Shown: one piece after another, positions 1-64,000 of the stretch | Layout: every line of letters starts with the position of its first letter | How positions within the stretch are numbered: the stretch's first letter is position 1 | Virus record (IMG/VR): IMGVR_UViG_3300009131_000001 | Coordinates: 17,814-81,813 of that record | Length of the DNA stretch: 64,000 nt | Strand: one strand, 5' to 3' | DNA from: a virus | Lineage: Duplodnaviria; Heunggongvirae; Uroviricota; Caudoviricetes | Made by a program: the position numbers and the translations under genes | The notes under the pieces: generated by a model | Databases searched by the model: none | Seen by the model: only the letters and a program-made list of their open reading frames with translations | Told to the model about the DNA's origin: nothing

Positions 1-2280
1 TACTACTTCACATCAAGTATACCTAAAAGAACTATAGATAGTAAGGATACGGGATACTACGACAAGAAGTATGAGGCTGTTGAAGGTAATGAAAGTAAAC
101 TTCAGATGTATGAGTTTATGGTTAGAACCAATAGTAAGCTCAATAAGTATCTAGGAGATGAAATTAGTGGAATAACTCCATATACAATACCAGCATTAGA
201 AAAAACCTCTCTTGAGCACTATATGACAGGTGGAATGAGTAATGCTGTTGGAGAAGCTTGGAATAAGTTTAGAAGTGAATATATTGAAAAAACTAATAAT
301 GAGTTTATTCCAGGTTCTGCTGTAACTGCTAATGATAGGGAAATACTTCAGTTAAGGGCTAAGTTTATTACAGATAATAGGGATAGGATATTAGATTACA
401 TTAAGTTAAAGCAAATTCAATATGAGAATGCTACAAATTCTCCTGCTACACCTGAAATGATTGCTGAATGGAAAAAGGATATAGTTTCACAAATAGCCAG
501 TGAACAATCATTTGATTTACCAACAATACTTAAACTATATGCTCTAGCAGCAACTAACTATAAGTACATGTCTAAGGTGGAGTTTGCCATGACTATTGCT
601 AATGAAATGAATAGACAGGCTAGACAAACTCAACTAAATTCTTATGACCAAGATAAAGTATCGGATTTTTCTAGAGTACTTAGGGATGCTAATGGTTCTG
701 TAGAATGGGTAGAAGATTTTATTAAACATCACTTCAATATAGGAACTAGACTTAAGGAAGGAGTATCTAAAACTAAAACTTATACTAAAAAGGAGCAAAG
801 ACAATTAGATGAGATTGATGCTGAAATTAAGACTCTTCAAGATAGACTTGCTGAAGGTAAGATAGATGAAGCAGAATTTAGTAAGAAGTACGCTGATTTA
901 AGTTCACAAAGAAATAAGATTGGGGGATATTTTAAGGCTTCAGGAGTTGGTGATAAAGTACTTAAATTCTATCAACTTCTAGGAATGGGATGGAATGGGT
1001 TTGCAGGATTTATCAATGTTGGAGTTGGACAGTTAGGTAACTATATTGAAGCGTCAGGAGGACAGAGATTTAATGTAGATGAGTTAAATAAAGCAGAATT
1101 ACTAGTAATGAATTCTATTGCTAAAGGAGTTACTATGGAAATTGTTAATACACCTCAAGCAAGAAAGATTAGAGCTTTAATGGAAAAGTATCAGGTGCTT
1201 AAAGAAACTGCTAATGACCTATATGATAATAGAAAATGGGGTAAATTCTTAGGTAGTAAAAAGGCTAAATACCTAATGCCATACACAATGCAATCCATGA
1301 CTGAGTATGTTAACCAAGCACCTGTAATGATTAGTATGCTTCTACATACTAAGGTTAAGGATGCTAGTGGCAATGAAATATCTCTATGGGATGCTTATGA
1401 CGAAACTGGCAACTTAAAAGATGGGGTAGAGTTTAATGATTCTGAAGAAAATAGGAAGGATTTCTTAACTCAAAAGAGTAAGATAGATTCAGCTATAGTA
1501 TGGATTCATGGTAACTATGACCCCGATAGAAAGGTAATGTATAAGAATAGAATACTTGGTAGAGCACTAATGATGTTTAGAGGATGGCTACCAATGGCTA
1601 TTACCAGTAGGTTTGGTAAGGAAATACCAGATTTTCAAGGTGGGATAATTAGAAAAGGTAGATGGATATCCTATAAAGATTACTATCAATCTGTTGGGGC
1701 AGTTAAAGGTTCTATAAATATTATGAAATCTCTACTAATGAAACTTGCTGGAATGCCTTTAGTAAACAAGATTACTAGGGTGGATAACAGTCAACTATTT
1801 AATGATTTAATATCAGATGAATTTACAGAGGTAGATGCTGCTAATATGAGAAGAAATATGCAAGCATTAATTATGTATGGTTCAATGATGATTCTTACAT
1901 TACTAGTTAAGGCTAATATGGATGATACAGATGATGAAGAAAAAGCTCTATGTTACTTCTGGATTAATCAAATTAATAGAATTCAGTCTGATATGAGCTT
2001 CTTTATTGACCCGACAGAGTTTGTTAAGCTGAATAAAAATGTAGTTCCTGTATTCCAACTAGTTACTAATTTTGAGAAGGCTATGGAATCCACAACTAAT
2101 GTTGTATTTGGAGCAGATGATGAGTATCAGCAAGGCCCATATAAAGGACAATCTAAGCAATTTATAGCTTGGGGTAGAGTTATTCCAGGTATGAATCAAC
2201 TACCCAGATTTAGTTCAATTACAGAACAACTTTACGATAAAAATACTATTACATCAATGGTAACTGATGATGGGGAATAA
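1..2280 (+). CDS. Virion-associated protein, partial at the 5' end (frame is open from nt 1). Gly-rich hydrophobic segments resemble a tape-measure or internal/ejection protein.
   Basis: The frame is open from window position 1 through 2280 with no stop, and the ORF track places the first Met at 106. It carries Gly-zipper/TM-like stretches (GMGWNGFAGFINVGVGQLG; ALIMYGSMMILTLLV) and helical regions. It is the last plus-strand gene before the convergent terminator. Confidence 0.45.
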   Translation, partial: YYFTSSIPKRTIDSKDTGYYDKKYEAVEGNESKLQMYEFMVRTNSKLNKYLGDEISGITPYTIPALEKTSLEHYMTGGMSNAVGEAWNKFRSEYIEKTNNEFIPGSAVTANDREILQLRAKFITDNRDRILDYIKLKQIQYENATNSPATPEMIAEWKKDIVSQIASEQSFDLPTILKLYALAATNYKYMSKVEFAMTIANEMNRQARQTQLNSYDQDKVSDFSRVLRDANGSVEWVEDFIKHHFNIGTRLKEGVSKTKTYTKKEQRQLDEIDAEIKTLQDRLAEGKIDEAEFSKKYADLSSQRNKIGGYFKASGVGDKVLKFYQLLGMGWNGFAGFINVGVGQLGNYIEASGGQRFNVDELNKAELLVMNSIAKGVTMEIVNTPQARKIRALMEKYQVLKETANDLYDNRKWGKFLGSKKAKYLMPYTMQSMTEYVNQAPVMISMLLHTKVKDASGNEISLWDAYDETGNLKDGVEFNDSEENRKDFLTQKSKIDSAIVWIHGNYDPDRKVMYKNRILGRALMMFRGWLPMAITSRFGKEIPDFQGGIIRKGRWISYKDYYQSVGAVKGSINIMKSLLMKLAGMPLVNKITRVDNSQLFNDLISDEFTEVDAANMRRNMQALIMYGSMMILTLLVKANMDDTDDEEKALCYFWINQINRIQSDMSFFIDPTEFVKLNKNVVPVFQLVTNFEKAMESTTNVVFGADDEYQQGPYKGQSKQFIAWGRVIPGMNQLPRFSSITEQLYDKNTITSMVTDDGE

Positions 2281-2324
2281 TGCGTGGCTAAAATTTTTTA
2301 TTGAGCGCAAATAAATAAAATATA

Positions 2325-2360
2325 GGGAAGATATTAATATAGTATCTTCCCTTATTTATT
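2325..2360. terminator. Bidirectional rho-independent terminator between convergent gene blocks
   Basis: Perfect inverted repeat gggaagata/tatcttccc (9 bp) with a 9-nt loop. It is followed by ttatttatt on the plus strand and an A/T run on the minus strand. It lies between the stop at 2280 (+) and the stop at 2359 (-). Confidence 0.6.
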
Positions 2361-3252
2361 AACCACAACTAGAATACCCTCGTACACTACCAGTATTCCC
2401 GCAACTAGAATAATTTGGAACTGTAGGAGATGAATATAAAACATCCATTGGATTGTAAAATTCTACAGGTTTTCCAAAATTCCAATCTTCATATAATATA
2501 CCATCTGGTTGATATATTAATTCATATATAAAGTTTACATGATTAGATGGTTCATTAAGAGAGTACTTGAAATTTACAGGCATTCCCTTAATAAGTTTAC
2601 TATCTAACTTACATACTGGGCAACTATCTTTTCTAATGGACTTTACATTTGAAAATAAGTCATGTAATTTAAAATTATCCAAATTATCTGAATTATAGTT
2701 TTTTCTAAATGTCACAGAAGAAGCCCCAACTTTAAAAGCAAAATCTACATAATCATATAAATATTGTTTATCTCCAAAATTCTCTTCTACTACACAATTT
2801 ATATTAACTGGAATTCCTACATCATTTAATTTCTTACAAATAGTAGTAAGTTTTTTAGTACTTGGAACATCTTTAGTATTAAATATTTTATAGTTTTCTA
2901 TATCATCTATAGAATGTCTAGAAATATTAATATAACGAACCTTATTTTTCAGTATATCTATAACATTTGAAATATTACCCCCATTACTAGTAAGCACTAC
3001 TTTTGGGAAATTATATCTTGAAATAGTTTCTAAAGTAGGTGTAAGAAACTCACTATATGTAGGTTCTCCTCCTGATATTGAACATTGTGTAAATATATCA
3101 GGTAATATACTAAGATAATGGTTAAGTCTAGATAAGTAAGTAACATCTGTATAACTAGGCTTCCAAAAACAAAATCCACAATTAGCATTACATCCTCCAG
3201 GAAGAATTACTGTTAAATTTGGGGATTCTTGTATTGATTTTTTAAGTTTCAT
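2359..3252 (-). CDS. Radical SAM enzyme, viperin/MoaA-like
   Basis: CNANCGFCFW forms a CxxxCxxC motif with an aromatic residue, as in viperin CNYKCGFCFH. SISGGEP is the SAM glycine motif. VVLTSNGG and ISRHSIDDIEN parallel viperin VSIVSNGS and ISCDSFDEEVN. The C-terminus is Cys-rich (CPVC ... SSCG ... SSCG). Confidence 0.7.
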   Translation of the reverse strand: MKLKKSIQESPNLTVILPGGCNANCGFCFWKPSYTDVTYLSRLNHYLSILPDIFTQCSISGGEPTYSEFLTPTLETISRYNFPKVVLTSNGGNISNVIDILKNKVRYINISRHSIDDIENYKIFNTKDVPSTKKLTTICKKLNDVGIPVNINCVVEENFGDKQYLYDYVDFAFKVGASSVTFRKNYNSDNLDNFKLHDLFSNVKSIRKDSCPVCKLDSKLIKGMPVNFKYSLNEPSNHVNFIYELIYQPDGILYEDWNFGKPVEFYNPMDVLYSSPTVPNYSSCGNTGSVRGYSSCG

Positions 3253-3280
3253 ATATAATAATTTTTATTATTTCAATAAT

Positions 3281-3306
3281 AAGGGTACCCATAATAAGGT
3301 ACCCTT
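3281..3306 (-). terminator. Hairpin (possible terminator or regulatory stem-loop) between the HNH gene and the radical SAM gene
   Basis: aagggtacc/ggtaccctt is a perfect 9-bp inverted repeat with an 8-nt loop, and the context is A/T-rich. Confidence 0.3.
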
Positions 3307-3373
3307 AAATATTTAGTTTCACCCCCTGTATAGATAGTTACTCTATCAGATGCTTAAGGTCAGCCTTAACTAT

Positions 3374-3928
3374 TCAGGAATAATCAACAATATCTTTAAT
3401 AAATTTGAATGTTTCTTCTGGGGTAAGACATGCTTTTAAATAGTTAATTGATCTACATACTAAAACAGAGTTTTCTTTTGTATATCCTATTTTAGAATTT
3501 AGTCTATCTATACTCATGGAATATTGAGAATTACTATCTAAACTTAATGGTATATGTGAAAAATAACACAATCCATTTTGTCTATTAAATAATTCCTCAA
3601 TGTAATTTCCATCAAGTTCAAAACATAAATTCTTTTTCTTAGCATTTCCTTTCACCATTGCACATCTACGAAAGAATGGATTTAGCCCTTTTTGCAAAAT
3701 TCCATTTACAAACCATGGGTTTGTAGATTTCTTAATACTCCTTTGACTAGACGTTTTTCTGCATCCGCATGATTTTGTTTTACCAGAAGCTAATCTATAA
3801 ACCGGAACAATTGATGTGTTTCCACAATTACATTGACATAAAAAATAATTTTTATTATTTCTATTGTATGCAAAGTCTACTACTAGCAAATCTCCAAATG
3901 TTTTGTTTATTAAATCTATTTTTTTCAT
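3374..3928 (-). CDS. HNH homing endonuclease (probable start at internal MKKIDL)
   Basis: N-terminal FGDLLVVDF...CQCNCGN...SCGC zinc-finger-like module typical of phage HNH endonucleases. C-terminal SIDRLNSKIGYTKENSVLVCRSINYLK is an HNH motif. Confidence 0.6.
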   Translation of the reverse strand: MKKIDLINKTFGDLLVVDFAYNRNNKNYFLCQCNCGNTSIVPVYRLASGKTKSCGCRKTSSQRSIKKSTNPWFVNGILQKGLNPFFRRCAMVKGNAKKKNLCFELDGNYIEELFNRQNGLCYFSHIPLSLDSNSQYSMSIDRLNSKIGYTKENSVLVCRSINYLKACLTPEETFKFIKDIVDYS

Positions 3929-4024
3929 CTTACTATATTTATTTTTTACAAAAAAACACAATAAAATGCAAAAATCCAAATAATTATTAAATTATATATT
4001 AACTATTAAGGGAGCCACCTCTAA

Positions 4025-4207
4025 CTAATTTCTATCTACACCATCAATATATTCACCAGTAGCATCCCATGTAGGACATTTATATCCATTATAGAAATTA
4101 AATAATTCTGAATCTATTAATTCTTCTACACATAGTAGTAACAAAGAATCTTTATTATCAGTATCTAAAGTACTTATCCATTCTTGTAACCTCTCAGTTC
4201 TAGTCAT
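4025..4207 (-). CDS. hypothetical protein
   Basis: Tightly packed co-oriented ORF in the early block. Confidence 0.35.
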   Translation of the reverse strand: MTRTERLQEWISTLDTDNKDSLLLLCVEELIDSELFNFYNGYKCPTWDATGEYIDGVDRN

Positions 4208-4218
4208 TTTATTTAGTT

Positions 4219-4437
4219 CTATATATTATGAAAATCTATATAATAATTATCACCAATTTTAATAGCATCTACTTCTTTATAATCCACATATTCACAATAT
4301 TCGTGTGATTTTAATTCTTTCAAACTAATATCCCCTAATTTTTTCTTATTAGTAACATCATACACTACTGAAAACCCCATTTCGTGAAAAGCACAATAGT
4401 CCCCACTAATTTCAATATATACTCTAATTTTTTCCAT
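4219..4437 (-). CDS. hypothetical protein
   Basis: Co-oriented ORF, 2-nt spacing to its neighbour. Confidence 0.4.
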   Translation of the reverse strand: MEKIRVYIEISGDYCAFHEMGFSVVYDVTNKKKLGDISLKELKSHEYCEYVDYKEVDAIKIGDNYYIDFHNI

Positions 4438-4439
4438 AA

Positions 4440-4625
4440 TTATACTGTTTTATCAAATACTTTAACTTCAGCAAATAATACATTCAAATATAAAAATTCT
4501 TTGCTGACATTAATTGAAAATAATGATCTACTAAAATCCCAATGAGGTCTTTCAAGTCCACAAAAAGCTAAGTAAAATCCATTATAGGAATTCCACTCAA
4601 AATTAAACAATGTAAATCTCTCCAT
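4440..4625 (-). CDS. hypothetical protein
   Basis: Co-oriented ORF. Confidence 0.35.
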   Translation of the reverse strand: MERFTLFNFEWNSYNGFYLAFCGLERPHWDFSRSLFSINVSKEFLYLNVLFAEVKVFDKTV

Positions 4626-4639
4626 TTTATTTTTATTAA

Positions 4640-4861
4640 TTATTTTACAACTACAAATCCTGTTTTAGGAGCATAAAATCCATCTTGTTCTACTCTCCAG
4701 CTCATTCCTGAAGTATTTGACAAACCAACTACTATAGGTAATCCGCTAGTAGTAAATCCCTGACATACTCCATGTACTAATCCTTTATACCAAGGAGGAT
4801 TAAACACTATAGTATCCCCCACTTCTGGAATATTTCCTAAAATATCTTTTCTTATTTCCAT
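4640..4861 (-). CDS. hypothetical protein
   Basis: Co-oriented ORF, 1-nt spacing to the downstream gene. Confidence 0.4.
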   Translation of the reverse strand: MEIRKDILGNIPEVGDTIVFNPPWYKGLVHGVCQGFTTSGLPIVVGLSNTSGMSWRVEQDGFYAPKTGFVVVK

Positions 4862-4862
4862 T

Positions 4863-5471
4863 TTATTCAGTTTTATTTGTTATTAATTCAGACATAGGAA
4901 GAGTTTCTATCCATTTACAGAAATCTTGCCACTCTTGAAGCTTATGATGCTTGCGCTGTGAATAAATAGTTTTAAGTTGAAGATAGTTAGTTGATATACC
5001 CATCCATTTTAAATAACCAGATGGTAAATTCTCAATTATTCTTTTAAAACATATTTCTTTCTCGTCTAAAAATAACGGCGAATTATATGCCCTTATAGAA
5101 CCATTAATCAATTCTATAATACCATCATGTACATTGTTAGTAAAATCATCTTTAGTTAATTCTCTGCTAGTAATTTTATGCATCTTACTCTGAGAACTAA
5201 CAATGTCTACCCAGTGGTATCTTTGTAATTGTGGGCTAAAATATTCAGGATATTGTAGGTCAAATTGAACTATAATTCCTTTAAGGAAATTATTATGTCC
5301 TGAACCACTTGGTGTATTTGCTAGCTTTTTAGCTCTATTAGTATCCCCATTACATATAGATGATATGGCTTCCGACTTATCTAAATCTTTAGGTTCCCCA
5401 ACTTGCATTGGATAACCACTACGAACTAAGCTTTCTGCCAATCCGTAAATTTTTATATTTTTAATTTTCAT
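4863..5471 (-). CDS. Hypothetical protein with a faint ThyX-like resemblance (not supported)
   Basis: 202-aa ORF. GHNNF...IIVQF...QRYHW loosely recalls the ThyX N-terminal region but lacks the RHR motif. Confidence 0.45.
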   Translation of the reverse strand: MKIKNIKIYGLAESLVRSGYPMQVGEPKDLDKSEAISSICNGDTNRAKKLANTPSGSGHNNFLKGIIVQFDLQYPEYFSPQLQRYHWVDIVSSQSKMHKITSRELTKDDFTNNVHDGIIELINGSIRAYNSPLFLDEKEICFKRIIENLPSGYLKWMGISTNYLQLKTIYSQRKHHKLQEWQDFCKWIETLPMSELITNKTE

Positions 5472-6420
5472 GCAATAGTTTAAAAATTACGCCTTTATAT
5501 TTGTTATTGCCTTTATAGGACTTACCAGACTTTAATAGTTTTTCTATTGTTTTTCTATTAATTCCTGTATATTCTGATGTTTTTATTATATTATCAAACT
5601 GTAATATTTGATTATCATATTCAAAGGTAATTGGAACCCATTGTGAAGATTTTGTATTTTTTCTATTAAATTTCTCAATTCTGTATTTATCAAAAGGATC
5701 ATCTGGATATCTCCAAACAAAACCGTATGCAGATAGTACTTTTCCTTTAGAACATCTTACTATAGGTTGATATTTAAATCCAAGGTTCCTCTCTATTTCC
5801 ACAGAACTTGTAAAAGTTTTTATAAAATTTCCATCTATGTCATATTGATTTATTGGTTTAGATATCCTTAAAATATTTTTTTCTGACATTTTCTTTCCAG
5901 TATTGGCAATACTTATCTTAAGTTTTTGCTCTTCAGATAATTTCTTACCTAATCTAGATAAAGACATATTCTTTCGCCATTCAGGTGTTCTTGGTATATT
6001 ACGTAATGATTTTGAAAGTTTATCTATAGTCTCTTTTCTTCTTTTTACTCCTAAACATGATTTTTCTACTATTTTACAAATATTCATATCTGGATTAATG
6101 ATGTCTATATAATGCTGCTCAAATTTCATACATTCTTCTGCATCACAATAATGAATAACATATGCTTTAATATTATAGCATTTATTATAAATATTTTGCA
6201 TGAACACATTATAATGCTTATTTCTATGTAATAACCATTTATGTTGATTTATTCTTTCAGATAATCCTAATTTATTTGCTGTGCTACCAATATACAAATG
6301 ACTACCAATTTTTATTAAATATATACCAGTACTTCTATTTATTTTTTTAACTATTACTTTCCCATTACATTCCTCAATAATTTTCTCTAGTTCTTCTATA
6401 TTTTTTATATTGTTATTCAT
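5461..6420 (-). CDS. GIY-YIG homing endonuclease with NUMOD3/IENR1-like DNA-binding repeats
   Basis: GIYLIKIGSHLYIGST is a GIY-YIG core. NUMOD3-like EEQKLKISIANTGKK and a C-terminal IENR1-like YTGINRKTIEKLLKSGKSYKG are present. Confidence 0.75.
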   Translation of the reverse strand: MNNNIKNIEELEKIIEECNGKVIVKKINRSTGIYLIKIGSHLYIGSTANKLGLSERINQHKWLLHRNKHYNVFMQNIYNKCYNIKAYVIHYCDAEECMKFEQHYIDIINPDMNICKIVEKSCLGVKRRKETIDKLSKSLRNIPRTPEWRKNMSLSRLGKKLSEEQKLKISIANTGKKMSEKNILRISKPINQYDIDGNFIKTFTSSVEIERNLGFKYQPIVRCSKGKVLSAYGFVWRYPDDPFDKYRIEKFNRKNTKSSQWVPITFEYDNQILQFDNIIKTSEYTGINRKTIEKLLKSGKSYKGNNKYKGVIFKLLHEN

Positions 6421-6549
6421 ATAAGTTATTATAATATTAGGTTATTTATTTAAGAGAATCTAGCCCATAAGGAAGTCTTAAAGCCTCAAACATTGCCCTA
6501 AGACCTCCCATGTCAATTAATTCTACTTCTAGTCTTTTATTAATTTTCA

Positions 6550-6765
6550 TTATTCTAGTTCTTTTTTAAGTTGGTCTGCAATTAGCAATACATATTTACG
6601 ATCTACGTAAGATTCAATTTCATCAGCACATCTTCTTACAGTTTCTTCAATTGCTTCAATTTGAATTTGCTTAATAATTATAACAACTTCTTCTTCTGTT
6701 GCTGCAACTATAAAATTTTTATACCTTTTTGCAATTTCTTCAGGCTTTCTCATATAATTCTTCAT
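6550..6765 (-). CDS. hypothetical protein
   Basis: Co-oriented early ORF. Confidence 0.35.
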   Translation of the reverse strand: MKNYMRKPEEIAKRYKNFIVAATEEEVVIIIKQIQIEAIEETVRRCADEIESYVDRKYVLLIADQLKKELE

Positions 6766-7123
6766 TTAAAAACTCATTAATTGTTTCATAGAAATCTAAT
6801 TCTTCCCAAGTTTCTCCTTTGTATTTATTTTCAAATTTCAAAGTTAAATATTGAGCCAACTCAACTAGACCTTTTCTACCCTGAGATTCATATATTTCAT
6901 CAACAAGTTTTGACTTAAAAGTTGTACATTCTGCTTCCATCCAAGATAATTCGGCAACAATATTGTAGTAAGTTTCTAAATAAGATTCTGCTCCATTTGG
7001 GAATTTTTCATTTAATTGCAACTGTAGTCCTGAAAATTCCCTCCAATGGTATTCATTAGTTTTACTTCCAATATTATTTATTAGATGTTCTAAACACTGA
7101 GTAGTTTGCTGTATTATATCCAT
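6740..7123 (-). CDS. hypothetical protein
   Basis: Co-oriented early ORF, 127 aa. Confidence 0.45.
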   Translation of the reverse strand: MDIIQQTTQCLEHLINNIGSKTNEYHWREFSGLQLQLNEKFPNGAESYLETYYNIVAELSWMEAECTTFKSKLVDEIYESQGRKGLVELAQYLTLKFENKYKGETWEELDFYETINEFLNEELYEKA

Positions 7124-7344
7124 TATTCAGTCACTTTACATTTATATTGTATAGGGGCTTTATATAAACCGAATGTTACTGTTTGAAGCAGTTGTTTCCA
7201 CCATTTTTTATGAGGAGTTTCCAGAATTTTCATCTTAACATTCTTCTCACATATTATTATATCTCCTTTATAGAAATAGTTATTATTGAATTGTAAATAA
7301 AATTTATCCCCATTATTTATACCTGGTAATTCTTTATTTTCCAT
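7123..7344 (-). CDS. hypothetical protein
   Basis: Start/stop overlap coupling with its neighbours. Confidence 0.4.
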   Translation of the reverse strand: MENKELPGINNGDKFYLQFNNNYFYKGDIIICEKNVKMKILETPHKKWWKQLLQTVTFGLYKAPIQYKCKVTE

Positions 7345-7603
7345 TTCTTTCTTTTAAAAATTCTTGGAATAGTTCTTTATTTGTAAGAATATTATTTTCT
7401 AGATTATACTCTAATCTAGAAGCATAATCATATACCCAATCAGCGAACCCAATACATAAATCCTCTATTTTTGATTCTGCGTATTCTACACCTGATTTAA
7501 ATTCACCAGTAAGTTCATCCTTATATTTACATGCCCAATCTGGAAGGTACGAATAAATTTCTAGTGCTGCTTTTTCTACTTCTTCCTCGTTAAATATTTT
7601 CAT
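7334..7603 (-). CDS. hypothetical protein
   Basis: Overlapping coupled ORF. Confidence 0.4.
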   Translation of the reverse strand: MKIFNEEEVEKAALEIYSYLPDWACKYKDELTGEFKSGVEYAESKIEDLCIGFADWVYDYASRLEYNLENNILTNKELFQEFLKERNGK

Positions 7604-7851
7604 ACTATTTGATTTTTAACTCTTCTAATATCTTCATAGTTAACAACATATCTTTCCCTACCCATCCAATCTGACCCTGTCCAAGTTTCAGTAGTAACTT
7701 CTGCCACAGTAACACATAAATCAACAGTTTGATTACATGCTTCTCTCATAGCATTTAAAATCTCTTGTTTAAAAGCATCAGATTTAGTTTCTATTCCAAC
7801 TACTTTGTCAAGTATTTCTTCAAGGTTAATTATCCTCATTATCCAACTCAA
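7600..7851 (-). CDS. hypothetical protein
   Basis: 4-nt overlap coupling. Confidence 0.4.
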   Translation of the reverse strand: MSWIMRIINLEEILDKVVGIETKSDAFKQEILNAMREACNQTVDLCVTVAEVTTETWTGSDWMGRERYVVNYEDIRRVKNQIV

Positions 7852-8020
7852 TTACTAGTTTATCACTTTTCTTTTTGTAGTTAACCTTTTTAAGATTCTG
7901 CTTCTTCTTACCTAGTACAAATTCAATAGATAAATCTTTATCATCTATTAAATGTCTTTTATACTTAGCACTTGCCCCATCCTTAAATGTCTTTCCCATA
8001 CTTATAAGTATAACTTGCAA
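7826..8020 (-). CDS. hypothetical protein
   Basis: Lys-rich small ORF. Confidence 0.3.
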   Translation of the reverse strand: MQVILISMGKTFKDGASAKYKRHLIDDKDLSIEFVLGKKKQNLKKVNYKKKSDKLVIELDNEDN

Positions 8021-8246
8021 TTAAAGTTTCAATCTCATTAACTACCTTAAATACATCCATAACATCTTCTCCATTAGAATTTGTATAGCATTTAGTTTTT
8101 ACTTTAATGTTATTGTTTCCAACAATACTAGTAATACTCTTACTATTAAATTCTAATGAAGTAAGATGTTTCTTCTCCGATTCAATTTTAATCTGAAAGT
8201 TGCCCATATTTATAAAATGTGTCAATTCTTTCTTTTGCTCTATCAA
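7983..8246 (-). CDS. hypothetical protein
   Basis: Co-oriented ORF. Confidence 0.35.
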   Translation of the reverse strand: MIEQKKELTHFINMGNFQIKIESEKKHLTSLEFNSKSITSIVGNNNIKVKTKCYTNSNGEDVMDVFKVVNEIETLIASYTYKYGKDI

Positions 8247-8493
8247 TAATATCTAAGTCTTCTATTTTACCAAAGAATCCCCAAATACTATCAATAATCT
8301 GCTTATTCTTATCTAGTAGAACATATCCATAGACATCTCCATTTAGATAATCTTGTTGCTCTTTCTTTAGCAATTCTTCATCAAATACATCATTACCATC
8401 AATATAAATATCAGGCATTGATTCTGGTTCATAAGGGTCTATATCTTTATGAATCTCAATAAATACACCTCTATAAGGTACTTCTAGCTCCAT
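8188..8493 (-). CDS. hypothetical acidic protein
   Basis: 101 aa, D/E-rich. Confidence 0.4.
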   Translation of the reverse strand: MELEVPYRGVFIEIHKDIDPYEPESMPDIYIDGNDVFDEELLKKEQQDYLNGDVYGYVLLDKNKQIIDSIWGFFGKIEDLDIIDRAKERIDTFYKYGQLSD

Positions 8494-8504
8494 ATTATTT
8501 TGTT

Positions 8505-8741
8505 TTATTCTATTAAACCGTTTAGAATTGATTGTTTGTCAACACTTGGGAAAGTTTCATCCCAATCGGATTTGGCATTATCAGCAGCCCATCTAATACA
8601 AGCATTCCAAGCATCTTTTTGAAATAATCTAATCATTCCTTTTATTTGTAAGTGCTCTTCTTCATCTTTAAAATTAACACAGTTAAGTAAGAATCTATCT
8701 ATATAATTATCTGATTGTAACTCTTCAAATTCTTCTACCAT
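8505..8741 (-). CDS. hypothetical protein
   Basis: Co-oriented ORF. Confidence 0.4.
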   Translation of the reverse strand: MVEEFEELQSDNYIDRFLLNCVNFKDEEEHLQIKGMIRLFQKDAWNACIRWAADNAKSDWDETFPSVDKQSILNGLIE

Positions 8742-8742
8742 A

Positions 8743-8946
8743 CTATTTCTTTTTGTATACTTTCTCTAGCCATATTTTAAATCTCTTACACTTAAATTTA
8801 AATATTAATATACCCCCTAATAAAAGTACATTAATAAGATTGCAAGTATACGCAACATTAAGTCCATATAAAATATAGCATATAGTATCCGTAAGTAACC
8901 AAAATATATAAAAGGTTACTAAAACTAAATCTTTGTGTGTCACCAT
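8743..8946 (-). CDS. small membrane protein
   Basis: 67 aa with two hydrophobic segments (FYIFWLLTDTICYILYGL; LINVLLLGGILIF). Confidence 0.4.
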   Translation of the reverse strand: MVTHKDLVLVTFYIFWLLTDTICYILYGLNVAYTCNLINVLLLGGILIFKFKCKRFKIWLEKVYKKK

Positions 8947-9617
8947 GTTATTTCTTTTTTATTTATTGCACATAAAAATTCATTAATATTCTTAAACATC
9001 CAAAATAATACATCTGGATTATTAATTGGATTTTTAACTTTAATTTTTCTATGCATAATACTAATATGCCTTTCAAAACTCCAGTTATCTTCCCCAATCA
9101 TTACCCAACAAATATGAGGATAATTATTAATTTCCTCAATAGTCTTTATAATAAATTTATTCCAAAGATGTAAATGGTCTAGAGGTCTATTCTTTACATA
9201 GGTTAATTCCTTGTTTAGAAGAAATACTCCTTGTTTAGACCATCTACTTAAATCCATTAAATCTAATCCACTTAGTAGATTAGTGTCATTTTCAGGATAT
9301 TCACTATTAACCTCTTTAAAAATAATCTTTAGAATTGGAGATTCCTCAATTAATTTAGAACCTGATAAGCATAATCCATCATATTCTCCATTGTAGGTAT
9401 AGTGATTGGCTATAATAACTACTTTAATATCTTTAGGTTGAGTTAATCTATAACATCTAAAGTTATCCTCACTACCTTGTTCTGGATATATTATTTTACC
9501 AGACTTTCGCTCATTTGCTATAAAAGTATTGATCTTATAGAAATCATTAGAGGTAAGGAATGGCTCTAATTTAGAATACCATTCCTCACCAAATAGTTGA
9601 ATTAGTCTATCTTTCAC
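8940..9617 (-). CDS. Uracil-DNA glycosylase (family 1) homolog with substituted catalytic motifs
   Basis: ERKSGKIIYP matches Ung ERQSGVTIYP. KVVIIANHYTYNGEYDGLCLS aligns to [22 protein letters not shown] but replaces GQDPYH. RWSKQGVFLLNKELT matches SWARQGVLLLNTVLT. IKVKNPINNP sits in place of LKAPHPSPLS, so His is lost. Confidence 0.6.
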   Translation of the reverse strand: MKDRLIQLFGEEWYSKLEPFLTSNDFYKINTFIANERKSGKIIYPEQGSEDNFRCYRLTQPKDIKVVIIANHYTYNGEYDGLCLSGSKLIEESPILKIIFKEVNSEYPENDTNLLSGLDLMDLSRWSKQGVFLLNKELTYVKNRPLDHLHLWNKFIIKTIEEINNYPHICWVMIGEDNWSFERHISIMHRKIKVKNPINNPDVLFWMFKNINEFLCAINKKEITW

Positions 9618-9827
9618 CTAATCAATTTCTTTAAAATTAGGGTCTTCCCTTTCTAAATAATATTCCCAACTACCCAAAACATCAGTAATTGTAGTTTCAG
9701 CAAATCCCTGAGATTGTAATAGCTCCCTAAAATGTCTACAATACTTGTAAATATTATTATCAGGGTCAAATTCAACTGAGTATTTCTCATTCTCAGTTTC
9801 TAATGATAGTTTTACCCTCCTACTCAT
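9618..9827 (-). CDS. hypothetical protein
   Basis: Co-oriented ORF. Confidence 0.4.
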   Translation of the reverse strand: MSRRVKLSLETENEKYSVEFDPDNNIYKYCRHFRELLQSQGFAETTITDVLGSWEYYLEREDPNFKEID

Positions 9828-10032
9828 ACTTTCCCATTTTAAACATAAAATTTAATGAATCTATTAATTCTAAAGCTTCTTTTCTATTTAAGTAGGCTAG
9901 ATTCCTTTTAGAGTTATCATCAGTTTCTATAATACTTAAGAAAATAGAATCTTCATTACTGTAGTCCTTTTGTAACTTTATTTGTTGCTCTGTATCACAA
10001 ATGCTTATTATAATATCTCTCTCATCAATCAT
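9820..10032 (-). CDS. hypothetical protein
   Basis: Co-oriented ORF. Confidence 0.4.
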   Translation of the reverse strand: MIDERDIIISICDTEQQIKLQKDYSNEDSIFLSIIETDDNSKRNLAYLNRKEALELIDSLNFMFKMGKYE

Positions 10033-10756
10033 AATCAGTTAATATTTCGTCATTAATATTAGGAATAGAATCTAACTCATTTCCTTTAGGTATTTTACAG
10101 CCTAAAAAGTTTTCAAGCTCTTCAATATAAAATGGACTTTGCATAACTACCTTATATTGAATAGAATCTACTCCATTAAAAATTCTTATTTTCTCCTTTA
10201 ATTTACTAGAAAATTTTGAATATTCCGCATTTTTAAATTTATTTATATCTTCCCAATGTTCTTTAGGAATAGTGAAAGCATAGACAACTAAATTTGGAGA
10301 TACATCTATTGTTTTGTAGTAATTAGGATATTTTGTAATTAATGATTCAAAATATCTATACTTTTCACCTCTTATAAATCTATATGTTAAATATAAAAAC
10401 TTCCCATTTAAAGACTTGTCATTATCAATTTCTAAGTAAGCATTGATAAAGTAGCTATTTAAAAATAACTTCTGCCTAGATATTCCTAGACATGGGAGTA
10501 AATATGAAGTAGTTCTATTTCTACAATAAGAAATTAATGTATAATTACCTTCAGAATTTTTATTAATCTTTCTTATCCTATACTTCACATTTACCCCATC
10601 AATCTGAATATTAATATAATCATCAGTATTCAGAGTAGTATCTCCACATTGTAAACTTGTTATGCTATTATCTTTATAATTTTCAACTATATTAAAAGGT
10701 GTGGAAATCTCTACTAATCTACTTGTCTTCTTATTTATAGTAAAGAATTCCTGCAT
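10025..10756 (-). CDS. hypothetical protein
   Basis: 243-aa ORF with overlap coupling. Confidence 0.5.
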   Translation of the reverse strand: MQEFFTINKKTSRLVEISTPFNIVENYKDNSITSLQCGDTTLNTDDYINIQIDGVNVKYRIRKINKNSEGNYTLISYCRNRTTSYLLPCLGISRQKLFLNSYFINAYLEIDNDKSLNGKFLYLTYRFIRGEKYRYFESLITKYPNYYKTIDVSPNLVVYAFTIPKEHWEDINKFKNAEYSKFSSKLKEKIRIFNGVDSIQYKVVMQSPFYIEELENFLGCKIPKGNELDSIPNINDEILTDYD

Positions 10757-10761
10757 ACAAA

Positions 10762-11778
10762 CTATCCAATTATATTTTTACCTAATTCATAGTATCTAAA
10801 CTTATGTTCCCAACTGTCATTCTGAATATGCCATTTTAATTCTATAATTAATTCAGGAATAGACGGAATCTTATTATATTTAGGATATAAAACATCCATA
10901 AAATAAGTAGTTTTTTCTGCTTCACCATCTAAAATATCCCTATCTAATACCCAATCAACTAAATCATCACATAACTCATAAACCTCTGGTTTATTTGCTC
11001 CTGTTGTATCAATAGTTACATTGATATATTTATACTCATAATCAGCATATTCAGAGTAATTCTTCTTAAACAATTCCCCATAAAAAGGAGTTTGTAGATA
11101 GTAATGATACTTCCAGAAATTAGATATAAAATTACCCGAATAAGTCTTTACATCTACAATATAGACAATCTTTTCATTCTCATCTACATCTACAATATCA
11201 GGCTTACCTTTACACTCTATTCCCCATAATTCAGCAAATAGTTCTAATTGCTTAAATTGTTTGGTAAAATTTCTAGAATCTAAGTAATATTCAGTAGTTG
11301 GTTCATAGTGTGCAGATGTAATTAGGTTTTCAGCAAATTCTAATGTGTCAGCAGATATTACAGATTTACCTTCCGCTTGAGCAGATTGCATTGTTTCAAC
11401 ATAATCAGAACATCCTTCATAGAATTTCTTAATTACAGTTTCATCTTTTAACCTAGAATCATAATTTACATTATCTCTAGCTTGTAGTATGACTATATTA
11501 CTTGGACTTGTTAGTAATGGATCTGAAGCCAATCTAACATATTCATCTGCTAATGCTAGCATCCCTCCACTAGGTTTATTCCTAACTACTGCAAACTTAT
11601 TATAAACTGGTTCATCACTAGTTAGTAGATGGTCTACAATATTTCCTAATTCAAATCCACTTGAGGATTTATCTTCACCATCTATCATAGCCTTAGCCTC
11701 TTTAGGGGAGGCTATTAGGCTAGATAGTAGCGAATAATTTACTGCTTTACTTTCTTTGTAATTTAATATTTCTCCCAT
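10762..11778 (-). CDS. PD-(D/E)xK (RecB/Cas4-like) nuclease, probable recombination exonuclease
   Basis: GKPDIVDVDENEKIVYIVDVKTYSG gives a D...D/ExK core. A QTPFYGELF Q..Y motif follows. Confidence 0.55.
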   Translation of the reverse strand: MGEILNYKESKAVNYSLLSSLIASPKEAKAMIDGEDKSSSGFELGNIVDHLLTSDEPVYNKFAVVRNKPSGGMLALADEYVRLASDPLLTSPSNIVILQARDNVNYDSRLKDETVIKKFYEGCSDYVETMQSAQAEGKSVISADTLEFAENLITSAHYEPTTEYYLDSRNFTKQFKQLELFAELWGIECKGKPDIVDVDENEKIVYIVDVKTYSGNFISNFWKYHYYLQTPFYGELFKKNYSEYADYEYKYINVTIDTTGANKPEVYELCDDLVDWVLDRDILDGEAEKTTYFMDVLYPKYNKIPSIPELIIELKWHIQNDSWEHKFRYYELGKNIIG

Positions 11779-12332
11779 GGTTGTATTGCTGTATGTAATC
11801 CTAATGTACCCCCCTTATAAAATGTTAGAGGGTTTGATATATAATTATGCATTGCCAATCTTTTTAGAAATTTAGTGCCTATCAAAGAACTTATAGAATT
11901 TCTAATAGTTTTCTCAGTACAATTTAAAAATTTAGCACATTCTTGAATTTGTAAGGAACTAAAAATTATAATTTTAGATTTAGGTTCTTGAAATTCTACC
12001 ATATACATAAATACTTGTAAATCTCTAAGGCTGCTGAATTCAGTCAACCATTCCAATCCTTCAGTTGAATGTACCATAATAAAAGTTTCTTTTTTATCTT
12101 TTTCCCAACTTCTATTATGAATTTCCGAATGACATTTATAACATAGAGTTATTAACAAACTATTATCATATTCCCAAGCATTTCTGCCCTTTATATATTT
12201 AATATGATGTATATTTAATTTATCAATACTTCCACACCTTGTACATTTATAGGAATCTCTTTCTAAAATAGATTGCCTTTTACTTTTCCATTCTTTAGTC
12301 AATAATTGTTTTCTATATTCTTCTTTATTCAT
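11763..12332 (-). CDS. HNH endonuclease
   Basis: CTRCGSIDKLNIHHIKYI...NSLLITLCYKCHSEIH is a classic HNH C..C...HH...N...C..CH motif. Confidence 0.7.
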   Translation of the reverse strand: MNKEEYRKQLLTKEWKSKRQSILERDSYKCTRCGSIDKLNIHHIKYIKGRNAWEYDNSLLITLCYKCHSEIHNRSWEKDKKETFIMVHSTEGLEWLTEFSSLRDLQVFMYMVEFQEPKSKIIIFSSLQIQECAKFLNCTEKTIRNSISSLIGTKFLKRLAMHNYISNPLTFYKGGTLGLHTAIQPWEKY

Positions 12333-12370
12333 TATTGCATAATTTATTTTATTTATAAAATATTTTTATA

Positions 12371-12886
12371 TTAATTATTGCTAGACTCACTTTCAAACTC
12401 TATGTTCAAAGTTAATTTACCCCCTTCTTTTAAAAGTTGTTCTCTAGTTTTTAAATCTCCTTTCCAGAAATAGCAAGGATTTATAGTATAATCTCTTTTT
12501 TTATCTGTAATGAAATTATTTTTCTTTAGTCTACTAATAGAATTGGCTAGGGTATTGTAAGTAATACCTAATATTTCACATATTTCATCTCTTCTATTAG
12601 TGGACATACTCACTTTCCCAGTATTAAATTCTGCCATATTACATAGCACATATAAAACTTTTAAATCTACAATACTTTTCAACCCTATAATATCTTTCAA
12701 TAAAGTAAGAAAAGTAAAGTAAAATTCATCAGATTTTGTCTTAACAGAAAACGTTTTAGAGATAGTATTAGAAATAACTTCTCCAGTTTCCTTATCTACA
12801 ATTTCAGTAGTAGTTTCATTTTTTAACCTCATGTCTGTACTTATTAATTTTAATACAAACATATTAAAATTATCTGACACTTCCAA
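12371..12886 (-). CDS. putative winged-helix DNA-binding regulator (paralog of 40721..41200)
   Basis: Shares D(K/P)ETGEVIS...F...K and a wHTH-like ICEILGITYNTLANSISRLKKNNFI with the plus-strand ORF at 40721. Confidence 0.5.
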   Translation of the reverse strand: MEVSDNFNMFVLKLISTDMRLKNETTTEIVDKETGEVISNTISKTFSVKTKSDEFYFTFLTLLKDIIGLKSIVDLKVLYVLCNMAEFNTGKVSMSTNRRDEICEILGITYNTLANSISRLKKNNFITDKKRDYTINPCYFWKGDLKTREQLLKEGGKLTLNIEFESESSNN

Positions 12887-13029
12887 ATATATTTAATATT
12901 TTTTGATTAAAAAATTTAACTCCATAATTAAAAAGAGTAACTACAGAGTTAAATTTACTCATTGTCGAATTAAAATTAATAGTTGTAATTAACTGTAATT
13001 CAGTATAATATATGATGCTTCTTCTTATC

Positions 13030-13452
13030 TTATATATTTTCTTTATAATCAGTATCATCTTCATCTATAGAATCTTTTATATCATCAAAAAATTCTTCAA
13101 TTTCATTTTTTAAATCATAAAAGTTACTTCTAACATTTTCCGATGCTAATAAAGATGCTAGTATTTCGCTATTTAGATTTTTGAGAGAATACCCCAATTC
13201 ATCTGCTAATCCTAAAGATTCTGTAAGAGATGGGTCATTTTCTTGAAGATATTGAATAGCATTAGAGTAGTAAATAATTTCAACATTATATCCATCATTA
13301 TCTGCAATCATATCAGAAATAGATTCAAAAGGATTATCTAAATCTATACTATCAATATCTACATAATCATTTAGTTCAATACCGCATCTTTTAGATATAT
13401 CTTTAAGAAATAAGAATATTTTATCATAAATTATTGGATTCATATTTACCAA
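13030..13452 (-). CDS. highly acidic protein (candidate DNA mimic)
   Basis: 140 aa, rich in D/E (for example DIDSIDLDNPFESISDMIADNDGYN and the EEFFDDIKDSIDEDDTDYKENI tail). Confidence 0.5.
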   Translation of the reverse strand: MVNMNPIIYDKIFLFLKDISKRCGIELNDYVDIDSIDLDNPFESISDMIADNDGYNVEIIYYSNAIQYLQENDPSLTESLGLADELGYSLKNLNSEILASLLASENVRSNFYDLKNEIEEFFDDIKDSIDEDDTDYKENI

Positions 13453-14489
13453 TTTAGATTATTATCTTTTACAAACTTCTCAATCTCAATATCTCTTATA
13501 TCATGACATCCTGCCAAAATATAATAATAAACTCGTTGAGTTTGTAAATTTAGTTTTTTATAGATTCTTTGAACTTTATAATTACCAATATTTATAGGGC
13601 AACCGCTAGATTCCCATTCAGTATCAGTATCTACACACTCTCTAAACTTCTTGTATAATAACTCACAGTGGGATAGTGGAACTAAAACTCCTCTACTAGT
13701 TTCTACTGTATTTTGTTTTAACCTTAAATAAATAGGTACATTATATAAACAACCATTATATTCAAATGCTAACCACTTATCAATAAGTTCTTTTTCTTTT
13801 TGAGCTTTTAATTCTTGTGCTTTAAATCTGGCAAGTCTCAAAGATTCCACATCTTGTTGATACTTCTCTTCTACAAGAGTCTTTAAAGTTGAATCTGTAA
13901 AATACTTTAATTTCTTTTCATAACTCCCCTTAAATTTATTATTTGCTGCCCAATTTTTTACTTCAAACTTTAAATTATCTTCCTCAATCCATCTATATTT
14001 TTCATACTTTTCTAAGTATTCAGGAAGTAATTCTTCACATTGCATAGTACTACAAAAACTAGTAGCAGAATTTATTACAGACTGAAAATGTTTAGGATTG
14101 CCAAAATAGGAAATTCCATTATTCAAAGAGTTTTTATTTGCAGCAAGAGTTTCTACATATTCATCTAAATATGATCTTTTATCTGGAAAATTATGCCAAT
14201 TATTCCAATAAAATACTGACCAATCATTTGGAACAGCTCTACTAACATGTAATTGGTGTTTAGATGTTGAACTGCTATAAGAACCACTTCTGAATAGAAG
14301 TATTTTATTTTCAAAATCTGCTATTCCTATTACAGAGGAATAAGAATATATTTTATTATCCTGAAATTTAAAATTACTTCCATACCCATCACTTATCCCA
14401 AATTCATCCTGATGAAAAAATGCATGAGCAAGTTCCTTATTATTAAAACAATGTTTTGCCATATTACTACATATATAAAGACCTCTCAA
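13446..14489 (-). CDS. hypothetical protein
   Basis: 347-aa ORF (possible start at internal MAKH). No recognisable motif. Confidence 0.5.
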   Translation of the reverse strand: MRGLYICSNMAKHCFNNKELAHAFFHQDEFGISDGYGSNFKFQDNKIYSYSSVIGIADFENKILLFRSGSYSSSTSKHQLHVSRAVPNDWSVFYWNNWHNFPDKRSYLDEYVETLAANKNSLNNGISYFGNPKHFQSVINSATSFCSTMQCEELLPEYLEKYEKYRWIEEDNLKFEVKNWAANNKFKGSYEKKLKYFTDSTLKTLVEEKYQQDVESLRLARFKAQELKAQKEKELIDKWLAFEYNGCLYNVPIYLRLKQNTVETSRGVLVPLSHCELLYKKFRECVDTDTEWESSGCPINIGNYKVQRIYKKLNLQTQRVYYYILAGCHDIRDIEIEKFVKDNNLNW

Positions 14490-14965
14490 TTAAGAGAGGT
14501 CTTATTAATAATATTTTTTATTAGTTTAATTGCTTCATCTATTTGATACTGGTTGTGAGGTTCAAATATAAACCACTCATTACCAGTAGTTTCCAAATAC
14601 TCTCTAAACATTTTCATCTTAAGAGAATATGTAGATGATTTAATTCCTTTTGTTTCTATAATCCACTTATCTCCTACAAAATCGGGAGTATAAGTAGTAT
14701 TTGTTAATTTTGTTGTATTTAATTTTAACCCCTTAGTATTCTTATCAGGGTCATAGAATTTAACTAGATTTGGCTTATTGCCTATCAAAAGAATAAATGC
14801 TCTAGGTTCATACTTGAATTGCAGACTACTTTCTTTTAATTTCTTATAGCAATATAACTCCAATCTACTTTTAAAATCTATTCCACCATAAGATACTTTC
14901 TTAGCATTCTTAACCTTCTTATTTTCAGTATTATTTTTCTTTTGGAATTTCTTTATTTTCTTCAT
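14486..14965 (-). CDS. T7 endonuclease I-like Holliday junction resolvase
   Basis: FKSRLELYCYKKLKESSLQFKYEP...TTYTPDFVGDKWIIETKG parallels T7 gp3 FRSGLEDKVSKQLESKGIKFEYE...HTYTPDFLLPNGIFVETKG. Confidence 0.7.
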   Translation of the reverse strand: MKKIKKFQKKNNTENKKVKNAKKVSYGGIDFKSRLELYCYKKLKESSLQFKYEPRAFILLIGNKPNLVKFYDPDKNTKGLKLNTTKLTNTTYTPDFVGDKWIIETKGIKSSTYSLKMKMFREYLETTGNEWFIFEPHNQYQIDEAIKLIKNIINKTSLN

Positions 14966-15161
14966 TCATTCCTAATAAATATTTCTCAGCATATACATGC
15001 CAATTTGTCATATCTTCTTTAAGAAAAGCCATTGATAAAAGAACTATAGTAGTTCTAAAGGCTTCTTTAGATTTAGTACAGAACTCTTCCTTATCTAAAA
15101 GTGCATTACATTGATTATCGTTATAAACTCTAAAATACTCATCAAATATTTCTTGTGTCAT
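14931..15161 (-). CDS. hypothetical protein
   Basis: Co-oriented ORF. Confidence 0.35.
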   Translation of the reverse strand: MTQEIFDEYFRVYNDNQCNALLDKEEFCTKSKEAFRTTIVLLSMAFLKEDMTNWHVYAEKYLLGMNEENKEIPKEK

Positions 15162-15162
15162 A

Positions 15163-15579
15163 TTATTCTACAATTAGATTATATTCTTTCTTAATACTAT
15201 CAATAATCTCTTGTAAATTTTCACACTCGATTTGTGCAATAATAATTTTATTTTTAATACTTTCTAACGATGGGTATTTTAAATTGCATCCCTCTTCTAC
15301 TTCTTTGGTATATTGCTTATAACATTGACTGATAAAAGAGGGAATTCTTTCACTTCTATCAAGCCATCCTGACATATTAAATTTATAAATATCTTTAAAG
15401 CTATTTATTAAGGAATCTATCTTTATAAATTCTTTATATTTAGTGGTTTTTTTAAATTCTTTTTCCCAAACTTCTTTACATTTTGTGCCTGCTTTAATAG
15501 TGTCTACATTACTGTTTACAATTTCACTTTGAATTTTACCCGCAATAGCATTAATTTCTTGATTATTTAACTTTTTCAT
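15163..15579 (-). CDS. hypothetical protein
   Basis: 138-aa ORF. Confidence 0.45.
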   Translation of the reverse strand: MKKLNNQEINAIAGKIQSEIVNSNVDTIKAGTKCKEVWEKEFKKTTKYKEFIKIDSLINSFKDIYKFNMSGWLDRSERIPSFISQCYKQYTKEVEEGCNLKYPSLESIKNKIIIAQIECENLQEIIDSIKKEYNLIVE

Positions 15580-16579
15580 TTAATTGTTCTATTAATTGTT
15601 CGTAAAACTGCTTAATCCCATACTTACAAGAGTAGTCAAATGGGTCTTTTTCATTAATAGTTGGATTATACATATACTCAAGCCCATATAGTTCACTAAA
15701 ATGTTTAGCATTAACTATTCCTGGGTTATCAGAATCATAGTATAATATAATTCTTTTCCACCTACTTCTCATTTTATCTAGCCATTGAGATGGGCATATT
15801 GAAGTTTCTGTGTTCGGCGCAACGCCATGTATAATTTTATCTTTAACCCAACCATTAATATTAATTCTCCAAAAGACTCCTGCATCCTTTTTACTGCTAG
15901 TTATAAATAAAATATCCCCATACTTAGGCATTACATCTATAAGTTGAACCGTAGTATCATCTACATTAGATACCCATTTTAACTTAGATTTTGGTTGATA
16001 TATTTTCCTTCTAAATACTCCATTATGAAAGTAGTAATCATAAGAATAGGCTAATTTACTAGCCTTAATACATCTTCTACCTTTATCATTATCTATCCAA
16101 AAATACTCTATTGGAATAGTTTTAGCCTTAACTAGCATTTCCTTACTCCATATCTCAGGATTCCAGAATTCTAAATCATACTTACTAAAATCTCTAGCCT
16201 TTATATCCAGTATGGTAGGAGTTTTATCAACTCTTTCAGACTTAATTCTCTCCTTTAGGGTATACTGATATATTTTAGATTTAGAAAATTCTATGGAATC
16301 ATTTGCTACAATTTCTATAGCATCCTGTAATGAAATAGAAAACTTCTTTTGAAGATAATCTAGTATATCAAGGCTTCCTTCATTCTCCCCAAAATCTTTG
16401 TATTTAAGCCCTGTATTTGTAGGATTTATTACACATGAAGGATTACTATCACTTCTAAACTCTGATTTAAAAAAAGCCCCAACCTGATTAAAGTTGGGGC
16501 AATATTTTCTAAATAAATCTTCATGGGATACAGAGTCCAGAACTTCTTGTAAGTTGTAGATTCTTCTTCCCTTAATCAT
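15563..16579 (-). CDS. DNA primase (TOPRIM domain)
   Basis: YYDSDNPG DxD TOPRIM motif; ILFITSSKKDAG; N-terminal Cys/His-containing region. Confidence 0.55.
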   Translation of the reverse strand: MIKGRRIYNLQEVLDSVSHEDLFRKYCPNFNQVGAFFKSEFRSDSNPSCVINPTNTGLKYKDFGENEGSLDILDYLQKKFSISLQDAIEIVANDSIEFSKSKIYQYTLKERIKSERVDKTPTILDIKARDFSKYDLEFWNPEIWSKEMLVKAKTIPIEYFWIDNDKGRRCIKASKLAYSYDYYFHNGVFRRKIYQPKSKLKWVSNVDDTTVQLIDVMPKYGDILFITSSKKDAGVFWRININGWVKDKIIHGVAPNTETSICPSQWLDKMRSRWKRIILYYDSDNPGIVNAKHFSELYGLEYMYNPTINEKDPFDYSCKYGIKQFYEQLIEQLNEKVK

Positions 16580-16583
16580 ATCT

Positions 16584-17405
16584 TTAGAATGCTAGATCAT
16601 CAGCAGGAGCACTAATAGTAGATTCATATCCACCATTATTAGTATCTGGAGTTACAGGCTTGTGATTATATACTTGAAATTCATAAGTCCAAGTATCTTT
16701 GATTGGATATCCAGACTTTTCTTTATTAGAGATAAATCTCTCAAATGCCTTATAATCATCATCCCTCTTAAATCCCCTATCAAATACATTAGAATCTACA
16801 GTTTGATATTGCTTATCTCCAGCATCACGTACTTTATACAGTGCTTTAAATATATTATCCTTATACATAGATAGGATATCCTTAAGCTCCTTAACATTTC
16901 CTTTAGAGATAATATCATTAAGAGTATCAAGAGATACTTCATCACCAGGCTTTACATTAACCCAATTGATAAGTAGATTGATAAGACCTACTTCACCTAC
17001 CTTGGCAATTCTAGCACCTTTCTCAGAGAACCATTTCTCCCCTTTAGCATTAGTCCTATTAATTGCTGCATCAACAGATTCACTCCAAGTAGATTGTCCT
17101 AAATTATTAATAATCTCATATTTATCACCATTTTTATTAACCCTACCCTTATTTTCTAGGAATAGTGTGATATTAGTTTTCAAATCTTCCTTATCAGGAT
17201 TTTGAATGAAAAATTGAAGTTTCAACTTTTGTACTCCATTTTCATCTGTAGTTAGATACTCAGGTTCATTAGTAAAATTAAATCCAAGCTTATTAAGTTC
17301 TTCAAGGTTAGGATTAACCGCTAATACCTTAGCCTTACCTACACCTGTATAAAGATTAAATACTTTTTGAGTTTCTACACTTGAATTATTTCCTGCAATT
17401 GCCAT
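16584..17405 (-). CDS. ssDNA-binding protein, T7 gp2.5-like
   Basis: Sits beside the primase. The C-terminal acidic tail ends in Phe (ISAPADDLAF), like gp2.5. Confidence 0.45.
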   Translation of the reverse strand: MAIAGNNSSVETQKVFNLYTGVGKAKVLAVNPNLEELNKLGFNFTNEPEYLTTDENGVQKLKLQFFIQNPDKEDLKTNITLFLENKGRVNKNGDKYEIINNLGQSTWSESVDAAINRTNAKGEKWFSEKGARIAKVGEVGLINLLINWVNVKPGDEVSLDTLNDIISKGNVKELKDILSMYKDNIFKALYKVRDAGDKQYQTVDSNVFDRGFKRDDDYKAFERFISNKEKSGYPIKDTWTYEFQVYNHKPVTPDTNNGGYESTISAPADDLAF

Positions 17406-17440
17406 AATTATATAAAATTTAATTGTTTTAGTTTAAAATA

Positions 17441-17468
17441 AAACTAGTTGTTAGGTACAACTAGCAAA
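17441..17468 (-). terminator. rho-independent terminator (minus strand)
   Basis: Stem ctagttgt/acaactag with a 5-nt loop, followed on the minus strand by TTTTATTTT. Lies between the small ORF and the SSB gene. Confidence 0.5.
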
Positions 17469-17490
17469 ACCTTATAAATAAAAATATAGA

Positions 17491-17655
17491 TTATTCCTTA
17501 TCTTTAGACATGTCTTCCATAGCAAGTGAGCATGCCTCTGCTAACATGCTTGTAATTTCATCTTTAGTAAAAGATTCTTTTTCAGAATTTTTCATAAGTT
17601 CGTCCATCTTACCTGAAAGTAAAAGACCAATCATCATAACCATTACTTCTTTCAT
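17491..17655 (-). CDS. small hydrophobic peptide (54 aa)
   Basis: Hand translation gives MKEVMVMMIGLLLSGKMDELMKNSEKESFTKDEITSMLAEACSLAMEDMSKDKE. It is flanked by two minus-strand terminators. Confidence 0.3.
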   Translation of the reverse strand: MKEVMVMMIGLLLSGKMDELMKNSEKESFTKDEITSMLAEACSLAMEDMSKDKE

Positions 17656-17669
17656 AATATAAAATTTAA

Positions 17670-17712
17670 ATACGCAAAAATAAAAATACCAGTTTCTTCT
17701 TTCATCTAAACT
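17670..17712 (-). terminator. rho-independent terminator (minus strand)
   Basis: taccagttt/aaactggta 9-bp stem with a 12-nt loop, then TTTTTATTTTT on the minus strand. Confidence 0.45.
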
Positions 17713-17923
17713 GGTAAAGGATGGATTAGGATTAGTTGCGCATACTACCTAATGTGTCAAGTTTCATACTCTGAGTTGCCCCGTTTGTGAGTAGAGGATT
17801 TACTTACTCAATGTTTTATTTACCACTCTTCAATCTCTCTAATCATAGTAGTTTGATTTTATCTTACAAATATACTATAAAATATATTTATAGAATGGTA
17901 TTCTTAGAGAATTTAACTCTTCA

Positions 17924-18205
17924 CTAGATACTCTCTGTAAGTTCAAATGTGGAATTTTCTTCTTGTTGAATTTCTTCCTCAACAGATTCTTCAACAAATT
18001 CAAACAAACTCTTCTTCTTAGGTTTAATACCCTTAATTCCAAGTTGTTTTTTCAAAGCTGCTACATTAAGACCTGTTAACTTTTCCTTATCATCAGCATT
18101 GTAATCCTCATTAAGTCTAGTAGCAATCTCATCATTCTTTAGACCTAGAGTTTGTACATAGTAAGTAATCTTGTCTTTAAGTTCTGTCTTTGTAATTTTA
18201 ATCAT
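17924..18205 (-). CDS. hypothetical protein with acidic C-terminus
   Basis: C-terminus is FEFVEESVEEEIQQEENSTFELTESI. Confidence 0.45.
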   Translation of the reverse strand: MIKITKTELKDKITYYVQTLGLKNDEIATRLNEDYNADDKEKLTGLNVAALKKQLGIKGIKPKKKSLFEFVEESVEEEIQQEENSTFELTESI

Positions 18206-18227
18206 TTGTTTAATCTTTTAAATTGTT

Positions 18228-18437
18228 TTATAGTACATCAATAACATCAAATCCCAACATATCTCCTAATTGACATTCCCAATCATCCAAATCAACTTCA
18301 TCTGATTGTAATTCTTTTAGAGAAATCAATGCGGCTAACATTCTATGTAATTCAGGATTATTCTTAACTGAATTTTCTAATTCTTCTTCAGATACTTCAT
18401 TATATCTGTTAATTAAATCTTTACAATATATATTCAT
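18228..18437 (-). CDS. hypothetical protein
   Basis: Co-oriented ORF. Confidence 0.4.
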   Translation of the reverse strand: MNIYCKDLINRYNEVSEEELENSVKNNPELHRMLAALISLKELQSDEVDLDDWECQLGDMLGFDVIDVL

Positions 18438-18438
18438 A

Positions 18439-18675
18439 CTAATGCCTATCCACTATAAGTGATACAATACCTAAAACAATTGCCACAATAACTACTACTG
18501 CTAAGATAATACCTCCTATTGCTACTGGAATCCATAGTGGAGAAGTTACCCACCACCAAGACCATGCTGTTACTTGTCCTATTTCCGCAAGTTTTAGGAA
18601 CAAGAATACTAGAAATATCCCTGTACTAAGACTAATTATGGACTTAGATTCTTTAACTGAAATTTTGTCTGACAT
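18439..18675 (-). CDS. small membrane protein (Trp-rich TM, holin-like topology)
   Basis: Two hydrophobic helices: LSTGIFLVFLFLKLA and WIPVAIGGIILAVVVIVAIVLGIVSLIV. Confidence 0.45.
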   Translation of the reverse strand: MSDKISVKESKSIISLSTGIFLVFLFLKLAEIGQVTAWSWWWVTSPLWIPVAIGGIILAVVVIVAIVLGIVSLIVDRH

Positions 18676-18686
18676 TGTTAATTATT

Positions 18687-19451
18687 TTAATCCATGAAAA
18701 TTCTATCCCAATGATATACTATCTTACCGTCTATTGTTTCAGATAGTTGAATATCTTTACCTCTAAGATGTGGAGGTCTTGCACCACAAATAGTTGAATC
18801 ATTAGCAGCAAAATTTAAATATGTTCCATCCTCTTCTCTATGAAGATATGCTAAAGCATCCGCATTAGCACAAGTTATAGATGCAATTTTACCTGTTAAA
18901 TCTAGAGCTTTTTGAGATATTTCCTTACCTTGAAAATCTACCATTTTTTCTTTTAAATGCCCCACAAGAATAATATGTGGTGCTAACTTAGATATCTTCT
19001 CTAACCAAGTAGACATTGATAATCTCAACCACATATAACCACCTCCATTTGGAAGAGTGAGTACAGATTTCCACTGATTTCTTGGTAATAACTTAGTAGC
19101 GTCTTTAGGGTCTCTATTAAAAGCCTTACCAATAGGTTGCCTCATATACTCTTCAGTAGCTTCCCATTCCATCCAAGATTCAAGTTTGGTAATAGTATCT
19201 ACTGCAATATATTTATAAGGTCTTCCAGCCTTCATTATTTCAGTACCAAGTTCCTGTAATTCTGTGAGAGAATGTACTTTAACTTTTAATGCGGAAACAA
19301 AATCAGAACCATTTTCTAAATCTATTAACAAACAATTATCTAATGCTGCTACAGCAGTTGTCTTACCATGCTTAGGCGGAGAAAAAATAATTAGAGTATT
19401 ACAATTAAAAGATTTAGGCTCAATTTTTTGTGTTGGTAATTCTATTGCCAT
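18687..19451 (-). CDS. AAA_24 / Sak4-like RecA-fold ATPase
   Basis: Walker A SPPKHGKTT; LLIDLENG; IAVDTITKLESW (Walker B-like); GGYMW; ILVGH. Confidence 0.6.
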   Translation of the reverse strand: MAIELPTQKIEPKSFNCNTLIIFSPPKHGKTTAVAALDNCLLIDLENGSDFVSALKVKVHSLTELQELGTEIMKAGRPYKYIAVDTITKLESWMEWEATEEYMRQPIGKAFNRDPKDATKLLPRNQWKSVLTLPNGGGYMWLRLSMSTWLEKISKLAPHIILVGHLKEKMVDFQGKEISQKALDLTGKIASITCANADALAYLHREEDGTYLNFAANDSTICGARPPHLRGKDIQLSETIDGKIVYHWDRIFMD

Positions 19452-19478
19452 TTATCTGAAATTTAATTATTGTTAGTA

Positions 19479-19841
19479 CTATCTATTATCACCACTCCCA
19501 TCAATCACTCCTCTATCTTGTCTAGAAGCTAGTTTATCAAGATTTGCTTGACATACTTCTTCAAGAGTCCAGCCCATAACTTTGCACAATCCTGCTACCT
19601 GCCAACATATATCACCGAGTTCACATTTTAATTCATTTTCAATGTTTATTGTATCATCAAATATACCTATCGCACGTAATTCGTTGCTTTTAATATCTAA
19701 ATCTTTTTTCCTAATACCTTTAGCAACTTTACTTGAAAATTCTCCAACCTCTCCAACAAGATTAAGCATCATATATGCAAAATTATCACTACTAGGCATA
19801 CAAGTAGTCATTGCTTTATCTTGATATTCATTTAATTCCAT
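19479..19841 (-). CDS. mazG: MazG-like nucleoside triphosphate pyrophosphohydrolase
   Basis: EYQDKA...LVGEVGEF...ELGDICWQV...LEEV...NLDKL is the MazG EExx(E/D) architecture. Confidence 0.7.
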   Translation of the reverse strand: MELNEYQDKAMTTCMPSSDNFAYMMLNLVGEVGEFSSKVAKGIRKKDLDIKSNELRAIGIFDDTINIENELKCELGDICWQVAGLCKVMGWTLEEVCQANLDKLASRQDRGVIDGSGDNR

Positions 19842-19935
19842 CTATTCTTCATCTTTGTAGTTTATAACTTGGTAATCTTCTGGTAACTTAAAGTTTCTTA
19901 GTTGTTCCAATTCTGCATCTAGTTCTACTAGCCAG

Positions 19936-20367
19936 TTATCCAATTGTTCCATAATTAATCATTTTTAATTTTTTAATATACTTCTTATCACTAGCATACT
20001 TTCTTTTAACTAGGAATGTATAATAGCAACCTGAAGTATACCTTTTATTTTGAAAATACTTGTAGGACTTAACACAATCAGTCCAATGCTTGAACTTAGC
20101 ATACTTACCATTAAATACTAATCCAAATAAGTTATTATTTCTTTTACATACCTCACTAGTTAACCAACCAGTTTCAAGTATTGCTTGTTTAATAACAATA
20201 TTAGGATGTTTTACTCTTTGTAATTTAAGGTAAGCTTCTAAATTATTTAGAGTCAGTGGACTCTGAGTTAGTACTTGTAGTCTTAGATTTCTTTGGTCTA
20301 CTACTTTTCTTTGATGGTTTATCTGTAGGGGTATTATTAGTATTAGCAGTATTATTAATTTCTTCAT
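19936..20367 (-). CDS. Peptidoglycan hydrolase with a glucosaminidase (FlgJ C-terminal-like) domain and an N-terminal signal/anchor
   Basis: AILETGWLTS...NNLFGLV...KFKHWTDCVKSY matches AILESGWG...NNLFGIK of the mannosyl-glycoprotein endo-beta-N-acetylglucosaminidase family. The hydrophobic N-terminus is MKKLIILLILIIPL. Confidence 0.6.
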   Translation of the reverse strand: MKKLIILLILIIPLQINHQRKVVDQRNLRLQVLTQSPLTLNNLEAYLKLQRVKHPNIVIKQAILETGWLTSEVCKRNNNLFGLVFNGKYAKFKHWTDCVKSYKYFQNKRYTSGCYYTFLVKRKYASDKKYIKKLKMINYGTIG

Positions 20368-20560
20368 ATTCTATTATAGTTGTAGTAATTACATGGATAT
20401 AATCTTTTCCTGTAATGTATCTCCAAAAATCTTTAAATGTAGGTCTAATTAATAAATTATGTGTAAGAACAGTATCACCGTCTTTATTAACAAACACTCT
20501 ATCAATACCGCCTTCTACATTTGTAGAGTGCTCAATACGCTTGTCTTTAATCTTTAACAT
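20243..20560 (-). CDS. Hypothetical protein with a low-complexity T/S/K-rich C-terminus; it overlaps the downstream hydrolase gene by 125 nt.
   Basis: ORF track; C-terminal NTANTNNTPTDKPSKKSSRPKKSKTTSTNSESTDSK. Confidence 0.4.
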   Translation of the reverse strand: MLKIKDKRIEHSTNVEGGIDRVFVNKDGDTVLTHNLLIRPTFKDFWRYITGKDYIHVITTTIIEYEEINNTANTNNTPTDKPSKKSSRPKKSKTTSTNSESTDSK

Positions 20561-20822
20561 CTTCTTCCTGTTTTAATTGTTTATATTCTTCTAAATAAAT
20601 TTTAATAACATCAATTGTTTTAAGTAAATCTTCTTCCCAAGTTCCTTTATGCCTACATCTAACAACTCTTTTAATTATATCTTGTTCCCAAGAATTAAGT
20701 TGCCATTCATATCCAAATTTATACAGAGAATCTTTACCTTTATAATAGTCTCTAGTGTTAATTGATTTAGGTTCCTTTTTAGGAGGCCAATCTGAGCAAA
20801 TAGGCATTATTCCACTCTCCAT
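20547..20822 (-). CDS. hypothetical protein
   Basis: Co-oriented ORF. Confidence 0.4.
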   Translation of the reverse strand: MESGIMPICSDWPPKKEPKSINTRDYYKGKDSLYKFGYEWQLNSWEQDIIKRVVRCRHKGTWEEDLLKTIDVIKIYLEEYKQLKQEEDVKD

Positions 20823-21046
20823 TTAAAATGTTTACATCTACCACTTGCTTGAGTCATTATGCAAGAAGTCTTTTCTCCTTTATATATAAACTCTAATTTA
20901 TTATCATCTTTAAAACATGTACCAACTATTACTGTAATAAATTCTTTCTTATTTGTTGATAGTTGCTTTAACTTCATCATATTTCCCCAATAATTACAGT
21001 TTCTACAACTATTAGGATGCCCTAAACTATTAGTTTTAATTTCCAT
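20807..21046 (-). CDS. hypothetical Cys-rich protein
   Basis: CRNCNYW...C...C. Confidence 0.4.
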   Translation of the reverse strand: MEIKTNSLGHPNSCRNCNYWGNMMKLKQLSTNKKEFITVIVGTCFKDDNKLEFIYKGEKTSCIMTQASGRCKHFKWRVE

Positions 21047-21059
21047 TTAATATATTATT

Positions 21060-21227
21060 TTAATTTGTTACAGTATCTTTAGGTGGATGCATAGGATAGA
21101 AATCTGTTGAATCTACAGTATCCACACTATTTCTATCATTAGTATCTATTTTAGCATTTTTACTATTACACATTGAGAAAATAACTAATAAAAATACAAT
21201 AATTACTACATATTTGCAATATTTCAT
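21060..21227 (-). CDS. small secreted/lipoprotein-like peptide (55 aa)
   Basis: Hand translation gives MKYCKYVVIIVFLLVIFSMCNSKNAKIDTNDRNSVDTVDSTDFYPMHPPKDTVTN. There is a signal peptide followed by Cys, and an ATGA overlap with the upstream helicase gene. Confidence 0.3.
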   Translation of the reverse strand: MKYCKYVVIIVFLLVIFSMCNSKNAKIDTNDRNSVDTVDSTDFYPMHPPKDTVTN

Positions 21228-22387
21228 ATCTTAAATCCTGGTTTAATATTTCTCTCTTTAATTGCTTTATAAATAGTGGGATTCATTTGATTAGGTAGAG
21301 GCATTTCATCAAACCTGCTACATGCACCATCAAAATATAATGGGATTTCTTTATTACATTCCGATATATTAGATTTTAATAGAATTATACTTCTAAAAGC
21401 ATCCCCCAAAACTCTGATATTGTATCCTTCAACTTCTGGATATTGTTCTATACCATATCTAGCAGGAGCAAATAATCCAAATACCAATTGGTGATCTCTT
21501 TGACATTCCTTAGAGCCTCCTAATCCGTCTAAAGATGGTTTACATTTATCAATTACTAATTCCCCCTTATAGTTATATTGAGGTTTTTCAGACTCACTGG
21601 ATTGTTGTAAAATATTTATTAAAGTCCAATTCCAATGTTTAGTAATTTGAAGTCTGCCATATTGTCTAGTCCACTTATTTATAGTCTCTCTTTCTTGTAG
21701 AAGAATTCCTCCTTCTTTTTCTCTGGTTAAGTTATTAAGATTATCTACAATCATAATAACTTGCGTGTCAGGGTCATTTGCTTGATAATGTGAATATACC
21801 TTTTCTTTTACAGTTTCATTACTTTCATTAGTAAAATCTACTTCTTTATAATGATGGGTTCCCAACTGAATACTTAAATTTCTAGCCCATTTATAAATTC
21901 CATAAGGATTAAAGATGCTATCGGAAATTTCGCAATCTTCAAGGATATTTATAATCTCTAATTCAACATCATCCAATTTATCTTTAACTTCTTTGGGAAT
22001 CACTTGCTTTCTCATACTATTTAATGCTAATACATCAATTCTAATTCCATACTTATCATATAAAATCATGCAGAATAACCTGTTTATTAGCATCTCTTTA
22101 GTGTCCTCAAGAAGAGTAATTACAAATTTTACTTTATAGGTATTATTTGGTAATATTTTTTTGAGCTTATAATGAGTAAATAATATCATACCTAACCAAG
22201 AATTGGACTTACCAACTCCACTATTGGCAGTAAACATTATTTGAGTTCCAAATGGGATTACTGGTATATAATTTCCAAGTCTAGGAAATGTATGATACCA
22301 AGGTAATCCGACTAATTTACCCTCTAATACTTTAGCCTCATTTTTTATAATACTGTCCTTGACACTTCGTATAGTATCAGTTAACAT
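21224..22387 (-). CDS. DnaB-like replicative helicase (RecA-fold C-terminal domain)
   Basis: Walker A FTANSGVGKSNSWL, Walker B IMIVDNLN, and Q-containing H3 region ILQQSSE. Confidence 0.6.
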   Translation of the reverse strand: MLTDTIRSVKDSIIKNEAKVLEGKLVGLPWYHTFPRLGNYIPVIPFGTQIMFTANSGVGKSNSWLGMILFTHYKLKKILPNNTYKVKFVITLLEDTKEMLINRLFCMILYDKYGIRIDVLALNSMRKQVIPKEVKDKLDDVELEIINILEDCEISDSIFNPYGIYKWARNLSIQLGTHHYKEVDFTNESNETVKEKVYSHYQANDPDTQVIMIVDNLNNLTREKEGGILLQERETINKWTRQYGRLQITKHWNWTLINILQQSSESEKPQYNYKGELVIDKCKPSLDGLGGSKECQRDHQLVFGLFAPARYGIEQYPEVEGYNIRVLGDAFRSIILLKSNISECNKEIPLYFDGACSRFDEMPLPNQMNPTIYKAIKERNIKPGFKI

Positions 22388-22914
22388 AACTCTATTGGAT
22401 TATAGGTATTAGTAGTATCTTCACCCACCTCATTGATATAACCTTGAAATTTAGTTTCATTAAATAAAGTTTCAGGTCTTAAATAAGATTGCATATTAGT
22501 TCCCCACCAATCTTTAAACTTCTTATCAATAACTCTAGTTAAATCATCTTTTGTGTAACCAGATTTTAGTCTAGCATTTACAAATTTTAAATTAGATTTT
22601 GATCTTATGTCGAAGCCTCTTTTAGTAGGTGCTTTAGATTTAATCTTTAAATTAAGATAATTTAGAATTTCAATTGCCTCAGTATTCTTTTCAGATTTCT
22701 CAAATAATTGAATTAATTTATCTCTAGGTTCAAATTCATACTCTTCTAAATTTAGAATTTTAATGTATCCTCGATTTTCTAAGATATGATAAGTATCATA
22801 TGAAGTATTTTTCCAATCATTATATCCTTCATAAATTAGTTGCATTGAAACGTACAAAGAAATATCAAGATTACTTTTGGATAAATTATCTAAATCAATT
22901 GTTAAAGTTTTCAT
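22381..22914 (-). CDS. hypothetical protein
   Basis: 177-aa ORF. Confidence 0.45.
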   Translation of the reverse strand: MKTLTIDLDNLSKSNLDISLYVSMQLIYEGYNDWKNTSYDTYHILENRGYIKILNLEEYEFEPRDKLIQLFEKSEKNTEAIEILNYLNLKIKSKAPTKRGFDIRSKSNLKFVNARLKSGYTKDDLTRVIDKKFKDWWGTNMQSYLRPETLFNETKFQGYINEVGEDTTNTYNPIELC

Positions 22915-23098
22915 ATGTTAAATATTTATATTGATAATCATCGTATAACCCTAAATGTTTCATTTGAAGAGTTATATCTTCTTCTTCTAATTCAAGAGTA
23001 GTCTTAGATATAAGTATGTTCCCATATAATTTAGAATACAACTTATTCAAACTCTCTTGAATTATAGAAGATTTAATTTTATTTAGAGATTTTAGCAT
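22895..23098 (-). CDS. hypothetical protein
   Basis: Co-oriented ORF. Confidence 0.35.
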   Translation of the reverse strand: MLKSLNKIKSSIIQESLNKLYSKLYGNILISKTTLELEEEDITLQMKHLGLYDDYQYKYLTYENFNN

Positions 23099-23945
23099 TA
23101 TAATATTCTGCTATTTCTTTAATTTGTTCTTTAGTAAAAGTTCCTTTACCAATAGTTACAGATTCAATATCTTTATTAGTATTAGGGTACTCTCTGCACG
23201 TAAATAAGTCAATAAAAACTTCTCTACTAATCTCAGCACATCCAAACTTTACATAACCATCAAAAAATTCTCCTTTATATCCATTGATAGTAATATTAGG
23301 AAATTCTTCTTCATAGGCAGGATCAAACCACAATTCAAGTACTCCTGCTTCTTCCAGTCTTTTTAGTATTGTTGGATATCCTTTAAAAGTCATTTGATTA
23401 GTAATGGTATATTCATTACCACCAATAACAGATACAGCATTCATATACTTTTTACAATCCTCTTTAAGTTTATAACCTACTATTTTCTTTTCCATATCTT
23501 TTGATTTTAGTACATATTTCTGAAATTGTTCAAATGTGATTTCTGTGTAATTTTGAACATGTGTATATGCCCAACATTTATCTGAAGTTATAAAAATTAC
23601 GTTGTTTGGAGAGCTTTTATACCAATCAAATCCAGCCCAATTAGTTAAAATTAATCCTTCTTGTGGGTTATTTATTTTTACATACCACTTATCGGGAAGT
23701 ACAAATTCATCAATAGGTTTAGATAATTCTATAAATTGATCTAATGTTAGTAGAGTTGGATTATTTTTAAATGATTCTATAGATGAATAACATCTCCAAT
23801 AGCCATCGCCATTTCCATAATATTCACCTAATCCTTGCAATTCCCTATTATACTCTTGACATAAATATTTTAAAACACTATCTTTATATTTCTGAGAAAA
23901 ATCATTCTCAACTATCCAATAGTTTGGTAATCTATTCATTTTCAA
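23079..23945 (-). CDS. hypothetical protein
   Basis: 288-aa ORF. Confidence 0.5.
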   Translation of the reverse strand: MKMNRLPNYWIVENDFSQKYKDSVLKYLCQEYNRELQGLGEYYGNGDGYWRCYSSIESFKNNPTLLTLDQFIELSKPIDEFVLPDKWYVKINNPQEGLILTNWAGFDWYKSSPNNVIFITSDKCWAYTHVQNYTEITFEQFQKYVLKSKDMEKKIVGYKLKEDCKKYMNAVSVIGGNEYTITNQMTFKGYPTILKRLEEAGVLELWFDPAYEEEFPNITINGYKGEFFDGYVKFGCAEISREVFIDLFTCREYPNTNKDIESVTIGKGTFTKEQIKEIAEYYNAKISK

Positions 23946-24077
23946 TTCTTTTAATATTTGCTAAAATAAGTTCATAAGTATCTTTTGCTCCCTCATAGTA
24001 ATCATTATTACTACTACCAGCAAACTTCTTACAATTATCTATTTGAATTTGAATAAGTTGTTTTAATTCTTCCATAT

Positions 24078-25385
24078 TTAAATAGGTATTTCATTAACGT
24101 TAGTAATTTCAGTAATCCATTCAGAATCTACATTTTTTAAACAAGATTCTAACCAAGTTTCTGACTGGGTATTTCTAGGAACAATCCACATACAAATACC
24201 TAAGTCATTAGTATTCAATCTATTAAGTCTTCCTGCCTTTTGACTACTACTGGTATCACTTCCATTAAAACTCTCCATAATAGCATATTTAGCATTTTTA
24301 AGGTTAAGTCCTAATGTAAGCATATCACAACTAGATAATTCTCTAATAACTCCTTCATTGAATTGCTCTAGAAGTAATTTATTAGAATCTGCTTCTTTCT
24401 TAGAATGTATAGAATATCTAGATAGTTTTGATGCTTGGTTAGTTAAAGCAGAGAATATTAAAACTTTATTATCAGTTCCTTGTAGTATTCTATCCTTAAA
24501 TCTATTGCACCAATACTTACTAGATTCTAAATTCCATAAGAATTCTTTTCTATATCTAATAGAATTAAAGAATGCTCTACCAGCATCAGAGTACTGTTTA
24601 TCTAACTTATTACCATTCTCATCAATACCTTTCATCCATTGAATAGAAATTTTAAAAAAATCATCAGCACCTAAATATGCCATAGTTTTCTTAGCCTTAT
24701 CATACCTCTCAGATAAGTATTGATATTGAGATAATTCTCCTTTAGTCCAAGATTTAGTTTTAGTTCCAACTTTTATTTTAAAATCATCAGTTAAATCATA
24801 TCTAAACACATAGTTCATAGTATGATTAATTAAACCATCTTTAGCACTATTATAATATTCAAATACAATTGGCAGTTTAGTACTATAGAATTGAGATTTA
24901 AACTCATCAGATTTATTAGGAGTACCTGTTAATCCGAGGATTTTCTTTCTTAGCCATAAGGCATTCTCAATTAAAGCAGAATACTCAGAAGATATTACAA
25001 GATGCCCCTCATCGATAATTATGAGATCATACTCATTAATTCTAGACTTACTCCATTTATAACAAGTCTGGATATTAAATAAGTCAATGCTAATTAAGGT
25101 ATCATCATATTCCCAAATAGAATCTAATACTTCCTCTATTTTTGTAAATCCCCACTTATGTAACTCATTACTCCAAGACTCTTTAAGGTTAGTTCTAGGA
25201 GAAGTTATAAGAACTTTTCTAGGAGTAAATCTTTTTATAGCCTTTATTCCTATCAAACTTTTACCTGAACCTGGTGTAGCTACAACAACTCCACAACAAC
25301 CTTTATTTATCCAAGTATTTAGTGCTTTGCTTTGAATTTCATCTTTAGTCATTAATCTAGTAAATTTGTTTCTACTACACTCCAA
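24078..25385 (-). CDS. SF2 DEAD/DEAH-box-type helicase
   Basis: Motif I ATPGSGKS, motif II IIIDEGH, motif III LTGTP, motif VI QKAGRLNR. Confidence 0.7.
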   Translation of the reverse strand: MECSRNKFTRLMTKDEIQSKALNTWINKGCCGVVVATPGSGKSLIGIKAIKRFTPRKVLITSPRTNLKESWSNELHKWGFTKIEEVLDSIWEYDDTLISIDLFNIQTCYKWSKSRINEYDLIIIDEGHLVISSEYSALIENALWLRKKILGLTGTPNKSDEFKSQFYSTKLPIVFEYYNSAKDGLINHTMNYVFRYDLTDDFKIKVGTKTKSWTKGELSQYQYLSERYDKAKKTMAYLGADDFFKISIQWMKGIDENGNKLDKQYSDAGRAFFNSIRYRKEFLWNLESSKYWCNRFKDRILQGTDNKVLIFSALTNQASKLSRYSIHSKKEADSNKLLLEQFNEGVIRELSSCDMLTLGLNLKNAKYAIMESFNGSDTSSSQKAGRLNRLNTNDLGICMWIVPRNTQSETWLESCLKNVDSEWITEITNVNEIPI

Positions 25386-25579
25386 GCCATATCTTCATTC
25401 CAAGAATTTTTAAATTCTTGAGACTCTTCTTTAAACCATTCCATATAGTCATTTTTAGTCTTTTCCTTATCTAATTCAATAGCTTTTTCAGCCCCCTCTC
25501 TAGACTTATGTAAAGAAATAGTATATATACCATCTGCATCTTGACAAGTTGCTGCATATATTTTATTCATAAATTTCAT
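25352..25579 (-). CDS. hypothetical protein
   Basis: Co-oriented ORF. Confidence 0.4.
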   Translation of the reverse strand: MKFMNKIYAATCQDADGIYTISLHKSREGAEKAIELDKEKTKNDYMEWFKEESQEFKNSWNEDMAWSVVETNLLD

Positions 25580-25874
25580 TAGTCACATCTTTAATTATTT
25601 TCTCAATTTCTTCACTTAATGTAAATAGTGCTATCTTTTGTCCATCTGTTAGATTATTATAGCACCAGTTTACATTAGAATTTACTTGAGATTTAAATGC
25701 TTCAAATGTTCTTTCTATACCTTTTAATTCCTTTTTGTAATTAGGGTTTAATTTGGGATAGTTAGCATTCAATTCTTTAGAGAGTAAATCCGATAAAATT
25801 TGTAACTTGAGGATACTCTTTATGAATTCCATATCAGTACCCTCAAATTGTAATTTATTTTTTAAATTAGACAT
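25563..25874 (-). CDS. hypothetical protein
   Basis: Co-oriented ORF. Confidence 0.4.
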   Translation of the reverse strand: MSNLKNKLQFEGTDMEFIKSILKLQILSDLLSKELNANYPKLNPNYKKELKGIERTFEAFKSQVNSNVNWCYNNLTDGQKIALFTLSEEIEKIIKDVTNEIYE

Positions 25875-26031
25875 TCTTAGATTTAACTACTTTAATATCA
25901 CTTACTTTACCACAAACAGTACATCTGTACTTGTTACCATCTTTACCTGCTTCATTGCAAAGTCTTTGACCTTTACCATAAATCTTATCTTGTGCTTCAT
26001 GCATACATGCACAGTTCATTACTTTACTCAT
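25867..26031 (-). CDS. small zinc-ribbon protein (54 aa)
   Basis: Hand translation gives MSKVMNCACMHEAQDKIYGKGQRLCNEAGKDGNKYRCTVCGKVSDIKVVKSKN with CxC...CxxC. It is below the 60-aa track cutoff. Confidence 0.35.
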   Translation of the reverse strand: MSKVMNCACMHEAQDKIYGKGQRLCNEAGKDGNKYRCTVCGKVSDIKVVKSKNV

Positions 26032-26446
26032 TAGAAATTAGTTTAAAATTCATATTATTACAAGAAGCAATTCTTCTAAGGTATACCTCATCTGAGTATA
26101 CACTATCACTATCTCCGCCAGAAGTCATAAAAGTCATTTTCCCATCTATTTGTAAAGATGAAAACATAAAACATTCATTAGTAATATTTGACTTTGCTCT
26201 CATACCTGCAAAAGCAAGTCTTTCAGTATGTGTAGTTGCATCAGATACACATATTATATCTATGCCATCTTCCATACCTTCTAATAAATGTTTGTGTTCA
26301 GGTTTTATTCTATTAGATGAATAGGCTAATGCAGTATCAAAATCCCAATTTTTATATGGGAATTTCTTTAGTTTCTTAGAAATCTCATAAAATCTTTGAT
26401 GGTAGTTTCTATAAATCAGTCTGCACTCTAAAGTTTCTTTACTCAT
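26024..26446 (-). CDS. hypothetical protein
   Basis: 140-aa ORF. Confidence 0.45.
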   Translation of the reverse strand: MSKETLECRLIYRNYHQRFYEISKKLKKFPYKNWDFDTALAYSSNRIKPEHKHLLEGMEDGIDIICVSDATTHTERLAFAGMRAKSNITNECFMFSSLQIDGKMTFMTSGGDSDSVYSDEVYLRRIASCNNMNFKLISNE

Positions 26447-26454
26447 TGTTGTAG

Positions 26455-26652
26455 TTATTTAATTCTAATACTAATACATTCATCTCTTAAAGGACATTTA
26501 GGATGCATTTCATTTCCATTATCAATTGCTCCTATTTGTAATGTGTAATCTAAACTTTTTTGATTCCAATTAATAGGATGTCCGCAATATAGATTAAGTT
26601 CAGTTGCAAATATTAAAGGGCACTCATTACACTTATCAACTCTTATTACCAT
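26455..26652 (-). CDS. hypothetical Cys-containing protein
   Basis: CNECP...CGHP...CPLRDEC. Confidence 0.4.
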   Translation of the reverse strand: MVIRVDKCNECPLIFATELNLYCGHPINWNQKSLDYTLQIGAIDNGNEMHPKCPLRDECISIRIK

Positions 26653-26653
26653 A

Positions 26654-26860
26654 TTATGAAATACTTTTTAAGTCAGTTAATTTAATACATTCCAAATCTA
26701 ATCTTTTCTCAGCAATAACATCTTGAGTATTTAATATAAACTTACCAATAGCTTCTTCTTTTGATTGTGCATATATTCGACGTATTATATTTTCCATAAT
26801 AGTTGTAGAGAATTTTGTTTCTTTTACTACCATCTGACAACATATATATAAATCTTGCAT
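26654..26860 (-). CDS. hypothetical protein
   Basis: Co-oriented ORF. Confidence 0.4.
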   Translation of the reverse strand: MQDLYICCQMVVKETKFSTTIMENIIRRIYAQSKEEAIGKFILNTQDVIAEKRLDLECIKLTDLKSIS

Positions 26861-26873
26861 ACTAAATTAAATT

Positions 26874-27131
26874 TTAAAGAGATTTCTCATGTTTCATATC
26901 TAAAATATAACTTCTCTTATCTTGGAGAGTTATTAATATAGATTCTAATTCTTCTTTAATCAAAGGTTCTAATTCACAATTCCATAATTGTTTATTAATA
27001 TCCTGTATATATTCATTTACTTTAAATAGATTGTATCTACTTAAATCTTGTTCATCTATGTAGTATTTAGCCATTAGTGAGTCCAATAAGGTGTTATACA
27101 AGGTTCTGCTTTTAAAGGAATGATAGGACAA
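26874..27131 (-). CDS. hypothetical protein
   Basis: Co-oriented ORF overlapping the polymerase gene's upstream end. Confidence 0.35.
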   Translation of the reverse strand: MSYHSFKSRTLYNTLLDSLMAKYYIDEQDLSRYNLFKVNEYIQDINKQLWNCELEPLIKEELESILITLQDKRSYILDMKHEKSL

Positions 27132-29029
27132 AATGGTTTAGCCCCAGTTTCCATACAATCCTTAAGTATTAATGCCCATTCTTCAGATATATTTACAGGT
27201 ACTTCTAGTAAGGCCTCATCATAAATTAAATCTACAATTTTTACTTTCATAAAATTTCCAGTAGATACTATTTTCCTAAATAAAAGAATCATAGAATATT
27301 TAAGTACTTCAGCCCCAGTTCCTTGAATAGGAAAGTTTAGTGAACTTCTATACATATCCCCCTTAATAGCGTGATATTTCTTCTGTTCCTCTTTAGATAA
27401 ACTATTATATCCCTCTCTATTTATAGTTTCTTGTAATTCCTTTAATCTATTAATATCTGGATACCAATATTTTCTTCTACATATATTATTAAAAGTTATA
27501 TATCCATTTTTAAAAGATGTTTCTGATATATATTTAAAATAATTAGCAATTCCTGGAAATGCGGACATATAAGAATTATAAATTCTCTCTCCTTCATCTA
27601 TAGGAATATTTAAATTATTAGCAATAGTAAATCCATTACCTCCATAAGAGATAGCAAATCTAGCAGATTTAGCATTTTGTCTTAAATCAGGTCGTAACTT
27701 CTTTACCTCTTCTTCGAATATATTCTGTAATTCTTTAGGAAAACACATTTTTGCTACAAAACTATGCCCATCTCTTTTTCTAGTAGTATCTAAATAAAAT
27801 TCAGTTAATACTTTGTCTTGACATTTATTTGCAAAGATGATGTCTTCTTGACCCGAGTAGTCGCAGTCTATCAATATGTTACCTCGCTCTGGTACAAAAC
27901 ATTTCCTAGTATCTTCATCTCTTGGAATATTGAGCATATTAATATATTCTGTATGATTTGCTTTATCCTTACCTCCAGAATACATCCTACCAGTATTTAG
28001 TAATTGTCCAAAATTAGTATGAATTCTACCTGTTACTGGATTTATATGCTTATAGAAGTTTTCTCCATAAGTACTTAATTCCTTTTGAAGTTCTTTATAT
28101 TTGATATATATATTTATTATAGGATATTCATTTGCAAGTTTTCTTATATGTTTTGCCGAAACAGATTCCTTTTCCTCCCCCCTTTCAACAATACTTGTAT
28201 CTATTCCTAAAATATTAAATAAATCAATAACTTGTTTGGAAGAATTCCAATTAATATTTACTCGTATTTCAGTAGAAAACAAATCTAACTGTCGGTCAAT
28301 AAACTTAGTAATATTTAGTCTTAATATTTCATTATTAAGTTCTTTTTCAATTTCTAGAAGTTTTGCTTTGGATTTATTTATTCTTTGTTGCCAAAGATTT
28401 CTATCTAATTTAATTCCACAAAACTCCAAATAAGTGATTACAGGTACAAATAAATTATCTAGTTCAATGGCTTTATAAACATCCCATTCATAAGCCAATT
28501 TCAATTGTTTTCTTTTAATTTCATGCAAAAAAGCTACATCTTTTGCACCATATATTATTACTCTATCAGAAAGTCCTTCTTTATGAATATTTCCTCTAAT
28601 AGTTTTATCTAAAGTTTCACCACAATATCTTTTAACTAAGGCATCAAGAGCCTTTCCATGTAATTTATCATCATTATTATAAAGTATTTGTTCTGCTATA
28701 TAAGTATCATAAACTTTCATAGGAATGATACCTTTAATATATAACCATCTTATATCAAACTTTAGGTGTTGCCCTATAATTAATTTATTTTCTATAAGTT
28801 CTTTATAATATTTATCTATAGGAATCTCTTGAGTATTTATTACAAACTGATTAGTTTCATCTCCTAACTGAAGTGATAAAGTCTGTTTAGTATAAACATC
28901 AAATCCAGTAGTTTCAAAATCTAATCCAATTTCATCTAATTTATTTAAATACTCTAAACTATCTTCTACAGAACACCATTTAATTTTATCACTATCAAAT
29001 AATCTTTTACTTCCTACATAATAGTACAT
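27074..29029 (-). CDS. DNA polymerase, family A (Pol I/T7 gp5-like) with 3'-5' exonuclease domain
   Basis: Exo I GLDFETTG; motif A DCDYSGQEDII; motif B RQNAKSARFAISYGG; motif C IYDEALLEV. Confidence 0.85.
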   Translation of the reverse strand: MYYYVGSKRLFDSDKIKWCSVEDSLEYLNKLDEIGLDFETTGFDVYTKQTLSLQLGDETNQFVINTQEIPIDKYYKELIENKLIIGQHLKFDIRWLYIKGIIPMKVYDTYIAEQILYNNDDKLHGKALDALVKRYCGETLDKTIRGNIHKEGLSDRVIIYGAKDVAFLHEIKRKQLKLAYEWDVYKAIELDNLFVPVITYLEFCGIKLDRNLWQQRINKSKAKLLEIEKELNNEILRLNITKFIDRQLDLFSTEIRVNINWNSSKQVIDLFNILGIDTSIVERGEEKESVSAKHIRKLANEYPIINIYIKYKELQKELSTYGENFYKHINPVTGRIHTNFGQLLNTGRMYSGGKDKANHTEYINMLNIPRDEDTRKCFVPERGNILIDCDYSGQEDIIFANKCQDKVLTEFYLDTTRKRDGHSFVAKMCFPKELQNIFEEEVKKLRPDLRQNAKSARFAISYGGNGFTIANNLNIPIDEGERIYNSYMSAFPGIANYFKYISETSFKNGYITFNNICRRKYWYPDINRLKELQETINREGYNSLSKEEQKKYHAIKGDMYRSSLNFPIQGTGAEVLKYSMILLFRKIVSTGNFMKVKIVDLIYDEALLEVPVNISEEWALILKDCMETGAKPFCPIIPLKAEPCITPYWTH

Positions 29030-29080
29030 ATATACATAAGTAAAAATAAGGAGGAATAAATCCTCCTTATAAGTTATAAT

Positions 29081-29551
29081 TTATAAATAGTTACTAAAAG
29101 ACTTAGCGGCTTCAGTAGCAAGAGTATTAATCTTACTATTAGTTGAAGTTGAATCTGCTAGTAATTTTTCATCAGTTCTTTTATCATCTAATAATACAAA
29201 GATTTGATTTCTATAAATTAATGCTCCATCCTGAGTCATTAATTCTCCATTAGTAGGATTCTTTTTAGGTTCATGTCCTTCGTATTGAGGATTTAACGAT
29301 TCAATAATAAGAATTTTACCCTCAATAGGAAATTCATTACCTTCTACAAGATTATTCTCCTGTACTAGTTGCTCAATAATCTCTGTTCTACCCGTATAAA
29401 AGGCTCTTCTTTTATCTACAGTGGCAAATCCTGTTGGAGCAATACCAAATGTGTCACATCCTATTAGAATACTTGAAAATTCTGGATTCTTACTAGTTAG
29501 AATAATAGAATCACTTTTTTCTGATTTTAAAACTTTAATCTTCTGTTGCAT
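29081..29551 (-). CDS. hypothetical protein
   Basis: 156-aa ORF. Confidence 0.45.
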   Translation of the reverse strand: MQQKIKVLKSEKSDSIILTSKNPEFSSILIGCDTFGIAPTGFATVDKRRAFYTGRTEIIEQLVQENNLVEGNEFPIEGKILIIESLNPQYEGHEPKKNPTNGELMTQDGALIYRNQIFVLLDDKRTDEKLLADSTSTNSKINTLATEAAKSFSNYL

Positions 29552-29556
29552 TTTAT

Positions 29557-29856
29557 TTAATTTATTTTATGAGCCATAATTATATCACCACTATTTTCAA
29601 CTATTTGAATAGTTCTAATGTACCATTGAGATGTTGAATTAAATTCATCAGATAATTCCCCACTAAAAGTATTAAAGTATTTATAACTTTTATCTAATAC
29701 ATTTACTATCTGCATACTAGTATCATATTCAAGAGATTTAATCATATCTCCGACTTCTACATTTGAATCTGTATTAAATGAATATTTTTTCGCCTTACAA
29801 ATATCTTTATTATTTGTAATCTTTGAATTTGTGTAAATCACTAAAATTGTTTTCAT
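29557..29856 (-). CDS. hypothetical protein
   Basis: Co-oriented ORF. Confidence 0.4.
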   Translation of the reverse strand: MKTILVIYTNSKITNNKDICKAKKYSFNTDSNVEVGDMIKSLEYDTSMQIVNVLDKSYKYFNTFSGELSDEFNSTSQWYIRTIQIVENSGDIIMAHKIN

Positions 29857-29861
29857 TTTAT

Positions 29862-30245
29862 TTAATTTTTGTTATTAATCAATAATAGTCCTTGTTTAAT
29901 ACCTTCTTCTAAAACTTCTTCATAAGTATTCCAAACACCTCCATCATTAGGGCCATCTCCAATCTGACTCCACATTATATTTGTACCTCCTTCTGCTTTA
30001 TTTAAAGCATAATAATATCCACAAGCATTGTTTTCAATTACTATATGGATATTATGAACTTCTCTCAACCATTTTTGAAGTAAACTTTGTGTACATACAG
30101 CATATTCTGAATCATCTTCTGAATTTTTCCAGGATTTAAATGTTTTGCTTAAAATCCCACCTTCATAAGAATATTCACACATTTCATCAAATCCTTTTTC
30201 CTTAGCTAATTTAGCTACTTCAAAAGATATTAAAGTTTCTTTCAT
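29862..30245 (-). CDS. hypothetical protein
   Basis: 127-aa ORF. Confidence 0.45.
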   Translation of the reverse strand: MKETLISFEVAKLAKEKGFDEMCEYSYEGGILSKTFKSWKNSEDDSEYAVCTQSLLQKWLREVHNIHIVIENNACGYYYALNKAEGGTNIMWSQIGDGPNDGGVWNTYEEVLEEGIKQGLLLINNKN

Positions 30246-30247
30246 AA

Positions 30248-30571
30248 TTAATTAGTTTTATATTTTATTTCTTTAAATATAACACCTGTTTTATCCTTTC
30301 TACATAAAGGGCTACATATACCATATGTGGTAATACTACACCTACCATAATATGTACATTCTGGACAATAACTGCCTTTAATTACTACTATTTGTTTACC
30401 ATCTTCTTCATACTTATACCCAATAGGAAGATCAAGGTATGTAATATCAAATTTATATTTCGCTTTTTCTTTATAACACATAATGATAACGCAAATTCCC
30501 ATTCCTAATATTATACACATACCTATTAATAAAAATGGTTCATTAATAAATTCAATCAGAATTTCTTTCAT
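30248..30571 (-). CDS. membrane-anchored Cys-rich protein
   Basis: N-terminal TM helix PFLLIGMCIILGMGICVIIMCY, then CPEC...C...C. Confidence 0.45.
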   Translation of the reverse strand: MKEILIEFINEPFLLIGMCIILGMGICVIIMCYKEKAKYKFDITYLDLPIGYKYEEDGKQIVVIKGSYCPECTYYGRCSITTYGICSPLCRKDKTGVIFKEIKYKTN

Positions 30572-30573
30572 AA

Positions 30574-30846
30574 CTAATTTATTAAATTTGCAAAAACATC
30601 ATCATATATTTCATACCCAAGTCTTTTATGCTTAAGTATATAATCAGCCTCTTTAAGTGATTCATTTTTAGTTAATATCTCACTTAAACAGGTAATAGGC
30701 CTAGTACACTCATCTAAGAATGCTATTGCTTGACCTTCATTGGAAAATACCCTTCTTGAGTTTTCTGTCATATCTAGGTAGTTTCCAATGTGATCTTGCG
30801 TTATTTTCTCAGGGTCTGCATAGTAATGTACTGTTACAATTCCCAT
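30574..30846 (-). CDS. hypothetical protein
   Basis: Co-oriented ORF. Confidence 0.4.
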   Translation of the reverse strand: MGIVTVHYYADPEKITQDHIGNYLDMTENSRRVFSNEGQAIAFLDECTRPITCLSEILTKNESLKEADYILKHKRLGYEIYDDVFANLIN

Positions 30847-30872
30847 AAGTTTTTAAAATTTAGTTAATATTA

Positions 30873-31070
30873 CTAAGGTTTAAACCCTAATTCTTTAAAT
30901 GTCTTATCATTTAATCTTTTTGTCTTAATATGTCTAATGACAGTAACTAAGAATTTAAGGCTAATACTAAAAATAGCCCATACAAAAAGAAAAAGGCATA
31001 TAGCCCAAAATACAAAACATACAAAACTTCCTAAGTTTTCCATGTTAAAAGTCAATAATAATTCTCCCAT
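30873..31070 (-). CDS. small membrane protein
   Basis: SFVCFVFWAICLFLFVWAIFSISLKFLV. Confidence 0.4.
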   Translation of the reverse strand: MGELLLTFNMENLGSFVCFVFWAICLFLFVWAIFSISLKFLVTVIRHIKTKRLNDKTFKELGFKP

Positions 31071-31096
31071 AATTTATATAAAGTTTAGTTCTGGTT

Positions 31097-31276
31097 TCAG
31101 TAAGTATCACTCTTTTCATACTTAACTGCTGAGATGAAAAGAATGCCAATAAGAATGAATAAAGAAGGGATGATATAAGCATAGTTACTATCTACCCCAT
31201 CCTTAATCATTGCAATAAGTGTGAGTATTCCAAATAGGAATATTACAACCCCCATAAAATATCCAAAGAATTTCAT
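31097..31276 (-). CDS. small 2-TM membrane protein (59 aa)
   Basis: Hand translation gives MKFFGYFMGVVIFLFGILTLIAMIKDGVDSNYAYIIPSLFILIGILFISAVKYEKSDTY. It is below the track cutoff. Confidence 0.35.
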   Translation of the reverse strand: MKFFGYFMGVVIFLFGILTLIAMIKDGVDSNYAYIIPSLFILIGILFISAVKYEKSDTY

Positions 31277-31401
31277 AAAGTCAAGTTTTAAATGTTAATA
31301 ATTAATTAGTTAGAAAAGAAAACCCATCCATAGAATATCACTATTCAAAAGATGGGTTCATTATTGTTTGTGGTTTCCTATACTTAGGAATTTATAAGAA
31401 G

Positions 31402-31510
31402 TGGCAAAGGCAGGATTTGAACCTGCAATTTGTAGCCTTGTAGTGTCATTGGGGCTACATCGAGAAAACACACTAAAACTCTAAGCGTCTACCAATTCCG
31501 CCACTTTGCC
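31402..31510 (-). tRNA. tRNA-like gene with an oversized central region. The acceptor, D and T arms are Leu-type (type II), but the anticodon/variable region cannot be folded canonically.
   Basis: Minus-strand GGCAAAG-TG-GCGGAATTGGTAGACGC...GCAGGTTCAAATCCTGC-CTTTGCC-A has a perfect 7-bp acceptor stem and a 5-bp T stem. GTGGCGGAATTGGTAGACGC is identical to the bacterial tRNA-Leu D arm. The 58 nt between the D and T arms exceed the ~35 nt expected for type II. A 7-bp stem TGTAGCC/GGCTACA is present. Confidence 0.5.
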
Positions 31511-31555
31511 ATAAAATAAATCCCTACCAATTTCTCAATTAATAGGGATTAAATG

Positions 31556-32416
31556 CTATTTATTCATATTCATAATAATACCTTGTCCAGAACCTAGCAT
31601 TGTTTCTGGCAATTTACCATTCCACTTTTGAATCCATTGTTGTTGTACCAATAAGGCATTTAAAGTAGTTTGTTTCAATCTATTAGCTTCTGCTTCTGCT
31701 CTAGCAATTGCAAGAAGTGCTTTAGCTTTACCTTCTGCTTGCGCTACTTCAATAGCTGCCTGTGCTTCAGCAGTTCTCTTTTCATTTTCAGCTTTTTGCG
31801 CTAATTGCGTTGCTTGTACTTTACTATTAAGAGCCTCTTGAACAGATTGCGGAATTCTCACAGAACCTATTAAATATAGATTATCTATAAATATTCCACT
31901 AGGCATTAGTTGATTTTTTACTATAATTTTTACAGTATCAATCATTTTAGACTTTCCTGCTCCATATACAGATTCTACAGGCATTGTAGAAGCTACTTTA
32001 TTTAATGCATCTCTGATTGAATTCCTAACAACTACTGCCCTAATTTCATCAACCCCTTTTCTATAAGTTTGAAACATTTTAGCAATACTAGCTTGTTCAA
32101 AATGCATTGAAACTCCTAAATCAGCAGAGCATTCCATACCTTCAACTGTCTGAAATACAAACTGCTCATTAGCAGGAGAGCCTTCATCTGATGAAGATGT
32201 ATACGTATAGTTTACCTGAAATGTAGGAAATGTAAATAATTCAGTATTAATTCCGATATAATATCTACCGGGGCCTACTACTTCATCATCAACTCCTTTA
32301 TCAGAACCTAACATATTAACCTTAATTCCTGCATAGCCAGATTCTACCTTATCCATACAAGATGTAAAGAATGTTACGCACATCCCAAAAACTAAAAATA
32401 AACTTACTTTTCTCAT
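31556..32416 (-). CDS. SPFH/band-7 (prohibitin/HflKC-like) lipoprotein
   Basis: Signal peptide plus lipobox FFTSC. The SPFH core is ...VVVRNSIRDALNKVASTMPVESVYG.... The C-terminus is an Ala/Glu-rich coiled coil (AEAQAAIEVAQAEGKAKALLAIARAEAEANRLKQ) typical of band-7 proteins. Confidence 0.65.
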   Translation of the reverse strand: MRKVSLFLVFGMCVTFFTSCMDKVESGYAGIKVNMLGSDKGVDDEVVGPGRYYIGINTELFTFPTFQVNYTYTSSSDEGSPANEQFVFQTVEGMECSADLGVSMHFEQASIAKMFQTYRKGVDEIRAVVVRNSIRDALNKVASTMPVESVYGAGKSKMIDTVKIIVKNQLMPSGIFIDNLYLIGSVRIPQSVQEALNSKVQATQLAQKAENEKRTAEAQAAIEVAQAEGKAKALLAIARAEAEANRLKQTTLNALLVQQQWIQKWNGKLPETMLGSGQGIIMNMNK

Positions 32417-32423
32417 GATATAA

Positions 32424-32672
32424 TTAAAATTTAAAATTTCTTGTCATAATTGTTATTAAATATTTACCTAAATGCAAAGTGTTCAATATCCCTAATACTA
32501 GCCCTAGTATACATAAAGTATTACTGGGATACGAGATCAGAAATGGCAATATTACACCATACATCAATGAAATATTAACTAGCAAATAACAAATAATTGC
32601 TATGATGTTAGTATGAAATACTTGTAAAAATTTCTTCATATGGTTAAATAAAAAATCCAGCCCTATCATCAC
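32424..32672 (-). CDS. small polytopic membrane protein (possible NfeD-like partner of the SPFH protein)
   Basis: Two or three TM helices, with its stop 7 nt upstream of the SPFH gene. Confidence 0.45.
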   Translation of the reverse strand: MMIGLDFLFNHMKKFLQVFHTNIIAIICYLLVNISLMYGVILPFLISYPSNTLCILGLVLGILNTLHLGKYLITIMTRNFKF

Positions 32673-32716
32673 GACAGTACTGGATAAAAATACAATTACT
32701 AATTAATTAATCTAAA

Positions 32717-33184
32717 TTACTTCTTGGTTACAAATTTGCTAATCTTATATTCCCAATCAGAAATTTGCTTCTTCAAACCTTCATTGGCCTTTTCATTTCT
32801 TTCTTTAGTCTCTTCAATAGATTCTTGGAAATCTACTCTAGCCTTAATAGCCTCAGTAAACTGTTTATCCAAATCTTTTACATACTTTTTTCTAGACTCA
32901 ATAGACTGAACTCTATCCAAATCCATTTTCATAAAAGCCTCATCTTCTTCATGCTTAAGTTCTTCTAACTTTTCTTCAGCATCTTCAAGAAATAGATCAA
33001 GTTTTCTATTATTCTCATCAATTTGAGAATTAGCTTCCCTAATCTGACCTTTGTAATGCTTTACTAGTTGATGTACTTGAGCTCCAAGTTTACTATCATC
33101 ATCCACTTTAAGAAATGATTTAATCTTAGCTACTACTACATCATACATTGAACCATTGTTTACAGATTCTACATTCTTTGACAT
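32717..33184 (-). CDS. coiled-coil protein
   Basis: 155 aa, charged and heptad-rich (for example LDLFLEDAEEKLEELKHEEDEAFMKMDLDRVQSIE). Confidence 0.5.
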   Translation of the reverse strand: MSKNVESVNNGSMYDVVVAKIKSFLKVDDDSKLGAQVHQLVKHYKGQIREANSQIDENNRKLDLFLEDAEEKLEELKHEEDEAFMKMDLDRVQSIESRKKYVKDLDKQFTEAIKARVDFQESIEETKERNEKANEGLKKQISDWEYKISKFVTKK

Positions 33185-33214
33185 AATACAAAAGTTTTAA
33201 TTGTTTATAAAAAA

Positions 33215-34936
33215 TTAATTAATCTTACTTACAAAATCTGGAAATAAAGAAAACTCGGGTTTTTCTTTAACACATTCTTCAAAAGTTAATGGGTTTTTAA
33301 GTGCTGATTTATCAATATCTGAATCATTTCCTTTCTTAGGTTTAAACCACCATTCATTTTTATATCCAGTTAAATCTAACCATTCTTCGAATGATACGAT
33401 ACTCCTATATGCAAAAGAATCACAGAAACTTCTTCTATTCAAACCTATGTGAGTGTCTTGCTTAAACACATTCCAGTTTACCCCTTTAGACCACAAATTG
33501 GTATAACCCAATTTGTTACTAACAAAATCCCATTTTTCTTGTGTATCTACATGTACAGCGTCATAATCAGATAATGATTTTTTTGGAATATGTTTAATAT
33601 CTTTTGGAAATAATCCATCTTCTTCATAATGTATTATAGGTTCTTCTTTTTTATTTTTAGGATTCCCGTGCTTATCTATTTCTCCTTTTATCCATTGAAT
33701 TTGTTGTTCATTAGTAAAAAAGTTATCAAATATCTTATCTTTAAAAGGGCATGAGTCATCAATACATGATAATCCACTACAAAAAGAACAATCCTTAATG
33801 TTTAGTCTTAAAGTTTGTGATAGACAGGTATTTTCTTTTTTATTACGTATAAACTCACACAACTCTTCAACACTTTTACCACTTTCTCTGACAATAATAC
33901 TAGGATCATTATTTTTAACAGCTCTAGTTATTGTAGTGGATAAATCATATTGTTTAGGATTAGGTTTAATTGATTCTGTAATTTCTTTTGGTTTAGTAAC
34001 AGAATCTATTTCTTCTTGGGTTGCAGGTCTTGAATTATATTTATCAAACCAACCTGAAAAAGTAGGATACTTTGCATGCATTAAATCTGTCTGAAACTTA
34101 CCGTTTTTTTCATAAGTTAATTTAACAATATCTCCCTTTTTATGGGTGCTTCCATTAAGTACAACAATCCAATCTCCTACTTTAAATTCAGGCGTTTCGT
34201 TAGTTTTCATTTCTACTTTATTAGGAATTTTATCTGGATGATTCTCTGGAAGATATTGTTGAATTTCTTCTAAAGAAACTTCTTTAAAATCTCTTTCAAT
34301 ATCAATTATAGCTCCATTACTAGAATTAATTTTATATTTACTGTTATGAATATACCCAGTATCAGTTATAAAGTTATTATTTCTAACTTCTTTAAATTTA
34401 ATAATATATTCACCGCATCCTCTACATTTATACCATTTTCCTACTATAAATTTAGAATCTGAACTAGTTTCTTTTACTTCTGGAGTTGAAACAATCTCTG
34501 CCCATTTATTTGATTGTACACCAAAATGCTTGTGATAAAGATTATTATTAACATACGAAAATATACTAGAGGAATGCTCTACCCTGAACTCAATGTTCTT
34601 TGGAATTATATATGCATTATTAGTGACTAAACATTTAAATTTAGTACCAATAGTATATCTTCTTTTTGCTTCTTCAAGTAATTCCTCTTTAGATGCTTTA
34701 CTCCAATCTTTTTCTGTTGTAGTATTAATACCTAAATCTGACAATGTTTTTTCTGGTAAATCGTAAGTTTCAGAATCATTTAATGTATAGGTACTATTCG
34801 CAACTATAAAATATGGCCAAAATATACCATAACTATAGTTATTGCAACAGTTTAATTTATTATTAATAGCCCATGTTTCACATAATTCACTTTCTTCTTT
34901 TGAATTACATTTAATATAAAAATCTTCCATAATCAT
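33215..34936 (-). CDS. Large Cys-rich hypothetical protein. It shares a domain with 36106..36723 and the HYEEDGLFP motif with the terminase.
   Basis: 573 aa. Cys clusters KCRGCGEY and CSFCSGLSCIDDSCPF. Contains PIIHYEEDGLFP. Confidence 0.55.
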   Translation of the reverse strand: MIMEDFYIKCNSKEESELCETWAINNKLNCCNNYSYGIFWPYFIVANSTYTLNDSETYDLPEKTLSDLGINTTTEKDWSKASKEELLEEAKRRYTIGTKFKCLVTNNAYIIPKNIEFRVEHSSSIFSYVNNNLYHKHFGVQSNKWAEIVSTPEVKETSSDSKFIVGKWYKCRGCGEYIIKFKEVRNNNFITDTGYIHNSKYKINSSNGAIIDIERDFKEVSLEEIQQYLPENHPDKIPNKVEMKTNETPEFKVGDWIVVLNGSTHKKGDIVKLTYEKNGKFQTDLMHAKYPTFSGWFDKYNSRPATQEEIDSVTKPKEITESIKPNPKQYDLSTTITRAVKNNDPSIIVRESGKSVEELCEFIRNKKENTCLSQTLRLNIKDCSFCSGLSCIDDSCPFKDKIFDNFFTNEQQIQWIKGEIDKHGNPKNKKEEPIIHYEEDGLFPKDIKHIPKKSLSDYDAVHVDTQEKWDFVSNKLGYTNLWSKGVNWNVFKQDTHIGLNRRSFCDSFAYRSIVSFEEWLDLTGYKNEWWFKPKKGNDSDIDKSALKNPLTFEECVKEKPEFSLFPDFVSKIN

Positions 34937-35069
34937 TTAGTTAAAAGTTAATAAATAAAATAGAATATAATACTTAACTACAATTTAAAACAAGTATTAA
35001 CCACCAATCCAATCTGTATAACCTAGAATGTTAAGTATTATACTCTATCCATTATCTCACGACAATGTA

Positions 35070-35330
35070 TTATTTCTTTATTTTAAAGAATTTATTGTAA
35101 TTAATGCATTTATCATCATCTTCCCCTTCATAGTTCTCAATTGGAAAAAATAATAGCCATCCAATCATACAAAATATAGTATTTATAATCGGAATAAATA
35201 TTATAATTATCCATATTGAGTCTGGGTCAGTACATTCCCAAATACCATTTTTACTATGTGCTAAATGTGTATGAAGCCATTGTAAATATGCAGATACTAA
35301 ATAAACTGCAATTAATATAATCCAAATCAT
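35070..35330 (-). CDS. small membrane protein
   Basis: MIWIILIAVYLVSAYLQWL ... IIIIFIPIINTIFCMIGWLLFF. Confidence 0.45.
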   Translation of the reverse strand: MIWIILIAVYLVSAYLQWLHTHLAHSKNGIWECTDPDSIWIIIIFIPIINTIFCMIGWLLFFPIENYEGEDDDKCINYNKFFKIKK

Positions 35331-35331
35331 T

Positions 35332-35589
35332 TTATTTCTTATTTATATTATTAATAAATTCCTCATTAAACCAATATTTATCTTTTAATGGTTTAAAAGA
35401 ATAGAGCATTTCCTCATAAGATATATTATGATAATAAATTAGCAACTGATGACAATTTTGAGAGTTGAAAATCCTATCAAGTAAGTTATGTCTATATTTA
35501 CAAACTTTTTTATTTCTATATAGTCCATAAAACGATAAGATCGATACTATTGTTAGTATACATAATAAGACAACTAAGATTGTGTGCAT
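35332..35589 (-). CDS. membrane-anchored protein
   Basis: N-terminal TM helix MHTILVVLLCILTIVSILSFYGLY. Confidence 0.45.
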   Translation of the reverse strand: MHTILVVLLCILTIVSILSFYGLYRNKKVCKYRHNLLDRIFNSQNCHQLLIYYHNISYEEMLYSFKPLKDKYWFNEEFINNINKK

Positions 35590-35808
35590 TTTATTTAAGT
35601 TTTAAAAGTTAATAAAAACAATATCTCCACTACTATCACAGCACTAGAGATATTTAAATGCAAATCAATACAAAGGTGCAATTAAGGAATAAACCTTTGT
35701 AGTATTTTTACTTAATACCTATTAAACATAGTATTAAGATAATTGTAATTGTGATATATGAATGTTTATTCACCCATAACTCAAACTTAGTTAGTAGTTT
35801 ATCCATAG

Positions 35809-35952
35809 TTAATCAATTACAACCATTGATAAAATATACATAACATCTTCCGCAATTTCTTCAATGGCTTCTGTTCTTGAAGTGGCTTTAACTTGAATGT
35901 TTAAACAAGGAATTCCTTGCTTGTTGATAAATGAGAAAAAATAAGTTTTCAT
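35809..35952 (-). CDS. Small hypothetical protein. The probable start is the internal MKTYFF, preceded by a conserved upstream motif.
   Basis: The ORF track entry is 35809..36012. TTAACTTTTTAAAAC lies immediately upstream of the internal Met. Confidence 0.35.
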   Translation of the reverse strand: MKTYFFSFINKQGIPCLNIQVKATSRTEAIEEIAEDVMYILSMVVID

Positions 35953-36105
35953 TGTGTTTTGTTTTAAAAAGTTAATGTTAAATATCTCAATTAGTTTAAA
36001 TAACATCACCACGTAGAGGTTTGAGATATGATGTCATTTTATACATAGTGTATCACTACAATATGTAAAGGGATTTCAACCTGTATAACCTATTTATGAA
36101 AAAAT

Positions 36106-36723
36106 CTACTCTATAATCAAATCAATTAATTTCTTCTTATCAACATCTACTAATTTAGTAACTGCTAATTCTCTAAGAAATTGAATTGACAATGATTCTA
36201 ACTTATTTATATCAAAAAATACTCCCTTTTGTTTAGGTTTTACTTCTTGAGTATTAGTATCTGATTGACATGGTTTTGAGATAATTTTAGCCCATTTATT
36301 TGTGTTTATATCAAAAACTATCATATTATCATTAAATATATAACTCATCCTACTAATTTTAAGTGGTTTCGATATAATAAATATATCTCCAGAATATGGA
36401 GATTTACATACAGTACCAATAGGATAATTCTTTATAACATATTCTAATAACTCTTCTCTACTAGAATTCTTATCAGGAATGCTAGATTTAGGTTGTTTAT
36501 TAACACCATTTTTAGTATTAATCACACTAGAATTATCAGATTCTAATGAGAATACTTTATCTTGCTTGGATAGTACATTATACCATCTAGCACTACATAC
36601 TCCAAACTTTTTACTCTTTAATCTTTTACTTGCATTTCTAAAGGCATTAGCAAGATTATTAGGAGATTTAGATATTTCTTCTTTTAGAATAGTATCTTCC
36701 TTTTTAGTCCAAATAGTTCTCAT
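36106..36723 (-). CDS. hypothetical protein (shares a YPIGT...NKWA.I.S.P domain with 33215..34936)
   Basis: LLEYVIKNYPIGTVCK...NTNKWAKIISKP compared with AKRRYTIGTKFK...QSNKWAEIVSTP. Confidence 0.5.
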   Translation of the reverse strand: MRTIWTKKEDTILKEEISKSPNNLANAFRNASKRLKSKKFGVCSARWYNVLSKQDKVFSLESDNSSVINTKNGVNKQPKSSIPDKNSSREELLEYVIKNYPIGTVCKSPYSGDIFIISKPLKISRMSYIFNDNMIVFDINTNKWAKIISKPCQSDTNTQEVKPKQKGVFFDINKLESLSIQFLRELAVTKLVDVDKKKLIDLIIE

Positions 36724-36753
36724 ATTAAATTGTTTTAAAATTGTTGTTAAAAG

Positions 36754-36906
36754 TTAATCATAAGTCTCAGAACCAGGATAATACTGCCCATTAGCAAAAT
36801 CCTCATCAAAAATATCTTGATATCTTCCACAGTGGGGGCACTCTAATGATTTATTATAATCATATTCTTTCCCACATTTGTTACATGTTATTATGTCCTC
36901 TTCCAT
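36754..36906 (-). CDS. small zinc-ribbon protein (50 aa)
   Basis: Hand translation gives MEEDIITCNKCGKEYDYNKSLECPHCGRYQDIFDEDFANGQYYPGSETYD with CxxC...CxxC. Confidence 0.35.
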   Translation of the reverse strand: MEEDIITCNKCGKEYDYNKSLECPHCGRYQDIFDEDFANGQYYPGSETYD

Positions 36907-37128
36907 ATTTTAAAGTGTTAAAAATTAATCCTCAACTATCACAATTGAATTAAATCATTTCTGATTAGTATTAGATAGTTGAGGATATAAAATGTTATTC
37001 AGTTTGGTCAAAATCACTTGTTAAAATATATACTAGTCCAATAGCAAATACTAGTATACATAATGGATTATGAAAGTAGGCTGTTATGCCTAAAAGTATA
37101 ATCCATAAAATGGGTATTAAATAGGATT

Positions 37129-37893
37129 TCATTGTTTCTTTTTGTTTTGGTTAAACCATTCATTAAATGACTTTGTACTACGTACTTCTTTATCAATAGT
37201 TCTTAAATTATAAGAATACTTACACAAAGCAAGAACTTCCTCTTCTGTATAAAGGACAGGTTCTTCAAACTCTGCACAACTTCCAAATTCATCTGTTATA
37301 GTTGATTTTTTCTTGCAATTGTTAACACATTTATCACAAGTGCCTTTATTAATAATAGTTACAAAACCATTGGTTAAAATAGGCTCTATTATTTTTATCG
37401 CTGGTTGACCCCCATCAAGAGTGTAAGGTTTAGAAGTCTCTTCTTCAAAATGTTCTTCCATTTCAAATTCAACATCCTTAATAGTCCCATTATGGTATGG
37501 CTCTACAAACTCAGAAATGTATTCTGGAGATATTTGAGATTGTGTGGCTATTACTTTTTTAAAGTGAGATTTATGTATATATGGCTCAAATCTACATTTT
37601 ATTTTTATTATATCATTATTTGAACCAAATCCAACGCATGTAACTATTTCTTCATTATCTAATAATAAAGTATCTCCAACTTCAATCTTTTTATCTTCTA
37701 ATGAGATTAAAATGAGGTCTTTGGGGATCCAACCTAAAACCCTTAATCTCCTATATTCTGCCCCGGTATTGCATTTAAATATATTACCATTTGGTCTTGA
37801 TAATATATTATATACATTTTTTTCATCTATTGCGTTAACCAATACAGGTTTTACTAATTTTGTTTTCATTTGCTTGAGTTTTAAAAAGTTCAA
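37129..37893 (-). CDS. hypothetical protein
   Basis: 254 aa with a C-terminal Cys cluster CDKCVNNC. Confidence 0.5.
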   Translation of the reverse strand: MNFLKLKQMKTKLVKPVLVNAIDEKNVYNILSRPNGNIFKCNTGAEYRRLRVLGWIPKDLILISLEDKKIEVGDTLLLDNEEIVTCVGFGSNNDIIKIKCRFEPYIHKSHFKKVIATQSQISPEYISEFVEPYHNGTIKDVEFEMEEHFEEETSKPYTLDGGQPAIKIIEPILTNGFVTIINKGTCDKCVNNCKKKSTITDEFGSCAEFEEPVLYTEEEVLALCKYSYNLRTIDKEVRSTKSFNEWFNQNKKKQ

Positions 37894-37967
37894 TATTTTG
37901 ATAAACCCCTCAGTTCAATCTATTAGATATGTAGTTGAGGGGTTTTTAGTTAATGCCAAAAGAAAAT

Positions 37968-38070
37968 AATGACTGATAATCTGAATTCGCTACCACTATG
38001 CCCTCAACATTTCTTGTTAAGTATAGAATAATTCAAATAACTCCAATGCTGGCATCAATTATCAGTCATT
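37968..38070. repeat. 13-bp perfect inverted repeat (aatgactgataat / attatcagtcatt) enclosing a 77-nt GC-richer segment. It is a structured element or MITE-like insertion within a 385-bp non-coding region.
   Basis: Seen directly in the sequence. Internal sub-palindromes gaattcgc/gcgaatt and ttagca-cagtt-tgctaa are nearby. Confidence 0.4.
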
Positions 38071-38278
38071 AAAAAGAAAGTAACAAGTATTTTCATGATA
38101 TATTCATTTATTATCGAGCGAATTAGCACAGTTTGCTAATACCTCTAAAACTTCAATAACTGTTTATTACTTGTTACTATAAGTTTAGTAAGTTCTAATT
38201 TAGATACCGTTTTTATCAGAGTGAAATTAATCCGTTAAATAAAATACGGATAAATTGGACTAGAACTTACTTTATGTT

Positions 38279-38554
38279 TTACTTTAATGTACCACCTACA
38301 TTTACTTCGTATTTACCTCCAAAGTATTCATAGGTTTTATTTGTTTTGGTATCTTTAATTATTAGTAAATACTTATAAGCTTCAAAATTAGCATTATTAA
38401 CTCCTTTTATTACTACTACAGCATGTCCTTCACAAGCCTTAATAATTTCATCTAATGAATGATAATCAGGATTTTTTATTGTTCCTTTTGCTCTATCAAA
38501 ATTACATGATGTTAATAATACTAGTATTAGTAAGTTTAGTACAAAAGTTTTCAT
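38279..38554 (-). CDS. lipoprotein
   Basis: MKTFVLNLLILVLLTSCNF gives a signal peptide plus the LTSC lipobox. Confidence 0.5.
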   Translation of the reverse strand: MKTFVLNLLILVLLTSCNFDRAKGTIKNPDYHSLDEIIKACEGHAVVVIKGVNNANFEAYKYLLIIKDTKTNKTYEYFGGKYEVNVGGTLK

Positions 38555-38575
38555 AAGTTAACTGAGTTTAAAATG

Positions 38576-38863
38576 TTACTTATTAAGCTTCTTTATCCAA
38601 TGTTTTAGAAACTTAATTCTAGGAGTTTTATTTCCACGTGTCCACCAGTATCCATGATTTCTATATTTAAAAGAATAGCCATACTGATACCATTTGGGTC
38701 TGTGTGTATCTAAGAAATTATGTAATAAGACCCACTCTTCCCCCGAAATTAGATTACCCCGATGTAAAGCAAGGAGTTTATTACATAATCCATGATGCAA
38801 ATTACTTTCAACTTCTTTTAAAAGAATTTCAAGTAATGTTTTTAAATCTCTAGTGTTTTCCAT
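38576..38863 (-). CDS. hypothetical basic protein
   Basis: 95-aa ORF, W/K/R-rich. Confidence 0.4.
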   Translation of the reverse strand: MENTRDLKTLLEILLKEVESNLHHGLCNKLLALHRGNLISGEEWVLLHNFLDTHRPKWYQYGYSFKYRNHGYWWTRGNKTPRIKFLKHWIKKLNK

Positions 38864-38888
38864 TTATTTGAGTTTAAAATGTTGCTTA

Positions 38889-39320
38889 CTACTGTTTACT
38901 CAAAGATATTATATGAATTTTCCATCCATTAACATCATCAATTACTGGCAATCCATACGAAATGAATTTTAATGTTACTTTAAATCCAGTTTGATTAGCT
39001 ACTGCTGGATGAGCATTAGAACCTGCTATATTAGGAAATGCTCCTTTTATAACTTTAACATTTTTACAAATAGTAACAGGTTTAAACTTATCTTTTCTAT
39101 ATACTAACTTTTGCTCATTGCATATAAGAGAATCCCCATTATATCCTAAATAAGTAAATTCAGCAATTACTTCATATGTAGAAAGTAATCTATCTTTTAA
39201 ATCTTTGAAGATTTCTAGATGTTGATTAGTTCTAATTAAATATGCACATGAAAATATTTTATCATATATTGTCTCATCAGAACATGTTTTATTATAGTTC
39301 ATGTTACTTCTATCAATCAT
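38889..39320 (-). CDS. hypothetical protein
   Basis: 143-aa ORF. Confidence 0.45.
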   Translation of the reverse strand: MIDRSNMNYNKTCSDETIYDKIFSCAYLIRTNQHLEIFKDLKDRLLSTYEVIAEFTYLGYNGDSLICNEQKLVYRKDKFKPVTICKNVKVIKGAFPNIAGSNAHPAVANQTGFKVTLKFISYGLPVIDDVNGWKIHIISLSKQ

Positions 39321-39421
39321 TGTAATAAAGTTTAAAATGTTATTAGATGGGATTTAAGTAAATTTGTAGTGTCAACTACTAAATAAAGGAAATATAGGAG
39401 GTGTAAAACCTCCCATAATCC

Positions 39422-39727
39422 CTATAACTTACTAATTTCCATTAATGTAACATTAACTTCTTCTTCAGTAAGATTCCCTAGTACATCATTAATAATGGAT
39501 GTAGAATAATCTATATCAAAAGAAAATTCATCATTAAATGGTACACCTTTAATATTTTTTAGTACTGCAAGTTCCCACAATCCAATCTTATTACCATAAG
39601 AGAAATCATGCTTAAGAATACTAACACCTTTACCATTAGGAAATATTGCTACATACTGAATTCCCCTATTTGTAGGTCTATTAGGAAGTTCTTTAAAATC
39701 CATAATATATGATGTTAAATTAAACAA
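39422..39727 (-). CDS. hypothetical protein
   Basis: 101-aa ORF. Confidence 0.4.
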   Translation of the reverse strand: MFNLTSYIMDFKELPNRPTNRGIQYVAIFPNGKGVSILKHDFSYGNKIGLWELAVLKNIKGVPFNDEFSFDIDYSTSIINDVLGNLTEEEVNVTLMEISKL

Positions 39728-39777
39728 TCAAACTTAAGAATATGGGAGAATATTTCATCTCCCATAATTCACACATC

Positions 39778-40044
39778 TTACAGTGTATCCTGAATATTTT
39801 CTTCAGGATTACTTCCAGCCTTATGAATAAGGTAGAATTCATCTGCACCAGCAACTACCCTAGATACCATTGTGTTAGTCCTATAATCAGAACTAACTGC
39901 GCCACTAATCCTACCTAACTTGGTAGAATAGCAGGAGAAGAATAACTTACCACTATTAGGATTCTTAATAATGTCAATCTTAGTGATTCCATTATTACCC
40001 TTGAAGTCTGCTAGTGAGAAGGTGTTAACAAATGTTAAGTCCAT
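39778..40044 (-). CDS. hypothetical protein (first gene of the leftward block)
   Basis: 88-aa ORF adjacent to the divergent control region. Confidence 0.45.
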   Translation of the reverse strand: MDLTFVNTFSLADFKGNNGITKIDIIKNPNSGKLFFSCYSTKLGRISGAVSSDYRTNTMVSRVVAGADEFYLIHKAGSNPEENIQDTL

Positions 40045-40086
40045 GATAACGTAATTTTGAAATGAAACAATAAATACAAGGTTAAA

Positions 40087-40246
40087 TATAAAGTGTGCAA
40101 TCCACTATTCTGTCTGTAATTTACCTGTTAACTTGCTTCAGCGTTCCATCATAGCCTCCAAGTCTTAGTTGAGCAGCTAGGTAACGGTTAGGCAGGACTT
40201 TCACCTTCAGGTTGTGGTATAACTTCAAATTAAGCACACTTTATAT
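40087..40246. ncRNA. candidate structured RNA or IR-bounded element: 12-bp perfect inverted repeat (tataaagtgtgc / gcacactttata) enclosing a ~136-nt segment of clearly higher GC than its surroundings
   Basis: Seen in the sequence. It is non-coding in all frames and lies in the 5' region of the leftward early transcription unit. Confidence 0.35.
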
Positions 40247-40330
40247 AGGAAACCCCAATAGGGGATATGCCCAAAATTTAGTTTGGGTGTGGGGGTTATG
40301 GGTGGGTTAGTCAGTGATATTATTAGTATT

Positions 40331-40413
40331 CAAAATTTTGAAAAAATTATCAAAAATTTTATAGTTAATGATCTCAGTAATATCCAAAATTTTAAAAATT
40401 TTTCAAAAAATTA
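40331..40413. repeat. Two ~30-bp AT-rich direct repeats (caaaattttgaaaaaattatcaaaaatttt / ccaaaattttaaaaatttttcaaaaaatta), each containing the palindrome CAAAATTTTG or a near match. Candidate origin iterons or regulator sites.
   Basis: Direct reading; about 53 bp centre-to-centre. Confidence 0.5.
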
Positions 40414-40432
40414 TTTTACTACTTAAGGTCAT

Positions 40433-40465
40433 GTACTTAAATAAGTACACTAGTGTACTTAAATT
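40433..40465. promoter_or_regulatory. Stacked palindromic operator-like sites: gtacttaaataagtac and the 18-bp perfect palindrome aagtacactagtgtactt. There are three GTACTTA / TAAGTAC half-sites.
   Basis: Direct reading. Confidence 0.5.
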
Positions 40466-40600
40466 AAGATACCTAAAGAATAGTAGTTATAGAGTAAATA
40501 AAGAGAAGGAACTGTTAGTATTTTTATAGGATAATTATTTGAATACTAGTGAGTTAAGTATTGAAATACTCCATTCCTTAGTAGTATCAGACTACCTTGA

Positions 40601-40638
40601 TAGTCATACCAGAGTGATGCTTAGTCATACCAGAGTGA
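40601..40638. promoter_or_regulatory. Tandem 17-bp direct repeat tagtcataccagagtga x2 with a 21-bp period, immediately upstream of the rightward promoter
   Basis: Direct reading. Confidence 0.5.
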
Positions 40639-40667
40639 CTAAAAATGTTAAATAAGTACGACTATTA

Positions 40668-40699
40668 TTTGGAATTGTTAGATATTAGTCATATTTTTG
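40668..40699 (+). promoter_or_regulatory. Bacteroidota-type sigma-A promoter for the rightward operon: -33 TTTG, a 20-nt spacer, then -7 TAttTTTG
   Basis: TTTG at 40668-40671 and TATTTTTG at 40692-40699. The spacing matches the Bacteroides/Flavobacterium consensus TTTG-N19-21-TAnnTTTG. The ATG at 40721 has no SD. Confidence 0.5.
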
Positions 40700-40720
40700 T
40701 AAGACTAAATTAAAATAATT

Positions 40721-41200
40721 ATGCAGTTAGAGAAAATTGTAGAAACTGAACATGGGTTTGTAGACCCTGAAACTGGAGAAGTTATTTCTTCATCCTTTAC
40801 TAATACAAAGCATATCATAAAGAAGAAGACTACTTTTGATAATTTTGTGCAGGTATATATTAGAGATTTGGCAGATATTTATAGGATTACTAGTAGAACT
40901 CAGATTGCTCTTCTAATGGTACTATGTGAAGAATCTAAAATGATTTTAAGTAATTCAGATATTCTTCCGACATTTACTGCTCTTATTGATGATAAGCAAA
41001 GATGGGCAGAGAAGTTACAAATAAATGCAGGAAAGAATGTGGATAATGCCCTAGCTGAATTGGTTAAAAAAAATATTGTACTTAGAATAAGTAGAGGCAA
41101 ATATTCTTTAAACCCTAAGTATATATTCTCAGGAGCATTAAAGGATAGACCTAAAATGCTTGAACTATGTGTGAAATATGAAATATCAGAATCTGTATAA
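40721..41200 (+). CDS. putative winged-helix DNA-binding regulator (paralog of 12371..12886); first gene of the rightward block
   Basis: DPETGEVISSSFTN...; ALAELVKKNIVLRISRGKYSLNPKYIFSG wHTH-like segment. Confidence 0.5.
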   Translation: MQLEKIVETEHGFVDPETGEVISSSFTNTKHIIKKKTTFDNFVQVYIRDLADIYRITSRTQIALLMVLCEESKMILSNSDILPTFTALIDDKQRWAEKLQINAGKNVDNALAELVKKNIVLRISRGKYSLNPKYIFSGALKDRPKMLELCVKYEISESV

Positions 41201-41280
41201 ACATTATTTAACACATCTATAGGATAAGAGTTAGAAATTAATCTTTATATTTATCACCAATTAAATTTAACTAGTAGAAT

Positions 41281-41811
41281 ATGACTAAGGAGGAATTAAT
41301 AAAAAGTATAGAAAGAAACCTTACAAGTCTTAAAATTATTTGTAAGGATTCAGAAGATAATGAATGGGGAGAGATAATAAAAAGCTCTTATAGTAATGAC
41401 AGAACTTTTTTCTATCGAGGATGTTTAAATACTCCTACAGAGCAACTACTTATCTATAAGGCTATATTATCTACAATACCTGTAGAGTATAGAGATAATG
41501 CTACAATACAATTTAGCATGGAAGGTTCGTTAGTTCAGAAATTGAGTATTAGCGTATATGGTGAGTATAATTGTACTGTTAGTATGTATATGATAAAAAC
41601 AGCTCCTGGGCGGATTAAGTTAAGAAGTGCTTGGGATAATACAGAGATTGAATACGGGTTTGTACACTGTTTTGATAATGCTAAAAGTCTTACGGAAATA
41701 CCTGTTATAGAAAATAATTACACTCAGCCAATAGTTGATGGCTTTGAAATGCCTGAACTTCCTGATGAAGTTATTGAAAATATATTTAAAGAATTTGATA
41801 GTAAAGAATAA
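41281..41811 (+). CDS. hypothetical protein
   Basis: 176-aa ORF. Confidence 0.5.
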   Translation: MTKEELIKSIERNLTSLKIICKDSEDNEWGEIIKSSYSNDRTFFYRGCLNTPTEQLLIYKAILSTIPVEYRDNATIQFSMEGSLVQKLSISVYGEYNCTVSMYMIKTAPGRIKLRSAWDNTEIEYGFVHCFDNAKSLTEIPVIENNYTQPIVDGFEMPELPDEVIENIFKEFDSKE

Positions 41812-41907
41812 ACTATTATATTTGTACTGATTCTACACTCAGTATGAGATATAGTTGGTGTAGATGTTTGTAATTGTTTTTCATATGACTGATATTTTGG
41901 ATGATGG

Positions 41908-41945
41908 AATCCCTACTAGTTAATTCTGGTAGGGATTTTTCTTTC
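41908..41945 (+). terminator. rho-independent terminator
   Basis: aatccctac/gtagggatt 9-bp stem with a 12-nt loop, followed by TTTTCTTT. Confidence 0.5.
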
Positions 41946-42028
41946 ACATCTTAACCTTATTTATATGTTCTCTAGGATTAACTGTTTGAAGTTTTAGTAT
42001 ATTTGAGCAGAATTAAAACTGATTTACT

Positions 42029-42274
42029 ATGGTAAAATATTTTTGTGATTGCTGCAATAGAGAATTAGATGGTAGGTATTATGAAATACCTATAATGAAA
42101 CATATTGTTGAACAAGGTATAGATAAAATTATGTCAGGACATTTTAAAATGATTGACGGGGAAATGCATAGTATTTCTGGAGTCATAGTGAATAAACAAC
42201 TTTGCCTACCTTGCTATAATAAAATTATGTATAGAATAACTGAGGAGTTTGAAAATTTGAAAAGTTCTAAATAG
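42029..42274 (+). CDS. small zinc-finger protein
   Basis: CDCCNREL...CLPCYNK gives paired CxxC. Confidence 0.45.
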   Translation: MVKYFCDCCNRELDGRYYEIPIMKHIVEQGIDKIMSGHFKMIDGEMHSISGVIVNKQLCLPCYNKIMYRITEEFENLKSSK

Positions 42275-42281
42275 TATTAAA

Positions 42282-42506
42282 GTGGAAGATAAAGTAGAAA
42301 GATTAAAGGAAGTACTCAAGGAGTATGAACCTCACCTTAAAGTATGGAATACTATTCATTTAGAGGTTATAGATGATTTTATTTATATTATGTTTCTAGA
42401 ACCTAAGCATAAAAATGGGTATTCATCACTTATTAAGGAAGCACCTATAGCTGATATTGATAGGATTATAGAGATTTATGAAACTAAACTTAAGAAGTAT
42501 GAATGA
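42282..42506 (+). CDS. hypothetical protein
   Basis: Co-oriented ORF. Confidence 0.4.
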   Translation: MEDKVERLKEVLKEYEPHLKVWNTIHLEVIDDFIYIMFLEPKHKNGYSSLIKEAPIADIDRIIEIYETKLKKYE

Positions 42507-42663
42507 TTTACTAGAGATTAAGTATGAGATACTAAATGAATTATTAGAAGAATACTTACTATGTGAAGATGAATCTAAACTATCTAAACTAAGAGATATG
42601 ATTGATAGGTTAGATTATAGTATTGATTTAGATGAAGGATATAAATATTTAAGTAATGATTAA
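42478..42663 (+). CDS. hypothetical protein
   Basis: Co-oriented ORF. Confidence 0.35.
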   Translation: MKLNLRSMNDLLEIKYEILNELLEEYLLCEDESKLSKLRDMIDRLDYSIDLDEGYKYLSND

Positions 42664-42889
42664 AGAACCAAATTTACAGGAATTTCAAGATTTACAGTTA
42701 AATTTTGATATGATTAGTAGGGGTATTAGACCTGAAGGAATGGGTTTTGAGAAGTTTAAGTACTATAGAAAGATTACTCAGGCATTACTTAAGAGAAGAC
42801 TTAAAGGAGAATTAGTACATATGAGTACTTCTCTAGGATTGGGTAAAGGAAGTGGGGTTACTTATATTAAACCTAAAGAATTAGTATAA
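42656..42889 (+). CDS. hypothetical protein
   Basis: Co-oriented ORF. Confidence 0.4.
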   Translation: MIKEPNLQEFQDLQLNFDMISRGIRPEGMGFEKFKYYRKITQALLKRRLKGELVHMSTSLGLGKGSGVTYIKPKELV

Positions 42890-43195
42890 GTGGAAAATAT
42901 GATACCTAAACAATTTAAATTATTTGGAAGTACTATAGAAGTTATATTTGACAATAAGTACTGTAATAATAAAAACTTATATGGGGAAGCATCCTATAGT
43001 GAAAATAAAATTATCTTATCAAATGTTGATGGGGTAGATGATTTATCTCCAGATAGAGTGTTGGATACATACTACCATGAAAAGGTACATTTAATACTGG
43101 ACAGTATGGGAGAAGCTGATTTAAGTAAGAATGAAAAGTTTGTAGAGATATTTTCAAAACTGTTAAGGCAGTCTGATATAACAAGTGAATATTAA
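42890..43195 (+). CDS. small protein with an HExxH motif (possible mini metallopeptidase / ImmA-IrrE-like)
   Basis: YHEKVHLILDS contains HEKVH. Confidence 0.35.
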   Translation: MENMIPKQFKLFGSTIEVIFDNKYCNNKNLYGEASYSENKIILSNVDGVDDLSPDRVLDTYYHEKVHLILDSMGEADLSKNEKFVEIFSKLLRQSDITSEY

Positions 43196-43211
43196 TTTTA
43201 ATTTTATATAA

Positions 43212-43586
43212 ATGGAATTTAAGGTAAGAGGAAATGTAGTATTATTTGATGCACTTGAGATTAAGAAAGCATCTAAACTTATTCTAGATATGAAAGATAA
43301 GAAGTATAAGCTGATTGTTGCTTATAGAGGTGATGAAGTTGCAGGAATACACATAGGTAATGAGATTGTACTTAGAAATGATAATGCTAAGGAAATAGTG
43401 GAATTAGGTGGACATATTTATTGGCTTACTGCTCCACATAATGTATTAGCAATAGTTGAAGGAAATGACGTAGATACTTATACTTATGAGGAAACTACTA
43501 ACAGACAGAAGAATTCTCCATTAGCCGGAAGTGGCAATGATTTGATTCTACCGCATAATCAGGATATTATAATGCCTAATAATTAA
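43212..43586 (+). CDS. hypothetical protein
   Basis: 124-aa ORF. Confidence 0.45.
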   Translation: MEFKVRGNVVLFDALEIKKASKLILDMKDKKYKLIVAYRGDEVAGIHIGNEIVLRNDNAKEIVELGGHIYWLTAPHNVLAIVEGNDVDTYTYEETTNRQKNSPLAGSGNDLILPHNQDIIMPNN

Positions 43587-43606
43587 TTCAATTAAAATAA
43601 TAAATT

Positions 43607-43897
43607 ATGAATTTTGGACAAGCAATTGAAGCCTTAAAAGAAGGTAAATTAGTAGCAAGAGAAGGTTGGAATGGTAAGGGGTTATTTGTAATGAAACAAA
43701 TTCCTGCCGAAATTGGATTAGAGATTATCCCTAAAATGCAGTCTGTACAAGAAAGTGCTAAACAAATTTTAGTATCTAGAGGTACAACTCTAAAATATGA
43801 GAATCAAATGCTTATTATAAAACCAAATGGTACGGCAGATTCATGGGTTCCAAGCTCTTCTGATGTATTTGCAGAAGATTGGATTGTTGTAGAATAA
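43607..43897 (+). CDS. DUF2829-family protein (Tad2-like candidate anti-Thoeris sponge)
   Basis: N-terminus MNFGQAIEALKEGKLVAREGWNGKGLFVM matches the DUF2829 signature (M.FG.A.EALK.GKKV.R.GWNGKG) recalled from memory. The protein is ~96 aa, the typical family size. Confidence 0.5.
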   Translation: MNFGQAIEALKEGKLVAREGWNGKGLFVMKQIPAEIGLEIIPKMQSVQESAKQILVSRGTTLKYENQMLIIKPNGTADSWVPSSSDVFAEDWIVVE

Positions 43898-43919
43898 TAA
43901 TTAAATTAACTTAATTTAA

Positions 43920-43956
43920 ATCCTCACTAATAAAAATAGTGGGGATTTTATTTTTT
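43920..43956 (+). terminator. rho-independent terminator
   Basis: atcctcacta/tagtggggat 10-bp stem (one G-U) with a 7-nt loop, followed by TTTTATTTTTT. Confidence 0.6.
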
Positions 43957-44004
43957 ATATATAAATGTTTTATATATTTGTATTATAATTAAAATTAATA
44001 ATTA

Positions 44005-45000
44005 ATGGGTAGAGTAAGAAAAATAGGAGTCTATAAAATTACTTGTAATATTACTGGAATGTCTTATATAGGACAGAGTAATGATGTTTATAGAAGATTG
44101 AGATTTTATAAATCTCTGAGATGTAGGCAACAACCAAGAATTTACAGATCTCTATCTAAGTATGGCATAGATAATCACATATTTACAATCATTTGGGAAT
44201 CTACCTATAGTAGTAAACACATAATATTACAAAAGGACACTCTTAATATTTTGGAAAAATTTTACATATTTAAATATAATACCCTATCTCCCAATGGGTT
44301 AAATTTGTATTCTGGAGGAGATTCTTATACAGCATCTGAAGAAACTAGACTTAAATTAAGTAAATCTAAAAGTGGTATAAATCATCCAATGTATGGAAAG
44401 ATTGGAAAATTAAATCCAGCATCAAAGGAGGTTGTGCAATTAAGTAAAGATGGAGAGTTTATAAAAGATTGGGAATCTGCAACTGTTGCAGAAAAGACTT
44501 TAAATATAGCTAGAGATTTAGTATCAGCATGTTGTAGAGAAGATAGATATAGTACTAATGGGTATATATGGATGTGGAAAGCAGATTTTGATACTTACGG
44601 GCCAAAAATATACAAATTACCAAAAAGAAAAGATAGTCTATCAAAGAAGACTTATCAATATGATTTACAAGGTAAATATTTAAGAGAGTGGAATTCTACT
44701 ATGGATATAGAAAGAGAACTTAATATTGCAAATACATCTATAAGTAATGTATGCACAAATCAAAAAGGACAGGCTGGAGGATTTCAATGGAGATACTTTA
44801 TAAATGAAAATGGTATAAATGAATATATTACTAAGGGATTTCATGTAGTAGTTACAGATATAGATACAGGACTAATTCAAGAGTTTGAAAGTCTAGCTAA
44901 AATAAGTAAGACCTTTAAAATAAAGTGGTATATAATTAAAGAATGTTGCGAAGGTATTAGGAAATATTATAAAAATTATAAATTTAGTTATAAATATTAA
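44005..45000 (+). CDS. GIY-YIG homing endonuclease with NUMOD-type DNA-binding repeats
   Basis: GVYKITCNITGMSYIGQS is a GIY-YIG core. NUMOD3-like TRLKLSKSKSGINHPMYGK. Repeated IENR1/NUMOD1-like segments (KEVVQLSKDGEFIKDWESATVAEKTLNIA; LREWNSTMDIERELNIANTSISNVC). Confidence 0.7.
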   Translation: MGRVRKIGVYKITCNITGMSYIGQSNDVYRRLRFYKSLRCRQQPRIYRSLSKYGIDNHIFTIIWESTYSSKHIILQKDTLNILEKFYIFKYNTLSPNGLNLYSGGDSYTASEETRLKLSKSKSGINHPMYGKIGKLNPASKEVVQLSKDGEFIKDWESATVAEKTLNIARDLVSACCREDRYSTNGYIWMWKADFDTYGPKIYKLPKRKDSLSKKTYQYDLQGKYLREWNSTMDIERELNIANTSISNVCTNQKGQAGGFQWRYFINENGINEYITKGFHVVVTDIDTGLIQEFESLAKISKTFKIKWYIIKECCEGIRKYYKNYKFSYKY

Positions 45001-45015
45001 ATGTAGATTTTAGTT

Positions 45016-45534
45016 ATGAATAATAGGATACCAAAAGATTTTTTTATTACTAAAGGCTCTGGATTATCTGATATAACCATGCATGCTGGAGCATTTCATT
45101 TTGCATTATGGGATGCTGGAATTGATGGTTATAATTTTGTAAAATATTCATCAGTTTTACATAAAAAAGCAGAATGTGTAAATATTGAAAGTATTAAAAG
45201 TATGCCAGAACACGGTAGTGAGATGATGTGTATTCAAGCTATTGCCGAAGGAAAGGGTGGAGAAACTATTTCAGCAGGTATTATTTATGGATATCTTTAT
45301 GATCTAGAGGGCAATTGTTATGGAGGGATAGTTTGTGAAGAGTCTAATACGTATGGTGAGTCACAATTAACTTACAAATTAATAAATATAATAGATGATA
45401 TGTATTGTAAAACTTATAAAACTAAAGGATTGATACTAAGAGATGTAAAAACAATTACTGAAGAATTGTCAATTCCTAATGATGTTAGATTTGGATGTTG
45501 TTTAGTTAGTCTGTGTTTTATAAATTATTTGTAG
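45016..45534 (+). CDS. pdaD: pyruvoyl-dependent arginine decarboxylase (PdaD family)
   Basis: MNNRIPKDFFITKGSG...FHFALWDAGIDGYNFVKYSSVL parallels the PdaD N-terminus (...PK.FF.T.G.G...FE.AL..AGI...NLV.VSSI.P) including the Ser-Ser self-cleavage site. GGETISAGIIYGY matches GETISAAISVA. Confidence 0.65.
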   Translation: MNNRIPKDFFITKGSGLSDITMHAGAFHFALWDAGIDGYNFVKYSSVLHKKAECVNIESIKSMPEHGSEMMCIQAIAEGKGGETISAGIIYGYLYDLEGNCYGGIVCEESNTYGESQLTYKLINIIDDMYCKTYKTKGLILRDVKTITEELSIPNDVRFGCCLVSLCFINYL

Positions 45535-45535
45535 T

Positions 45536-45901
45536 ATGGAAATAAAAACTAATGTTAAAGGAGTAGATAAGTATATTACTATAGTCGGAATGCTTAGTAG
45601 CAAGTTACTTGGCAATGAACCATTTTGCGATTTACAACCTAAATGTCAGCTAGTATATGCATACTTACTATACTATAGAAATGATGTGTATGGGCATTTA
45701 GAGGAAAATTTGGCTAATAAGTTAACCTTTGATGGTGATACTAGAAGACTTATTGCAGAGGCACTTAAGGTAGAGAGAGTAGGTGTTTCTAACTATACTA
45801 AGATTCTTAAGGAAAGAGGTATTCTTAATGAGGATAAGAAATCTTTCAATAAGAAGTATCACATACCCAATCTTAAAGAATTTATTATTAGATTTGAGTA
45901 A
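45536..45901 (+). CDS. hypothetical protein (possible HTH)
   Basis: TRRLIAEALKVERVGVSNYTKILKERGIL is helix-turn-helix-like. Confidence 0.45.
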   Translation: MEIKTNVKGVDKYITIVGMLSSKLLGNEPFCDLQPKCQLVYAYLLYYRNDVYGHLEENLANKLTFDGDTRRLIAEALKVERVGVSNYTKILKERGILNEDKKSFNKKYHIPNLKEFIIRFE

Positions 45902-46095
45902 TGTTTATTATAAGATTTCATTTTAGAAATGTAGACGAATCTATAGATTTTATAGAACAATCCAAATCTATGTTAGAAGGATTTGACTATAAGATTAATA
46001 TAGAGGATAACGGTAAAATAGTTAAAGTTGAAATATTAAAACTAAAAGATAAAGTAATATGGGAAGTAAAAGGAAAGTGTTTTTATATGAACTAG
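45901..46095 (+). CDS. hypothetical protein
   Basis: 64-aa ORF with ATGA-type overlap. Confidence 0.35.
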   Translation: MFIIRFHFRNVDESIDFIEQSKSMLEGFDYKINIEDNGKIVKVEILKLKDKVIWEVKGKCFYMN

Positions 46096-47312
46096 CAACT
46101 GGTAAGACTATAGAATTTAATAGTCAGACTTCTGCTGGAGAGTTTTTACATGTTAGTGAAGCAACAATACGTAAGTATAATAATACTCTTAAAGAGATTG
46201 ATGGGTATAGAATATATAGTGGAGATAAAGTAGCACTTGCTGGAGAATCCTTATTAAATAGTATTAATGACCATAAAGAAACAAATGAAAACATTAATAC
46301 TAATGAGTTGGATTCAAGGATAAGTGAATTAGGTTATTCTAAATCTGATATACAGTCTGTTAAAACTTGGCAAACCCAGAAAGGTGAGACTAGATTTAGT
46401 ATTGTAACTAAACCAGATCAAGTTAATTCTGAAGAATTCCTGGAGAATCTTAAGAATAAGTTATCTGAATCCGTCAAACCATTTGAGATTCAACTTACAC
46501 CTGCTAAAGTTAGTGGGGTAGATTTAATAGTTTATACTTCAGATAAGCATGTTGGGGCTTGTAGTAAAGATTCTCAATATAATAATGAGTATAATGAGAT
46601 GGAATTTACTCGTAGAATGCAACAAATCTATCAAGAAATTGCATATGTAAAATTTGAATTTGGGCATATTAATAGTCTAATATTTATTGATTTAGGGGAT
46701 AATCTTGATGGGTATAATGCTCAAACTACTAGAGGTAATCATCCACTACCCCAGAATATGACTGATGAGGAATCATTTGATACTTATGTAAATGTACATA
46801 AGATATTCTTTGATAGTTTGGTAGAAAATAGTATGGCTAGTGAGTATAAGGCATACTTTGTAAATGATAGTAATCACTCTGGAAGTTTCGGATATACTGC
46901 AAATAGGGCATTGGAGATTTATCTTAATGTTAAGTTTCCATTCATAGAAACTATTCAGATGAATAAGTTTATGGAACATTTTATTCTAGGAGATGATTGC
47001 TATATTCTATGTCATGGTAAAGACAAGATTGATAGAAAGAATGGATTACCATTACATCTTAACGATGGTACTTATAAGTTAATATCTGACTACATTGACT
47101 ATAATAAGTTACATAATTATAACGTACATTTTGTAAAGGGGGATTTACACCAGAGTGCTTTTGAAAAGAATAGTAAGTTTACTTATAGGAATATACCTAG
47201 TGTATATGGTGCTAGTAAGTGGATTATGAATAACTTTGGATTGAATAAGCCTGGATTCTCAATGGATGTTTATCATATGGGGAATATTTATAGAAGAGAT
47301 ATTGAACTTTAA
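46059..47312 (+). CDS. calcineurin-like metallophosphoesterase with an N-terminal NUMOD1/IENR1-like DNA-binding module
   Basis: MPP motifs in order: DKHVG (D.H), GDNLDG (GDxxD), NDSNHSG (GNH-like), CHGKD (GH), GDLHQS. The N-terminal YELATGKTIEFNSQTSAGEFLHVSEATIRKY resembles homing-endonuclease DNA-binding repeats. Confidence 0.65.
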   Translation: MGSKRKVFLYELATGKTIEFNSQTSAGEFLHVSEATIRKYNNTLKEIDGYRIYSGDKVALAGESLLNSINDHKETNENINTNELDSRISELGYSKSDIQSVKTWQTQKGETRFSIVTKPDQVNSEEFLENLKNKLSESVKPFEIQLTPAKVSGVDLIVYTSDKHVGACSKDSQYNNEYNEMEFTRRMQQIYQEIAYVKFEFGHINSLIFIDLGDNLDGYNAQTTRGNHPLPQNMTDEESFDTYVNVHKIFFDSLVENSMASEYKAYFVNDSNHSGSFGYTANRALEIYLNVKFPFIETIQMNKFMEHFILGDDCYILCHGKDKIDRKNGLPLHLNDGTYKLISDYIDYNKLHNYNVHFVKGDLHQSAFEKNSKFTYRNIPSVYGASKWIMNNFGLNKPGFSMDVYHMGNIYRRDIEL

Positions 47313-47322
47313 ATTATAAATT

Positions 47323-47730
47323 ATGGAAAAATATTATTCGCCAAGTTCAGAAGAATTAAGAGTAGGTTTTGAATGTGAGATTAAATTACATACTGGAGAA
47401 TGGAAACCTATAAGATTAACTGAAGAATCCATGAAAACTACCTACTCTTCAGTAGATATTATAAGAGTTAAATATTTAGATAGGGATGATATAGAGAGTT
47501 TTGGGTTTGAATTTTGTGGTGCTGGATTTGATAATTATATGAATCACTTTAGTGATGGGTTCTTTAATATATGTTTTAGAGATATTGACGGGGATAATAA
47601 GGGAATTTCAATTAATCATGAAAGGAATAGTGGGGAGTATGTAAAAGATTTTTCTGGGTTTATAAAAAATAAATCTGAGCTGGAAATACTCCTAAAACAA
47701 CTAGGAATTAGAAACAATGAAGAATATTAA
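47323..47730 (+). CDS. hypothetical protein (paralog of 48136..48555)
   Basis: Shared YY(S/T)PS.EE.R.GFE.E...; VKYLD..DIESFGFE(F/Y); IKNKSEL...LK..G(I/V). Confidence 0.5.
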   Translation: MEKYYSPSSEELRVGFECEIKLHTGEWKPIRLTEESMKTTYSSVDIIRVKYLDRDDIESFGFEFCGAGFDNYMNHFSDGFFNICFRDIDGDNKGISINHERNSGEYVKDFSGFIKNKSELEILLKQLGIRNNEEY

Positions 47731-47890
47731 ACTATGTGTAAAATGTGGTTGTAGTGCTAGTAAGGTAGTAGAGGAATTTAATATAAAGATTCCTCTATGT
47801 ACCAAGCACTATAGAGAATATATTGAGGAAGAAGATGGATTTGTTGATAATGTGGAAGTAGTGGAGGAGGAAGAATATGACATTGATTAA
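47717..47890 (+). CDS. small zinc-ribbon protein (57 aa)
   Basis: Hand translation gives MKNIKLCVKCGCSASKVVEEFNIKIPLCTKHYREYIEEEDGFVDNVEVVEEEEYDID. It is below the track cutoff. Confidence 0.35.
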   Translation: MKNIKLCVKCGCSASKVVEEFNIKIPLCTKHYREYIEEEDGFVDNVEVVEEEEYDID

Positions 47891-48146
47891 ACCTAATTAC
47901 TTCTTAGATGGAGTAATGAGAGAAGTTGCTACTAAATATGATATTCCATTTGTTAAAGTACAAGAATGTATGGCTGCTCAATATGAGTTTGTTAGAAGAA
48001 GCGTTGAGAGTTATAATTCTAAAACTCAAACTGGAGCAAGGGTAATATATTTACCTAACTTTGGAAAGTTTATTATATCGGATAAGGTAATTAGTAATTT
48101 ACAGGAGAAGTATAAAGATTATAAGGAGAAGGAAGATGGAGAATAA
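47877..48146 (+). CDS. hypothetical protein
   Basis: 89-aa ORF. Confidence 0.4.
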   Translation: MTLIKPNYFLDGVMREVATKYDIPFVKVQECMAAQYEFVRRSVESYNSKTQTGARVIYLPNFGKFIISDKVISNLQEKYKDYKEKEDGE

Positions 48147-48555
48147 ATATTACACACCTAGTATTGAGGAATTTAGAATTGGGTTTGAGTATGAAGTGTA
48201 TATTCCAGAAAAAGAATTGTGGAGTAGTGAAACTTTTTATTTAAACCAATCTCATATTGATATTATAAAATATGTAGATATACAAACAGAAAATACTTTA
48301 AGACGAGTAAGAGTAAAATATCTAGATAGTTCTGATATAGAAAGTTTTGGGTTTGAATATAGTCATACTCCAAGAAAAAATGTGCTATTATTTAAAAGTA
48401 ATGAATATAATTTGTGGTTTGAAATGGATTTTAATTTTGTTAGAATAAGAAATACTAAAGAGATACTTCCGGGGAATATTCAATTGTTTTTTGGGAAGAT
48501 TAAAAATAAATCAGAACTACAACAAGTTCTTAAAATGATAGGAGTTATAGAATAA
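48136..48555 (+). CDS. hypothetical protein (paralog of 47323..47730)
   Basis: See 47323..47730. Confidence 0.5.
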   Translation: MENKYYTPSIEEFRIGFEYEVYIPEKELWSSETFYLNQSHIDIIKYVDIQTENTLRRVRVKYLDSSDIESFGFEYSHTPRKNVLLFKSNEYNLWFEMDFNFVRIRNTKEILPGNIQLFFGKIKNKSELQQVLKMIGVIE

Positions 48556-49121
48556 TGAAACTATTTGAATTAAATAGACTTACCTATGAAATAGAGATTG
48601 CTCCTGAAGCATTACTATTAGAACCTTTTAAAAGGCTTATTGATAGGGATAAGTCTAAGACTAAGGATATGGTTAAGAAGGAATTGGCTTTGATATACCA
48701 TTATTGCGATATTAGAAGTGATTATTCTGGTATGGAAAATAATACTAAACTTGCTCAAATTATTGAGAATCTTAAGTTTAGTAAAGGATATACTCCTGAT
48801 AAGATGGTAAAAGAAGCAATGGAATTCTATATGAGTTTTAAGACTCCTATTCAAGAATTATATGAAGGGGCTGTAATTGCTGCTCAAGCAGTTAATGAGT
48901 ATCTTAGGAAGTCCAAAGAATTGTTGGAAGAAAGAACTAAGGATGGTAAGATAGTGACTGACATTGCTAAAATTACAGCGTCTATTGAGAAGTTACCTAA
49001 GATTATGATGAACCTTAAGACTGCTGAGAAGGAATATATTAAGGAAACTAAGGAAACTGAGGGAAGGATGAAGGGGTCTAAGGCAATGAATATGTTTGAG
49101 GATGGATTAAAGACTGAATAG
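48555..49121 (+). CDS. hypothetical protein; candidate small terminase subunit by position only
   Basis: 188 aa, helical/charged, immediately upstream of the large terminase with a 1-nt gap. Confidence 0.3.
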   Translation: MKLFELNRLTYEIEIAPEALLLEPFKRLIDRDKSKTKDMVKKELALIYHYCDIRSDYSGMENNTKLAQIIENLKFSKGYTPDKMVKEAMEFYMSFKTPIQELYEGAVIAAQAVNEYLRKSKELLEERTKDGKIVTDIAKITASIEKLPKIMMNLKTAEKEYIKETKETEGRMKGSKAMNMFEDGLKTE

Positions 49122-49122
49122 T

Positions 49123-52100
49123 ATGGATTATACCAAACTAAATAAGTATCAAACATTAATAACTCCAGAACTAGAAAAGTCTTTACCTAAAGAAGTTTAT
49201 GCAGAACTTATCAATACTATTGATACTATTCCTTTTGTTAATTGGTTAGTACAACCTGAAGAAGTTAGGGGATTTGCTAAAGATAGGGTTAGGCATAAAG
49301 ATTTAGATGATTCTGATGAAAGAAAGCAATATGATGATAATAGGATAGTTGTAGATGTAACTAAACCTCATATACTTGAGGATATGGATTTCTTTAGGGA
49401 AAGGGCTATATTCTTTGATAAGTATGGATGTTATACAGATTTAACTCCTAATCCTAATCCTAATAGTGATTACGCTTTATTTTGGAAGGAAGAAATTAGA
49501 AGGTGGAAGGATGGATTAATTAAACCTAGTGATGGAGAATGGATTCCAGGAGGATTGTACTTTTATTGGAATTATTGTCCAATATGGCAAACCCAAACTG
49601 ACAGTATAACTATAAAAGGTAGAACTAAATCTAGGGCTAAACGTGTTAAAAAATTCCCTAAACCTTGGTTAGGAGATTATTTATTTTATCATTATATAGA
49701 ACAGGCTCAAGAATATGCACTACATGGTAAACTTCTAAAATGTCGTGGCGTTGGATTTAGCTTTAAAATGGGGAGTTTATCTCCTAGAAATATGTATGTG
49801 TATCAAGGTGAAGGAAATCCTAATTTCCATTTGGCTAGTGATAAAGGATTTTTACAGGGTGATAAGGGAGTATATAGTAAAGTAATCACTGTATTAGACT
49901 GGATTGCAGATACTACCCCACTCCCAAAATTAAGACTTGTGAATAGTGCTAGAAGTATGGAAATTAAACTGGGCTATCAAGATGAATATGGGGTAAATAG
50001 AGGCCCTCAGTCTAGTGTATTTGGTATATCTCTTAAGGATAATCCGGATAAGGCTCGGGGTATTCGCGGGCCTTTAGTCCATTATGAGGAAGATGGGCTA
50101 TTTCCTAATCTAGAAGATGCATGGAATATTAATCTTAAATCTGTAGAGGATGGTGACGAATCATTTGGTTTTCAATTAGCTGGCGGGTGTTTAACTGAAA
50201 ATAATTATGTATGGACTCATAATGGAAGTCTAAAAAGAATTAAAGATCTTAAAGTATCTGATGGTATAATAGGATTTAATAATGATAATCAAACTTTTAC
50301 TAAAGAACCTATTACTTATTTACAACCTACTATTAATAAACCTTGTTTGAGAATAGAAACTAATACTGGAAGATTTATTGAATGCAGTACAGATCATCCT
50401 ATACTGTACAGTCATTCTTTACTCTTTAAAAGAGAAGAACTACCTTCAGTAAATGGTAAAAGAAAAAGAAAGACATTTAAAGTAGTATCATTTAATCCTG
50501 CAAATAATTTAGTAATAGGAGACCAAGTAGCAACATTAGATCAGTTTCCCATATTTTCAGACATAGATATGTGGAATCCCAGACTAGTTGGATGGTTAGT
50601 AGGTGATGGTAGTTATGGTATAGATAAGACTCCAGTATTATCTAATTGTGAAGATGAGATAAATAGTTGGTTACATAATAATTTTAAAGATGATGTAACT
50701 ACAGAAAAATCATATATAACTAAGGATGGTAAAACTTATGAAGAAAATAGAATAAAAGGTATCACTAAAGAATTACGTAAGTTAGGGATATATGGACAAA
50801 CCAAATCAAATAAAAGACTTCCAATAGACATACATAATTACTCATTGAACACAGTCACGGAGTTTATAGGGGGATTTTATGATACTGATGGATATATTTC
50901 AAATACAGGTAGAGTTTCTTTATCCTCAGGACATAAAGAAATCTTGTTAGAAATGCAATTGTTATTACAAAAATTAGGTATTCATGGAAATATTATGTAT
51001 GTTAAACCAAATTTTAAAAACCCAAAAAGTAAAAATGGACATTATAATCTAGAAGTAGCAGATAGAGATAGTTTATTAAATTTTCAAAAGCACATAAAAC
51101 TATCTCCTAAAGTAAAAGCAGAAAGACTTGCTAATATTCATAATTTATATAAAAGTAAATCTCAACGTGCAAAACATCTTTCTGGAGTAAGATTTGAAAG
51201 AGTAGTTAAGATTGAGAATATAGGTATTCAACCTGTTTATAATTTAACTGCTGGAGAAACACATACTTATGTAGGAAATGGAATTATTACTCACAATACA
51301 GGAGGTACAGAAGGGGCTAGTTTTGAGGGTTCTGAGAAACTATTTTATCATCCAGATGCCTATAATATATACGGAATAAGTAACGTATATGATAGAAATG
51401 TAAATTCTGATTTAAAGTGTGGTTTCTTCTGGGGAGCATACTTAAATAGAAATAAGTGCTATGATTTAGATACAGGAGAACCTGATGTAATAAAGGCATT
51501 GTGTCAAATTTTACAAAATAGGTATAAAGTAAAAAATAATTCTACAGACCCCAAAGCAATTACTCAAAAAAAGGCCGAAGAACCTATTACTCCACAAGAG
51601 GCTATCATGCGTAGGGAGGGGAATATATTTCCTGCTGAAGATATTAAGAACTATCTTGCTGAAATAATGCCTAACTTCCAAAACTTTGTTAGTAGTCACT
51701 ATGTAGGCAAACTAGTTATTAATACTTCTGGAGATGTAGAGTGGAAACTAAATGAAGGTAACTTATACCCTATTAGGGATTTTCCATTTTTAGATGGTAA
51801 TAAAGAAGGTGCTGTAGAAATATATGAAATGCCTAAAAGATTTGGTAATGGGGAAATTCCTGTTGGTAGGTATATTTGTGGTATAGACCCCTATGACGAT
51901 GAAACTGGTACTTCATTAGGCAGTATATTTGTATTTGATAGGTGGAGTAGATGTATAGTTGCAGAGTATACTGGTAGACCTAGATTTGCAGATGAATTCT
52001 ATGAGATTTGCTATAGATTAGCCAAGTATTACAATGCAATGATAATGTATGAGAATAATAAGAAAGGATTATTTGTATATTTTAGAAATAAGAATATACT

Positions 52101-52512
52101 TCATATGCTGGCAGATGTTCCTAAAATACTTACTGATAAGCAGTCTTTAAAACCTGATACATTATATGGGAATAAATCCAAAGGGTTCAATGCCACTGCT
52201 GAAGTAAATACATTCTTAAGAACTGCTCAAGTTAAATGGATGTGTGAACCTTTAATGGATGATGAAGGAAACCCTAATGGATTGACTAGACTACATAAGA
52301 TTAGAAGTGTTGCATATCTTAAGGAGTGTGCTAGTTGGAATAGTGATGGTAACTTTGATAGGGTTAGTGCTATGGGAGCAGTAATGCTGTATGATTTAGA
52401 ATTAGGTAATGTAGAGATTAAAAGAACTACTGAACAAATTAAAACTAGAGCACATGATAAATATTTTGATAAGTTCTATGGAAACAAATCTAAAATGTTA
52501 AATACATGGTAA
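49123..52512 (+). CDS. terminase large subunit interrupted by an intein
   Basis: The C-terminal RNase H-like nuclease domain (YICGIDPYDDETGTSLGSIFVFDR...IVAEYTGR...EFYEICYRLAKYYNAMIMYENNKKG) is typical of TerL. A 370-aa intein is inserted after ...FQLAGG. Confidence 0.65.
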   Translation: MDYTKLNKYQTLITPELEKSLPKEVYAELINTIDTIPFVNWLVQPEEVRGFAKDRVRHKDLDDSDERKQYDDNRIVVDVTKPHILEDMDFFRERAIFFDKYGCYTDLTPNPNPNSDYALFWKEEIRRWKDGLIKPSDGEWIPGGLYFYWNYCPIWQTQTDSITIKGRTKSRAKRVKKFPKPWLGDYLFYHYIEQAQEYALHGKLLKCRGVGFSFKMGSLSPRNMYVYQGEGNPNFHLASDKGFLQGDKGVYSKVITVLDWIADTTPLPKLRLVNSARSMEIKLGYQDEYGVNRGPQSSVFGISLKDNPDKARGIRGPLVHYEEDGLFPNLEDAWNINLKSVEDGDESFGFQLAGGCLTENNYVWTHNGSLKRIKDLKVSDGIIGFNNDNQTFTKEPITYLQPTINKPCLRIETNTGRFIECSTDHPILYSHSLLFKREELPSVNGKRKRKTFKVVSFNPANNLVIGDQVATLDQFPIFSDIDMWNPRLVGWLVGDGSYGIDKTPVLSNCEDEINSWLHNNFKDDVTTEKSYITKDGKTYEENRIKGITKELRKLGIYGQTKSNKRLPIDIHNYSLNTVTEFIGGFYDTDGYISNTGRVSLSSGHKEILLEMQLLLQKLGIHGNIMYVKPNFKNPKSKNGHYNLEVADRDSLLNFQKHIKLSPKVKAERLANIHNLYKSKSQRAKHLSGVRFERVVKIENIGIQPVYNLTAGETHTYVGNGIITHNTGGTEGASFEGSEKLFYHPDAYNIYGISNVYDRNVNSDLKCGFFWGAYLNRNKCYDLDTGEPDVIKALCQILQNRYKVKNNSTDPKAITQKKAEEPITPQEAIMRREGNIFPAEDIKNYLAEIMPNFQNFVSSHYVGKLVINTSGDVEWKLNEGNLYPIRDFPFLDGNKEGAVEIYEMPKRFGNGEIPVGRYICGIDPYDDETGTSLGSIFVFDRWSRCIVAEYTGRPRFADEFYEICYRLAKYYNAMIMYENNKKGLFVYFRNKNILHMLADVPKILTDKQSLKPDTLYGNKSKGFNATAEVNTFLRTAQVKWMCEPLMDDEGNPNGLTRLHKIRSVAYLKECASWNSDGNFDRVSAMGAVMLYDLELGNVEIKRTTEQIKTRAHDKYFDKFYGNKSKMLNTW
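50188..51297 (+). mobile_element. Intein with a LAGLIDADG homing endonuclease domain inside the terminase large subunit
   Basis: It starts with Cys (CLTENNY) at 50188 and ends ...GIITHN at 51297, followed by Thr (+1). Two LAGLIDADG motifs are present: LVGWLVGDGSYGID and FIGGFYDTDGYIS. The length of 1110 nt is in frame. Confidence 0.75.
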
Positions 52513-52568
52513 TTAAATTAGTGTTGATGATATGAATATGTATAAATTTGGAAACTAAATATTAAAGT

Positions 52569-55106
52569 ATGATAAAGGAATCATCTGCAATGGGAGTTCA
52601 AAGTGTTAACTTTTTCCCAGCACAAATGCTTACTGATAAAGAAAGAACTGATGATTTCTATCAGCAGTGCATTGATGCTGGATTAAGTATAGTTAACTGG
52701 AACCTCAACTTATATAGTTCAATTGGTGTAAGAAACACCAGAAAGAATAAGATTATCAACTACAATCTTTTCAATGATATTGTTGATAGAGAGGAAATGA
52801 ATAGGGTTATTAATCCTTGGGGATTTGATGATGTTGCCAAACTTCCTAGATATAAGAATTACTCTTTACTAAATAGTAGTCTGATGTTGCTATTCGGTGA
52901 GGAAAGAAGAAGGGCATTTAATCCTATTGCTACATCTATTAATAGCGATGCGGTTAATGAGAGATTACGAACTATTAATAATGCTTTTACTCAAACTGTA
53001 ACACAATCACTTATAAATCCAAATGAATCTCCTGAAGAAACTGAAAGGAAGATGCAGGAGTTTGGTAAGTGGGCTAATTTTGAGTATAAGGATAGAAGGG
53101 CTAGAATGGCTCAACAGGTTATTAACTACTTATACAGGACTGACTATGCTGCGGAGACTTTTAGTAGAGGATTTGAGGATTTACTAATTGCTGGGGAGGA
53201 GATATATTTTGGAGATGTTATAGGTAATAAACCTGTACTTAGAAAGGGTAATCCTTTAAATACGTATAGTTTGAGAGCAGGTACATCCTATAAGATAGAA
53301 GATTCAGATATTATTGTTGAGGATGGGTATTTACCTTTGGGAGAAGTTCTTGATAGGTACTATGATGATTTATCACCTAAAGAAATAGATGCACTACAAC
53401 AAGGATTTAGAATATCTACAGGTAAAGGGCTTATTCAGGGGCAAGAGGCTAACCCAGTATTTGACCCAAGTCTAATATTTGGAGTAGAATTAAATGGTAA
53501 TATATTTAATCCCAATAACTCTGATGTATCATATTTTGCTGGAGGATTTGATGTTCAAGGTAATGTTAGGTGTACTAGAGTTCTTTGGAAGGGTATGAGA
53601 AAGGTAGGCTCACTAGAAACTACTGACCCTGAAACAGGTGAAACCATTAAGAAGTATGTAGATGAATCCTATAAGCCTAACAAAATGTTAGGTGAAAAGA
53701 TAGAGTGGATGTGGCTATCTGAATGGTTTGAAGGTACTAAGATTGGTAATAATGTGTATACCAGAATGAGACCTTGTCCAGTACAGTTTAGAAGTATGGA
53801 TAATCCATCTATCTGTAAGCCTCCTGTGGTAGGTATAGTTGTTAATGTTAATGCTAATAAGGGTAGAAGTTTGGTTGATATGACTAGGGAATATCAGTAC
53901 CTATATAATGCTCTTATGGCAAGAATGGAAATGACTATGGTTAAGGATAGGGGTAAAATGGCTAGACTAGATTTATCCTTAATTCCTGATGGTTGGGAAA
54001 TGGATAAGTGGATGTACTATGCTGAGGTATTAGGTTGGCAAGTAGTAGACCCATTTAATGAAGGGCAGAAAGGTGCAGCCACTGGTAAGTTAGCAGGAGC
54101 AATGAATCAGAATTCTTCTTCTATAGATTTGGAACAGGGGCAATACCTACAAAGAACTCTACTAATGGCAGATTTCATTGCTAGAAGAGTTGAGGATATA
54201 ACGGGTATTAACCCACAAAGAAAGGGGGCTGTAGATAATAGGGAAACTGTTGGAGGTGTTGAGAGGGCTGTAACTCAGAGTTCTATGAGTACTGAAAAGT
54301 GGTTTGTACTACACGATAATGTTAGAATTAGAGCATTAAAGATGTGGCTAGAACTTGCCAAGTTTGCTTGGAGAAATGAGCAGTTTAAGAGGCCATATAT
54401 TATGGATGACGGTAGTATGGGTATCTTGGATTTTGACTATGAAACATTTGTAGAATCTGAGTATGGTATAGATATTACTTCAAGTAGTGCTGATATGGAA
54501 ATGACTCAAGCACTTAAGCAACTTGCACAACCATTTCTACAAAATGGGGGTAATCTATCAATTGTTGCAGATTTGTATAGAACTACAGACCCACAAAGTC
54601 TACAGAGAAAGATTGAGGCTTATGAGCAACAGATTGCAGATAATACTAGACAGACTCAGGAGCAGCAGAATCAGATACAAATGCAGCAAATTGAACAGGC
54701 TAGTGCTCAAGCAGAAGCTACTGCACAAAGAGAGTATGATTTGGAAATGGCTAAACTTGACCTTGAAAGGTATAAGATTGATACTGAAGCATCTACTAAG
54801 ATTCAGGTAGCACAAATGGCTACTTATAATAAGAGGGAGGATATTGACTTAAATAAGAATGGTATTCCAGACCCAATGGAAATTGCTTCTAATGCTTTAA
54901 ATGCTAGAAAACAAGAGGCTGATGAATTTCAGAAGGAGTTAGATACTACATTAAAGTATAAGTTAGAACAGGAGAAAATGGATTTAGAGAGAGAGAAAAT
55001 GCAACATGATAAAGAGTTGCAGGATAAGAAGGATAAAGCAGCAATGGCTAGAGAGAAGTTGAAGGCTAGTACAGCACGTAAAAATAAAGTTTCAGGAGAG
55101 AAATAA
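52569..55106 (+). CDS. portal protein (probable)
   Basis: 845 aa, immediately after the terminase. The C-terminal Q-rich coiled segment is common in portals. No decisive motif. Confidence 0.5.
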   Translation: MIKESSAMGVQSVNFFPAQMLTDKERTDDFYQQCIDAGLSIVNWNLNLYSSIGVRNTRKNKIINYNLFNDIVDREEMNRVINPWGFDDVAKLPRYKNYSLLNSSLMLLFGEERRRAFNPIATSINSDAVNERLRTINNAFTQTVTQSLINPNESPEETERKMQEFGKWANFEYKDRRARMAQQVINYLYRTDYAAETFSRGFEDLLIAGEEIYFGDVIGNKPVLRKGNPLNTYSLRAGTSYKIEDSDIIVEDGYLPLGEVLDRYYDDLSPKEIDALQQGFRISTGKGLIQGQEANPVFDPSLIFGVELNGNIFNPNNSDVSYFAGGFDVQGNVRCTRVLWKGMRKVGSLETTDPETGETIKKYVDESYKPNKMLGEKIEWMWLSEWFEGTKIGNNVYTRMRPCPVQFRSMDNPSICKPPVVGIVVNVNANKGRSLVDMTREYQYLYNALMARMEMTMVKDRGKMARLDLSLIPDGWEMDKWMYYAEVLGWQVVDPFNEGQKGAATGKLAGAMNQNSSSIDLEQGQYLQRTLLMADFIARRVEDITGINPQRKGAVDNRETVGGVERAVTQSSMSTEKWFVLHDNVRIRALKMWLELAKFAWRNEQFKRPYIMDDGSMGILDFDYETFVESEYGIDITSSSADMEMTQALKQLAQPFLQNGGNLSIVADLYRTTDPQSLQRKIEAYEQQIADNTRQTQEQQNQIQMQQIEQASAQAEATAQREYDLEMAKLDLERYKIDTEASTKIQVAQMATYNKREDIDLNKNGIPDPMEIASNALNARKQEADEFQKELDTTLKYKLEQEKMDLEREKMQHDKELQDKKDKAAMAREKLKASTARKNKVSGEK

Positions 55107-55108
55107 CT

Positions 55109-55606
55109 ATGAAAAGAATATCAGAAGAATTAGAGAAGAGAATTAACATCCATATAGAACTTGAGGAAAACTCCTCAAGGCTCTATAGGGCTATGGGAGA
55201 ATGGTTTGAGTACAATGGTTGGTTTAATGCTGCAAAACTTTGGAAGAAGTATGCAGATGAAGAAATGGCACATTGCAGTAAGTTTTATCAGTATCTACAG
55301 GATAGGGATGTTTTACCTGTAACTCCAATGGTTAAAGAACAACCTAATGAGTATGAGTCTATGGAGAAGATTATAGAGGCATCTTATAAGCATGAAATTG
55401 AGGTAAGTAAGGAATTATCCAAAACTGCAACAATGGCTTTAAAGGAAGGTGATTTAACAGTATTTGGATTTATGCATTGGTTTATTCAAGAGCAAATTGA
55501 AGAAGAATCTAAGATGATGGCATTCTTGGATAGAATTGATATGCTTAAACAGACTAATACTAGTCTATTCTTTATGGAAGAGGCTTTTGAAGAAGCTTTA
55601 GGATAA
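55109..55606 (+). CDS. ftn: ferritin-like protein (bacterial non-haem ferritin Ftn type)
   Basis: Ferroxidase-centre pattern E..Y...EE.AH...Y; YKHE is identical to the E. coli FtnA segment YKHEQ; DLTVFGFMHWFIQEQIEEE matches DYPTFNFLQWYVSEQHEEE. Confidence 0.75.
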   Translation: MKRISEELEKRINIHIELEENSSRLYRAMGEWFEYNGWFNAAKLWKKYADEEMAHCSKFYQYLQDRDVLPVTPMVKEQPNEYESMEKIIEASYKHEIEVSKELSKTATMALKEGDLTVFGFMHWFIQEQIEEESKMMAFLDRIDMLKQTNTSLFFMEEAFEEALG

Positions 55607-55695
55607 TATTATGTTATACGTGAAAATTAAAACTAATAAATAAATTGTAGAAGAATTTAACTTTTAAGTTCTTTGCTCAAAGAAGAAGGAAAATT

Positions 55696-56892
55696 ATGGC
55701 AGGAATGTTTGATGTAGATTTTAATTCTGACCCACAAGGTGAGTTGGAAATGAATATTGATGAAATAGTCAATTTAAAAGGTAGTGAAGATTCATCTACT
55801 GAGGAAGAAAAAGTGGATGATAATAGTAAAGAAAAAGTAGATAATACTGATTCTGATGAATTAAATCTTTCAATAGATGAAATTATTAAATTAGATTCTA
55901 TTGAAGATGGTGAAGTAAAAGAAGATAATAATGAAGAAATAAAGCCCTCTTCTGCAACAAAAGAGACTGCTAATTCCTTCCTTCTTCTCAGTAAAGCTCT
56001 TGCAGAAGAGGGTATTTTATCTGAATTTGATGAAGAAGGTTTCGGAAAATTAGTGGAAGAAACAGGTAGTGGTGGTAAAGCACTACTACAGTTAGTAAAT
56101 GCTAGGGTAGAAGAAATGGAAAAATCCATTAAAGAAACCTACGAAGAAGACTATAAGACATACTTACAGCTAAAAGAATCTGGAGTACCACAAGATGAGG
56201 CATTTGAGTTAACTAATTTAAGCTCTCAACTAGAACAGATTGATAATGATATTCTAGAAGAATCCGAAGAAACTAGACGTGGTATTCTAGAAATGCATTT
56301 TAAGAATACTACTAAGTGGGATGATTCAAGGATATCCAAGCATATTGATAAGTTGGTAACTAATGGTGAGGACATTGATGAGGCAAAGGAGGCATTGCCA
56401 GAACTTCAAAAGCATACTAAAGAGGCTATTCAGAGTAAACAGAGTGAGTATGCTAAGTACCAAGAGGATTTAGCAAAGCAACAGGAAGAGGCTGCTAAGG
56501 ATATTAGAGATACTTTCAAAGCAGACGCAGAAATTGTTAAGGGAGTTAAGCTTACAAAGACTCAAGCCATTAAGGCTCAAGAATTACTTTTAACCCCAAT
56601 CAAGTTGGAAGATGGCAGTATAACTAATCCTTTGTGGGCTGAAAGGGCAAAGAATCCTTTAGAGTTTGATAAGAAGATTGCAGCACTATACGCTGCCGGA
56701 GCATTTGAGGGCAATATAACAACTGCAAAAGCAAGTAAAAAAGTTGCTCTGGATGAATTAGATAAAGTACTTAAAACTGGTAGTAAATCTTCATTTAAGG
56801 GAAATACTGCTGCTAATACAGAAGTTATTGATGAGCAGAAACAACTTCTAGATGATAAGTTTATGCGCTCAATAAGAAGAAATAACGAATAA
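55696..56892 (+). CDS. scaffolding protein (probable)
   Basis: 398 aa, very acidic, highly helical and low in complexity, sitting between the portal and capsid candidates. Confidence 0.5.
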   Translation: MAGMFDVDFNSDPQGELEMNIDEIVNLKGSEDSSTEEEKVDDNSKEKVDNTDSDELNLSIDEIIKLDSIEDGEVKEDNNEEIKPSSATKETANSFLLLSKALAEEGILSEFDEEGFGKLVEETGSGGKALLQLVNARVEEMEKSIKETYEEDYKTYLQLKESGVPQDEAFELTNLSSQLEQIDNDILEESEETRRGILEMHFKNTTKWDDSRISKHIDKLVTNGEDIDEAKEALPELQKHTKEAIQSKQSEYAKYQEDLAKQQEEAAKDIRDTFKADAEIVKGVKLTKTQAIKAQELLLTPIKLEDGSITNPLWAERAKNPLEFDKKIAALYAAGAFEGNITTAKASKKVALDELDKVLKTGSKSSFKGNTAANTEVIDEQKQLLDDKFMRSIRRNNE

Positions 56893-56913
56893 AACCTATT
56901 AAAATAATAAAAC

Positions 56914-58413
56914 ATGGGATTTCAAGTAAGTAAACTGCAAATTACAGAACCTAAATACTGGAGTAACTTTACCAGTATGGATCACCTGGCTGCTATGGGT
57001 AACTATCAGCCTGAATACATTAATCAAACCTTGGAATATCTGTATGATGTAAACTACGGATATAACTTTGGTAGTATGATTAATAAGCTACCTGTTCACT
57101 ATATTGATAATGGTGAAATGAACTATAGATGGGCAATGATTGGTGGAGAGGAAAGACCTATTCCACTAGTAAAAGCCTCTCTTGATGCAACTGGTACTGC
57201 CCTTAATGCAACAGACAAACCAGGTCAATATGGTGCCAGCTTCTACATGTGGTTTGCTGAACCATATTTTACTGCTACAACTACTTTACTTGGTTCTAAA
57301 CCAGAAGCATATGTAATTAGATGTAAATCTGATGCTATTCAGGTAGGTGATTTATATCGTCATGAAGTAGAATTACTTACGTCAAATCCAGCATTCTTTG
57401 TACCTGTTGCAGACCTTATTGCAGACAGCCTATGGAATGAAGGATGGGGGCAAGTAGAACAAGCCCTCTCTAAGAGGGGTAATGGTATCCATCATGGTAC
57501 TCACTTCATGTTTGAGAATACCCTTAATGTAATTCGTAAGAACTATGAAGTTCCTGGTAATGTGCTGCGTAATGGTACTCAAAATAACCCACTTGCATTT
57601 GCATTTAAAGATTTGGAAACTGGTCAAACTAGTAAGAAATGGATTGATAAGCAAGCTTGGGATTTCTATCGCCAGTTTAGAAATGATGCATATAGACTAG
57701 ACCTCTATGGTAAGTCAAATAAGCAACTTGATGGTTCTTATGGTAATAGAGGTGAATCTGGTAATGTAATTAAGTCTGGATTTGGTCTATATGAGCAAAT
57801 GAATAATAGTAATATTCTATACTACAATAAGTTTAGTATTGATGCATTACTTGACTTTGTACTTAGTGTTACTGTAGGTAAGTTCCGTGAAGACCAGCGT
57901 AAACTTGTTGTTACTTGTGGAGAATATGGAGCAGTTCAATTCCATAAGGCACTACTTGCTAAACCAGGTGCATCTAGCTTCTTCAGAAGTGATTATCCTC
58001 TTGAGAAAGCTGCTAATGGCAAGTTAGGTTGGAATGAGGGACAATTCACTACTATTAAGTGGGTTAATGGTATTGAGATTACCTTGGTAATTGATAGCCA
58101 AAAAGACAGCCCTTTCCATACTTTGAAGCATCCTGATGGAGGTAATGTTGCATCTTATATCTATGATATCTTTGACTTTGGGCAAACTAATGGTCAGGCA
58201 AATATCATGCGTGTAATGCAACGTAACTTTGAAGAAACCTTCGGTTATATTCCAGGTATGTTTGACCCATTTACTCCTGGTGGTAAGGCTGGTAATCCTA
58301 AGACTATTACCTCTTCTGTAGATGGTTACTCAGTATATGGTTGGAAGCAACGTGGTATTATGATTAAGAATCCTCTTAAGACAGGTAGGTTTATTCCTGC
58401 AATCTATAGATAG
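56914..58413 (+). CDS. major capsid protein (candidate)
   Basis: 499 aa, immediately after the scaffold, with GC-richer 'highly expressed' codon choice. A strong terminator follows it. Confidence 0.45.
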   Translation: MGFQVSKLQITEPKYWSNFTSMDHLAAMGNYQPEYINQTLEYLYDVNYGYNFGSMINKLPVHYIDNGEMNYRWAMIGGEERPIPLVKASLDATGTALNATDKPGQYGASFYMWFAEPYFTATTTLLGSKPEAYVIRCKSDAIQVGDLYRHEVELLTSNPAFFVPVADLIADSLWNEGWGQVEQALSKRGNGIHHGTHFMFENTLNVIRKNYEVPGNVLRNGTQNNPLAFAFKDLETGQTSKKWIDKQAWDFYRQFRNDAYRLDLYGKSNKQLDGSYGNRGESGNVIKSGFGLYEQMNNSNILYYNKFSIDALLDFVLSVTVGKFREDQRKLVVTCGEYGAVQFHKALLAKPGASSFFRSDYPLEKAANGKLGWNEGQFTTIKWVNGIEITLVIDSQKDSPFHTLKHPDGGNVASYIYDIFDFGQTNGQANIMRVMQRNFEETFGYIPGMFDPFTPGGKAGNPKTITSSVDGYSVYGWKQRGIMIKNPLKTGRFIPAIYR

Positions 58414-58439
58414 TAATTCTAATTGTTTGTAAAATGTTA

Positions 58440-58480
58440 AATAGGTGGTAGTTTATTCTATCACCTATTTTATTTTTAAT
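58440..58480 (+). terminator. rho-independent terminator after the capsid-candidate gene
   Basis: aataggtg/cacctatt 8-bp stem, followed by TTTATTTTTAATTT. Confidence 0.5.
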
Positions 58481-58526
58481 TTAAATAACATTACTTTAGC
58501 ATAAAATTTAACTAAATTAGTAAAAC

Positions 58527-59459
58527 ATGGAAGTGAAGGAAGGAAAAGGACTAATTGAGGAAGGTCTTGATAAAGGATACCTTAAGAGTAAAAAGGTTTA
58601 TATTAAACCTCTTATTCAGGCACAGCCTCTACTTGGTGCAAATCAAAAAGGGCATCCAGCCCAATTTATGATGGATGAATGTAGATGGGGATATACATTA
58701 GGTGTTACTAGGGCAGGACATCTAATTAATCCATTTGAATCTGAGGAAGAAAGGAAGTACTTTGAGAGTATTTATGATAGGTCTTTAAACTACCGTGATA
58801 ACGTAGATAACTTCTGGACAACTTTTATAGTTTATATTGATAAATCATCTGAGCTACTTGCTGGTAGAAAATTTCTAGATTTATCTATTCCAGAAGATAA
58901 CCTAAAGTATAGGGTACTAAAATCCTGTGAAACAGACTTTGCAATTGGTAAAGAGGATTATGATACAAATCCATTTAGGAAGTTTATTCTTGTAGATGAA
59001 GACTTCTCAATGAATGAGGATGCTGGTAAGCTTAAGGATGAAACTGATGTTTACATTGAGATTGGTAAGATTAGAACTTCTAAGACTGAAATGATTAGAT
59101 TCCTAACTCTATACTACGCAATGAAAAGAAGTGGTAAGATTGTGCCAGAGGATAATAAGAATGAGTGGTATGAATCTGAGATTATGGGTTGTTTAAAGAA
59201 GGACTTTGAGATTGTGAAAAAGATTGTTGATGATAAGGATAGGAATATCAAATCACTTATCTCAGATGGGCTTGTTAAAGGGGCAGTAGAAAGAGTTGGG
59301 GCTGCAAGTTATAGGTTGCCCGGAATGCCTGAATCATATACAATGGAGGTATTTATCTCAGTAATTAAGGATTTGAAGGAAGTTACAGACCCATTGTACC
59401 TAACCTTAGTTGCTCAGGTAGAAAGTAAAAGTGCTAAGAAAAAAGTAGTAAAAGAATAA
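58527..59459 (+). CDS. hypothetical structural protein
   Basis: 310 aa in the morphogenesis block. Confidence 0.5.
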   Translation: MEVKEGKGLIEEGLDKGYLKSKKVYIKPLIQAQPLLGANQKGHPAQFMMDECRWGYTLGVTRAGHLINPFESEEERKYFESIYDRSLNYRDNVDNFWTTFIVYIDKSSELLAGRKFLDLSIPEDNLKYRVLKSCETDFAIGKEDYDTNPFRKFILVDEDFSMNEDAGKLKDETDVYIEIGKIRTSKTEMIRFLTLYYAMKRSGKIVPEDNKNEWYESEIMGCLKKDFEIVKKIVDDKDRNIKSLISDGLVKGAVERVGAASYRLPGMPESYTMEVFISVIKDLKEVTDPLYLTLVAQVESKSAKKKVVKE

Positions 59460-59463
59460 TATA

Positions 59464-60153
59464 ATGACAGTACAACAATTCATAGATAAGTTTAGATTAC
59501 TTACAGAGGTAGTTTCAAGTTATGAAGCCCCAGGGCTACTAGATGTTGAAATCTATGATCTGCTTAATATCTCTCAAAAAGAGTTGGCTCTAGAGTTGTG
59601 TACTAATGGAAAGGCTGATAGCTTATATAGTCTAATAGTTCAGGGGGAAGTATCACTTTCCTCTGAAACTATTGGGCCTTTACCTAATAATAGCAAGGTA
59701 TATAGAGGGAATCTTCCAGATAACTTCTTTTATCCAATAAAAGGGCAAATTGCTATAAGTAGAACTGCCCTATCTAGCAGTGGATTTATACCTACATATG
59801 AGATGGGCAATACTATAGTTAGCCTTAAGGAGGTTGATGTGGATTTTGCAAATAATTTTATTGAAAATCCTTTTAATAGGAATACTATTTTACTTAATCC
59901 TTTATATTGGATTGAGAGTCAGGAAAGTCTTAACAAGGCTAGGATAAAGGTTATTGCTGATTCATATACTACTGTTGGGGCATTTACAACTATTATAAGT
60001 CAACCAAATGTAGTTTTTACCTATATTAGGACTCCATCAGATATTACTGAATCTGTTACTTCAGAACTACCAGAAATGTTACATGAAGTTATCCTTAATA
60101 AGGCTGTAGAAAAAAGGAATTTATCTCTAACATCTAATGCTAATAAAAACTAG
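59464..60153 (+). CDS. structural protein, member 1 of three tandem paralogs (~230 aa each)
   Basis: LPDNFFYPIKG and a C-terminal PEMLHEVILNKAVE, shared with the next two ORFs. Confidence 0.5.
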   Translation: MTVQQFIDKFRLLTEVVSSYEAPGLLDVEIYDLLNISQKELALELCTNGKADSLYSLIVQGEVSLSSETIGPLPNNSKVYRGNLPDNFFYPIKGQIAISRTALSSSGFIPTYEMGNTIVSLKEVDVDFANNFIENPFNRNTILLNPLYWIESQESLNKARIKVIADSYTTVGAFTTIISQPNVVFTYIRTPSDITESVTSELPEMLHEVILNKAVEKRNLSLTSNANKN

Positions 60154-60158
60154 TTAGT

Positions 60159-60863
60159 ATGACTACAACAGAAATGATGTATGAATTTCAGAGTTTGCTA
60201 GATACTTCTGTTCCTGCATATGCTGAACAGTTGAGACTAAATTCTGATAAAATAATGATGCAGCTTAATATTGGATATAGGAGATATATACTGGAGAAAT
60301 TTCTATCATCCAGAGATTCCAATACAAATGCGCTAACCATACAAGCCCATCAAGATGTTCTATCAAATTTAATTGAGGTGGCACATTTACCAGCAGTAAG
60401 TATAGGTAGTGGGGAACTTGTTGGTATTGGGTATAGTGTAGTACTTCCTGATAACTACTACTACTACATTAGGGGAGCTGTAGCAACTACTAGAGCAGAT
60501 GAAATTCAGACCAGTGATAATTCCTATAGCAACTTAATACTTACTAACTCATATCAGACATTTGAAAATGCTAAAACTACTAGGTTTAATACCCCAATAC
60601 TTAGAGAACCTATTAGCATACTGTTACAGGATAAGTTGGTTATTTTGGTAGATAAATGGACTAAGATAGGAAGTGGTAATGTATGTACTTTAACCTATCT
60701 AAAAACTCCAAAAAATCTTGGATTTGAGGATACTTCTATAGTGGCCACTGTACCAGAAATTGCTGAGGTTCTACATGAGGATATAGTTAAGTACAGCTAC
60801 CAGCTATTTATGAGTAATATTTCATTTTCTAACAGAGTAAATAATCCAACCAATGACAACTAA
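60159..60863 (+). CDS. structural protein, tandem paralog 2
   Basis: LPDNYYYYIRG; PEIAEVLHEDIVKYS. Confidence 0.5.
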   Translation: MTTTEMMYEFQSLLDTSVPAYAEQLRLNSDKIMMQLNIGYRRYILEKFLSSRDSNTNALTIQAHQDVLSNLIEVAHLPAVSIGSGELVGIGYSVVLPDNYYYYIRGAVATTRADEIQTSDNSYSNLILTNSYQTFENAKTTRFNTPILREPISILLQDKLVILVDKWTKIGSGNVCTLTYLKTPKNLGFEDTSIVATVPEIAEVLHEDIVKYSYQLFMSNISFSNRVNNPTNDN

Positions 60864-61542
60864 AGAAATGGTATATAATTGTGATGGTAGGTTAAAAACC
60901 ATCACTAAGAGTGGGGATATATTTATTCCTACAAGTGAGTGGTTACAGTACCTGAATGAGGCTCAGGAAATGGTATTTAGAGATAATTTACCATTTAATC
61001 AAGAAAATTTTACTCAGTTTGACTTAAACACTACCACCAGAAATAATCTAGCAGCACTTATAAAGGATAAACAGTACCTACCTGCGGATAGTAGGACTAC
61101 TACCACAAGTAAGTTTTCTGGAGTTAACTATATATTTGAATACCCAATAGACTTAAAGTATGTAGATGTAGGTGAGGTAAATATGGTTAAAAATGGCAGG
61201 ACTGTTTACTGTAGGGTTAAAGATGTAGAACCTAGATACTATCATCAGAATAGAAAAAATCCATTTAAAAAGCCTAATGCTGAGATAGTGTGGAGAATGG
61301 ATTATGGTTCTAATGGTAAAAGGTATAATGAAATTGTTATACCTGAAGGATTTACTTTAAATAATTTTACATTAAGGTATATAATTAACTTACCTTGCTT
61401 GGACTATGAAAGTGATTCATTGTTGGCTAGTTCTCTACATATAGATATTGTTAACAAAGCAGTTGATATATGTATGAAAGCACACCAGAATAACTTATAT
61501 TTGAAACAAGTTGCAATGCAACAAAATAATGAAAGAGAATAA
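60853..61542 (+). CDS. structural protein, tandem paralog 3 (more divergent)
   Basis: Same length and MTT start; LHIDIVNKAVD; NPFKKPN compared with NPFNRNT. Confidence 0.45.
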   Translation: MTTKEMVYNCDGRLKTITKSGDIFIPTSEWLQYLNEAQEMVFRDNLPFNQENFTQFDLNTTTRNNLAALIKDKQYLPADSRTTTTSKFSGVNYIFEYPIDLKYVDVGEVNMVKNGRTVYCRVKDVEPRYYHQNRKNPFKKPNAEIVWRMDYGSNGKRYNEIVIPEGFTLNNFTLRYIINLPCLDYESDSLLASSLHIDIVNKAVDICMKAHQNNLYLKQVAMQQNNERE

Positions 61543-61570
61543 TTTTTTGTTTAACTAAAACTAAATTAAA

Positions 61571-62797
61571 ATGATTGATGGTCAATCCGCAGTTACTGGT
61601 TTATATGCTGCAAATGCCGCTCGTGGGGCAAATACCACAGTTGCTACACTACCAAATAAGTCAGTAGCCATTGTAGATATGGCAGGTACTGTACAAACTT
61701 CTGCTATTACTGATACGAAATTGAAAGTACGTATCGCCTCTAAAGATTCTAATGGGTATGTAACATACTCTCCTGTATTTACTATGGGTACTGTTGAATC
61801 AAAGACTTATACGGACTATGTTGCCCCTACTCAACAGGTAACTATTGTTGGGTATAATCCAACTACTACTCTAGGAGCATTTGATGCTACAGTTAACACG
61901 GACTATGAGCTATCTCTAGATTTGTTGAGTACTTTTGGTATTTATAATAACACTCCTGTTATTAAACAAGTATCTTATGCTACTGGTGCTACTACTTCTC
62001 AGGAAGCAATTGTAACTGGTCTTAAGACGGCTTGGGATGCTTTGATGGCTTATGAGGCAACTCCATTTGCTATTATAGAAAGAATGTCTGATGGTACTAG
62101 AACTGCCTTTGCTGCTGGTACTGGAGATGCTACTGGTGTAAAACCTGTTAATGGTTCTACCTATGTACCATTTGTTAAGGCTGCTGATGCTGCTGCTACT
62201 ATTCAAACAGCAATTACTTCTGGATATGTTAAACTATCTGGTGTAACTTATGTTGTTACTGGCGGCACTACTAGTGGGTTTACTATTGATAAACCTTTTA
62301 CTGGAACAACTGGTACTATTGCATTTACAGATGGCACTACTGGTACTTATGCCACAATTACTAATTGGGGCCTTAAGATTACAGGACTACTTCTTCCAGT
62401 AGTTAATCCACAGGTACAAGATTACTATAGAGTAAGCTTCTTCACACGTCTACGTAAACCTAATCAAGGTATTTATGCTGATAGTGGAATTCCAATTGTA
62501 AATGTTACTGCTCCTTCTGATGGTAATGGTACTGGATATAAGCTTGCTATTAAGGAGTATAGGATGAACTTTGGTAATACTAACATCACCTTGAGTTCTT
62601 TCCCAACTACTAAGATTAAGCAAGAAATTGTACCTACTGCTACTTACGAGCAAATTGTACTTAAAGCATATGATGAAACTTATACCTCAGTAGCAACTGG
62701 AGTTCAGCCAAAATCTGTTTATGACATGATTATTGCAGTTGAGGCATCTCTAGATACTGATGTAACATCTCTTAAAACTGTTTTGGGTATATCATAA
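61571..62797 (+). CDS. major structural protein (Thr/Gly/Ala-rich; candidate major tail or capsid-associated protein)
   Basis: 408 aa. The composition and codon bias indicate high expression. Confidence 0.5.
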   Translation: MIDGQSAVTGLYAANAARGANTTVATLPNKSVAIVDMAGTVQTSAITDTKLKVRIASKDSNGYVTYSPVFTMGTVESKTYTDYVAPTQQVTIVGYNPTTTLGAFDATVNTDYELSLDLLSTFGIYNNTPVIKQVSYATGATTSQEAIVTGLKTAWDALMAYEATPFAIIERMSDGTRTAFAAGTGDATGVKPVNGSTYVPFVKAADAAATIQTAITSGYVKLSGVTYVVTGGTTSGFTIDKPFTGTTGTIAFTDGTTGTYATITNWGLKITGLLLPVVNPQVQDYYRVSFFTRLRKPNQGIYADSGIPIVNVTAPSDGNGTGYKLAIKEYRMNFGNTNITLSSFPTTKIKQEIVPTATYEQIVLKAYDETYTSVATGVQPKSVYDMIIAVEASLDTDVTSLKTVLGIS

Positions 62798-62816
62798 TTA
62801 GTAAACTTATCTTGAC

Positions 62817-63176
62817 ATGGGTTGTTCAACCACTATAGGAATTTATAAGAAAAAGAGTTCAATTAAGGCAACTTTGAAGTTTAATATTGCTATTACTTCA
62901 TTCGCTGATATATTTGTAGTATTCATAGATAAAAATGGTAACATATTAGGTAAGTATTCCAAAAATGCTGCTAGTGGGTATGATAACAACTCTGTCAAGA
63001 TAAGTGCAATTAATCCAAATTGGTTAGAAGTATACATAGATACTACAGTCACGGAAAATGCCGTGGCTGATAGTATTTATGATATTACTATAGATTATAG
63101 GTTGACAAATTCAAACTACTCTTCTGGAGTAGAAGTTAAAATATTAGAGGCACCTTCTTTGAAATTTATAGAGTAA
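62817..63176 (+). CDS. hypothetical structural protein
   Basis: 119-aa ORF. Confidence 0.4.
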   Translation: MGCSTTIGIYKKKSSIKATLKFNIAITSFADIFVVFIDKNGNILGKYSKNAASGYDNNSVKISAINPNWLEVYIDTTVTENAVADSIYDITIDYRLTNSNYSSGVEVKILEAPSLKFIE

Positions 63177-64000
63177 TGGGAATTGATGTAGGACTATCTG
63201 AGGTTGATAGAATAGAGGTGGTATTTGAGGAAGTAAATAATGAAGATATTACAGTTGAATTATTAGATAATCCTGTAACCATTGAATTAGAGACTCCTCC
63301 TGAAATACAAGTAGCTATTAATGAAATATATTCGGATGTTAATGTTATACTAGACCATGACAAGTTAATTAATAGGAATTTAAATAAGCAGCATACTGCC
63401 GAGACTATTCAAGAATCTACATCTAAAAGATTTACATCAGACACTGAGATAAGTAATTTAGAACCTAAAAGGGGGATTGATGATTTTTATATTACCGATG
63501 CCGAAAAAAACCAAGGAGGTTTAGCAACAGGTAACGTTGTATTGCCTACTGTTAAAGATGTTGCTGATTACGTTAGTAGTTTAACATATAAACTTATAGC
63601 AAGTTTTAATCCAATCGTAGGCACTGTGGGATTTTCTACAATATATGATAATAATGGCAAATTATTAAGCGATTATAATATTAAAAGATGTATAATAGAA
63701 ATTTATATTGCAACAAATGTAAACAGTGTTCAATTTGGAGAGTTATCAATAAATAACGTTAAAACATTAACATATAAACAAACAGGAAATTTAAGATCAG
63801 GTATTATTATTAGAAATAATTCTGAATCATACAATTGGATTAATATCGATTTTTTAGGGTTATTAAAATTTACAACATACGGGAATAATTCTACAACTCA
63901 ATTAAATGATACTTCGTTTACAAATGCAAGTTATCAGGGCATAAATAGATCAATTTTAAATGGTATATTAAATAAGTTAGATTTAACTCTTGGTGGAGGT
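63176..64000 (+). CDS. Structural protein, partial at the 3' end (runs off the window). Candidate tail or fibre protein.
   Basis: ATG at 63176 overlaps the upstream stop (TAATG). The frame is open to the end of the window and the protein is Asn/Thr-rich. Confidence 0.45.
   Translation, partial: MGIDVGLSEVDRIEVVFEEVNNEDITVELLDNPVTIELETPPEIQVAINEIYSDVNVILDHDKLINRNLNKQHTAETIQESTSKRFTSDTEISNLEPKRGIDDFYITDAEKNQGGLATGNVVLPTVKDVADYVSSLTYKLIASFNPIVGTVGFSTIYDNNGKLLSDYNIKRCIIEIYIATNVNSVQFGELSINNVKTLTYKQTGNLRSGIIIRNNSESYNWINIDFLGLLKFTTYGNNSTTQLNDTSFTNASYQGINRSILNGILNKLDLTLGGG

Follow-up and report, generated by a model that had tools for sequence, protein, structure and literature searches.

In the 64-kb window analysed here, by which we mean the whole 64,000-nucleotide stretch of DNA, two blocks of genes are transcribed away from each other across a gap of 675 bp, and the locus raises the question of whether this gap serves the control of transcription, the start of replication, or both. 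The original prediction had described four types of elements in it and proposed an origin plus an operator array governed by two winged-helix (wHTH) paralogues, one encoded by the first rightward gene and the other within the leftward block. The divergent layout of the two transcription blocks is borne out. The gap itself is best read as a divergent early/middle control region with an autoregulated RepL cassette.

Judged by its sequence, the window is that of a crAss-like phage (Crassvirales). Within the 64 kb, the virion RNA polymerase gene lying outside, are found a crAss-type portal and TerL and a modular genome on two strands, with PolA and a helicase encoded leftward and TerL and the portal rightward. 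The portal protein is 36% identical to the portal of Cellulophaga phage phi14:2 and matches phrog_6547 (1.8e-123), TerL matches phrog_6681, and a portal search returns 150 crAss-type records; at the DNA level no relatives were found among INPHARED phages by megablast and blastn. Transcription of the replicative module of phi14:2 is early and is carried out by gp66; the opposite strand is middle/late and is served by the host RNA polymerase (RNAP). By analogy, the leftward block of the window would be an early module for replication, and the rightward one would be middle/late. Absence of Shine-Dalgarno (SD) sequences was correctly noted (an SD-like core precedes 4 of 68 genes), and the Flavobacteriia host proposed earlier is plausible solely via the nearest cultured relative, but most other portal matches are Bacteroides or gut crAss phages.

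Comparison of about twenty related contigs (labelled L002, L003 and so on) divides the gap into eight parts, which are listed in Table 1 together with the two repL genes. All four element types of the original prediction are present at or near the positions given for them, and it is the anatomy that needs correction. The insertion, the GC-rich module and the non-repetitive block had been overlooked. General searches of the gap were negative: Rfam at gathering thresholds and with E up to 10 over 39900-40900 gave no match within it, ARAGORN found no tRNA, matches to the sigma-70 consensus were no commoner than in shuffles and no terminators were found. Nor does the plus strand of the gap contain a CAAAnnTA that could serve the leftward gene as a host-type -7 box, which fits a non-host early promoter.

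Table 1. Parts of the divergent gap and the two repL genes, in window coordinates.
Feature	Coordinates	Strand	Basis or detail
Leader of first leftward (presumed early) gene	40045-40071	-	conserved
Strain-specific insertion, about 175 bp	40072-40246	n/a	9 relatives without insertion
GC-rich hairpin/G-tract module, 47% GC	40247-40312	n/a	conserved
Hypervariable AT-rich spacer, 16% GC, A-tracts phased at about 10 bp	40313-40430	n/a	relatives' alignment
Palindrome cluster: GTACTTA-AA-TAAGTAC (40433-40448) overlapping 20-bp perfect palindrome (40442-40461)	40433-40461	n/a	
Non-repetitive, non-coding conserved block	40466-40578	n/a	relatives' alignment
Three phased units, putative RepL1 binding sites	40578-40642	+	starts 40578/79, 40600/01, 40621/22
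Host-RNAP 'middle' promoter with operator	40660-40708	+	motif match, relatives, phi14:2
repL1, 159-aa winged-helix RepL-family protein, first rightward gene	40721-41200	+	Pfam PF05732
repL2 paralogue, true ATG about 12829	12371-12887	-	Pfam RepL, paralogy

At the left edge relatives align over 40041-40071 at 90-97% identity, and homology ends at the ATG (40042-40044) of the first leftward gene, the product of which is non-homologous in L003 and L013. The adjoining insertion is absent from nine of the nine relatives spanning the site (L002-L007, L009, L013 and L015), where 40071 is joined straight to 40245. Its GC content is 39-41% against 29.8% for the window, and perfect 13-bp terminal inverted repeats, ATATAAAGTGTGC, at 40086-40098 and 40234-40246 delimit 161 bp from outer end to outer end. 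The AT/TA-rich flanks run into the terminal repeats; comparison to the empty site of L013 (AGGTTATAGGAA) would allow a target-site duplication of TA or ATAT. All reading frames of the insertion are of 38 codons or less, and a coding remnant was rejected, these frames (35-38 codons) being unsupported; single-sequence folds gave z-scores of -1.5 to -1.8 with no structure beyond the outer stem. Self-BLAST against the window and all loci detected no second copy. Scans of IMG/VR, GTDB genomes and JGI metagenomes for the terminal-repeat patterns, and of IMG/VR for an internal 21-mer and a conserved 18-mer, yielded chance unrelated matches only; they were exact-match scans, which diverged copies could escape. 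The insertion resembles a miniature inverted-repeat element (MITE) but is an orphan, and it shows that the control region of such phages is open to colonisation by small elements with terminal inverted repeats.

In this strain the insertion parts the GC-rich module from the first leftward gene; without it the module would sit about 35-100 nt upstream of that gene. The module contains two hairpins, CCCC-AATA-GGGG (40253-40264) and CCCAAA-ATTTAG-TTTGGG (40271-40288), and a G-tract, GGGTGTGGGGGTTATGGGTGGG (40285-40306). It is 69-88% conserved among relatives and holds the sole C4-loop-G4 hairpin and the sole canonical G4 motif in 64 kb. A functional G-quadruplex was dropped as a candidate, as the motif is unique in the window, yet its third G-tract is lost in five of nine relatives. 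Comparable GC-clamp hairpins are present where the strands diverge in phi14:2, L039 and L017. The whole 100-kb genome of phi14:2 has only three hairpins of the C4-loop-G4 type: one belongs to a tRNA-like T-arm, another comes after the major capsid gene, and a third precedes the first early gene by 80 nt.

The module heads the leftward replication block, for which the analogy to phi14:2 suggests early transcription by the virion RNA polymerase. For the virion RNAP of phi14:2 no common promoter motif was found; the enzyme prefers single-stranded templates, and its activity in vitro is confined to DNA that is single-stranded or has been denatured. Following the analogy with N4, such a template would be provided by a hairpin extruded beside a readily melting A/T tract, or by a G-rich structure in that place. 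That the module is itself the entry site or promoter of the injected polymerase for leftward early transcription is an unlikely, if specific, proposal, suggested by the regularity of the GC hairpins. Were it correct, the 175-bp insertion would fall in the early 5' leader.

The AT-rich spacer which follows is 42-45% identical to that of relatives, with many indels, and is not the AT-richest stretch of the window. Similar A/T homopolymer tracts are found upstream of the phi14:2 promoter P110 and also in L017 and L039. Two 30-bp AT-rich repeats, each bearing a palindrome, had been reported here. The repeats are present; their unit measures 51 nt (40308-40358 and 40362-40412, 75% identical, 54-bp spacing), and the palindrome CAAAATTTTG is in the first copy only, the second reading CAAAATTTTA. 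Among nine close relatives the second copy is common to L006 only. Rather than a conserved repeat system this is a strain-level tandem duplication of 54 bp in a hypervariable spacer.

The palindrome cluster is 83-97% conserved among relatives. The perfect palindrome, TAAGTACACTAGTGTACTTA, is 20 bp long and not 18 bp as first described, and it is the only one with arms of at least 8 bp in 64 kb. As a Markov control predicts 0.87 palindromes with arms of at least 9 bp per 64 kb, its existence is unremarkable, its location being what is remarkable. It is perfect in this strain only: the third half-site reads GTAGTT in nine of nine close relatives, which breaks the palindrome. The first inverted repeat of the cluster shows one compensated change, C:G to A:T, in L013 and L016. 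The count of three GTACTTA/TAAGTAC half-sites has to be raised to four, with the additional one at 40653-40659, and there are 25 such half-sites in the window against 13 expected. The conserved block next to the cluster is 86-97% identical among relatives compared to 62% at codon position 3 of repL1, has stop codons in every frame and no Rfam match, and includes a purine box, AAATAAAGAGAAGGAAC (40496-40512), that recurs in L011, L017, L021, L025 and L039. A 53-aa gene called on a Logan contig (40368-40529) was rejected, being not conserved and having its 5' half in the indel-ridden spacer.

Beyond this block lies the phased array. Its tandem 17-nt repeat, TAGTCATACCAGAGTGA, is exact in two copies at 21-bp spacing, as predicted, and is the sole close direct repeat of at least 14 nt in the window, where none arose in 30 Markov shuffles. 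What had gone unseen is that the units are inverted repeats, TTAGTCA-N8-TGACTAA, and that there is a degenerate third: unit A (40578) begins TTAGTAG, unit B is the 17-nt sequence, and unit C (40621-40642) is the full inverted repeat TTAGTCA-TACCAGAG-TGACTAA. Spacings of 22 and 21 bp place the three units on one face of the helix. Nor are the array and the promoter independent systems, since a fourth related inverted repeat, TTAGTC (40685-40690)-N12-GACTAA (40703-40708), overlies the -7 box together with the expected start of transcription.

The units of the array are 97-100% conserved among relatives, again to be compared with 62% for third codon positions in repL1. In distant homologues, whose RepL1 proteins are 53-63% identical (L011, L017, L021, L025 and L039), the arms are kept while the spacers vary, with phasing of 21, 22 or 42 bp. 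TAGTC-N-GACTA inverted repeats are absent elsewhere in the 64 kb, and the clustering of half-sites has a P value of about 0.002; a second candidate cluster at 25345-25585 was dropped, as it consists of direct half-sites mostly within ORFs and without inverted repeats. In L011 the cassette follows its gene into a different context, between genes for proteins of 3998 and 1233 aa. Other RepL clades bear other upstream arrays of inverted repeats (repL2, L040/L041). For 40578-40708, given conserved arms and variable spacers, an operator array bound by a wHTH protein is the best reading, RepL1 being the probable ligand; joint control of the array by both paralogues is unsupported, the second having its own, different inverted repeats.

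The promoter had been predicted exactly: TTTG (40668-40671) is followed after 20 nt by the -7 box TATTTTTG (40692-40699), 21 nt before the ATG at 40721. Around it are found a half-site GACTAT (40660-40665) and an extended -33 box, TATTTGGAATTGTTAGATA (40666-40684). The assignment to a Bacteroidota-type promoter is supported by the match to P110 and P108, middle promoters mapped in phi14:2, and the sequence hallmarks of crAss-like 'middle' promoters are present: TTTG at -33, TAnnTTTG at -7, a spacing of about 19-21 nt and a central block, which reads TGTTAGATA here, TCTCAGAAT in P110 and TGTCAAATA in P108. The middle promoters of phi14:2, among them P110, P108, P070 and P075 (Drobysheva et al., bioRxiv 10.1101/2020.03.07.982082), are recognised by a host RNAP of the sigma-70 type. 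TTTG-N17-22-TAnnTTTG has three matches on the plus strand and one on the minus strand in 64 kb, and the extended TTTGGAAnTGTnAGATA box is exact at the two repL promoters only. Both the -33 and the -7 motif are retained in L013-L016, a clade of 92% protein identity, with changes at the 'nn' positions only, and both boxes are degenerate in L011 and L021; the inverted repeat overlapping the promoter is conserved in distant relatives.

The gene behind this promoter and the gene at 12371 are wHTH paralogues, as proposed (30% identical, E 3e-12), and both belong to the RepL family, RepL1 scoring 28.3 bits and RepL2 32.6 bits with PF05732 at a cut-off of 20.3. The repL2 promoter is homologous (TTTGGAAGTGTCAGATAATTTTAATATGTTTG, 12887-12856), and here too inverted repeats overlap the promoter; those of repL2 are located at 12845-12872 and 12912-12956. 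A profile search with RepL1 collected 81 homologues on phage-size contigs, mostly PF05732, and in other phages such homologues precede helicase and DnaB genes and have repeat-bearing upstream regions of 330-430 bp. No match for RepL was found in NCBIfam, nor for RepL1 by sequence search of the PDB, and a search of IMG/VR for related loci with RepL1 found none. An AF2 model of RepL1 has a confident wHTH core (residues 47-130). Searched with Foldseek against the PDB it gave generic wHTH matches, none significant (best E-value 0.06), the neighbours being N-domains of plasmid Rep proteins, winged helices of ORC, CRP, MarR and GntR, all with E above 0.05; this comparison does not separate an initiator from a transcription factor.

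From these elements a working model can be proposed in which the right half of the gap (about 40466-40720) is a cis-acting cassette belonging to repL1. Host RNA polymerase would drive repL1 from the middle-class promoter (TTTG-N20-TAnnTTTG), the inverted repeat TTAGTC-N12-GACTAA covers its -7 box and expected transcription start, and the three further TTAGTCA-N8-TGACTAA units, spaced by 21-22 bp, lie 60-125 bp upstream. The likeliest mechanism is that RepL1, a winged-helix protein, occupies these sites as cooperatively binding dimers and represses its own promoter, which we consider rather probable.

Less probable, though a serious candidate by analogy to iteron replicons, is that the array and the bent AT-rich spacer also form a start of replication at which RepL1 would open the DNA. 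At least three phased repeats beside a putative initiator gene, the iteron arrangement, are present here and a fourth site is at 40685, but the units are inverted, which is atypical of iterons. The candidate for unwinding, the AT-rich spacer with its phased A-tracts, is 150 bp from the sites and hypervariable. DnaA boxes (TTATNCACA, at most one mismatch) are not enriched, the sole match of the gap lying inside the insertion. Cumulative GC skew, proposed earlier as a check, does have its minimum at 40 kb, but the flip coincides exactly with the switch of gene strand; GC skew was dropped as evidence for an origin, being confounded by the switch of coding strand. It also counts against an origin reading that repL1 is on the structural (middle/late) strand, outside the replication block.

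The strongest competitor is a pure transcriptional switch, in which the wHTH proteins are regulators only, the operator array, comparable to lambda OR/OL, times the middle genes, and replication starts elsewhere. We regard it as possible, at odds of rather less than even. It accounts well for an inverted repeat over the -7 box and transcription start, for half-sites flanking the -33 box and for promoter-overlapping inverted repeats at both paralogues, and the CRP, MarR and GntR regulators among the Foldseek neighbours, the lack of DnaA boxes and the strand of repL1 agree with it. It accounts less well for two proteins above the Pfam RepL threshold and for three extra phased sites beside a bent AT-rich tract, which exceed the needs of simple autorepression; homologues elsewhere fronting helicase and DnaB genes behind repeat-bearing regions, and the crAssphage origin predicted upstream of repL with supporting coverage, speak for a replicative role, and with no further sites in the 64 kb a regulon is not visible.

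Conservation without coding potential could also reflect a small non-coding RNA, either from 40466-40660 or from the GC-rich module, with the repeats as RNA hairpins. Abundant non-coding RNAs do arise from other long intergenic regions of phi14:2, and on the plus strand the consensus of the GC module folds better, at -12.5 kcal/mol with several G-U pairs, than on the minus strand, at -5.5 kcal/mol. Covariation, however, contributes next to nothing (-0.34), Rfam families are unmatched even with E up to 10, and there is no host-type promoter upstream of the block. Arms which stay invariant while loops vary are moreover the pattern of protein contacts, RNA stems tolerating covariation, and we hold this explanation to be improbable.

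Still less credible is a boundary of direct terminal repeats or a packaging signal, with the repeats as recognition sites of the terminase. Direct terminal repeats and a linear form have been reported for crAssphage, a phage with a virion RNAP would, to judge from N4, need its early genes near the DNA end that enters first, and GC hairpins beside AT tracts would be compatible with such an end. Against this, nothing in the data points to termini here, the overlap of the sites with a promoter is typical of operators, and in L011 the cassette has moved with repL to an internal site flanked by two giant genes, which a terminus would not do. Chance repeats in AT-rich low-complexity intergenic DNA are a fair description of the 54-bp duplication only, which like the perfect palindrome (about one of 18 bp being expected per 64 kb) is not conserved, and are already refuted for 40578-40708 by a 17-nt tandem repeat never seen in shuffles, by sites 97% conserved against a neutral 62% and by an architecture kept across homologues of 53-63% identity, so that as an account of the locus chance hardly deserves consideration.

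The preferred reading, a divergent control region with a RepL1 cassette that probably represses itself, is of some consequence, as crAss-like phages are the most abundant group of gut phages and we know of no experimental definition of their replication origins and early promoters. The locus offers a model of the binding site with comparative support, consisting of a half-site TTAGTCA/TGACTAA, a phase of 21 bp and an operator overlapping the promoter. If the cassette were a working replicon, it could become a tool for Bacteroidota vectors and for the engineering of crAss-like phages.

Among known systems, two compare with the left half of the gap. MITEs, such as the Correia elements of Neisseria, are small non-coding elements with terminal inverted repeats. 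The insertion shares with them its small size, perfect terminal inverted repeats and lack of coding capacity, an AT-rich (TA-type) target, presence or absence among strains with an intact empty site, and a site that separates a control element from the start of a gene; it differs in being single-copy, as judged by exact-match scans of the collections, where MITEs have multiple dispersed copies, and in having no known parent transposase. For the GC-rich module the comparison is with coliphage N4, whose virion RNAP uses hairpin early promoters. Short GC stems heading the early block of a phage which injects its own RNAP are a likeness by analogy only; the polymerase family of N4 is unrelated to the crAss-like enzyme, and the module is without known conserved sequence, spacing or transcription start.

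With phi14:2 the likeness lies in the promoter. The 32-nt architecture of P110 and P108, with TTTG, a (T)GTCAGA(T)A-like central block, TAnnTTTG and a 20-nt spacer, is shared, and P110 has the same genomic position, at the start of the structural-strand block where the two strands diverge, and likewise has A/T homopolymers upstream. The two differ in that the promoter here drives a gene of the RepL family, phi14:2 having no detectable homologue of RepL1, that an inverted-repeat operator overlaps it, that the transcription start is mapped in phi14:2 and predicted here, and that the hairpins have opposite polarity, with the C-run first in the window and the G-run first in phi14:2.

Iteron-type theta replicons include pSC101, pPS10, R6K, F and P1 oriR. 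As in these, a rep gene is preceded by three to four repeats, here putative Rep-binding sites, phased at about 21-22 bp, with an AT-rich region nearby, an inverted repeat over the rep promoter, here presumably for autorepression, and a winged-helix protein, here a putative initiator. The protein here is RepL (PF05732) in place of Rep_3 with its WH1-WH2 domains, each unit is an inverted repeat, which implies dimer sites in contrast to the monomer sites of iterons, DnaA boxes are lacking and the AT-rich tract is hypervariable and 150 bp off.

To our knowledge phage P1 has the only RepL replicon studied in detail. Its lytic replicon belongs to the same Pfam family and in both phages a phage-encoded RepL is made from a promoter that is repressible, presumably so here, sequence identity to the firmicute and P1 RepL proteins being at the profile level only. 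The P1 promoter, P53, is under the C1 repressor and not under RepL, and oriL lies inside repL and not upstream (PMC10983915), whereas the candidate origin here is upstream.

A further parallel is crAssphage (Carjivirus communis), which has two repL genes with an origin predicted by Ori-Finder directly upstream of the first, and where long-read coverage is higher at this predicted origin (PMC10983915). Both of its repL genes are on the replication strand, while of the two genes here repL1 comes first on the structural strand and repL2 lies within the replication strand; the inverted-repeat motif and its phasing are not described for crAssphage in PMC10983915, and evidence of a phage-plasmid is absent here. 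Common to both are two distant RepL paralogues (24.6% identical in crAssphage), one of which opens a strand block at a divergent junction, and a repeat-bearing non-coding region just upstream of repL at which the GC skew flips.

The four element types described for the gap between the two divergent gene blocks (40045-40720) are all present in the sequence; the observation holds up, and the region has more structure than the description gave it. The AT-rich repeats consist of two 51-nt units, 75% identical, instead of 30-bp units, and only the first copy carries CAAAATTTTG. The perfect palindrome exists with a length of 20 bp (40442-40461), not 18 bp, and four TAAGTAC half-sites are counted where three had been claimed. 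It is the only perfect palindrome with arms of at least 8 bp in the 64 kb, the chance expectation being about one per 64 kb. The tandem 17-nt repeat is the sole close direct repeat of at least 14 nt in the window (none in 30 Markov shuffles); what had been taken for direct repeats are inverted repeats. The promoter pattern TTTG-N17-22-TAnnTTTG is rare (three plus-strand occurrences and one minus-strand occurrence in the window), an SD-like core precedes only 4 of 68 genes, and the winged-helix paralogues RepL1 and RepL2, 30% identical, both score above the Pfam RepL threshold.

Coordinates of the gene blocks, control elements and compared hairpins (window positions unless a record is named)
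Feature	Position	Strand	Description
Leftward block	2359-40044	-	family-A DNA polymerase, SF2 helicase
Insertion, about 175 bp	40072-40246		between conserved GC module and first leftward gene
Repeat unit A	start 40578		degenerate
Repeat unit B	40600		left arm full, right arm partial
Repeat unit C	40621-40642		TTAGTCA-TACCAGAG-TGACTAA, full inverted repeat
repL1 promoter, predicted	40668-40699		TTTGGAATTGTTAGATATTAGTCATATTTTTG, 32-nt layout
Promoter-spanning inverted repeat	40685-40708		TTAGTC-N12-GACTAA over -7 box and expected transcription start
Rightward block	40721 to beyond 63176	+	intein-bearing large terminase, portal
phi14:2 hairpin 1	4475-4492 of record (L026)		tRNA-like T-arm GGGGGTTCGAATCCCCCC
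phi14:2 hairpin 2			directly after major capsid gene stop, terminator-like appearance
phi14:2 hairpin 3	98031 of record		80 nt upstream of first early gene
Hairpins of RepL1 homologue locus L039	L039:2532 and 2639		two, in divergent gap
GC stem of RepL1 homologue locus L017	L017:1118-1160		longer stem, in divergent gap

The window has a GC content of 29.8%. Its portal shares 36% identity with the portal of the Cellulophaga crAss-like phage phi14:2 and matched 150 crAss-type records, while no DNA-level relatives of the window were found among INPHARED phages; an identical RepL1 protein is encoded on 23 public contigs, the longest of 99.7 kb. In phi14:2 the virion RNA polymerase gp66, which is injected, transcribes the replicative strand as the early class, and no common promoter motif was found for these genes; the middle/late class occupies the opposite strand, where the host RNA polymerase starts from a tripartite -35/-10-like motif. 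By analogy with these strand classes we infer that the gap is an early/middle divergent control region, timing included. Selfish elements abound in the genome: an intein with a LAGLIDADG domain interrupts the large terminase (49123-52512, plus strand), and NUMOD1/NUMOD3 domains, typical of homing endonucleases, are found on nearby ORFs (44005-45000 and 46059-47312, both plus strand). An Rfam tRNA match of 109 nt at 31402-31510 on the minus strand (42.7 bits, E 5e-8), not called by ARAGORN, has a 51-nt insert in place of the anticodon arm; it may represent a phage tRNA that has an intron or is atypical in some other way.

The gap was compared with aligned contigs encoding the same RepL1 protein (L002-L010, about 90-96% DNA identity) and with loci of RepL1 homologues (protein identity 92% for L013-16, 63% for L017-18 and L011-12, 59% for L019-24, 57% for L025 and 53% for L039). 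The repeat units (40579-40645) are 97-100% conserved, versus 96% at position 2 and 62% at position 3 of repL1 codons in the same comparison; selection on the units therefore equals that on second codon positions. TTTG and TAnnTTTG are both preserved in the promoter, where substitutions are confined to the 'nn' positions, and the non-coding block 40466-40578 is 86-97% conserved. The palindrome cluster is 83-97% conserved; its perfect palindrome is disrupted (GTAGTT) in all close relatives, and its first inverted repeat shows one compensated C:G to A:T change in L013 and L016. The GC module (40247-40312), with two small GC hairpins and a G-rich tract, is 69-88% conserved. The A/T tract (40313-40430; 16% GC, A-tracts phased about 10 bp apart) is only 42-45% identical in relatives with many indels, and its 54-bp duplication is common only to L006.

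An extra GACTAT half-site adjoins the -33 box, and no further TAGTC-N-GACTA inverted repeats occur elsewhere in the 64 kb. In distant homologues the same arms enclose other spacers (TACATGAA, CGTATGAA, CGCATGAG, CTCTTGAA, TCCATGAA, CTCATGAA), one to three unit copies are spaced by 21, 22 or 42 bp, and the promoter-spanning inverted repeat and the purine box (40496-40512) are retained. Since the arms are conserved and the spacers free, the pattern is characteristic of a DNA-binding protein that acts as a dimer and not of an RNA stem, and the units are putative binding sites of one system. In L011 the cassette accompanies the gene in a non-divergent setting between two giant genes, which argues that the module is mobile within crAss-like genomes. 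In this 97-kb relative (L011:1-14174; GCA_017973895.1, JAEMOI010000001.1) the flanking genes, of at least 3998 aa and of 1233 aa, lie on the same strand. Other RepL clades have different upstream inverted-repeat arrays, namely repL2 and L040/41, the latter lying ahead of helicase and DnaB genes.

In a profile search RepL1 had 81 homologues, most of them PF05732 proteins, encoded on contigs of 94-185 kb. Its AlphaFold model is a winged helix (pLDDT 66.6, confident over residues 47-130) for which Foldseek gave no significant match, only generic winged-helix proteins (plasmid Rep N-domains, ORC winged helices, CRP, MarR), so that initiator and regulator cannot be told apart by structure. Inside repL1, at its 5' end, a 19-nt direct repeat spaced by 21 bp (40737-40776) encodes a 7-aa tandem duplication (IVETEHG / FVDPETG) absent from repL2. 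The repL2 promoter (12887-12856, TTTGGAAGTGTCAGATAATTTTAATATGTTTG) has the 32-nt layout of the repL1 promoter; the overlap of this motif with the longer ORF makes the ATG near 12829, and not the TTG at 12886, the probable start of repL2. Upstream of repL2 (12830-13030, minus strand) are its own inverted repeats AAATTTAACTC...GAGTTAAATTT (12912-12956), an inverted repeat TAATTTTAATA/TATTAAAATTA covering the -7 box, and a TAAGTAC half-site.

On the left side, no minus-strand -7 box (CAAAnnTA) is present in the gap, as would fit an early promoter of non-host type. In the window the C4-loop-G4 hairpin occurs only once (40253-40264), and the whole 100-kb phi14:2 genome has only three. Short GC-only hairpins are near-absent from these 30%-GC genomes. 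Several crAss-like lineages have them at the divergent junction, a short way upstream of the first early gene. The association across lineages is genuine. The GC-hairpin module is a candidate early promoter worth follow-up. RNAalifold slightly favoured the plus strand of the module with negligible covariation, and its G4 motif is not conserved among relatives. The phi14:2 T-arm sits in a long region without annotated CDS (record about 2905-4601), apparently the one from which abundant non-coding RNA has been reported.

Relatives match 40041-40071 and resume at 40245, 40072-40244 being missing from them in the alignment. As both the 91%-identity and the 84%-identity clades are without the segment, it is an insertion, present in this strain only. 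It is edged by a perfect 13-bp inverted repeat ATATAAAGTGTGC (40086-40098 and 40234-40246), has 39-41% GC and no ORF above 38 codons; neither the window nor, in exact-match scans, three public collections yielded a second copy. This orphan insertion with its terminal inverted repeats is an unplanned observation that merits follow-up. The first leftward gene (39778-40044, minus strand) is non-homologous to L003:87-329 and L013:754-1002, with leader and ATG conserved between these close strains, which indicates a cassette-swap boundary at the head of the leftward block.

It is reasonably likely that a host-type middle promoter drives RepL1 synthesis and that RepL1 dimers would then occupy the site that overlaps the promoter together with the three phased sites upstream of it, resulting in autorepression. 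More tentatively, the same nucleoprotein array beside a bent, easily melted A/T tract could plausibly form a RepL-dependent origin. The origin reading is weakened by the lack of DnaA boxes, a GC skew confounded by strand, the hypervariability of the A/T tract and the precedent of P1, whose origin is located inside repL. The layout resembles that of iteron replicons, and it matches crAssphage, which is reported to have two repL genes and an Ori-Finder origin, with raised long-read coverage, directly upstream of the first (PMC10983915). The mapped phi14:2 middle promoters P110 (TTTGGATATCTCAGAATTAAGTATTATCTTTG) and P108 (TTTGCATATGTCAAATATTTTACGTAGTTTTG) have the identical 32-nt layout (bioRxiv 10.1101/2020.03.07.982082), and P110, like the repL1 promoter, heads the structural strand at a divergent junction. 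The repL1 region is best filed under a known kind of system, as an initiator-type cassette, probably autoregulated, that has a middle promoter of crAss type.

Follow-up and report, generated by a model that had tools for sequence, protein, structure and literature searches.

Results

A Small Gene at the End of a Plus-Strand Transcription Unit

The stretch of phage DNA analyzed here (64,000 nt, hereafter the window) carries on its plus strand, at 43607..43897, an open reading frame that starts with ATG and encodes a protein of 96 aa, the N-terminus of which reads exactly MNFGQAIEALKEGKLVAREGWNGKG, as the initial annotation had stated. The call of the start codon is supported by the homologs, which open at the same M-[ND]-F-G. 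Homologs number more than 2000, an identical 96-aa protein is present on a 99.7 kb contig, and dN/dS relative to three diverged copies amounts to 0.18–0.26; the reading frame, termed tad2 in the following, is therefore a real gene under purifying selection.

The gene concludes a run of nine small plus-strand ORFs that begins at 40721, just after a switch in strand and GC skew near 40 kb. Twenty bases downstream of tad2, folding predicted an intrinsic terminator on the same strand (43918..43958; stem 43918-43948), with a 12-bp stem, a 7-nt loop and a T-run, which closes the small-gene transcription unit; none of 200 shuffled sequences folded as well as this hairpin (ΔG −14.2 kcal/mol, z = −4.66). 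The earlier description of a run of small plus-strand genes followed by a strong terminator is thus borne out. At the upstream end, a pattern search located a candidate Bacteroidota-type promoter (TTTG-N20-TAnnTTTG; 40668..40699, plus strand) 22 nt before the first ORF. It may conceivably drive the unit that ends with tad2, but it is the position of the motif that speaks for it, since the Bacteroidota −7 motif is not enriched window-wide (62 occurrences versus 54 expected). A further TAnnTTTG occurs at 43973, between the tad2 terminator and a homing endonuclease gene.

The first gene of the run, within 40668-41200 (plus strand), codes for a winged-helix protein resembling RepL (PF05732, E = 1.4e-6). 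The gene two positions before tad2 (42890-43195, plus strand) specifies a protein of 101 aa in which an HEKVH (HExxH-like) motif occurs; it aligns with phrog_1233 (‘unknown function’, E = 4.6e-10) over the N-terminal third of the latter and could be a small metallopeptidase-like protein. Searches of all neighboring small ORFs against Pfam and PHROG yielded nothing interpretable, and tblastn of the window ORFs against five phage loci and 62 genome loci with Tad2 homologs revealed no co-conserved tad2 neighbors. The notion of an ‘anti-defence island’ was rejected for want of support. The initial annotation had spoken of a plausible anti-defence locus; it is the Tad2 gene itself that speaks for this label, its neighbors having neither recognizable domains nor a conserved association with Tad2. 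A second Tad2 or a Sequestin gene was not found in the window by tblastn, a search of low sensitivity.

Directly after the tad2 terminator follows, at 44005-45000 (plus strand), the gene for a GIY-YIG/NUMOD1/NUMOD3 homing endonuclease, and at 46059-47312 (plus strand) that for a protein with a NUMOD1 N-terminus (phrog_22398). Between the two lies, at 45016-45534 (plus strand), the gene for a pyruvoyl-dependent arginine decarboxylase of full length (PF01862, E = 8e-24, profile positions 1-161 of 161), which gave no PHROG match and in which the Ser-Ser motif ‘KYSSVL’ could be the self-cleavage site. For a crAss-like phage this is an unusual auxiliary metabolic gene, which may serve agmatine/polyamine synthesis. 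For the block of ~4.5 kb at 44005-48555 (plus strand), the decarboxylase gene included, tblastn detected no counterpart in the equivalent slot between Tad2 and TerS of L002, a related phage of 90.8 kb, a result suggestive of a mobile or accessory insertion.

Megablast of the 38–58 kb portion of the window against 50,697 phage records gave no match, and the phage was for this reason placed by protein. The window encodes a portal (52569-55106), a major head protein (56914-58413), a helicase and, on the minus strand, a PolA (27074-29029). Its TerL of 1129 aa (49123-52512, plus strand) is interrupted by an intein and is matched by the terminase PHROG in two separate parts. Within the intein lies a homing endonuclease of the LAGLIDADG kind (PF14528, PF14890, Hint); the TerL of L002 is uninterrupted (762 aa). 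Identity of the major capsid protein to those of the Crassvirales is ~29%, and the cultured relatives found with it all infect Bacteroidota (Bacteroides, Flavobacterium, Cellulophaga, Azobacteroides). As judged from its proteins, the source element is a divergent crAss-like tailed phage. Its host is probably a member of the Bacteroidota; the GC content of the window is 26–36%, and the nearest genome-encoded Tad2 relatives stem from Bacteroidales MAGs.

Family Assignment and Predicted Fold

The initial annotation had noted a DUF2829 signature in the protein and had proposed a Pfam search and a structural comparison with Tad2 as checks. The former gave a match to PF11195 (Tad2-like, formerly DUF2829) across the whole profile (positions 1-73 of 73; residues 1-95 of the 96-aa protein), with E = 1.4e-21 and 77.3 bits against a curated gathering cutoff of 25. 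Among PDB sequences, phmmer returned Tad2 proteins only, namely SptTad2 (7.5e-20), HgmTad2/AcrIIA7 (4e-15), ModTad2 (5e-15) and SPO1 Tad2 (5e-11), and these matches became stronger with a profile search. The AlphaFold2 monomer model (pLDDT 95.1; 45 homologs in the input) comprises helices H3-11 and H84-88 and strands E15-18, E27-30, E68-71, E77-79 and E92-95, and displays the features of the Tad2 fold, i.e., an N-terminal helix, an antiparallel β-sheet and a short C-terminal helix between the last strands. When the model was compared with the PDB using Foldseek, all 24 matches at E ≤ 1e-3 were Tad2 structures, the closest being SptTad2-cGG (8wjd) and HgmTad2 (8kbi) with TM 0.84–0.85 and rmsd 2.0–2.2 Å, followed by ModTad2 (TM 0.73) and SPO1 Tad2 (TM 0.60–0.67). 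Profile, sequence matches to solved Tad2 proteins, predicted fold and the gcADPR-contact residues described below all uphold the earlier family assignment, and identify the protein, at the level of sequence and model, as a genuine Tad2-family member. As such it is an ordinary addition to a large and well-described family, the reported size of which had grown from over 650 homologs in 2023 to 2,783 in 2025, and which was already known from gut phages and Bacteroides phages.

The closest characterized relative is SptTad2 from a Sphingobacterium thalpophilum prophage (PDB 8WJD, cGG complex; host phylum Bacteroidota), whose sequence alignment is gap-free but for one residue and whose structural match shows TM 0.85, an rmsd of 2.0 Å and 37% identity. 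HgmTad2, alias meAcrIIA7 (human gut metagenome/Bacteroides phage; PDB 8KBI-8KBM and 8WJC; pdAcrIIA7, 9KZR), shares the fold, the class of long insertions and the gut Bacteroidales phage setting. The founding member, SPO1 Tad2 (gp34.65; PDB 8SME/8SMF/8SMG), has the core fold and is likewise a small stand-alone phage protein, but is structurally further away, has a short insertion (residues 36-59) with the second pocket occluded by F44 stacking, and does not bind cyclic nucleotides. ModTad2/MoTad2 (Myroides odoratus prophage; PDB 8V3E, 9EIB), finally, is a two-pocket sponge for His-ADPR and cUMP/cCMP that also originates from a Bacteroidota element.

The ADPR-Signal Pocket

Yirmiya et al. reported that SPO1 Tad2 binds gcADPR via W25, N26, W73 and D79, plus S76 and T78. 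For HgmTad2, Li et al. described gcADPR contacts of W21, N22, G23, T82, W87, L88, S90, T92 and D93, and found that the W21A/N22A and S90A/T92A/D93A mutants no longer bind gcADPR. These contacts map onto W21, N22, G23, T76, W80, V81, S83, S85 and D86 of the 96-aa protein, and the pocket-defining residues among them (W21, N22, G23, W80, S83, S85, D86) are all present. The codons for W21-N22-G23, which belong to the β1-β2 loop of the pocket, lie at 43667..43675 (plus strand) and correspond to W21/N22/G23 of HgmTad2 and W25/N26 of SPO1 Tad2; those for W80-V81-P82-S83-S84-S85-D86, the C-terminal half of the pocket, lie at 43844..43864 (plus strand) and correspond to W87/L88/S90/T92/D93 and W73/S76/T78/D79, respectively. 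Four of the mutationally validated HgmTad2 residues (W21, N22, S90, D93) are thus conserved and the fifth, T92, is replaced by Ser; SptTad2, which has the same W-N-G/W/S/D signature, also carries Thr where the 96-aa protein has S85. The C-terminal pocket motif of ModTad2 is very similar.

Positions of this pocket are nearly invariant among 120 close and 159 diverse relatives, the latter being representatives of 50%-identity clusters; W21, for example, is retained in all 120 of the former and in 150 of the latter. Of 58 homologs with taxon labels, drawn from at least six phyla, almost all carry the signature WNG..W..S.[ST]D.

The Insertion and the Second Pocket

Codons 31-66 (43697..43804, plus strand) encode Q31 and an insertion of 35 aa (residues 32-66) between β2 and β5, a segment that forms the cyclic-dinucleotide (CDN) pocket in HgmTad2 and SptTad2. 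In these two relatives, cGG/cGAMP is held in a separate intra-dimer pocket made by the insertion. According to Li et al., CDN binding is tied to β2-β5 insertions of 35–41 aa, and all three homologs of this kind that were tested bound CDNs (the subgroup comprises HgmTad2, SptTad2 and SaTad2). The insertion under study falls within this range, being as long as that of SptTad2 (35 aa) and shorter than that of HgmTad2 (41 aa); it is longer than that of ModTad2 (25 aa), the ADPR-pocket signature of which is identical. A ModTad2-type (His-ADPR/cUMP) protein would be expected to group with ModTad2, CcaTad2 and TmoTad2 and to have an insertion of ~25 aa. The earlier reading as a Tad2 protein was correct as to family, but had overlooked this second pocket.

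The residues equivalent to those of the second pocket are Q31, I36, S46 and Y64 plus D78, the codon of which (43838-43840) falls outside codons 31-66. Relative to HgmTad2, the phosphate-contacting S47 is kept (S46), base-stacking F70 and L36 are conservatively replaced by Y64 and I36, and R31 and N85, which form hydrogen bonds to guanine, are replaced by Q31 and D78. Among the five cGG contacts of HgmTad2 (R31, N85, S47, F70, L36), both guanine-reading residues are hence changed, and we did not assign the protein as a cGG binder on account of these two replacements. The comparison with SptTad2 is analogous: the phosphate-contact Ser and an aromatic residue at the base-stacking position are shared, but the pocket is R/L/F/N there versus Q31/I36/Y64/D78 here. 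ModTad2 has a Tyr equivalent to Y64, but no equivalents of Q31 and S46.

Although the insertion is overall more variable than average (mean entropy 1.98 versus 1.76), Q31 is present in 120 of 120 close and 143 of 159 diverse relatives, and S46, Y64 and Q31 rank 8th, 10th and 13th in conservation among the 96 positions (159 cluster representatives), comparable to the gcADPR residues. The replacements in the second pocket, Q31 and D78, are not drift. The QPISY[DN]-type pocket (the last letter standing for position 78) is invariant in the clade and occurs widely in Tad2 relatives of metagenomic origin, from the gut and elsewhere. The insertion is hypervariable from one labelled genome to the next: Bacteroidales MAGs contain the Hgm type (R-L-S-F-N, 41 aa), whereas Q-P-I-S-Y-D was found on one uncultured 70-kb contig, and Q-P-I-S-Y-T, with Thr replacing D78, in one Bacteroidales MAG. 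In the literature consulted, we found neither a solved structure of, nor an experiment on, a QPISY-type Tad2.

Exchange of tad2 between Phages

The equivalent position in L002, that of the final small gene ahead of a TerS-like gene, TerL and portal, is taken by a Tad2 of 76% identity. The two phages have no other small gene in common, and their TerL, portal and TerS-like proteins are only 30–36% identical (TerL and portal, 33–36%). An 85%-identical Tad2 copy is encoded among nucleotide-metabolism genes of an unrelated 84-kb phage. Recent transfer between unrelated phages was ruled out as an explanation of this high identity, because dS amounts to 0.77–1.07; it reflects strong constraint together with older exchange. 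Conservation at 76–85% across otherwise divergent phages, at such dS values, characterizes tad2 as a strongly constrained, exchangeable accessory gene.

Discussion

From family, fold, residue conservation, purifying selection and phage context we infer a tetrameric state, ligands and an anti-defence effect in vivo that would follow the example of the solved Tad2 homologs. In the model that we favor, and that we regard as probable, the protein is a tetrameric Tad2 sponge holding an ADPR-derived signal in one pocket and, probably, a second nucleotide in the pocket formed by the insertion. Four copies would assemble into the tetramer, a dimer of V-shaped dimers with its pockets where protomers meet, as in SPO1 Tad2, HgmTad2, ModTad2 and pdAcrIIA7. 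The inter-dimer pocket (W21/N22/G23 together with W80, S83, S85 and D86) would, by analogy, sequester, but not degrade, an ADP-ribose-derived alarm molecule produced by TIR-domain (Thoeris) proteins of the host, the likeliest ligand being 1''-3' gcADPR (3'cADPR) of type I Thoeris. Deprived of its signal, the effector of Thoeris would stay off, enabling the phage to complete infection. The 35-residue insertion would add a second, independent pocket within each dimer, which in SptTad2 and HgmTad2 accommodates CBASS cyclic dinucleotides and which here, with Q31 in place of R31 and D78 in place of N85, would probably sequester another nucleotide signal. Anti-Thoeris activity is probable on these analogies, but the exact signal is not readable from the sequence, since Tad2 members vary in their targets, which include Thoeris I, II and IV signals, CBASS dinucleotides and Pycsar cUMP/cCMP. 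The term ‘anti-Thoeris sponge’ in the initial annotation is hence likely to be right as far as the Tad2 sponge is concerned, but fixes a ligand where the members of the family differ. In a survey of sponges, moreover, 19 of 84 tested (about a quarter) inhibited none of seven systems.

A first issue is whether the second pocket holds a ligand at all. The 35-aa insertion could be merely structural and contribute to dimer packing, leaving a sponge with a single pocket. The guanine-reading residues of HgmTad2 are changed (R31Q, N85D), and the conserved residues of the insertion could serve the dimer interface, which is the site of the second pocket. However, the polar residues Q31, S46 and Y64 belong to the best-conserved part of the protein, each of the three tested homologs with insertions of 35–41 aa bound CDNs, and even ModTad2 with its shorter insertion binds cUMP at the same interface. 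We consider a purely structural insertion unlikely. The sequence pattern would instead fit a second pocket that is functional, albeit with a ligand that is not predictable, and the protein is likely a dual-ligand sponge that sequesters a second nucleotide signal in its insertion pocket.

The nature of this second ligand invites speculation. The QPISY[DN] pocket may bind a nucleotide immune signal unlike the cGG/cGAMP bound by HgmTad2 and SptTad2 or the cUMP/cCMP bound by ModTad2, possibly a Bacteroidota signal that has not been chemically identified so far; we put this forward as a long shot, well behind the two-pocket model as such. Fusion proteins among the relatives bear on this point. A relative termed P0134 consists of a QPISYD-type Tad2 fused to PF21825, and another one of 289 aa (P0143) combines a QPISY-type Tad2, in which Tyr replaces D78, with a ModTad2-like Tad2 and PF21825. 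PF21825 (Pfam name ‘crAss001_48 related protein’) is the Sequestin of Sorek and colleagues, a 3'cADPR sponge, and the fusion of distinct sponge domains has been described as a route to block several signals with one protein and reported as a hallmark of sponge modules. The fusions support a sponge role for the QPISY-type domain, and they hint at a specificity that does not duplicate those of its fusion partners.

A second issue concerns the ADPR-signal pocket. The protein might be tuned to His-ADPR (type II) or N7-cADPR (type IV) and not block type I Thoeris, which we deem plausible but clearly less likely than binding of gcADPR. ModTad2 is the case in point: it comes from a Bacteroidota (Myroides) prophage, carries the same pocket signature as the 96-aa protein (WNG, W, S, S, D) and a resembling C-terminal motif (TWTPSVSDILAEDW versus SWVPSSSDVFAEDW), but its ligand is His-ADPR and it leaves type I Thoeris uninhibited, and Tad2 specificity is for this reason not predictable from family membership. 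Some Tad2 homologs also inhibit type IV, or all three types. Against this, most tested Tad2 homologs inhibit type I, the nearest solved relatives SptTad2 and HgmTad2 bind gcADPR or inhibit Thoeris, and ModTad2 is structurally more distant, with its lower TM score and 25-aa insertion. We thus retain gcADPR as the likeliest ligand of the first pocket.

Since HgmTad2 is also known as AcrIIA7, an anti-CRISPR function deserves mention, by which a basic groove of the tetramer binds tracrRNA and thereby prevents assembly of Cas9 with its guide RNA. The mechanism has been published on the basis of in vitro data, and the 96-aa protein, besides belonging to the same family, begins at the core domain and thus lacks the inhibitory N-terminal head domain, as does the active meAcrIIA7. 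According to the 2026 paper, however, pdAcrIIA7 binds RNA in vitro through K58, K66, K71, K93 and R101, and just two of the five equivalent groove residues are kept here (K11, K24). K19 is replaced by E19, a charge reversal at the very position where the K66W mutation abolished RNA binding of pdAcrIIA7, K46 by Q45, an invariant Gln in the clade, and R54 by Q53, which is mostly Asp in relatives; the pI is 5.15 versus 7.9 for HgmTad2. The published support was moreover obtained in vitro only, with micromolar protein and pre-incubation, and in the study of Li et al. Acr activity was absent both in vitro and in vivo. An AcrIIA7-type function of the 96-aa protein is in our view very improbable. More improbable still is a role of the DUF2829 fold outside anti-defence, e.g., a regulatory one, for which one might cite the ‘unknown function’ label of the main PHROG matches and a weak match of residues 64-96 only to the ‘transcriptional regulator’ phrog_643 (E = 3e-4), since the ligand contacts are all preserved in a gene under purifying selection, the relatives with solved structures are without exception sponges for nucleotide signals, and the domain occurs fused to other sponge domains.

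The analysis places a probable signal-sequestering counter-defence gene of the Tad2 family in a divergent crAss-like phage, that is, in a lineage abundant in the gut and hard to culture. The presence of Tad2 would imply that its presumed Bacteroidota hosts deploy TIR/Thoeris-type signaling immunity and probably also cyclic-nucleotide signaling; a cGG-producing CBASS has been described by Li et al. in Bacteroides. Apart from the second pocket, tad2 is an expected member of a family known from gut and Bacteroides phages, and the conserved pocket of the QPISY type, distinct from those characterized, is the sole non-trivial point. Its practical value lies in a distinct set of residues at the place where CBASS or Pycsar nucleotides are bound in relatives. 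From a QPISY-type member, once purified, one could learn which signal is used by Bacteroidales immune systems and, if the pocket binds a new one, the protein could serve as bait for its capture and identification, as has been done with Tad1 and ModTad2.

The 96-aa protein represents the stand-alone short form of the PF11195 sponge. Most relatives among the representatives of 50%-identity clusters exceed 115 aa. In many close relatives, P0058 and P0076 among them, a Tad2 domain of 76–82% identity is preceded by ~66 additional N-terminal residues (…GYKVLYEDGYESWSPKDVFEKAY…) that are absent here. The extension gave no Pfam match at E ≤ 1e-3, and the suspicion that it might be Acb4 (PF13876) was dropped on that ground. 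Its analog may be the ‘head domain’ that inhibits pdAcrIIA7; alternatively, the extension may constitute a further sponge module.

What the first reader, a model, noticed from the sequence alone, without database searches (positions are those of the whole stretch)
45016..45534. Phage-borne pyruvoyl-dependent arginine decarboxylase (PdaD)
The N-terminal 60 residues and the GGETISAG block match the PdaD family, including the Ser-Ser autoprocessing site (YSS|VL). PdaD-type enzymes are the arginine decarboxylases used by Bacteroidota for polyamine synthesis. This therefore looks like a host-derived auxiliary metabolic gene making agmatine. It might supply polyamines to neutralise packaged DNA or feed a DNA or tRNA modification. 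It sits in an accessory island between a GIY-YIG endonuclease and a NUMOD1-tagged metallophosphoesterase at the start of the late block.
Basis: partly seen in the sequence, partly recalled or inferred. Interest (0 to 1): 0.7.

Follow-up and report, generated by a model that had tools for sequence, protein, structure and literature searches.

The report
Phage-borne pyruvoyl arginine decarboxylase gene
A distant crAss-like phage carries an intact copy of the small self-activating arginine decarboxylase that Bacteroidales bacteria use to start polyamine synthesis. It is an ordinary enzyme in an unusual carrier, and most likely boosts the host's agmatine and polyamine supply during infection.

Summary
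Window 45016..45534 (+) is a 172-aa ORF that matches Pfam PF01862 (PvlArgDC) end to end at 84.8 bits, against a cutoff of 22.7. Its predicted structure (pLDDT 93.4) superposes on M. jannaschii PvlArgDC with TM 0.77-0.87.

The Ser-Ser self-cleavage site (S45-S46), the Asn (N40) and the catalytic Glu (E108) are all conserved. By homology the cut falls between the serines (YS|SVL), not after them.

The protein belongs to a large 'HAGSYH' branch of the family, which is the ordinary chromosomal PdaD of Bacteroidales. In that branch the gene sits 8 nt upstream of agmatinase, is fused to agmatinase or to AdoMetDC, or lies next to a deoxyhypusine-synthase-like gene. Arginine-to-agmatine chemistry is therefore well supported by association.

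The carrier is a distant crAss-like phage (capsid about 30% identical to known ones). The gene has phage-like composition, is only 42-45% identical to any bacterial copy, and shows 6 synonymous and 0 nonsynonymous differences between strains.

No other polyamine enzyme was found in about 74 kb of the phage, and nothing points to DNA or tRNA modification.

The family is missing from 50,697 GenBank phage records and from BFVD, but occurs on at least 20 IMG/VR contigs. Verdict: a new member of a known kind, of moderate-to-low interest.

The parts
45016..45534 (+). pdaD-like gene: 172-aa proenzyme of a pyruvoyl-dependent arginine decarboxylase (PvlArgDC fold). The end coordinate includes the stop codon.
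   Evidence: ORF list and sequence. PF01862 84.8 bits, full length. AF2 pLDDT 93.4. Foldseek to 1n2m/2qqd TM 0.77-0.87.
45148..45153 (+). Codons TCA TCA for Ser45-Ser46. This is the predicted serinolysis site: cleavage between them, with Ser46 converted to the pyruvoyl cofactor.
   Evidence: Aligns with Ser52-Ser53 of M. jannaschii PvlArgDC. S46 is present in 170 of 171 relatives, and position 45 is S or T in 167 of 171.
45133..45135 (+). Codon AAT for Asn40, the equivalent of M. jannaschii Asn47.
   Evidence: Alignment to 1n2m/2qqd, where 2qqd is the N47A mutant. N in 170 of 171 relatives.
45337..45339 (+). Codon GAA for Glu108, the equivalent of M. jannaschii Glu109, the carboxylate that assists cleavage and catalysis.
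   Evidence: Profile alignment to 1n2m. E in 165 of 171 relatives and 114 of 114 of the H-type branch. Role of Glu109 as stated in PMC2720952.
45082..45099 (+). Codons for H23-A-G-A-F-H28, the 'HAGSYH' signature of the bacterial branch. H28 replaces M. jannaschii Asp35.
   Evidence: Alignments. H23 and H28 are invariant in 114 H-type sequences. The same signature occurs in agmatinase-linked and agmatinase-fused homologues.
44005..45000 (+). Context: homing endonuclease (GIY-YIG-like N-terminus, NUMOD3, NUMOD1) ending 15 nt upstream of pdaD.
   Evidence: Pfam and PHROGs.
43918..43948 (+). Context: the only terminator-like hairpin in 39.5-49.3 kb. It lies between the Tad2-like gene and the endonuclease, so endonuclease and pdaD plus the downstream genes may form one transcription unit (inference).
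   Evidence: Consensus scan. A single site is no more than chance expectation (mean 2.0).
45536..45901 (+). Context: 121-aa ORF starting 1 nt after the pdaD stop codon. Weak HTH-like matches only.

Best explanation
The ORF encodes a functional pyruvoyl-dependent arginine decarboxylase of the bacterial (Bacteroidales-type) branch of the PvlArgDC family, carried as a stand-alone auxiliary metabolic gene by a distant crAss-like phage.

Mechanism (inferred by homology):
- The 172-aa proenzyme folds into the PvlArgDC alpha-beta-beta-alpha sandwich.
- It cleaves itself between Ser45 and Ser46, helped by Asn40 and Glu108. This gives a roughly 5-kDa beta chain and a roughly 14-kDa alpha chain whose N-terminal Ser46 becomes pyruvate.
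- The pyruvoyl group forms a Schiff base with L-arginine and releases CO2 and agmatine.

In Bacteroidales, agmatine is the committed entry point to putrescine/spermidine-type polyamines. It is taken onward by agmatinase, or by the agmatine deiminase and carboxyaminopropylagmatine routes. The phage enzyme would therefore raise flux into host polyamine synthesis during infection, using host enzymes for every later step. That would supply polycations for translation and for condensing about 100 kb of DNA.

Shown here: family membership, fold, conserved catalytic residues, phage carrier, purifying selection, and linkage of the same branch to agmatinase, AdoMetDC and a SpeY-like gene.

Inferred: self-processing, arginine specificity of this copy, and the benefit to the phage.
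For: Family and fold:
- PF01862 full length at 84.8 bits.
- AF2 model pLDDT 93.4, pTM 0.88.
- The top 12 PDB fold matches are all M. jannaschii PvlArgDC chains, TM up to 0.87.

Catalytic residues:
- N40, S45-S46 and E108 align to N47, S52-S53 and E109.
- They are near-invariant in 171 relatives.
- The query keeps every invariant column of the 114-member H-type branch.

Functional linkage of the branch:
- The Bacteroidales/Rikenellaceae chromosomal copy P0016 lies 8 nt upstream of an Arginase-family gene among housekeeping genes.
- An agmatinase ORF sits directly downstream in 12 genome loci.
- Single polypeptides fuse this domain to agmatinase, and the agmatinase part passes the TIGR01230 equivalog cutoff (192, 188 and 210 bits against 174.3).
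- One fusion is followed by a deoxyhypusine-synthase-family gene in a bacterial contig. This matches the agmatine-dependent SpeY/SpeB/pyruvoyl-ADC clusters described in PMC13625781.
- P0061 is an AdoMetDC+PvlArgDC fusion.

Phage carrier:
- Crass_capsid 1e-101 and a ring protein.
- DNA polymerase A and an SNF2-type helicase.
- The capsid matches 118 Crassvirales-type records at 30% identity or less, and the named hosts are Bacteroidota such as Bacteroides and Flavobacterium.

Selection and age:
- Two other samples hold a strain whose pdaD differs at 6 sites, all synonymous, while the flanks are 93-97% identical.
- Gene GC is 29.5% against 29.8% for the window.

Precedent: phages are known to encode polyamine enzymes, including pyruvoyl ADCs of a different fold (PMC9992855).
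Against: - No biochemical data exist for this protein or, as far as I could find, for any H-type member.
- The NCBIfam equivalog models are far below cutoff (38.5 against 106.95; 32 against 207). The same is true of the agmatinase-linked bacterial copy P0016 (47.6 and 45.6).
- M. jannaschii Asp35 is His28 here. From my recollection of Tolbert et al. 2003, not re-read here, Asp35 contacts the substrate guanidinium. Binding of the substrate side chain must therefore differ from the solved enzyme.
- The phage itself encodes no agmatinase, AdoMetDC or other recognisable polyamine enzyme in the 64-kb window plus 10 kb downstream. None lies next to the gene on 17 other viral contigs. The use made of agmatine is therefore unproven.
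- About 25 kb of the roughly 100-kb genome was not seen.
- The nearest cellular clade (type 1, 173 aa) has no polyamine neighbour.
Confidence: 0.8

Rival explanations
1. Same fold and chemistry but a different substrate. The P0001/P0002 lineage would decarboxylate another basic or other amino acid (ornithine, lysine, histidine), or an amino-acid moiety attached to a larger molecule such as a nucleotide or DNA base. That would feed a modification pathway rather than free polyamine synthesis.
For: Asp35 of the solved archaeal enzyme is His28 here. The query sits on a long branch, with a few departures from otherwise conserved columns: S26A, Y27F, I41F, P49H, G111N. Pyruvoyl decarboxylases of the AdoMetDC fold have repeatedly switched between AdoMet, arginine and ornithine (PMC9992855; PMC13625781 reference list). 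A radical SAM gene and MazG are present elsewhere in the window.
Against: His28/His23 is not a phage peculiarity. It is invariant in 114 relatives, including those fused to or operonic with bona fide agmatinase. Each of the query's departures also occurs in other family members, for example F27 in fusion P0032 and A at the P49 position in fusions P0038 and P0044. The window holds no thymidylate-synthase-like hydroxymethylase, DNA-base kinase or transferase.
Confidence: 0.08
2. A true arginine decarboxylase whose benefit to the phage is not polyamine supply. Possibilities are draining arginine, consuming protons to buffer the cytoplasm as chlamydial AaxB does with its antiporter, or making agmatine as an effector that interferes with a host process or defence.
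For: The gene stands alone in phages, without any downstream polyamine enzyme. It sits in a block of accessory genes 1.1 kb downstream of a Tad2-like anti-Thoeris gene. The chlamydial homologue works in acid resistance with an arginine:agmatine antiporter (PMC2720952).
Against: No antiporter gene was found in the window. No defence system is known to me that agmatine or arginine depletion would counter. The simplest reading of the family's cellular contexts is polyamine biosynthesis. Hosts of this kind have enzymes that take agmatine onward (PMC13625781).
Confidence: 0.1
3. An inactive remnant or chance ORF: a decaying passenger gene with no function for the phage.
For: It lies beside a mobile homing endonuclease in a variable region. 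A strain variant has an extra ~150-bp insertion right after the gene.
Against: The ORF is full length with every invariant family residue intact. The structure prediction is confident. Strain differences are 6 synonymous and 0 nonsynonymous. The composition is fully phage-like. The family recurs in many unrelated phage contigs.
Confidence: 0.02

Closest known systems
Pyruvoyl-dependent arginine decarboxylase PdaD/PvlArgDC of Methanocaldococcus jannaschii (MJ0316; PDB 1MT1, 1N13, 1N2M, 2QQC, 2QQD)
   Same: Same Pfam family and same fold (TM 0.77-0.87). Same Ser-Ser serinolysis site, Asn47 and Glu109 equivalents, and similar length.
   Different: Only about 20% identical, and below the TIGR00286 equivalog cutoff. 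The 'LNAFD' segment is 'HAGAFH', so Asp35 is replaced by His28. The carrier is a phage, not an archaeon.
Chromosomal PdaD of Bacteroidales ('HAGSYH' branch): type 2 (about 180-200 aa) in a pdaD-agmatinase operon, type 1 (173 aa) and the human-gut 'MVKKVGNLIP...' type standing alone
   Same: Same branch and signature residues, 40-45% identity. Presumed same reaction, and the host phylum matches that of crAss-like phages.
   Different: The phage copy forms its own deep lineage with P0002, about as far from type 1 and type 2 as these are from each other (42.5%, 40.4% and 42.9%). It has AT-rich phage composition and no agmatinase partner.
Phage pyruvoyl-dependent ADC/ODC derived from AdoMetDC/SpeD (pelagiphage HTVC201P and relatives; Li et al., PNAS 2023, PMC9992855)
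   Same: Phage-encoded, small, self-processing pyruvoyl enzymes making agmatine from arginine as stand-alone auxiliary genes that rely on host downstream enzymes.
   Different: Unrelated fold (PF02675 against PF01862), marine SAR11 phages against a crAss-like phage. That survey's text does not mention PF01862-type enzymes in viruses; it cites the M. jannaschii enzyme only as a comparison.
Chlamydial AaxB
   Same: A bacterial PvlArgDC-family arginine decarboxylase that is self-cleaving. The Glu109-bearing strand is critical (PMC2720952).
   Different: AaxB works with the AaxC antiporter and AaxA porin in acid resistance, uses a Thr-Ser site, and belongs to the NF009064-type branch. No antiporter is present here.

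Membership tests
PvlArgDC / PdaD (Pfam PF01862) | Full-length match to the family HMM above the curated gathering score | tested here: met
   84.8 bits against 22.7, residues 5-169 on profile 1-161 of 161.
PvlArgDC / PdaD (Pfam PF01862) | [quoted passage not shown] | tested here: met
   AF2 pLDDT 93.4. Foldseek E 1.7e-13, TM 0.77/0.83 to 1n2m_A and 0.78/0.87 to 2qqd_H. No other fold scores below E 0.02.
PvlArgDC / PdaD (Pfam PF01862) | Ser-Ser (or Thr-Ser) serinolysis site at the position of Ser52-Ser53 | tested here: met
   S45-S46 align to S52-S53. The second Ser is present in 170 of 171 relatives.
PvlArgDC / PdaD (Pfam PF01862) | Asn47 and Glu109 equivalents needed for processing and catalysis | tested here: met
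   N40 and E108. Role of Glu109 per PMC2720952.
PvlArgDC / PdaD (Pfam PF01862) | Asp35 equivalent (the substrate guanidinium contact in the archaeal structure, from my memory of Tolbert et al. 2003) | tested here: not met
   His28 instead. The same His is invariant in 114 relatives, including agmatinase-linked and agmatinase-fused ones. It defines a branch, not a loss of function.
PvlArgDC / PdaD (Pfam PF01862) | Scores as an equivalog of characterised archaeal or chlamydial enzymes (NCBIfam TIGR00286, NF009064) | tested here: not met
   38.5 against 106.95 and 32 against 207. Bacteroidales P0016 also fails at 47.6 and 45.6.
PvlArgDC / PdaD (Pfam PF01862) | Autocatalytic cleavage into beta and alpha chains, and arginine-to-agmatine activity | not testable with these tools
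   Needs expression, SDS-PAGE or mass spectrometry, and an enzyme assay.
PvlArgDC / PdaD (Pfam PF01862) | Genomic or physical linkage to an agmatine-using enzyme | tested here: inconclusive
   Met for the branch: operons, fusions and a SpeY-like neighbour. Not met in this phage or in 17 other viral loci.
Host-derived phage auxiliary metabolic gene | Located inside a genuine phage genome | tested here: met
   Crass_capsid 1e-101 and a crAss ring protein 12-16 kb downstream. DNA polymerase A, helicase and an intein-bearing 1129-aa ORF lie on the same contig. The contigs are 78-100 kb.
Host-derived phage auxiliary metabolic gene | Homologues are ordinary chromosomal genes of the presumed host lineage | tested here: met
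   36 of 42 genome loci are Bacteroidales/Bacteroidota. Contexts are housekeeping genes, glycoside hydrolases, a phosphate transporter and agmatinase. Known relatives of the capsid infect Bacteroidota.
Host-derived phage auxiliary metabolic gene | The phage copy nests within a host clade (recent capture) | tested here: not met
   NJ with 100 bootstraps puts it with the type-1 group excluding type 2 in 86 replicates, but never inside the genome type-1 crown (0 of 100). Best identity to a genome copy is 44.6%. Other viral copies do nest, at 66-79% identity.
AdoMetDC-derived phage pyruvoyl ADC (SpeDA type) | AdoMet_dc (PF02675) fold | tested here: not met
   Only PF01862 is hit. All significant fold matches are PvlArgDC.

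The most novel reading that the evidence does not exclude
The P0001/P0002 lineage is a third deep branch of the bacterial PvlArgDC family, maintained only in phages. Its role would not be generic polyamine provisioning. It could be a specialised one, such as an altered substrate, supply of an amine for a nucleic-acid or virion modification, or arginine and agmatine manipulation as a takeover or counter-defence move. That would fit its position in an accessory block next to a Tad2-like anti-defence gene.
Probability: 0.12. Interest if true: 0.7.

Novelty: new member of a known kind. Interest (0 to 1): 0.33.

Why it matters
Polyamines are needed for phage replication and DNA packaging. Phage-encoded polyamine enzymes are a recently recognised class of auxiliary genes.

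The pyruvoyl arginine decarboxylases so far described in phages come from the AdoMetDC fold (PMC9992855). This finding shows that the other, unrelated pyruvoyl ADC fold (PF01862) is also carried by phages. Carriers found here include a crAss-like phage, T4-like contigs and a contig of megaphage size, apparently through several independent acquisitions from Bacteroidales-type hosts.

The family is absent from 50,697 GenBank phage records and from the BFVD viral structure set, so it has been overlooked.

It points to arginine-to-agmatine as a control point that phages of gut and anaerobic Bacteroidales target repeatedly. The 172-aa cofactor-free enzyme is easy to test. It does not reveal a new mechanism.

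Tried and rejected
- I first suspected that Asp35-to-His28 meant a changed substrate, perhaps decarboxylation of a DNA-bound amino acid as in thymidine hypermodification. I rejected this as the leading idea after finding the same His in 114 relatives, including agmatinase fusions and pdaD-agmatinase operons, and no hypermodification genes in the window.
- Searches for relatives in GenBank phages found nothing: tblastn with the query and with P0016, and megablast of 35-55 kb. BFVD fold search had no match at E of 0.001 or better. AFDB50 was not available.
- No PHROG matched the protein.
- The first metagenome scan with exact peptides found nothing. The second, with an alignment, found mostly chromosomal gut-bacterial copies at 41% identity and no syntenic crAss-like relative.
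- A look-up of the 724-aa protein at the window start, meant to reach the unseen part of the genome, failed.
- Sigma-70 and Bacteroidetes-type promoter pattern scans were at chance level.
- Literature searches with 'crAss' and 'pdaD' returned only irrelevant papers.
- The first bootstrap run timed out. It was repeated on 64 taxa.
- The 'metallophosphoesterase' label of the 417-aa neighbour could not be confirmed.

Full report
**1. The observation**

Window 45016..45534 (+) is an uninterrupted 172-aa ORF with an ATG start. Its N-terminus (MNNRIPKDFF...) lines up with the N-termini of homologues, so the start is well placed.

Pfam PF01862 (PvlArgDC) matches residues 5-169 over the whole 161-position profile, at 84.8 bits against a cutoff of 22.7. 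A direct phmmer search of PDB sequences finds only M. jannaschii PvlArgDC, and weakly (E = 0.13). That alignment places YSSVL on IRIS(S/A)IM and GGETISAG on PGETISAA. A profile built from 12 homologues raises the match to E = 6e-8 and extends it to residue 165.

An AlphaFold2 model built on those 12 sequences is confident (pLDDT 93.4, pTM 0.88). Its 12 significant Foldseek matches in the PDB are all chains of that same enzyme, with TM 0.77-0.87 for the full-length chains at about 20% identity. Nothing else scores below E = 0.02.

One correction applies. By homology the cleavage is between Ser45 and Ser46 (YS|SVL), and Ser46 becomes the pyruvoyl group.

**2. Catalytic equipment**

Numbering the 1n2m alignment gives these equivalences:

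| Query | M. jannaschii |
|---|---|
| N40 | Asn47 |
| S45-S46 | Ser52-Ser53 |
| E108 | Glu109 |

Glu109 supplies the carboxylate that facilitates cleavage in this family (PMC2720952). PDB entries 2qqd and 2qqc are the N47A and E109Q mutants.

In an alignment of 171 full-length relatives, N40 is present in 170, S46 in 170, position 45 is S or T in 167, and E108 is present in 165.

The one departure from the archaeal enzyme is His28 in place of Asp35, within the signature H23-A-G-x-(Y/F)-H28. As I recall from Tolbert et al. 2003, which I did not re-read here, Asp35 contacts the guanidinium group. I therefore first treated this as a possible sign of a changed substrate.

**3. What the His-type branch is**

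An exhaustive profile search of 1.84 billion cluster representatives found 956 relatives, 80 of them below 1e-30. Among the full-length ones, 121 of 171 carry His and 44 carry Asp at this position.

The His-type branch turned out to be the ordinary bacterial enzyme.

- (a) A scan of one genome per species returned 42 loci. Thirty-six are Bacteroidales/Bacteroidota (Rikenella, Porphyromonas, Bacteroides, Draconibacterium, Williamwhitmania and others), many on contigs of 0.2-6 Mb. Five are DPANN or unclassified archaea and one is a Lachnospiraceae genome.
- (b) The roughly 200-aa 'type 2' copy (P0016) lies among nusB, yajC, coaE and purC-type housekeeping genes, 8 nt upstream of an Arginase-family gene. 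An agmatinase ORF sits directly downstream in 12 of the genome loci.
- (c) Several representatives are single polypeptides with this domain fused to an agmatinase. The agmatinase part passes the TIGR01230 equivalog cutoff, at 192, 188 and 210 bits against 174.3.
- (d) One such fusion (P0053) sits in a bacterial contig (dnaN, recF-like, smpB, pgi) directly upstream of a deoxyhypusine-synthase-family gene. This is the SpeY/SpeB/pyruvoyl-ADC type of agmatine-dependent homospermidine cluster described in PMC13625781.
- (e) P0061 fuses AdoMetDC to the domain.

These linkages tie the His-type branch to agmatine production. His28 is therefore a branch signature, not evidence against arginine decarboxylation.

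The query keeps every invariant column of the 114 His-type sequences. Its few departures (S26A, Y27F, I41F, P49H, G111N) each occur in other members, some of them in agmatinase fusions.

The NCBIfam equivalog models are not reached, at 38.5 against 106.95 and 32 against 207. The agmatinase-linked P0016 does not reach them either. Those models describe the archaeal and chlamydial branches.

**4. The carrier**

The window is part of a 78-100 kb contig of a crAss-like phage.

- A Crass_capsid protein lies at 56914-58410 (E = 1e-101), with a crAss tail ring protein nearby.
- An intein-bearing 1129-aa ORF is followed by an 845-aa ORF.
- DNA polymerase A, an SNF2-type helicase, a PD-(D/E)XK nuclease and an AAA_24 ATPase lie on the opposite strand.
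- The capsid is at most 30% identical to any of 118 matching GenBank records. Where hosts are named they are Bacteroidota: Bacteroides, Flavobacterium, Cellulophaga and Azobacteroides.
- There is no nucleotide-level relative in GenBank phages.

The gene lies in a co-directional run of small genes. A homing endonuclease ends 15 nt upstream, and the next ORF starts 1 nt after the pdaD stop codon. A Tad2-like gene and the only terminator-like hairpin of the region lie just upstream of the endonuclease.

**5. Origin and selection**

In a neighbour-joining tree the query pairs with P0002 (53% identity; 65 of 100 bootstraps). It joins the group containing the 173-aa 'type 1' Bacteroidales genes and several viral copies, to the exclusion of type 2, in 86 of 100 bootstraps. 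It never falls inside the bacterial type-1 crown group.

Its identity to type 1 is 42.5% and to type 2 is 40-45%. That is about the same as the identity between the two bacterial types, 42.9%.

Type 1 is a normal chromosomal gene. Its neighbours are nrfH/nrfA-like genes, GH35, GH3, a PHO4 transporter and PhoU-like genes, at GC 43-50%.

The phage gene has GC 29.5% and GC3 15%, matching the window at 29.8%. This copy is therefore old and fully ameliorated, and the direction of transfer cannot be read from it.

Other viral copies on IMG/VR contigs are 66-79% identical to Bacteroidales chromosomal genes and are scattered over at least six places in the tree. Their neighbours include T4-type capsid and prohead protease genes and peptide deformylase. 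One of these contigs is 675 kb long. The family has evidently moved between these bacteria and their phages several times.

A strain of the same phage from two other samples differs in pdaD at six positions, all synonymous. Its flanks are 93-97% identical. This is consistent with purifying selection, though the sample is small.

**6. What it does for the phage**

No agmatinase, AdoMetDC or other recognisable polyamine enzyme was found in three places:

- the 64-kb window (profile search; Pfam on 87 ORFs);
- the 10 kb beyond its end;
- next to the gene on 17 other viral contigs.

The window also holds no antiporter and no DNA-hypermodification genes.

The most economical reading is a stand-alone first-step enzyme that pushes arginine into the host's agmatine-based polyamine pathway. 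This parallels the AdoMetDC-derived pyruvoyl ADCs of pelagiphages, which also rely on host downstream enzymes (PMC9992855). In Bacteroides, agmatine is thought to be taken onward through carboxyaminopropylagmatine and N1-aminopropylagmatine (PMC13625781).

The benefit to the phage is inferred, not shown. It could be polycations for translation and DNA condensation. Arginine drain, proton consumption and an effector role for agmatine remain possible at lower probability.

**7. Comparison and novelty**

The protein is a member of PF01862 by HMM, fold and catalytic residues. It is not an equivalog of the characterised archaeal or chlamydial enzymes. It belongs to the uncharacterised but clearly polyamine-linked Bacteroidales branch.

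The phage pyruvoyl ADCs in the literature I could search are of the unrelated AdoMetDC fold. The 2023 virosphere survey mentions the M. jannaschii enzyme only for comparison.

No homologue exists in 50,697 GenBank phage records or in BFVD. At least 20 IMG/VR contigs carry one, and JGI's automatic annotation already names such genes 'arginine decarboxylase'.

This is a new member of a known kind: an expected enzyme in a carrier where it had not been described. Interest is moderate to low.

Noticed in passing
window 43607-43897 (+): A 96-aa ORF matches the Tad2-like (anti-Thoeris) domain PF11195 full length (E = 1.4e-21). It is followed at 43918-43948 by the only terminator-like hairpin in 39.5-49.3 kb. 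A homologue (45% identity) lies on viral contig L064, which also carries a pdaD copy.
   Followed up: partly
window 49123-52512 (+): A 1129-aa ORF, probably the large terminase given its position before a portal-sized ORF, is interrupted by an intein with a LAGLIDADG homing endonuclease (PF14528, PF14890, Hint).
   Followed up: no
window 55109-55606 (+): A ferritin-like protein (PF00210, E = 1.4e-24; also a weak Rubrerythrin match) is encoded between the 845-aa portal-sized ORF and the capsid gene of a crAss-like phage.
   Followed up: no
window 2362-3252 (-) ; window 5464-6420 (-): A radical SAM protein (PF04055, 40 bits) and a second NUMOD1-bearing protein lie in the minus-strand block. The window thus holds several homing-endonuclease-type genes. 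MazG, HNH, a RepL-like pair (40721-41808) and a glucosaminidase are also present.
   Followed up: no
window 46059-47312 (+): This 417-aa protein has an N-terminal NUMOD1 domain and matches PHROG 22398 (unknown function, 8e-38). Only loose DxH / GDxxD / GNH-like motifs are visible by eye.
   Followed up: partly
L005:673-826 and L006 (strain variants of window 44176-46145): A related strain has an extra ~150-bp insertion with a 58-aa ORF immediately after pdaD. Within pdaD there are 6 synonymous and 0 nonsynonymous differences, while flanking genes are only 93-97% identical.
   Followed up: yes
P0032, P0038, P0044, P0053, P0057, P0090, P0133 (proteins); L007:5160-7510: These are natural fusions of a PvlArgDC domain with agmatinase (about 445-470 aa). 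In one bacterial contig the fusion is followed directly by a deoxyhypusine-synthase-family (SpeY-like) gene, giving a compact two-gene arginine-to-homospermidine-type module. In P0090 and P0133 the PvlArgDC part looks degenerate (no Ser-Ser).
   Followed up: partly
P0061, P0111 (proteins): Two other domain fusions were seen: AdoMetDC + PvlArgDC (two unrelated pyruvoyl decarboxylases in one chain), and a helicase C-terminal domain + PvlArgDC.
   Followed up: no
L054 (IMG/VR contig of 675,678 bp) = P0007 context L001: A contig of megaphage size, with a T4 gp13-like neck protein and many ORFs of unknown function, also carries a PvlArgDC gene (43% identical to the query). Acb1/2',5' RNA ligase-like and ASCH genes are nearby.
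   Followed up: no
L098-L161 (metagenome loci): A third chromosomal PdaD type (MVKKVGNLIPNTFFITKGSGESDLEKHAGSYH...) is very common on large human-gut metagenome contigs of up to 2.8 Mb. No adjacent agmatinase was found.
   Followed up: partly
P0098, P0099, P0102, P0130, P0131, P0134, P0136, P0155 (proteins): These PvlArgDC homologues have long, low-complexity or transit-peptide-like N-terminal extensions, which suggests eukaryotic (algal or protist) copies of the 'ETGSYD' type.
   Followed up: no
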